Below are positions 1 to 20,000 of a DNA stretch of 20,000 nt, piece by piece. The stretch lies in the IMG/VR virus record IMGVR_UViG_3300014773_000001, one strand, 5' to 3'. A program made the position numbers and the translations under genes. The stretch is from an uncultured virus (IMG/VR IMGVR_UViG_3300014773_000001). Its lineage: Duplodnaviria > Heunggongvirae > Uroviricota > Caudoviricetes. The notes below the pieces were generated by a model. It saw only the letters and a list, made by a program, of their open reading frames with translations, did not search any database and was not told the DNA's origin. Each line of letters starts with the position of its first letter. Within the stretch, counting starts at the first letter, position 1.

Positions 1-2199
1 TCGATCGAGGAGGCCGCGGATCCCGGCATCTACCTCTCCAACTACGAGACCGTCCGCGACGGCAAGCTCGACCCGACGTTGTTCGACGCGGTCTCGCTCG
101 ACGAGGCGGCGGTGCTGCGCGGGTTCGGCGGGACCAAGACGTTCCGCGAGTTCATGCGCCGCTTCGAGGGCACGGCCAACTACCGCTTCGTGGCCACGGC
201 GACACCCTCGCCGAACGAGTACATCGAGCTCCTCGCCTACGCCGCCTTCCTCGACGTCATGGATGTCGGCCAGGCGAAGACGCGGTTCTTCAAGCGGGAC
301 AGCACCAAGGCCGACACCCTCAGCCTCCACCCCCACAAGGAAGCCGAGTTCTGGCTCTGGGTGGCGAGCTGGGCCCTCTTCATCCAGCGACCCTCCGACC
401 TCGGCCACGACGACACCGGCTACGAGCTCCCGCCCATGGAGGTGCGCTGGCACGAGCTGCCGTCGGGGTCCGATGGCGGCTTCGACCGCCACGGCCGCGG
501 CCGCCTGTTCGCCGACGCGGGGCTCGGGGTCCAGGACGCCGCGCGGGAGAAGCGGGCCAGCCTCGACGCCCGCGTGGCGCTCGCGGTGGAGCTCGCCAGC
601 ACCGCCGACGGCCAGGTCGTCGTGTGGTGCGACCTCAACGACGAGCAGCGCGCCATCGAGCGCGGGCTCGACGCGGCCGGCATCACCTACTCGTCCCTCT
701 ATGGCTCGCAGCCCGTCGAGGAGCGGGAGGCGCTGCTGGAGCGCTGGCGCCAGCGGGAGACGACGGTCTTCCTGTCCAAGCCCTCGATGTACGGCGCCGG
801 CGTCAACCTCCAGCAGTCGCACCGGATGGTGTTCGCCGGCGTCGGGTTCAAGTTCGCGGAGGTGATCCAGGCGATCCACCGCGTGCACCGGTTCCTCCAG
901 GAGCGCCCCGTGGTCATCGACCTCGTCTACACCGAGGCCGAGCGGGAGGTGCGCCGCATCCTCGAGCGCAAGTGGCGCCAGCACGACGACCAGGTGGCCC
1001 GCATGGGCGGGATCATCCGCGAGTACGGCCTCTCCCACGAGGCCATGGCGGGCGCGATGCGCCGCTCCATCGGGGTCGAGCGCCGGGTCGCCGAGGGCGA
1101 GGGGTACCGCCTGGTCAACGCCGATGCGGTCGAGGAGACCACGCGGATGGATCCCGACAGCGTCGACCTCATCGTCACCTCGATCCCCTTCGCCACCCAG
1201 TACGAGTACACCCCCTCGTACAACGACTTCGGCCACACCGAGGACAACGCGCACTTCTGGGCGCAGATGGACTTCCTCACGCCCGAGCTCCTCCGCGTGC
1301 TCCGACCGGGCCGGGTCGCCGCCATCCACGTCAAGGACCGGATCGTGCCGGGCGGGATGACCGGGCTCGGCTTCCAGACCGTCCAGCCCTTCCACGCCGA
1401 GGCCATCGCCCACTACGTCCGCCACGGGTTCGCCTTCCTGGGAATGAAGACGATCGTGACCGACGTCGTGCGGGAGAACAACCAGACCTATCGCCTGGGC
1501 TGGACCGAGCAGTGCAAGGACGGCACCAAGATGGGCGCGGGCATGCCGGAGTACCTGCTGCTGTTCCGCAAGCCCCCGACGGACCGCTCCAACGGATACG
1601 GCGACCTCCCGGTCGTCAAGTCGAAGGCCGAGTACTCCCGCAGCCGATGGCAGATCGACGCCCACGGCTTCAGCCGCTCCTCGGGCGACCGACCCCTCTC
1701 GGCCGAGGACCTCGACGGCGTCGCCCACGACGTCATCTACCGGATGTTCCGCGACCGCGGCCTGACCACCGTCTACGACCACGAGCGCCACGTCGCGCTG
1801 TCCGAGGCGATGGAGGCCAAGGGTCGGCTCCCCACGACGTTCATGCTCCTGCCGCCGCCGTCGTGGCACCCCGACGTGTGGACCGACGTGGCGCGCATGC
1901 GGACGCTCAACCTCCGCCAGTTCCAGCGCGGCGAGGAGTACCACCTCTGCCCGCTCCAGTTCGACATCGTCGACCGCCTCATCGTCCAGCTCTCGATGCC
2001 GGGCGAGGCGGTCCTCGACCCCTTCATGGGCATCGGCACCGTGCCGTACTGCGCGGTCAGGCTCGGCCGCCGCGGCGTCGGGATCGAGCTCTCGTCGGCC
2101 TACTTCCGCGACGCCCGCTTCTACGTGGAGGCGGCGGCGCAGGAGGTGGCGGCGCCCACGCTGTTCGACCTGGCGGAGCTCGAGGGGGTCCCGGCATGA
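1..2199 (+). CDS. SNF2-like helicase fused to N4/N6 DNA methyltransferase (5'-truncated)
   Basis: Frame is open from base 1 (SNYETVR...SLDEA). Helicase motifs ATATPSPNEY, VVWCDLNDEQ, GAGVNLQ and QAIHRVHRF. MTase catalytic-type IVTSIPF comes before SAM-binding VLDPFMGIGT (beta order), then GIELS. Confidence 0.9.
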   Translation, partial: SIEEAADPGIYLSNYETVRDGKLDPTLFDAVSLDEAAVLRGFGGTKTFREFMRRFEGTANYRFVATATPSPNEYIELLAYAAFLDVMDVGQAKTRFFKRDSTKADTLSLHPHKEAEFWLWVASWALFIQRPSDLGHDDTGYELPPMEVRWHELPSGSDGGFDRHGRGRLFADAGLGVQDAAREKRASLDARVALAVELASTADGQVVVWCDLNDEQRAIERGLDAAGITYSSLYGSQPVEEREALLERWRQRETTVFLSKPSMYGAGVNLQQSHRMVFAGVGFKFAEVIQAIHRVHRFLQERPVVIDLVYTEAEREVRRILERKWRQHDDQVARMGGIIREYGLSHEAMAGAMRRSIGVERRVAEGEGYRLVNADAVEETTRMDPDSVDLIVTSIPFATQYEYTPSYNDFGHTEDNAHFWAQMDFLTPELLRVLRPGRVAAIHVKDRIVPGGMTGLGFQTVQPFHAEAIAHYVRHGFAFLGMKTIVTDVVRENNQTYRLGWTEQCKDGTKMGAGMPEYLLLFRKPPTDRSNGYGDLPVVKSKAEYSRSRWQIDAHGFSRSSGDRPLSAEDLDGVAHDVIYRMFRDRGLTTVYDHERHVALSEAMEAKGRLPTTFMLLPPPSWHPDVWTDVARMRTLNLRQFQRGEEYHLCPLQFDIVDRLIVQLSMPGEAVLDPFMGIGTVPYCAVRLGRRGVGIELSSAYFRDARFYVEAAAQEVAAPTLFDLAELEGVPA

Positions 2200-3971
2200 C
2201 GCTCTCACTGGCACCCGATCTCGACCTCCCGATCGAGGCCGTCACGGAGAGCTTCGGCATCCTCGGCCAGCGTGGCTCCGGCAAGTCCAACACCGGGGTC
2301 GTCATGGCCGAGGCGATGTCCGCGGCTGGCCTGCCATGGGTGGCCATCGACCCCAAGGGGGACTGGTGGGGCATCCGTGCGGCAGGCACCGGGCCCGGGC
2401 TCCCCGTGGCCGTCCTCGGCGGCCTCCACGGGGACATCCCCCTCGACGCCGGAGCGGGTGCGGAGGTGGCCGACCTCATCGTGGACCACAACCTCACCGC
2501 AGTCGTCGACGTCTCCGACTTCACCCTCGCGGACCGCCACCGCTTCCTCCTCAGTTTCGCCCAGCGCCTCTACGACCGGCACCGCCGCGAGCCCCAGCGG
2601 CGCCACCTGTTCCTCGAGGAGGCGCACGAGTACCTGCCCCAGGTCGTCACCGGCGACCGGGCGAAGGTCAAGGAGGCGCTGGCCCGGATCCCCCTGATGG
2701 GCCGGTCGTTCGGCCTCGGCTCCACCGTGATGAGCCAGCGGAGCGCGCGGCTCCACAAGGACGTCCTGACCCAGATCGGGACCCTCGTGGCCATGCGGAC
2801 GACGGGGCCACAGGACCGCAAGGCGATCGCGGAATGGGTGGAGCAGCACTCGGTAGCGCGCGAGATGCTCGCGTCGCTCCCCGATCTCGACGACGGCGAG
2901 GCTTGGGTGTGGTCACCGCGGTTCCTCCGGGTGATGCAGCGCGTCCGCATCCACCGGCGCGCCACGTTCGACTCGGGCGCCACCCCGGTGGGGTTCGCCG
3001 ACCGGGCACCGGCCACGCTGGCCGATATCGACCTGCCCGCGCTGACCGAGCGCATGGCGGCCGCGGTGGAGCGGGCCAATGCGGACGATCCCAAGGTGCT
3101 GCGCGCCCGGATCACCGAGTTGGAGCGCCAGCTGCGGAGCGCGCCGGGCCAGGTCGTGGAGCGGGTCGAGGTGCCCGTCATCGATGAGGCGACCTGGCTG
3201 CGGATCCACGGGATGGTCGATGACTACCTGACCCGAGAGGCCGAGCACGGCCGCTCCCGGGAAGCCCTGCGTGAGCGGGTGATGGACCTCGTGAAGGTCG
3301 TCGGAGCGGTCCATGCGGGACGGCTCGAGGGGAAGGAGGGACGAACCATGCGCCCCGGCGGCGATGCCGCCCACACGGGACCAGCGGCGGTGGGAGAAAG
3401 GACGAAGCCGCCGAGGGCTCGTGGACCCATGGGGCTGGAGAGCGAACCACGATCCCTGTCACGGCAGACGGAGCCGGCACGTCCCGCGTCGTCGGCTCCG
3501 TCGTCGCTCAAGCCAGCCGAGCGGGCGATCCTGACCGCGCTGGCCCAGTACCCGCAGGGTCGGTCGCAACAGCAGGTCTCCTTGCTGTCCGGGTACTCCG
3601 CCACCTCGGGCTCGTTCTCCGGCGCGCTGGCCAGCCTGCGTCGCTCCGGGTACATCGAGGGGACGGCAGCAGCGCTGCGAGTGCTCCCGGCCGGGCTCGA
3701 CGCCCTCGGGGAGTGGGAGCCGCTGCCGACCGGGGCGGGCCTCATCGATTACTGGCTGGAGCGGCTCAAGCCGGCCGAGCGGGCCGTGCTGCGCGCGCTC
3801 ATCGACTCCTGGCCCGACGCGATGACCCAGGCCGAGGTCTCCGCCACCGCGGGCTACTCGGCCACCTCGGGCAGCTTCTCCGGGGCCCTCGCGAAGCTGC
3901 GCAAGCTCGACCTCATCACCGGTACCGCGGCGGCCCTGCGCGCGTCGGACGACATCGCGGAGCATCGCTGA
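2196..3971 (+). CDS. HerA/FtsK-like P-loop ATPase with two C-terminal winged-helix-like repeats (591 aa)
   Basis: ATGA overlap at 2196-2199. Walker A GQRGSGKS, IDPKGDWW, Walker B FLEEAHEYLPQ, GRSFGLG and SQR motifs. Duplicated C-terminal unit with an 86-aa period. Confidence 0.85.
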   Translation: MTLSLAPDLDLPIEAVTESFGILGQRGSGKSNTGVVMAEAMSAAGLPWVAIDPKGDWWGIRAAGTGPGLPVAVLGGLHGDIPLDAGAGAEVADLIVDHNLTAVVDVSDFTLADRHRFLLSFAQRLYDRHRREPQRRHLFLEEAHEYLPQVVTGDRAKVKEALARIPLMGRSFGLGSTVMSQRSARLHKDVLTQIGTLVAMRTTGPQDRKAIAEWVEQHSVAREMLASLPDLDDGEAWVWSPRFLRVMQRVRIHRRATFDSGATPVGFADRAPATLADIDLPALTERMAAAVERANADDPKVLRARITELERQLRSAPGQVVERVEVPVIDEATWLRIHGMVDDYLTREAEHGRSREALRERVMDLVKVVGAVHAGRLEGKEGRTMRPGGDAAHTGPAAVGERTKPPRARGPMGLESEPRSLSRQTEPARPASSAPSSLKPAERAILTALAQYPQGRSQQQVSLLSGYSATSGSFSGALASLRRSGYIEGTAAALRVLPAGLDALGEWEPLPTGAGLIDYWLERLKPAERAVLRALIDSWPDAMTQAEVSATAGYSATSGSFSGALAKLRKLDLITGTAAALRASDDIAEHR

Positions 3972-4052
3972 TGACCCTGGCGTCCGAGCCGCCGACCGAC
4001 CCCGCGCGGGTTCCGCAACAACATCGAGACGGACGAGTTTCAGGTCACCCCA

Positions 4053-4252
4053 TCGTCCACGTGTGGACAACCACCGACCCACGATCGCTTGTGGTCGGAT
4101 CCCCACACGACCACGAGGGATCGACACGACCCTCCCACGGGATATCCACGCCACGCACACGTGTGGAAAACCTCGTGGATGGATCTTGTGGACAACTACG
4201 CCCCGATCGCGGGTCGACCTCCGATGCTGTGGGTGTCGAAGCCAACTGCACA
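4053..4252. promoter_or_regulatory. Cluster of DnaA-box-like 9-mers
   Basis: TGTGGACAA at 4062-4070 and 4187-4195 (reverse complement TTGTCCACA) and TGTGGAAAA at 4162-4170. Degenerate copies at 4053, 4090, 4099, 4142, 4174 and 4228. Confidence 0.7.
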
Positions 4253-4267
4253 TCGGAGGTCCCGGCG

Positions 4268-4477
4268 ATGGTACGTCGCGGCGTGGTCCAGGAGCGCCCG
4301 TCACTCCATGACGGTCCTGCACCCGATCCGGAGCTGACGCGACGCGCGTACGAGAGCGCCGCGCTGCTCTACGAGCGACTGGAGATGCTCGGGATGCACC
4401 GGGCGCTCCCGATGGCGCGCGAGCTCCGCGAGATGCTCTGGTCACGCATGGTCAGCGAGGGCGACCGCCGTGGATGA
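4268..4477 (+). CDS. Hypothetical protein (69 aa; frame is open back to ATG 3971)
   Basis: GGAGG at 4255-4259 is 8 nt before ATG 4268. The stop overlaps the primase start. An alternative coupled start at 3971 (TGATG) would read through the DnaA-box cluster. Confidence 0.55.
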   Translation: MVRRGVVQERPSLHDGPAPDPELTRRAYESAALLYERLEMLGMHRALPMARELREMLWSRMVSEGDRRG

Positions 4478-5432
4478 GCAGGTCCACCGCGTGCGCGAGG
4501 TCCGCTACCAGGTGCGCGACGAGTCCGCCGAGCTCCGCGCCGTCCACGTCCGCTGGGACATGTCCGACGGTGGCAAGCGGATGTGGTGGGAGCGCGCCGA
4601 CGGGGCCCGTGGCCTCGGTGACATCGGCCTCGACTCCCTCCCCCTGTACGGCTCGGAGCGCCTCTCGCGCTGGCCCCTCGACCGGCCGGTGGTCATCACC
4701 GAGGGCGAGAAGGCGGCGCAGGCCCTGCTGGACGCCGACGTGCGCGCCCTGGGTACCGTGACGGGCTCATCGGGCTGCCCCGGCGACGACGCGCTGCGGC
4801 CGCTGTCCGGGAGGACGATGATTCTCTGGCCCGACCATGACGGCGTCGGCCACCAGCACATGCAGGCGATAGCGGAGGCGATCCGCTGGGACTGCGTCGT
4901 CCGCTGGGTGGAGCCACCCGCGGGGACCCCGAAGGGCTGGGATGCCGCCGATGCCATCCGCGACGGCGTGGACATCCGGGCGCTCCTCGCCGACGCCGGC
5001 GACGTCCCCGAGCCGCTGCCGCCGCTGTCCGACCCCGGCCCGGTCGACCCGCGCCTCCCCATCACCAGGTGCGGCCACTGCGGCGCGCTCAGCCCCGAGG
5101 GGGATCGGCTCGTCCTCACGGGCTCGGCGATGCGCGCCTTCCCCGCCGATGACCTCGTCGGCGTCCACGAGTGGCTGTGCACGACCTTGCGCCGCCCGCC
5201 GCTGTCCAACGGCGGGCCATCGTGGGCGCCCATGCGGGCGGTGCTGGAAGCCCTGCGGGATGACATCACCCGCCTCGCCCGGATGGCCGACCCGGACTCG
5301 CCCATCGTGGCGGGTATCCGGATCCCCCAGCGGCGCCCGGAGGTCATCGATGCCGAGCTGGGCATCTCCCGCGGTCCCGGGCACGAGAGCGGCGCCCCCG
5401 TCGTCATCGACGGCTGGGGCATCGAGAGGTGA
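4470..5432 (+). CDS. TOPRIM-domain primase-like protein
   Basis: LPLYG, VVITEGEKAA, ILWPDHDGVG and KGWDAAD TOPRIM motifs. Adjacent to the helicase gene. Confidence 0.82.
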   Translation: MDEQVHRVREVRYQVRDESAELRAVHVRWDMSDGGKRMWWERADGARGLGDIGLDSLPLYGSERLSRWPLDRPVVITEGEKAAQALLDADVRALGTVTGSSGCPGDDALRPLSGRTMILWPDHDGVGHQHMQAIAEAIRWDCVVRWVEPPAGTPKGWDAADAIRDGVDIRALLADAGDVPEPLPPLSDPGPVDPRLPITRCGHCGALSPEGDRLVLTGSAMRAFPADDLVGVHEWLCTTLRRPPLSNGGPSWAPMRAVLEALRDDITRLARMADPDSPIVAGIRIPQRRPEVIDAELGISRGPGHESGAPVVIDGWGIER

Positions 5433-5448
5433 TCGGTGAGGGACGCCG

Positions 5449-6924
5449 GTGAGGGTGGAGCGCGACGGGCTGGGCTATCGCGCCGACATCGTCGGCGAGG
5501 GCATCAGCCTCTCGGTGGACCGCATCGTCGAGGCTCGCGGCGAGACCTGGGCCGAGCTGACGGTGGAGCGCGCCCCCGATGGGCACCTGATGTGCTCGCG
5601 GGTCTCGCTCACCGGGGTCGGCGCACGCCAGGCGACCGCGAGGTACCTGTCCACGCGGTCCAACGGGGTCGACTGGGCGGCGACGCTGGAGACCCTGTTC
5701 CTCGAGGTGCTGCGACGTGAGCGCACTGGGGATCCGGTCATGACCATCGGGAAGTTGCCGCCGCGGCTGGCCACGGAGTACCTGCTGGAACCCATGCTGG
5801 CAGAGGGGAAGCCGACGATCCTCTACGGCGCCGAGGGAGGCGGGAAGTCGACCCTCGCGACGGCGATCGCGGTCAGCGTCGCCACGGGGGTGCCGTGCCT
5901 GTCGGCGTGGAAGGTGGGAGCACCGCGGAAGGTGCTCATCCTCGACTGGGAGAGCAACCACGAGGACTGGAACGACCTCATCGCCGCCATGGCGTTCGGG
6001 ATCGACCTCGAGCCGCCGGAGATCCTCTACCGCGGGATGGCCCAGGCGCTGACCTCGGACCTGCACACCATCGCGCGCATCGTGACCGAGCACGAGGTGG
6101 CCCTGGTCATCATCGACTCCGTCGGGCTGGCGTCCCCATCGGCGCGGGAGGGTGCCGATGCCAATGATGCCGCCATCCGCCTGTTCAGCGCGCTCCGCCA
6201 CCTCCATGTGACATCGCTTCTGATCGACCATGTGAGCAAGTCCGCCGATGCCGGAGCTGACTCCCGGCCATACGGTTCCGTCTACAAGCCAGCCCTCGCG
6301 CGCGCGACGTACGAGATACGCGCGGCCGAGGAAGCCGACCCCGACGGTACGCGGCATATCGCCCTCTTCCACCGCAAGGACAACACGTCGGCGCGGCGTC
6401 CACCGATGGGCATCCGCGTGAAGCGGGACCAGTCGGTGGTGATGCTCGAGGTGGAGCCGGTCCGGCTGGACGACGAGCGCATCGCCAAGGGTGCATCCCT
6501 CATCGATCGCATCGCCGACATCCTCCGTGAGGGAGCAGAGACGGTGGACACCATCTCGGCCATGGTGGGAGCCGACCCCGGCGTGGTCCGCAAGACCCTG
6601 TCGCGGAAGCCGGAGCGGTTCGTGGCCGTCAGCCGGCCTGGCGAGAAGGGGAAGCTCTGGGGGTTGCGTGACAACCGTGACAATGTCACGCGACATGTCG
6701 CGCACGGGATGCGTGACACGACCTCTCCCCCTTTAGGGGGGAGAGAGGTCGGTGTGTCTCGCAACATCCCGGCCCCCGGCAAGTGGGACATGCTCCAGGA
6801 CCTGAAGCCCGGAGCGGACGGGGACGGGGAGGCGCCCTGGCCGGCTGCCCATGATCTCCCCGCCGACGCCGCCGAGGCCATGGAGGCCGACGACTCACCC
6901 GACTTCCTCGGTGACCACCGATGA
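5449..6924 (+). CDS. RecA-superfamily (AAA_25/RepA-like) replicative helicase with C-terminal HTH-like segment
   Basis: Walker A YGAEGGGKST, VLILDWE, Walker B LVIIDS, LLIDHVSK and PYGS motifs. Confidence 0.85.
   Translation: MRVERDGLGYRADIVGEGISLSVDRIVEARGETWAELTVERAPDGHLMCSRVSLTGVGARQATARYLSTRSNGVDWAATLETLFLEVLRRERTGDPVMTIGKLPPRLATEYLLEPMLAEGKPTILYGAEGGGKSTLATAIAVSVATGVPCLSAWKVGAPRKVLILDWESNHEDWNDLIAAMAFGIDLEPPEILYRGMAQALTSDLHTIARIVTEHEVALVIIDSVGLASPSAREGADANDAAIRLFSALRHLHVTSLLIDHVSKSADAGADSRPYGSVYKPALARATYEIRAAEEADPDGTRHIALFHRKDNTSARRPPMGIRVKRDQSVVMLEVEPVRLDDERIAKGASLIDRIADILREGAETVDTISAMVGADPGVVRKTLSRKPERFVAVSRPGEKGKLWGLRDNRDNVTRHVAHGMRDTTSPPLGGREVGVSRNIPAPGKWDMLQDLKPGADGDGEAPWPAAHDLPADAAEAMEADDSPDFLGDHR
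6667..6749. repeat. Iteron-like CGTGACA repeats, palindromes and a hairpin (possible phage origin)
   Basis: CGTGACA at 6667, 6676 and 6712. Palindromes CGTGACA-A-TGTCACG (6676-6690) and CGCGACATGTCGCG (6689-6702). Hairpin CTCTCCCCC-TTTAG-GGGGGAGAG (6723-6745). Confidence 0.55.
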
Positions 6925-7133
6925 CGGTCCTGTTGCCCGACCGCGTCGCCGACCCTGTGCCGCATCGACCCATCCCGCGCGGTCATGTGTCCCCCTCGTT
7001 GTGTCGCGAATGCGGCTGGACTTGTCACATCGTCCGCACCGCGACGGCCACCGTGTTCGCTCGCACCTGGTGGCGTCACAACGCTCGTCGTCGTCATCAC
7101 ATCACCACATCAACGGAAGGAGTGCTCGCATGA
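6921..7133 (+). CDS. Small Cys/His-containing hypothetical protein (70 aa)
   Basis: ATGA overlaps at both ends. CRECGWTC motif. Confidence 0.55.
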   Translation: MTVLLPDRVADPVPHRPIPRGHVSPSLCRECGWTCHIVRTATATVFARTWWRHNARRRHHITTSTEGVLA

Positions 7134-7762
7134 CCACATCGACACGGAGCTCCGGCCTGTGGGACCAGCTGAGCACAGTCCTGGGCACGCCGCCGGTGCC
7201 GGAGGTCCGGGACGCCGTGACCCCCGACCCCCTCGTCGTGTCTCCGGGGGTCCTCGCCGTCCTGGCCATCGATCCCGGCTCGGAGTACTCGGCGTGGGTG
7301 CAGCTCGTCGGTGGCGTCCCCATCGGCCACGCCAAGGTGCCGAACGCGGAAGTGCTGGCCGGACTCCGTGACACATCGCTGTTCTTCGACGGCGCCATCC
7401 GCCCGGTCGTCATCGAGTGGACCGCTCCGCGGGGGATGCCGGCATCGGATCAGCTCTTCGAGACCCTGTGGTGGGTGGGGAGGTTCACGGAGGCGGCGGA
7501 GCACTGGACCACGGTGACCCGGGAGGAGCGCAAGCGCGTCGTCCGCCACCTCACCGGGACCATGAAGGGTGGCGACGTCAACGTCCGTGCCGCCCTCATC
7601 GACCGCTACGGCGGCATCGGCGGCAAGGAGGCCGCCATCGGCACCAAGGCGTCGCCCGGCCCGCTCCACGGGGTCAAGGCGGACTGCTGGGCCGCGCTGG
7701 GCCTGGCCTGCACCTGGTACGACCACAGCGGCGCCCTGTGCGACTGCAAGGGACAGCGCTGA
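7130..7762 (+). CDS. Phage RuvC-like Holliday junction resolvase (210 aa)
   Basis: AAGGAG ribosome-binding site before ATG 7130. VLAIDPG, VVIE and ADCWAALGLA RNase H-fold catalytic pattern. Confidence 0.82.
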   Translation: MTTSTRSSGLWDQLSTVLGTPPVPEVRDAVTPDPLVVSPGVLAVLAIDPGSEYSAWVQLVGGVPIGHAKVPNAEVLAGLRDTSLFFDGAIRPVVIEWTAPRGMPASDQLFETLWWVGRFTEAAEHWTTVTREERKRVVRHLTGTMKGGDVNVRAALIDRYGGIGGKEAAIGTKASPGPLHGVKADCWAALGLACTWYDHSGALCDCKGQR

Positions 7763-7773
7763 TGACCATTGGA

Positions 7774-8211
7774 TCAGGCCGGCTCCTCGTCCGCGATGCC
7801 GAGGTCCTGGCGGGCCGCTCGGATGTAGGCGACCTTGGCGTCCCTCCAGGCCGGACCAGGGTCCCCGCCTTGGCGCATGACGGCGCTGGCATCGATGGCA
7901 GCGGTCGCGTATGTCCCGGCCGCCGCGGCTACGGCAGGCCCGAGGATCTGGACCTGACCGAGCGAGGTGTGCAGGCTCGCCAGGAGCAGGGCGAACTCCT
8001 GGTCCCGCGCGGGTGCCCCAGCCATCAGGGAGTCCGCCCTGGCGACGTGCTGCGCGTAGACCTCCCGCTTCGCATCGAGCCAGCGCGTAGCCTGGTCTCT
8101 CTCCCATCGCTCGCGCTCGCTGCGGCGCGTCAAGCTCCACGTGACGAGCGAGCCGACGACGCCGCCCGCGATGGTGCCAACGACGGTGACCAGGGTGCTG
8201 ATGTCGCTCAT
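7774..8211 (-). CDS. N-terminally membrane-anchored hypothetical protein (145 aa), moron-like
   Basis: Hydrophobic LVTVVGTIAGGVVGSLVTW followed by a charged helix (RRSERERWERDQ...KREVYA). GC-rich third codon positions on the minus strand. It is the only credible minus-strand gene in the window. Confidence 0.75.
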   Translation of the reverse strand: MSDISTLVTVVGTIAGGVVGSLVTWSLTRRSERERWERDQATRWLDAKREVYAQHVARADSLMAGAPARDQEFALLLASLHTSLGQVQILGPAVAAAAGTYATAAIDASAVMRQGGDPGPAWRDAKVAYIRAARQDLGIADEEPA

Positions 8212-8218
8212 GGCGGGC

Positions 8219-8227
8219 ATCATCGCA
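8219..8227 (-). promoter_or_regulatory. Possible extended -10 promoter for a leaderless transcript
   Basis: Minus strand reads TG-C-GATGAT, then 7 nt, then ATG at 8211. No Shine-Dalgarno sequence. Confidence 0.35.
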
Positions 8228-8264
8228 GCGCTGTCACGCCAACCGGGCTTCCGGGGGGTGCGGG

Positions 8265-8618
8265 ATGCCTCGCCTGATGTCGGTCGGCCTCACCGAGCAG
8301 GCCGTGGTCGAGCGCCGCAAGACGGTCACGCGCCGTCTCGGCTGGCTCCACCTCAAGCCCGGTGACCGCCTGACGCTGGTCCGCAAGAGCATGGGCCGCA
8401 AGCCCGGCGAGCCGCTCGTCCGGCTGGCCGAGGTCGAGGTGGTCAGCGTGCGCCGCGAGCCGCTGTGGATCATGGAACAGGACGACGTGGCCCGCGAGGG
8501 AGTCCCCTTCCTCGCCCGGGAGATCACCGCTGCCGAGTGGGTCCGCTGGTACTCGGAGCGCATGGGCATCGAGCGGTCCGACCTGGTCACCCGGATCGAG
8601 TGGCGGTACCTGTCGTGA
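8265..8618 (+). CDS. ASCH-domain protein
   Basis: RRKTVTRRLGW..LKPGDRL...VEVVSVRREPL..M..DDVAREG pattern typical of phage ASCH proteins. Confidence 0.8.
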   Translation: MPRLMSVGLTEQAVVERRKTVTRRLGWLHLKPGDRLTLVRKSMGRKPGEPLVRLAEVEVVSVRREPLWIMEQDDVAREGVPFLAREITAAEWVRWYSERMGIERSDLVTRIEWRYLS

Positions 8619-8734
8619 CCGGCCACGAGGAGCGCTGCGGGCACGTGGCGTGGTGGGTCCACCTCGGCGACCGCCGCTGGTGCCTCCGCTGCATCATCCG
8701 GGGCCGCGAGCTGCGCGGATGGAGGCTGTGGTGA
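8615..8734 (+). CDS. Small Cys-rich hypothetical protein (39 aa)
   Basis: GTGA overlaps at both ends. CGH...WCLRC motif. Confidence 0.5.
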   Translation: MTGHEERCGHVAWWVHLGDRRWCLRCIIRGRELRGWRLW

Positions 8735-9048
8735 GCACTCGCTACCACGTCCTCCGCTCCGAGTACTCCCCGACGATGGGGCTGCGCCAGGTCATCCTCA
8801 CCCGACAGGCGTGCCGCCGGAGCAAGGCGATCGACGTGCTCCTCGACGCGGCCCTCGACACGAACAGGCACATGCGCCGCGGCGGACTGGTCGAGGTCCA
8901 GTGGCTGGGCGTCCACTTCTGTGAGTGGACCGACCCGTGGCCCGTCATCCGCTGCCCCGACCCAACGGGCCATATCTACGCCCTCTGGTGGCACGACGAC
9001 CCCACCGCGAGGCTCACCACGCTGCGCCTCGTGGAGCGGACCCGATGA
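8731..9048 (+). CDS. Hypothetical protein (105 aa)
   Basis: GGAGG at 8721-8725, GTG start, and coupled overlaps on both sides. Confidence 0.6.
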   Translation: MSTRYHVLRSEYSPTMGLRQVILTRQACRRSKAIDVLLDAALDTNRHMRRGGLVEVQWLGVHFCEWTDPWPVIRCPDPTGHIYALWWHDDPTARLTTLRLVERTR

Positions 9049-9575
9049 CGCACCACGAGATCGCCCTTGGCTGCGTGCTCTCTCCGCGGACGCTGCCATG
9101 GAGTCGCGGGGAATGCGTGTGGTGCGCCGGAGCGCTCCCCGGGCGCCGGCTCCGCTGGTGCGGGAAGCCGTGCATCGACGCGTACCAGCTCAACCACGAG
9201 TGGAGCGCGGCCCGCCTTCATGCCGTGATCCGCGCCAGCTTCCGCCCCGCCGAGGGTTGGACCGTCTGGACCTACTGCGACCAGTGCGGGAAGCGCACAT
9301 CGGCTCCCGAGGTCAACCACGTCGACCCCCGTCGCGGCCGCGGCTACGACCCCGGGTGCTGGAACCACCAGACGAACCTGCAGGTCCTCTGCCACGCCTG
9401 CCACGTCGCCGAGACGAACCAGCAGCGCCGCGCGCGCACCGCCAGGGTCGTCGTCGGGACGGAGTCGATCTGGGCGCCCGCGTCGCGGCCCGAGCGACCC
9501 GTGGTGATCCCCGTGCTCTCCGGTGATGCCGCCATGCGCGATCGGCTCGCCTCGCTCCTCGGGGGCCGGCGATGA
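9045..9575 (+). CDS. HNH endonuclease with N-terminal Zn-finger (176 aa)
   Basis: CVWC...WCGKPC, then CDQCG...EVNHVDP...NHQTNLQVLCHACH. Confidence 0.85.
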   Translation: MTHHEIALGCVLSPRTLPWSRGECVWCAGALPGRRLRWCGKPCIDAYQLNHEWSAARLHAVIRASFRPAEGWTVWTYCDQCGKRTSAPEVNHVDPRRGRGYDPGCWNHQTNLQVLCHACHVAETNQQRRARTARVVVGTESIWAPASRPERPVVIPVLSGDAAMRDRLASLLGGRR

Positions 9576-9826
9576 GTCGGCTCGTGATGGACTGGGAGCT
9601 CGACTACGGGGATCCACCCACCGAGGGCGACATCCTCCAGGTGCTCCGCCGCCGCGACCTGCAGCCGAACGGGACGCTGTACCTGGTCACGCACTGGCGC
9701 GTCGTCGTCCAGCGCGACCCGCTCCCGGGCGTGATCCGTCTCGCCCTCATCGTCGAGCGCTGCGATGGCACCGACCTCGACCAGCCGGGCCTGCGGGTGC
9801 TGCAGATGACGTGGAGCCCGCGATGA
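9572..9826 (+). CDS. Hypothetical protein (84 aa)
   Basis: ATGA overlaps at both ends. GC-rich third codon positions. Confidence 0.65.
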   Translation: MSRLVMDWELDYGDPPTEGDILQVLRRRDLQPNGTLYLVTHWRVVVQRDPLPGVIRLALIVERCDGTDLDQPGLRVLQMTWSPR

Positions 9827-11109
9827 CCCCGGTGAGCGCGGCCGTGGCGGAGCGGATCACCGAGCTCCGCGCCGGGGGAGCCAGCATCGCCGGCATCGCG
9901 TCGAGCGTGCGCCGGTCCGAGGCGACGGTGAAGCGCGTCCTCGCCGGTGGCGCCACCGAGGACTGGGCGCCGGCGTGCATGGAGGCCGACGAGTGGACGA
10001 GCTGGCAGGCTCTGAACCGCCGGCCATCCTCGGCCTCCGAGTTCCACCGACCCTGCCAGGACTGCCCGCTCGGGTTCGCCCTCGAGCAGCGTGGCCTCGG
10101 CCGCTGCAACGGCGTCCCCATGGGAGCCGAGGTCGATGACGACCCCGAGGTGGACGCCAGGTTCGTCGAGCGCGAGGTCCTGCCGCCGCCGAAGGTGCTC
10201 CAGCTCCTCGTCGATGCCGTGCGCGTCGAGGACCGTCGTCCGGGGCCGCCGCCGGGCGCGTCACCCCTCTCCACCCTGGTCGTCCCGGATGTCGTGGCCG
10301 ACCCGTTGCCCCAGCCGGACCCACCCGGCACCCCCGTCGATGCCTTCGCCGTCGTCGACCACGCCCGCACCGTGGGCTTCGCCCGCGCAGTCCCCCCAGC
10401 ACCGGAGGAAGGACCCATGCCGCTCACCATCAAGGACCCCAGCGAGGGTCGAGCCCTGGCGGCCCGTCTCGTCGGGGAGATCGCCGGCCGAGCCACGACC
10501 GGGCCGAAGCCGCGGGTGCACGCCTGCTCCGAGTGCGGCGAACCCTTCACCCCCCGCGACTCCGGACGCCCTCAGGTCACCTGCTCCCCCGAGTGCCAGA
10601 AGCGGCGGGAGAAGCGTCGCGAGCGGGAGCAGCGGAGGTCGAAGGGCGCGCCGCGCTCGGTCGTCGCCGAAGCACCGAGCAGACCGAAGCCGACGCAGGA
10701 GCCCATCGAGACCTTGGGGACCGAGGCCTGGGACGCGCTCGCCGACGAGATGGCGGACCCGGGTGTCGCACTGCCGGGAGAGCCCTCGCTGGACGAGATC
10801 CGGGCCAACTACGAGCGACGCGTCATCACCCGGGAGGCAGCCGAGGAGCTGTTCTCGGTACCGAGCCTCCAGGCCGAGGTCGCTGGGGCCGTCTTCGGTG
10901 CCGCCGCCGCTGCCGACAGGGAGGAGCTCGGAGCAGCGTTCCGGCGGCGCGCCCATGAGGCCGACGACATCCGCGCCTTCCTCATGCGCGACCTCATCGC
11001 GGCAGCCGAGGCCGACCTCCGCACGGCCAACGAGCGTGCCGAGCACGCCCATGCCACGCTGGCCTGGCTCAAGCAGCGGGCCACGGAGTCCGGGGAGGTC
11101 TGGTCATGA
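9823..11109 (+). CDS. Multidomain protein: N-terminal HTH, 4-Cys cluster, Pro-rich linker, Zn-ribbon and coiled coil (428 aa)
   Basis: GASIAGIASSVRRSEATVKRVL HTH-like segment. C...CQDCP...C and CSECGEPF...TCSPEC motifs. ATGA overlaps at both ends. Confidence 0.65.
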   Translation: MTPVSAAVAERITELRAGGASIAGIASSVRRSEATVKRVLAGGATEDWAPACMEADEWTSWQALNRRPSSASEFHRPCQDCPLGFALEQRGLGRCNGVPMGAEVDDDPEVDARFVEREVLPPPKVLQLLVDAVRVEDRRPGPPPGASPLSTLVVPDVVADPLPQPDPPGTPVDAFAVVDHARTVGFARAVPPAPEEGPMPLTIKDPSEGRALAARLVGEIAGRATTGPKPRVHACSECGEPFTPRDSGRPQVTCSPECQKRREKRREREQRRSKGAPRSVVAEAPSRPKPTQEPIETLGTEAWDALADEMADPGVALPGEPSLDEIRANYERRVITREAAEELFSVPSLQAEVAGAVFGAAAAADREELGAAFRRRAHEADDIRAFLMRDLIAAAEADLRTANERAEHAHATLAWLKQRATESGEVWS

Positions 11110-11522
11110 TCGAGGCTCGACCGCGCCCGACCCCGCTGGGCCCACCCAAAGTGGTCACCGACCTCGCCTGCCCCGACGACTGCCCGCTCTGCGAGGCCCT
11201 GTACGACCTCGTCGCCTCGGCCGTGGAGAACCGTGCCAAGCGCGGCGTCGACATCGAGACCGGTCGCGCTACCCTGACCGTCATCGAGGGAACCGGCATC
11301 GAGGGAGGTCAGGGCGGTGGAGATCAAGGCGGTGCACATCCGACGACTGGGCGTCTGCTACGTGGAGGAGATGGAGGTCCCATCCGGCCCCGGCGCCGCT
11401 TGGTTGCCGCTGCCGATGGGGACGGACCCAGCGACGCTGGCGATGCCGGAGTCGTGGCACTTCCCGGGGGACTGCCCGGATCCGAGCAAGGCCGTCGTGG
11501 CCGGCGAGGAGGGACGCGGTGA
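11106..11522 (+). CDS. Hypothetical protein (CPDDCPLC motif); 3' half overlaps the next gene
   Basis: ATGA-coupled start. Coding-like codon bias holds only to about 11315. Confidence 0.5.
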   Translation: MIEARPRPTPLGPPKVVTDLACPDDCPLCEALYDLVASAVENRAKRGVDIETGRATLTVIEGTGIEGGQGGGDQGGAHPTTGRLLRGGDGGPIRPRRRLVAAADGDGPSDAGDAGVVALPGGLPGSEQGRRGRRGGTR

Positions 11523-11526
11523 CTGA
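11317..11526 (+). CDS. Hypothetical protein (69 aa)
   Basis: GGAGG at 11304-11308 is 8 nt before GTG. Strongly G/C-ending codons. Confidence 0.6.
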   Translation: MEIKAVHIRRLGVCYVEEMEVPSGPGAAWLPLPMGTDPATLAMPESWHFPGDCPDPSKAVVAGEEGRGD

Positions 11527-11556
11527 GCGCCACCCTGCTCGGGAGCGACCGGTCCG

Positions 11557-11820
11557 ATGACCAGCGACGAGCGATGGACTCGCTGGGTACGCGCCGGCCT
11601 TCGTGAGCGACGGATCCCGGCTGAGGCGAGCCTGACGATCAGGATCGAACCATCCAGGACCTGGCTCATCGACGAACTCAGCCTGACCCTCGCCTGGAAC
11701 GACCGTCGTGGTGTCCCCCGCCGGCTGACGATCACGGAGCCCTACGGGGTGCTCCGGGGAGGCTGGCATGGGTGGGTCGCCTACCGCGCCGGAGCCCGGA
11801 TGCTCAGGGCACTGGGATGA
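11557..11820 (+). CDS. Hypothetical protein (87 aa)
   Basis: Fills the gap between neighbours and has an ATGA overlap with the next gene. Confidence 0.55.
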   Translation: MTSDERWTRWVRAGLRERRIPAEASLTIRIEPSRTWLIDELSLTLAWNDRRGVPRRLTITEPYGVLRGGWHGWVAYRAGARMLRALG

Positions 11821-12113
11821 GCGATCCCCGGTTCGCCGCATGGCTGGCACTCCAGGATGCCCGATCGGTGCTGGCCAGCGCCCTGACGGGGCTTCTCGTC
11901 CTCCGTGCCATCGCAACGCTCACTCCGCTCGCCGGCCGTGGGCTCCCCCAGCCGCCCGCCAGCGGGATCCACCGCGGCGCGTTCGATGAGATCGCCCACC
12001 TCGACAGCACCGGGGTGTACCGGGAGACGCGGTGGTCCGTCCGGGGCCGGATGCATCTGCGCTGCGAGGCGAGTGGATGGCCCGGAGGGCACGTCGACGG
12101 AGGTGGGAGATGA
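11817..12113 (+). CDS. Hypothetical protein (98 aa)
   Basis: ATGA overlaps at both ends. Confidence 0.5.
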   Translation: MSDPRFAAWLALQDARSVLASALTGLLVLRAIATLTPLAGRGLPQPPASGIHRGAFDEIAHLDSTGVYRETRWSVRGRMHLRCEASGWPGGHVDGGGR

Positions 12114-13684
12114 GACGCCTCCCGCGCTCTACCCGCGACCTGCACGGGCTCCGCGCCCGCCGCTACATCCGCGTCAGCTCCGAGGAGCAGGGGTGGAAGT
12201 ACGGCCCCGAGGGTCAGCACCTCACCGTCGACGAGGTCGTCGCCCGCCATGGATTGGTCGAGGTGGGCGAGCCCTTCGTGGATGAGCAGTCGGCATGGCA
12301 GGACAGCGAGTCCCGGCCGGAGCTGCAGCGCCTCGTCAGGGAAGCCCGGGACGGTGGCTTCGACGTCCTCGTCGTGCCCTACTTCAGCCGCTGGAGCCGC
12401 GATGCCGAGGTCGCCCTCCGCCTGCGCCGCGCCCTCCATGCCGACGGCGTGGCCATCCTCTTCGCCGACGAGGACTTCGTCTCGTCCGACGAGACCGCGC
12501 TGGAGCGCTACCTCGACGAGGCCGTGGCCTCCGAGAAGTTCAGCCTCCGTCTCTCCCGGACGATCCGCAAGACCATGGCGGCCAAGTTCGAGCGCTTCGG
12601 CGACCAAGGCGGGAGCCCCGGCCTCGGCTTCATCCGCACACCGCAGCCGGAGGCACGCCTCGCCATCGACCCCGAGACGATGCCCAGGGTGGTCGCGATC
12701 TACGAGCGCTACGCCCAGGGTGACGTCTCGTATGGCGACGTCGCCCGCATCTTCGGGATGGAGGTCGGTGGGGTCCGGGCGATCCTGTGCAACCGCCTCT
12801 ACAACGGCTGGGCCGTGCGGCATCGGAGGCGGGAGGACGAGGTGCGCGTACCGGCACCATGGCGGACCCACCCTCCGGTGAGCGACGAGCTGTGGCAGCG
12901 CGTGGCCGACATCCGCGCCCGTCGCAACACCAGCTCGGGTCGGCAGCCCGCGAAGCGCGACCACCTGCTGGCCAAGCGGCTGTGGTGCACCTGCGGTCGG
13001 GCCGTTCGCGCGGCGACCCACCAGGGACGGAACGGGCGGGAGCAGCGCCGGTATCGCCACGATGACTGCGACCGCTGGACCCAGCGGACCCGGCTGGCAT
13101 CGACGTTCGACGATGCCATCTCGGCCCAGCTGTCAGGGATCCGGGCTGACCGGGCGAGCATCACGAGGATCTCCGCCCGGGGTGGCAGCACTGCCCCGGT
13201 GGACACCGAGCTGCGGCGACGGGCGCTCGAGCGGGAGTTGGCGCGGAAGGCGACCGAGCATGCGGCGCGACGGATCACCACCGAGGCCTACCTGGCCGAG
13301 CACGCGCGCATCTCCGCCGAGATCGATGGGCTGGCAGCGGAGCCGCCGGTGCGGTCGATGGCCGACCCGGACGCGATGGCTGCGGAGCTGCTGGCCATCC
13401 GGGATGCGTGGCTCGACGCTGACGAGGCGCAGCGGGCCCGGCTGGTGACCAGGGTGTACGAGCGGATCGTCGTCGAGGACGACCGCTTCGTCCAGGTGGA
13501 GCTGACCGAGCACGCGATCCGCCACGGCCTATTGTGGGCACTCCCGGAGGAGGTCGAGTTGTCAATGGCGCGCCCGGCGAGAGGCGGGCACGCGCTAGCC
13601 ACACCGATCCGACGCACCGTGCGGATGCCCCTCGCGGGCAGGAAGGAATGGCTCCGGGCCACACGCGCTGAGCGATCGGCATGA
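12110..13684 (+). CDS. int: Large serine recombinase (integrase), 524 aa
   Basis: GGAGG ribosome-binding site. Catalytic YIRVSSEEQ, RPELQRL...FDVLVV..FSRWSRD, recombinase domain (ILCNRLYNG, HPPVSDELW), Zn-ribbon CTCG...HDDC and a coiled coil. Confidence 0.93.
   Translation: MRRLPRSTRDLHGLRARRYIRVSSEEQGWKYGPEGQHLTVDEVVARHGLVEVGEPFVDEQSAWQDSESRPELQRLVREARDGGFDVLVVPYFSRWSRDAEVALRLRRALHADGVAILFADEDFVSSDETALERYLDEAVASEKFSLRLSRTIRKTMAAKFERFGDQGGSPGLGFIRTPQPEARLAIDPETMPRVVAIYERYAQGDVSYGDVARIFGMEVGGVRAILCNRLYNGWAVRHRRREDEVRVPAPWRTHPPVSDELWQRVADIRARRNTSSGRQPAKRDHLLAKRLWCTCGRAVRAATHQGRNGREQRRYRHDDCDRWTQRTRLASTFDDAISAQLSGIRADRASITRISARGGSTAPVDTELRRRALERELARKATEHAARRITTEAYLAEHARISAEIDGLAAEPPVRSMADPDAMAAELLAIRDAWLDADEAQRARLVTRVYERIVVEDDRFVQVELTEHAIRHGLLWALPEEVELSMARPARGGHALATPIRRTVRMPLAGRKEWLRATRAERSA
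13566..13582 (-). other. Putative attP core: tRNA-Arg-like 3' end fragment inside int
   Basis: Minus strand TCTCGCCGGGCGCGCCA parses as T60, T-stem 3' strand CTCGC, acceptor 3' strand CGGGCGC, discriminator G and CCA. The T-loop and the rest of the tRNA are absent. Confidence 0.62.
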
Positions 13685-14181
13685 GCCGCCGGGGACGCCG
13701 CTTCGCCGACGCTCCGACCTCGGCGGAGCGAGCTGCGCTGATGGCGGTCTGCCAGCCCGGCGTGAACGAGGCGCTCGCGGCGCGCCACCTCGGCATCACC
13801 GAGGCCGCCCTGCGGTCGCGCCTCCGCAGCCTGTACGGCCGACTTGGGGTCAACAGCGCGGCGCAGGCCTTCCACGCGATCGACCCTCTCCGCGATCACT
13901 TCGACCGCTTCCTGGCCGAGTACATCGCGCACCGGAATGACCCGCACCCGACCTCGCTGTACCGCTACTTCGACGAGCGGGGACGCCTCATGTACGTCGG
14001 GATCACCTCTGGAGGCGGGCGACGAGCTGACCAGCACCAGGCGTCAGCGCCGTGGTGGACAGAGGTGCGCACGGCCACGATCGAGCACTACCCCGACCGA
14101 CGGTCCGCCCTGACAGCAGAGTCCATCGCCATCACCGCGGAAGCCCCGATACACAACCGGGCAGGGGCGCCGAAGCGATGA
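13681..14181 (+). CDS. LuxR-type HTH fused to GIY-YIG nuclease-like domain (166 aa)
   Basis: ARHLGITEAALRSRLRSLYGRLGVNS (LuxR C-terminal HTH). LYRYFD..GRLMYVGIT....R..QH...WW...AE..AI..EAPIHN (GIY-YIG). Confidence 0.82.
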   Translation: MSRRGRRFADAPTSAERAALMAVCQPGVNEALAARHLGITEAALRSRLRSLYGRLGVNSAAQAFHAIDPLRDHFDRFLAEYIAHRNDPHPTSLYRYFDERGRLMYVGITSGGGRRADQHQASAPWWTEVRTATIEHYPDRRSALTAESIAITAEAPIHNRAGAPKR

Positions 14182-14441
14182 GCGACCGGCGTCCCACCGC
14201 CCGGGAGCTCCAGGTGCTCGAGCTGCTGGAGCTCCCCTATGCGTCCGCGACCTCTGTCGCCGATGCCCTCGGGATCAGCCCGAGGACCGTCAACGCCCAC
14301 CTCGCCAGCCTGTACGGGAAGCTCGGAGTGAGCAGCGCATTGCAGGCCCGAGCGGCCCTCGACCGGGCAGAAATCAGAGGGCGCCGGCGGGATCGTCAGA
14401 AATACCTAGATCCGCGCTCGACCGTTGCGGGAAATACCTAG
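14178..14441 (+). CDS. Stand-alone LuxR-type HTH regulator (87 aa)
   Basis: PTARELQVLELL...VADALGISPRTVNAHLASLYGKLGVSS. ATGA-coupled start. Confidence 0.88.
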   Translation: MSDRRPTARELQVLELLELPYASATSVADALGISPRTVNAHLASLYGKLGVSSALQARAALDRAEIRGRRRDRQKYLDPRSTVAGNT

Positions 14442-14442
14442 A
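14399..14442 (+). repeat. 12-bp direct repeat GAAATACCTAGA x2, 32-bp period
   Basis: Exact copies at 14399-14410 and 14431-14442, AT-rich in a GC-rich context. Confidence 0.85.
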
Positions 14443-14465
14443 CCGATTCCGGCCCTATCGCCCCA

Positions 14466-14494
14466 CGGGACGCTCGCGGGTGGCTACCGTCCCG
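14466..14494 (+). promoter_or_regulatory. Candidate late promoter -10 (TACCGT) within a 7-bp inverted repeat
   Basis: TANNNT at 14485-14490, 21 nt before the tRNA. Inverted repeat CGGGACG (14466-14472) / CGTCCCG (14488-14494). Confidence 0.4.
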
Positions 14495-14511
14495 CCCCGT
14501 GATCGATCCAC

Positions 14512-14586
14512 AGCGGGCTAGCTCAGCGGCGGAGCGCCGGGTTCATACCCCGGAGGCCACGGGTTCGAGTCCCGTGCCCGCAACCA
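14512..14586 (+). tRNA. tRNA-Met(CAT), initiator-like
   Basis: Full cloverleaf: acceptor AGCGGGC/GCCCGCA, D-stem GCTC/GAGC, anticodon stem CCGGG/CCCGG with loop TT-CAT-AC, T-arm ACGGG-TTCGAGT-CCCGT, discriminator A and encoded CCA. Confidence 0.95.
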
Positions 14587-14615
14587 CGCTCGACGCCCTG
14601 ATCCCGTGACGCCCG

Positions 14616-14903
14616 ATGGATCTCTCCTGGGCCAAAGCGCTCATCGATGCGGGCGGATGGGTGTTCGCTGCGGCCGTGATCGGCACCGTGCTGGGGCTGG
14701 TCATCCGCGGCGATCTGGTCCCGGGGAAGGTGGCCGAGGCGCAGGGGAAGCGGCTCGACGCGCTCGAGCGCTCGCTCCGCGACGACGTGGTCCCGGTGCT
14801 CCGCGAGGTCGGCAAGGGGACGACACAGGCCGGCGTGGTGCTCGACTTCCTGAGCGATTTCGTGCGGGAGGTCGCGCGTGACCGCCGGGGCGAGGGCCAG
14901 TGA
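14616..14903 (+). CDS. Single-pass membrane protein with coiled coil (lysis-cassette associated)
   Basis: Hydrophobic GGWVFAAAVIGTVLGLVI followed by RGDLVP and a charged helical tail. Confidence 0.7.
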   Translation: MDLSWAKALIDAGGWVFAAAVIGTVLGLVIRGDLVPGKVAEAQGKRLDALERSLRDDVVPVLREVGKGTTQAGVVLDFLSDFVREVARDRRGEGQ

Positions 14904-14904
14904 G

Positions 14905-15120
14905 ATGGGCGTCCTCGCCCGCCTCCGTCAGCGGATCAGCGACCGCCTCGGCATCACCGCCGCTGAGAGCGCCGTCGAGCGGACGATGGAGGTGACCGCC
15001 GAGGTCCACCGGGCCGCGACCGAGACCGTCCGAAGCATCCGCGCCGGTCGCCTCCGCATGGGTCGCAAGGACTGGCCACGCCAGTACGCCGACCGCCTGC
15101 GCGACCGGGTGGAACCGTGA
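14905..15120 (+). CDS. Hypothetical protein (71 aa)
   Basis: ATG 1 nt after the previous stop. GTGA overlap with the next gene. Confidence 0.6.
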   Translation: MGVLARLRQRISDRLGITAAESAVERTMEVTAEVHRAATETVRSIRAGRLRMGRKDWPRQYADRLRDRVEP

Positions 15121-15446
15121 CGGTCGAGCTCGTGAACGCATGGACCGGACCCATCGTGGTCGGACTCATCCTCGCCCTGTTCGCCGCCATGGCCGGCCGT
15201 GTGCTGCGGCACGTCCTCAAGGGCCGGAGGGTGCCGCTGCTGCTGAAGCGGGACGTCCTGCTGTTCGCCGCGTTCGCCCTCCTCGTCCTCGGCAGCCAGT
15301 ACTCGCGTGCCACCGGGGTCCGCCTCGCGGGCGAACTCTGGTGGGTGCTGCTGACCAATGCCCTGGGCATCGTCGCCCTCGGGGTCTGGCTGCTCATCGA
15401 GATCGGCGTCATCGGCCACGGCAAGGGGGAGGACCGCTGGACATGA
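15117..15446 (+). CDS. Three-TM membrane protein, holin-like (109 aa)
   Basis: Three hydrophobic segments. Directly upstream of and coupled to the putative endolysin. Confidence 0.65.
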   Translation: MTVELVNAWTGPIVVGLILALFAAMAGRVLRHVLKGRRVPLLLKRDVLLFAAFALLVLGSQYSRATGVRLAGELWWVLLTNALGIVALGVWLLIEIGVIGHGKGEDRWT

Positions 15447-16426
15447 CCGCGCTCGTCGCCCTCGGCGTCCCCGGCCGCCAGCGCCACATCAGCCAGCTCC
15501 GCTACGAGCGCAAGCCGTACACGAACTGCACCGGCTTCGCCCTCGCCCAGTGCCTGGAGTTCGGCGGGCTCGACATCGCCGACCCGGAGGGGTTCATCTC
15601 CCGCGGCCGGAAGCTCACCAAGATCGCCGAGGTGGACTCGAAGGGGAACAGCCAGGGCACATCGGTGGCCGACTGGCTCGGCGCGTTCGACCAGCTGCTC
15701 CCCTGGGTGGTCGTGGAGACCGGGTACTGGCAGGAGCGCGCCCTACTCGATGCCCTCGCTGCCGGCGAGCTCGTCGCTGCGGCCGGGGTCAAGTACGACG
15801 CCCTGCCGACCCGGCAGCGCCGGTGGTCGAAGCGCTTCGACGGCTCGCACCGCTTCACCCTCCGCGGCGCCCGCCGCCGCGGAGGCGTCTGGCAGGTCAA
15901 GTCGGACGACCCCCTGCCGCGGTCGTCGTCCTACCTGGGCGACTGGATGGCGTGGTCGGACTTCAAGCGCGCGATGCGCGCCAACGGACAGGTCGACGGG
16001 ACCCGGGTGTGGGTCGCGACCGTGAGGAAGGGAGCAGCCGTGGGATCGCTCATCCGCCCCGTCGAGGTGTATGCCCCGGCAGCGACGGTCACCGTGCCCA
16101 AGGGCACCTCGACCTGGACGGTCGACGCCGCCACGGGCCGACTCCTCGCGGGCAAGCCCGCGCCGTCCAAGCACACGGCGGGCGCGCTCGCACGGAGCAA
16201 CGTGCGCAACTACCCCGCGTCGTCCCCGTCGGGGTCGTTCATCACCCTCATCGGCGGTCCCTGCGATGGGGCCTTCGTCCGTAGCCGCGATGTGACCGTC
16301 ACGCCGGCGACGCCGCCCGACGACATCGCGACCCGTCTCGCCGAGGCCCGCCAGTCCGGCTACGACGCCGCCCAGGCCGAGTACTCCGAGGTCGATGGCC
16401 CGCTGTACGCGAGGACGCCGGCATGA
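15443..16426 (+). CDS. Putative endolysin, papain-fold/C39-like cysteine peptidase (327 aa)
   Basis: SQL...NCTGFALA (Gln and catalytic Cys), GTS, GSHRFTL (His) and DDPL (Asp). Flanked by membrane proteins and a holin. Confidence 0.65.
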   Translation: MTALVALGVPGRQRHISQLRYERKPYTNCTGFALAQCLEFGGLDIADPEGFISRGRKLTKIAEVDSKGNSQGTSVADWLGAFDQLLPWVVVETGYWQERALLDALAAGELVAAAGVKYDALPTRQRRWSKRFDGSHRFTLRGARRRGGVWQVKSDDPLPRSSSYLGDWMAWSDFKRAMRANGQVDGTRVWVATVRKGAAVGSLIRPVEVYAPAATVTVPKGTSTWTVDAATGRLLAGKPAPSKHTAGALARSNVRNYPASSPSGSFITLIGGPCDGAFVRSRDVTVTPATPPDDIATRLAEARQSGYDAAQAEYSEVDGPLYARTPA

Positions 16427-16665
16427 CCGACCTGCTGGAGGAGGCCGCTCGCCTGCTCACCGATGCCAACGAGCTCCGCGCCATCGACAAGCCGGCCACG
16501 GCCAGCATCCTCGAGCAGGAGTCGGCTCGTCTGCTCTCCGAGCACAACGCGGTCACCCCGACCGAGGCCGCCGATGCCGACGTGGCCGCGCCCGAGGAGG
16601 GCTGGCTCAGCCCGGACCGGCCGGACACGCCGATCTTCGACGACGAGGACGGTGAGCCCGAGTGA
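16423..16665 (+). CDS. Acidic hypothetical protein (80 aa)
   Basis: ATGA and GTGA overlaps. G/C-ending codons. Confidence 0.65.
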   Translation: MTDLLEEAARLLTDANELRAIDKPATASILEQESARLLSEHNAVTPTEAADADVAAPEEGWLSPDRPDTPIFDDEDGEPE

Positions 16666-16820
16666 CCCGCGTGCTGGCCGTCATCGGTGCCGTCGCCGTC
16701 GCTGCTGGAGCCGCGTTCGCAGCCCTCGTCGCCCTGTCGTGGCGCGACCTGAGCGCCGGCTCCTCATCCCTCTCGGTCGAGCTCGGGATCGAGCGCGACT
16801 ACGAGACCACCGGAGTCTGA
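16662..16820 (+). CDS. Small single-TM protein (52 aa), absent from the ORF track
   Basis: GTGA-coupled start. Translates as MTRVLAVIGAVAVAAGAAFAALVALSWRD...ETTGV with a stop at 16818-16820. Confidence 0.6.
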   Translation: MTRVLAVIGAVAVAAGAAFAALVALSWRDLSAGSSSLSVELGIERDYETTGV

Positions 16821-16830
16821 GGAGGACCCG

Positions 16831-17214
16831 ATGTCGCAGTCCCTCGGTGCAGCCATCACGGAGTTCTTCGGGACCCCGGCCGGCGCCGCCATCGTCGCCC
16901 TGTTCGCGCTCGCCTCGCTGGACCTCATCCTCGGCATCCTCGCCGCCTTCCGCGACGATGTCTTCACCGCTGGTTCGCTCGCCGCGTGGATCCGCAAGCA
17001 CATCGCCGGCCGGGTCCTGCCCATCACGGCCGTGCTGCTCATCGCGCACATGACGGGTGGGCTCTCGTTCGAGGGCGGTGAGGTCATCAGCCCTGGCACC
17101 GTGCTGACCACGATCGGCCTCGGCATGGCCGCGACCTACGTGCTGGAGACCATCGCCAGCATCCGCGACTCCCTCCAGGCGCAGCCCGGCTCCCGGTCCG
17201 TGCCGAGGGATTGA
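16831..17214 (+). CDS. Holin (phage holin 4-like)
   Basis: GAGGAGG ribosome-binding site. LDLILGILAAF...F.AGSL..WIRK and YVLETIASI patterns, with about 3 TM segments. Confidence 0.75.
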   Translation: MSQSLGAAITEFFGTPAGAAIVALFALASLDLILGILAAFRDDVFTAGSLAAWIRKHIAGRVLPITAVLLIAHMTGGLSFEGGEVISPGTVLTTIGLGMAATYVLETIASIRDSLQAQPGSRSVPRD

Positions 17215-17216
17215 CC

Positions 17217-18092
17217 ATGGCCTGGTCCCCCGCCGACCTCCCCGGCCTGCGCCTGTGGCTCGATGCCTCGCAGCTCCCCCTCGCCGATGGTGACCCCGTC
17301 GACGAGTGGACGGACCTGTCCGGCTCGGGCGTGCCCTACGCCGCACCGGAGCCCGGTCGCCGCCCCACGTTCCGCGAGGATGTCATCGCGGGGCGTGCCG
17401 GGATCTGGTTCGACGGCTCCGACGACTGGCTCCACTCGGCAACCCCCGGCACGCTCGACCCTGCGCAGGGCCTCACCCTGTTCGCGGTGTTCTCACCCGC
17501 CGAGACCCAGGTGGGCGACTGGAACAGCATCTGGCAGCGCGGCGCCACCGTGGGCCTGTGGTACCGCGGCATGAGTCGCAAGGTGAGCTGGTACGACGGT
17601 GCCGACCTCGCGAGCATCGAGGCGGCCGATGTGTCGATGCTCGCCGGCCTCGTCATCAGCGGCACCGCCGCCAGCCTGCGTATCAGCGGCAACGACCCTG
17701 CCACCCGCACCGGCACCTGGACCGCCAACGTCTGGGGCGACGGCATCGGCAACGACCAGGGCAACGAGCGCTACCGCGGCCACATCCACGAGATCATCGT
17801 CGCCGACGTGGCAGCGTCCACCGAGGACCGACAGCTCGCCGAGGGCTACCTCGCGTGGCGCTGGGGCCTCGTCGCCTCCCTCCCCGAGGACCATCCCCAC
17901 CGGGATGCGGACCCGGGCGTGGAACCACCCGCCCCGGAGCCCGAGCCCGTCGTGAGCGGTGATGCCGGGCTGTCGGTGTCCGTGCGCCCCGTGGGCGTCA
18001 TCACCCCGTCCGTGGCCCTCCGCGGCCAGGTGGCGGCGCAGGTGGCCCTCCGCGGGCAGGTGCGCGCATCGGTGGAGGTGCTGGTCCCGTGA
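17217..18092 (+). CDS. LamG/concanavalin A-like beta-sandwich protein (probable virion or tail component)
   Basis: WSPADL..LRLWLDAS...VDEWTDLSG...PTF...IWFDGSDDWL...GHIHEIIV...EGYLAWRWGL pattern. Alternative TTG start at 17211. Confidence 0.75.
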   Translation: MAWSPADLPGLRLWLDASQLPLADGDPVDEWTDLSGSGVPYAAPEPGRRPTFREDVIAGRAGIWFDGSDDWLHSATPGTLDPAQGLTLFAVFSPAETQVGDWNSIWQRGATVGLWYRGMSRKVSWYDGADLASIEAADVSMLAGLVISGTAASLRISGNDPATRTGTWTANVWGDGIGNDQGNERYRGHIHEIIVADVAASTEDRQLAEGYLAWRWGLVASLPEDHPHRDADPGVEPPAPEPEPVVSGDAGLSVSVRPVGVITPSVALRGQVAAQVALRGQVRASVEVLVP

Positions 18093-18382
18093 GCGTCATC
18101 CACGAGGGCGCCACCGTGCGCCTGACGGCCGTGTTCACCAACGCCTCGGGCGAGCCGGAGGACATGGACACGACGCCCACCCTCACGGTCGCCCCCCTTG
18201 GTGGGCCATCGGTGGCGGTGGATGTCACCCGCACCAGCGTGGGCACGTACCGCGCTGACAGGGCGTTCGCAGGCGGGCGATGGGTCTTTCGGTGGGAAGG
18301 TTCCAAGTCGAGCCAGCCGCGGGTGGTCGAGAACTCGCTCGATGTGCTCGCACGCGCCGTTCCCGAACCGGTGACGCCATGA
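18089..18382 (+). CDS. Small Ig-like/beta-sandwich virion-type protein (97 aa)
   Basis: GATVRLTAVF...TLTV...GTYRAD...GRWVFRWEG beta-strand pattern. Coupled overlaps. Confidence 0.6.
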   Translation: MSVIHEGATVRLTAVFTNASGEPEDMDTTPTLTVAPLGGPSVAVDVTRTSVGTYRADRAFAGGRWVFRWEGSKSSQPRVVENSLDVLARAVPEPVTP

Positions 18383-18648
18383 GCGGCGCGATCTGCTGCG
18401 CGTGCCGGATCACCCGGCCGCTGGAGACCCTGCTCGCTGTCACCGACCGGGCGACCGGGTCGGTCCGCTTCGTGTGCCGCCCGTCGCTGCCACAGACCCG
18501 GGGGCGGGCCTGCTTCAGCGATGCCGTGCGGACCGCCGACCTCGACGCCATCGCCCAGGCGAACTCGCCCGATCGCCGCGCCGACGCCCGTCGCGAGCGC
18601 CGAGAGGGCGAGCGCGCTCGGGTGCGCGAGCTGGTGGCCCAGCGATGA
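18379..18648 (+). CDS. Cys-rich hypothetical protein (89 aa)
   Basis: CCAC...VCRP...CF motif. ATGA overlaps at both ends. Confidence 0.6.
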   Translation: MSGAICCACRITRPLETLLAVTDRATGSVRFVCRPSLPQTRGRACFSDAVRTADLDAIAQANSPDRRADARRERREGERARVRELVAQR

Positions 18649-19238
18649 CGCGGGCCTACGACCCCAAGGTGCACTGCGGGGCCAAGTCGCACAGCCGCGG
18701 CCTGCCCTGCGTCCAGTGGAAGGGGTTCCGCACCGACCACCCCGGGAGCGGTCACTGCACCTTCCACGGCGGCGCCACCCCGACCAACAAGAAGGCCGCC
18801 GCTCGCGAGCGGGTCGCCCGCGCGCTGGACCAGCTCGGCCAGCCCGCCGGGACTGGGGACCCGTTCCAGCTGCTGTCCAAGGCGGTGCAGCACGCCGAGG
18901 GCCACCTGGAGGCCGCTGCCGCCCTCGTCCGCGAGGCCGCTGCCGCCGCGGATGCACAGGTCGCCTCGGTCACCGCCGCCCTCGACCTGGAGGCCTCGCT
19001 CGAGGTGCTCGAGGTCGCCATCCGTGATGCCGCCCGCGTGGGCAAGCAGGCCGTCGATGCCGACGTGGCCGACCGCCGGCAGGCCATCGACGACCGTGCG
19101 GAGTCGTTGCTCTGGCGGTTCGTCTCCGCGCTGTTCGAGCGCTACGTCCCCGACGAGCGGCGACGCGAAGCCGAGGCGTGGGCGGCGACGACGCTGAGCG
19201 AGATCGCCGGCGAGTACGACCAGTCGGTGGTGCACTGA
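18645..19238 (+). CDS. Probable terminase small subunit with HGGxSTG-like Zn motif (197 aa)
   Basis: CGAK...PC...GHCTFHGGATP followed by helical segments. TGATG-coupled to terL. Confidence 0.7.
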   Translation: MTRAYDPKVHCGAKSHSRGLPCVQWKGFRTDHPGSGHCTFHGGATPTNKKAAARERVARALDQLGQPAGTGDPFQLLSKAVQHAEGHLEAAAALVREAAAAADAQVASVTAALDLEASLEVLEVAIRDAARVGKQAVDADVADRRQAIDDRAESLLWRFVSALFERYVPDERRREAEAWAATTLSEIAGEYDQSVVH

Positions 19239-20000
19239 TGCCGGCCGCGACCATCGCCCGCCCGGGCAACGTCTTCGCCCGCCTGGCCGCCCGGTTCGAC
19301 CCGGAGAGCCCACACGCGGTGTCGATGCGGGAGCGCGACGATGCCTTCGCCGACGTCCGCGCGTTCGCCCGCCACGTCCGCATCCAGGACGCCGACGGTG
19401 CCGAGCGGGCGTTCGTCTCGGTCGCCTGGTCGTGGCAGCTCGTGCTGCTCGCCCTCTGGGCGATGACGAAGCTCTCCGTCGTCCTCAAGGCTCGCCAGCT
19501 GGGCGTGTCGTGGCTCGCGGCGATCTTCGCCCTCTGGTCCGCGATGCGCCAGCCCGGGCAGAACGTGCTGCTCATCTCCAAGAAGCAGGACGACGCGGAC
19601 AAGCTGCTCGAGAAGGTCGCATTCATCTACAACCGGCTGCCCGACTGGCGGCCCTACGCCATCGTCAACACCCGCGAGATCCGGTTCCCGCTGCTCGGAT
19701 CGTCCATCCAGGCGATGCCGGCCAGCGAGGATGTCGGTCGCTCCCGGACGGCCAACCTCGTCATCCTCGACGAGCACGGACACCAACCGTTCGCGCGCAA
19801 GATCCTGCAGGCCGTCATGGCCGCCGCCGAGCAGGGCCGCATCGTCTCGATCAGCACCGGCAACGGTCGCGGCGCCCTCCACTCGCAGATCTACCTCGCC
19901 GCTCGCGGCCAGCGCCCCCTGGTCAACGTCGCCCTCCCCGACGGGACCCGGCTGCCCATCCTGGTGACCGCCGACGTCGGGGAGAACGGCTGGCGCGGCG
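19238..20000 (+). CDS. terL: Terminase large subunit, ATPase domain (3'-truncated)
   Basis: VVLKARQLGVSW (Walker A variant), VLLISKKQDDA, GRSRTANLVILDE (Walker B) and ISTGNG (motif III). Open to the window end. Confidence 0.92.
   Translation, partial: MPAATIARPGNVFARLAARFDPESPHAVSMRERDDAFADVRAFARHVRIQDADGAERAFVSVAWSWQLVLLALWAMTKLSVVLKARQLGVSWLAAIFALWSAMRQPGQNVLLISKKQDDADKLLEKVAFIYNRLPDWRPYAIVNTREIRFPLLGSSIQAMPASEDVGRSRTANLVILDEHGHQPFARKILQAVMAAAEQGRIVSISTGNGRGALHSQIYLAARGQRPLVNVALPDGTRLPILVTADVGENGWRG

Follow-up and report, generated by a model that had tools for sequence, protein, structure and literature searches.

Islander-type islands carry, within attP, a piece of the tRNA gene that they target; integration makes the tRNA gene whole again, and this gene and the displaced piece stay behind as direct repeats (PMC4383910). 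That paper states that no serine-family integrases were known to target genes for tRNAs and that the known cases belong to the tyrosine family (PMC4383910). On the ssrA islands of Dehalococcoides, the gene dsiB encodes a serine recombinase and in every case overlaps attL with its 3′ end; the authors describe the region read off the ssrA target as divergent in DsiB and suggest that the protein may reach full function only when the element is circular (McMurdie et al. 2011, PMC3146451). In the Myxococcus phage Mx8, attP lies within the gene for IntP, and integration makes a new 3′ end by which, according to a review, the enzyme is modified rather than inactivated (PMC6070905).

Here we describe a window of 20,000 nucleotides from an uncultured virus of the Caudoviricetes (IMG/VR record IMGVR_UViG_3300014773_000001), in which the gene of a serine integrase carries a copy of a tRNA-Arg 3′ end close to its own 3′ end. 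An attP inside the integrase gene is a design known from DsiB at ssrA and from Mx8; what is new is a phage serine integrase with this design that targets tRNA genes. Searches of main articles in openly accessible journals returned no paper on serine integrases at tRNA genes beyond the ssrA case and no description of a phage integrase family at tRNA-Arg. So far, only tyrosine integrases have been considered to target tRNA genes; here a whole family of phage serine integrases uses them.

DsiB resembles the window integrase in being a serine recombinase of ∼540 residues from Chloroflexota whose gene overlaps its own att site at the 3′ end. The target differs, being the tmRNA gene ssrA for DsiB and tRNA-Arg, -Asp, or -Lys genes for the window family, and the DsiB islands are mobilizable elements with a second, small serine recombinase (DsiA), whereas the window is a phage in which only one of the scanned ORFs has a Resolvase domain. 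The tail encoded by the circular form lay outside the analysis in the DsiB paper and could be read here in the window family. DsiB is likened by description, not by sequence, and small Chloroflexota genomes gave matches to the N-terminal domain only (E ∼1e-8). Mx8 Int is a tyrosine recombinase, unrelated in att architecture and in catalytic mechanism to the window integrase, which is of the serine type. What the two have in common is an attP inside int and an integration that alters the C terminus, both found in the window family. With the Islander-type islands, the locus shares an attP that contains a tRNA fragment, but its integrase is a serine recombinase.

The phage and its integrase

The window has a G+C content of ∼71%, and its + strand carries all clear genes. 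PHROG and Pfam scans matched a helicase-methylase, a primase, an AAA_25 ATPase, HNH nucleases, the integrase, an endonuclease-like protein, a LuxR-type regulator, a virion structural protein, and the large terminase, with the replication genes upstream of int and the virion and large terminase genes downstream. The window is part of the genome of a temperate phage, in the unintegrated form, and the host is probably a Chloroflexota bacterium. Megablast of positions 11500-15000 against 50,697 phage records gave zero matches, and by this comparison none of those deposited phages is similar at the DNA level. Four run contigs of 4-60 kb from one study, which may have yielded the DNA of the window, all bridge the tRNA-like site at 13566-13582 in the attP form only, and no joints or loose ends were seen at the site in these contig-level data. 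Megablast, the run contigs, and a single-protein locus scan of genome contigs (121 pattern matches, zero relatives) yielded neither an integrated copy of this phage nor its host genome. ARAGORN and Rfam called a single tRNA in the window, a tRNA-Met at 14512-14586.

The integrase ORF spans 12032-13684 (550 codons). The database protein form (P0002) begins at Met27 and occupies 12110-13684 on the + strand; its 524 residues were assigned to the large serine recombinases, in the phage (attP) form, from Pfam, the fold model, and 103 homologues. The Pfam Resolvase domain (PF00239) scores 60.4 bits against a cut-off of 23.3 and is present in 52/52 relatives. The Recombinase domain (PF07508) reaches 18.2 bits, under its cut-off of 21.1, and is detected at E≤0.1 in 45 of the 52 relatives, while PF13408 is detected in 4. 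In the alignment of 52 sequences, the nucleophile S23, which lies in an RVS motif, is invariant, as are C293, C295, and C320, and at least 90% of the sequences have H317. The methods of Integrase-On-Demand describe a filter for the Pfam Recombinase domain (PMC12884075); since the window protein falls under that cut-off, pipelines demanding the domain would discard such enzymes.

A PDB sequence search gave matches limited to the catalytic domain. The AlphaFold model built from 52 relatives (mean pLDDT 89.6), when set against complete solved structures of large serine integrases, aligns at residues 7-472/477 with Z scores up to 16.4 (9dxh, 16.4; Bxb1, 9iu2, 14.0; LI, 4kis/6dnw, 13.2-13.3; phiC31, 9tep, 12.3). 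The catalytic domains alone give Z 13-14, residues 150-470 align to the C-terminal domains of LI integrase (6dnw, Z 13.3; 4kis, Z 13.2), and long helices are modeled at 365-449. By its modeled fold the protein is a large serine integrase, in which the recombinase domain and a zinc ribbon with an inserted coiled coil, weak by sequence, are present in the model.

Comparison with the integrases of Bxb1, phiC31, and Listeria LI/A118 (9iu2, 9tep, 4kis, 9dxh) thus rests on a common fold over residues 7-477 (Z 12-16) with catalytic, recombinase, and zinc-ribbon plus coiled-coil domains, and on an attP dyad of ∼50 bp with a non-palindromic dinucleotide. The window family differs from them in sequence (identity ∼14-18%, with Pfam Recombinase and Zn_ribbon mostly under threshold), in having a tRNA gene as target, and in a common core of 16-17 bp between attP and attB; the window integrase also has attP inside int and an extra C-terminal hairpin and helix (478-524). 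Because the structure alignments stop at ∼477, residues 478-524 form an extension beyond the canonical fold, predicted as a strand (481-486), a loop, a second strand (500-505), and a helix (511-523) at pLDDT 67-95.

The tRNA-Arg core and the predicted attP

The + strand letters at 13566-13582, TGGCGCGCCCGGCGAGA, fall within the final 120 nt of the integrase ORF, where the ATG at 13565 is in frame and encodes Met486 of the 524-aa protein. On the − strand, this stretch reads as positions 60-76 of a tRNA-Arg(GCG). Its reverse complement is identical (17/17) to the 3′ ends of the tRNA-Arg(GCG) genes, each of 76 nt, at two loci from Chloroflexota MAGs, L001 and L005, and comprises nucleotide 60 of the T-loop (T60), the T-stem (61-65), the acceptor strand (66-72), G73, and CCA. 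The original prediction had taken the 17-mer for the mimic of a tRNA 3′ end with identity stopping at the T-loop and had proposed a search among host tRNAs; the search returned these exact matches, and the comparison with L001 and L005 places the limit of identity where it had been drawn. These matches to tRNA-Arg genes of Chloroflexota take the place of the likeness to E. coli argX from which the prediction had started. The attP thus carries the displaced part of a tRNA gene, as is characteristic of elements that target such genes. The window holds no second match to the 17-mer at ≤2 mismatches (shuffles, n=200, give an expectation of 0.06, with at least one match in 11/200), ARAGORN and Rfam called no tRNA at 13566-13582, and neither a second core copy nor a tRNA-Arg was found anywhere in the window.

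Across the integrase family, the same codons hold the core, and the core sequence co-varies with the target tRNA. In 18 of 19 attP-form sites, core nucleotides 4-16 are an exact match to a tRNA 3′ end seen at an occupied site.

Large serine recombinases cleave with a 2-bp stagger through a phosphoserine link, and their excision needs a directionality factor. We scanned 22 attP-form sites for dyads at 41 offsets and found the best center at core nucleotides 15-16 in 19 of them, the window included; the exceptions were L036, L086, and the frameshifted first copy in L038. The summed dyad score at nucleotides 15-16 was 331, compared with 101-196 at the 40 other offsets. In the window itself the dyad is modest (14/24), with nucleotides 15-16 as the best offset. 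The predicted attP occupies 13556-13605, where two arms of 24 nt form an imperfect dyad on either side of a central dinucleotide, and it is an imperfect inverted repeat of ∼50 bp with a non-palindromic center, the form expected of attP sites of large serine integrases. When attP was rebuilt from natural attL/attR pairs, 15-17 of 24 positions were symmetric, with the outer motifs ACTGTGGTT(A/T) and (A/T)AACCACAGT, and the rebuilt attB was barely symmetric (8-10/24).

The dyad center predicts a crossover at the dinucleotide AG at 13580-13581, which forms the first two bases of codon Arg491 and corresponds to C61-U62 of the tRNA; from the sequence, this is the likely position of cleavage. Across the sites the central dinucleotide is AG or GG. 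The attP sites of the CCG-targeting clade are identical to the tRNA up to core nucleotide 16 or 17. This is consistent with strand exchange at the dinucleotide and with a phage origin of tRNA positions 63-76.

Two tail states and att junctions in relatives

The comparative data consist of MAGs and metagenome contigs only. A protein search gave 103 homologues, of which 43 were aligned for tail comparison. Conservation runs through ...ALPE-V-(M/L)ARPAG and then, as had been proposed for an alignment of this kind, splits into two tail classes. The phage-type tail has the consensus A-T-V-R-I-P-I-x-G-R-x-E/D-W-L-R-A-A-R-S-A, and the other class consists of residues read antisense from a tRNA gene, for example ARPAR-LELTAFRSAT, ARPTG-FEPATFGSGGRRSIH, GFEPAT..., LELTTF..., and RQDSNLRP. 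Regular expressions sorted 104 proteins into 31 of the tRNA type, 45 of the phage type, and 28 unclassified, many of the last being visibly phage-type variants or truncated. An integrated tail of the form MARPAR-x-ELA had been predicted; relatives at the same tRNA read MARPAR-LELT. At a tRNA-Arg(GCG) gene the expected new tail is LELTAFRSAT or LELTTFWSATRCSIH, the sequences found at L001 and L005.

We used an alignment to scan one genome for each prokaryotic species and obtained 191 encoding stretches confirmed by tblastn, and the best 80 of these loci, Chloroflexota MAGs nearly throughout, were analysed. In 56 of these best 80, the int ORF runs into a tRNA gene on the minus strand. The tRNA is tRNA-Arg in 54 cases (anticodons CCG 40, TCG 7, GCG 3, TCT 3, and CCT 1), tRNA-Asp in one, and tRNA-Lys in one. 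Eight loci have a phage-type tail by pattern without a tRNA; 11 sites lie outside the tail patterns (among them frameshifted and truncated tails, partial tRNAs, and, at L009, a divergent phage-type tail); in 4 loci the ORF reaches the contig end, and 2 lack a C-terminal match. Among 13 viral contigs, 11 had a C-terminal match, 10 of them in the phage form and one integrated.

In a quick tree of 60 rows, which left out those without a single near-full-length match or a target label, phage-form and integrated copies interleave as close relatives and therefore represent two states of the same elements, not two subfamilies. The same tree contains at least 14 switches of tRNA isoacceptor. An uninterrupted int ORF is kept in 43/57 integrated copies, so the tRNA-tailed enzyme is maintained. 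Both att states can therefore be read from natural data, and a clade whose attB is a conserved tRNA gene end supplies attP/attB pairs from nature and lets one follow how target choice shifts in a class of enzymes that are workhorses of genome engineering.

Second core copies were sought by pattern search in five host genomes. G002 has, on a single contig, a 17-bp direct repeat with unrelated flanks and 42.6 kb between its copies; at the distal copy the frame continues into ARPAGARGPLTTVARIPIVGR...RSA and a stop codon, which the start of the next gene overlaps. The interval encodes a small terminase, RecE/RecT, an exonuclease, and an ImmA-like regulator, and its int copy is split over three frames. 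G003 has a 21-bp repeat with the junctions on two contigs and the tail ORF present, and G004 has a 17-bp repeat with copies 65.9 kb apart and a decayed tail. In G002 and G003, attL consists of host flank, core, and a homologous tail ORF. The direct repeats in all three genomes are the same block as the window core, so that an intact tRNA gene and its displaced 3′ fragment stand as direct repeats in these relatives, and their attL and attR break within the core, where the original prediction had looked for the break in integrated copies. No tyrosine recombinase (PF00589) was found within the G002 and G004 prophage intervals or among the scanned window ORFs. In a tblastx comparison of the window with the 47-kb G002 contig, similarity was confined to int, and the G002 element is therefore a different phage with a related int module. 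An extra exact copy of the 17-mer occurs at G004:C3:467885, outside any tRNA, and was for that reason rejected as an empty attB.

We considered whether the 17-mer could be a chance match or an inert tRNA relic, with the true attP elsewhere or another recombinase in charge. A GC-rich sequence does make short GC-rich matches commoner, and G004 contains the exact 17-mer outside any tRNA; yet the expected number of matches in the window is far below one, the core keeps its codons family-wide while following the target tRNA, the dyad is centered within it, the direct repeats of integrated relatives coincide with it, and the scanned ORFs and prophages hold no tyrosine recombinase to take over the task. 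We give this explanation almost no weight. The window might instead be a chromosomal junction in a tandem array of elements at a tRNA gene, where int abuts the tail fragment of the next element. The same possibility is raised in the DsiB paper (PMC3146451), and at locus L038, on a 199-kb MAG contig, two int copies lie 3.4 kb apart, each followed by a phage-type tail. The flanking replication genes upstream and virion and terminase genes downstream argue against an array, as do the absence of a tRNA-Arg and of a core repeat from the window, the four run contigs that all bridge the site, and the 10 of 11 viral-contig relatives with a C-terminal match in which int has the configuration seen in the window, and we consider it very unlikely.

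Proposed integration cycle and possible role of the tail

That attP lies within the integrase gene and that integration swaps the tail had been claimed from the window alone; the tRNA match of the 17-mer, the two tail states, and the junction pairs in relatives now bear out both. We are highly confident that the attP site, the tRNA identity, and the physical tail swap hold for this phage, short of certainty because no lysogen of it has been seen. This particular phage presumably integrates at a tRNA-Arg(GCG) gene, as its core sequence suggests.

In the cycle that we propose, attP would sit in the 3′ end of int, with its inner left arm, its center, and one further base copying tRNA positions 60-76 in antisense. 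Int, bound to attP and to the tRNA gene, would carry out strand exchange at the dinucleotide that corresponds to C61-U62 of the tRNA, so that the int body, together with the phage-borne tRNA 63-76, would become joined to host tRNA 1-60. Because the attP in the int end copies the tRNA tip, a single integration would both rebuild the tRNA gene and swap the Int tail. The int gene would then read antisense into the tRNA, with residues 492-524 replaced by ∼10-15 tRNA-encoded residues (LELT...), and the tail-coding piece would move, together with the translationally coupled next gene, to the opposite prophage end. Excision would restore the full int gene. The segment that would be exchanged, 13583-13684 on the + strand, was delimited from attL of G002 and G003, the tail consensus, and the model; the 33 residues proposed as the swapped tail (GGHALA...AERSA) are, by count, residues 492-524.

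What the swap does for the phage can be read in two ways. Tentatively, it may regulate the direction, activity, or stability of the enzyme. A more specific version, possible but equally doubtful, makes the conserved hairpin-and-helix tail a built-in state sensor that forms part of the lysogeny switch. Only the circular genome would then encode a full-length Int, integration-competent or differently stable, and only on the circle would int be translationally coupled to the next gene, often one for a small HTH protein. In the prophage, the tRNA-tailed Int would be altered in activity, direction, or half-life, and the coupled next gene would be cut off from int expression. Integration-dependent immunity in mycobacteriophages follows a similar logic, with the difference that the switch considered here would act on a serine integrase. 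If this is true, recombination rewires the recombinase's own gene within the lysogeny switch. An int gene that rewrites itself also makes the old suggestion about DsiB directly testable.

The swap may equally be a tolerated by-product of where attP is placed, the tail being an optional add-on without a regulatory role, and we see an even chance of this. The conservation of the tail would on that account come from the DNA of the attP arm, from the ribosome-binding site and start codon that serve the next gene, and from ordinary folding constraints, a proposition that we hold to be as probable as its opposite. Solved integrases align only to residues 7-477, which leaves the swapped part outside the canonical fold, and most integrated copies keep an intact ORF with a tRNA-derived tail (43/57, as above). 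In eight attP forms of the CCG clade, pS is 0.17 in the core and 0.24 in the P′ arm, compared with 0.53-0.61 elsewhere, which indicates constraint at the DNA level, as expected of a protein-binding site. In 17 of 20 attP/attL tails, the final codons run into the next gene's start through a 4-nt stop/start overlap ([A/G]TGA). Eleven divergent tails, a mixed set with two attL remnants, give pN 0.43 versus pS 0.50, a weak signal of little constraint. Against the by-product account, the distal 14 codons past the attP arm in the eight CCG-clade forms, a small sample of non-independent pairs, have dS 0.91 and dN 0.13, a ratio of 0.14 compared with 0.42 in the int body. Six tail positions are also kept in 40-49 of 52 proteins (I508 in 48, G510 in 49, R511 in 49, W514 in 40, A517 in 47, and R519 in 49) that are 37-62% identical overall, and AlphaFold models the tail as ordered, with strand 500-505 and helix 511-523 at pLDDT 85-95. 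On balance, we regard a by-product as at least as likely as a regulatory role.

Two narrower ideas about the tail were dropped. An ssrA-like degron is unsupported: most tails end in SA or TA, and the overlap with the start codon of the next gene fixes the final Ala. The short attP-specific peptide that had been envisaged from the ATG at 13565 fails, since GGAGGAGG represents Pro-Glu-Glu codons of the window phage only; it is absent from the other 21 attP-form sites, and no consistent ribosome-binding site was seen at the attL junctions.

The gene that follows int is not a uniform partner, a candidate role that we rejected. Of 17 next genes, 7 have HTH-type Pfam matches, which exceed the cut-off in five; the remainder are ParB-methylase, DinB-like, or endonuclease-like or have no match. 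In the window, the downstream ORF of 166 aa (13681-14181, + strand) starts with an ATG that overlaps the int stop (ATGA) and matches PHROG endonuclease families (1.5e-16), with a weak match to GIY-YIG (19.3 bits).

The attP palindrome and the predicted C-terminal hairpin of the integrase

Structure prediction places a β-hairpin at the C terminus of the serine integrase, with one strand on either side of the crossover site (window 13550-13567 and 13607-13624). By the consensus of typical relatives, the outer attP motifs, which are complementary to each other, encode both hairpin strands (T-V-V and T-T-V). The palindrome in the DNA would thus correspond to a hairpin in the predicted protein.

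Variation within the tRNA-derived core

In some elements, the first three nucleotides of the att core are AAG, GAG, or TAG rather than TGG. These variants were observed both in attP forms (loci L018, L047, L085, L086, and L090) and in integrated forms (L017, L024, and L044), and because they replace TGG, the rebuilt tRNA gene has no encoded CCA end. The frame in which the core is translated also differs between clades: some read it as W-R-P-R-Q instead of M-A-R-P-A (loci L092, L053, and L067; proteins P0084, P0096, and P0097). Therefore, the reading frame of the integrase gene across its own attP varies within the family.

Atypical loci and host labels

Locus L038 (8001-12922, within a 199-kb MAG contig) carries a pair of integrase copies separated by 3.4 kb, and each is followed by a phage-type tail. 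In the first copy, the P' arm has lost 1 nt, which introduces an early stop. This arrangement resembles either a tandem array or a small element of the minimal, satellite-like kind. The host genome G004 contains an exact copy of the 17-nt core (C3:467885-467901; locus L098) that is not part of a tRNA gene and is not adjoined by a tail-like ORF; it could be a chance match or an old, displaced fragment. Four loci (L003, L009, L027, and L031) come from MAGs labeled Actinomycetota or Dormiibacterota, not Chloroflexota. Since two of the four are attP-form contigs, phage contigs may have been mis-binned into these MAGs.

Other genes of the window

A phage tRNA-Met (CAT) was identified on the + strand at 14512-14586 (ARAGORN; Rfam, 59.3 bits), ∼830 bp downstream of the integrase gene. 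It is unrelated to the att core, and no tRNA was found at the corresponding place in the attP-form relatives. The helicase-DNA methylase fusion ORF (window 1-2199, + strand) has a third-position G+C of 0.98, compared with 0.81-0.91 in the other genes of the window; it may have been acquired recently or be highly expressed.
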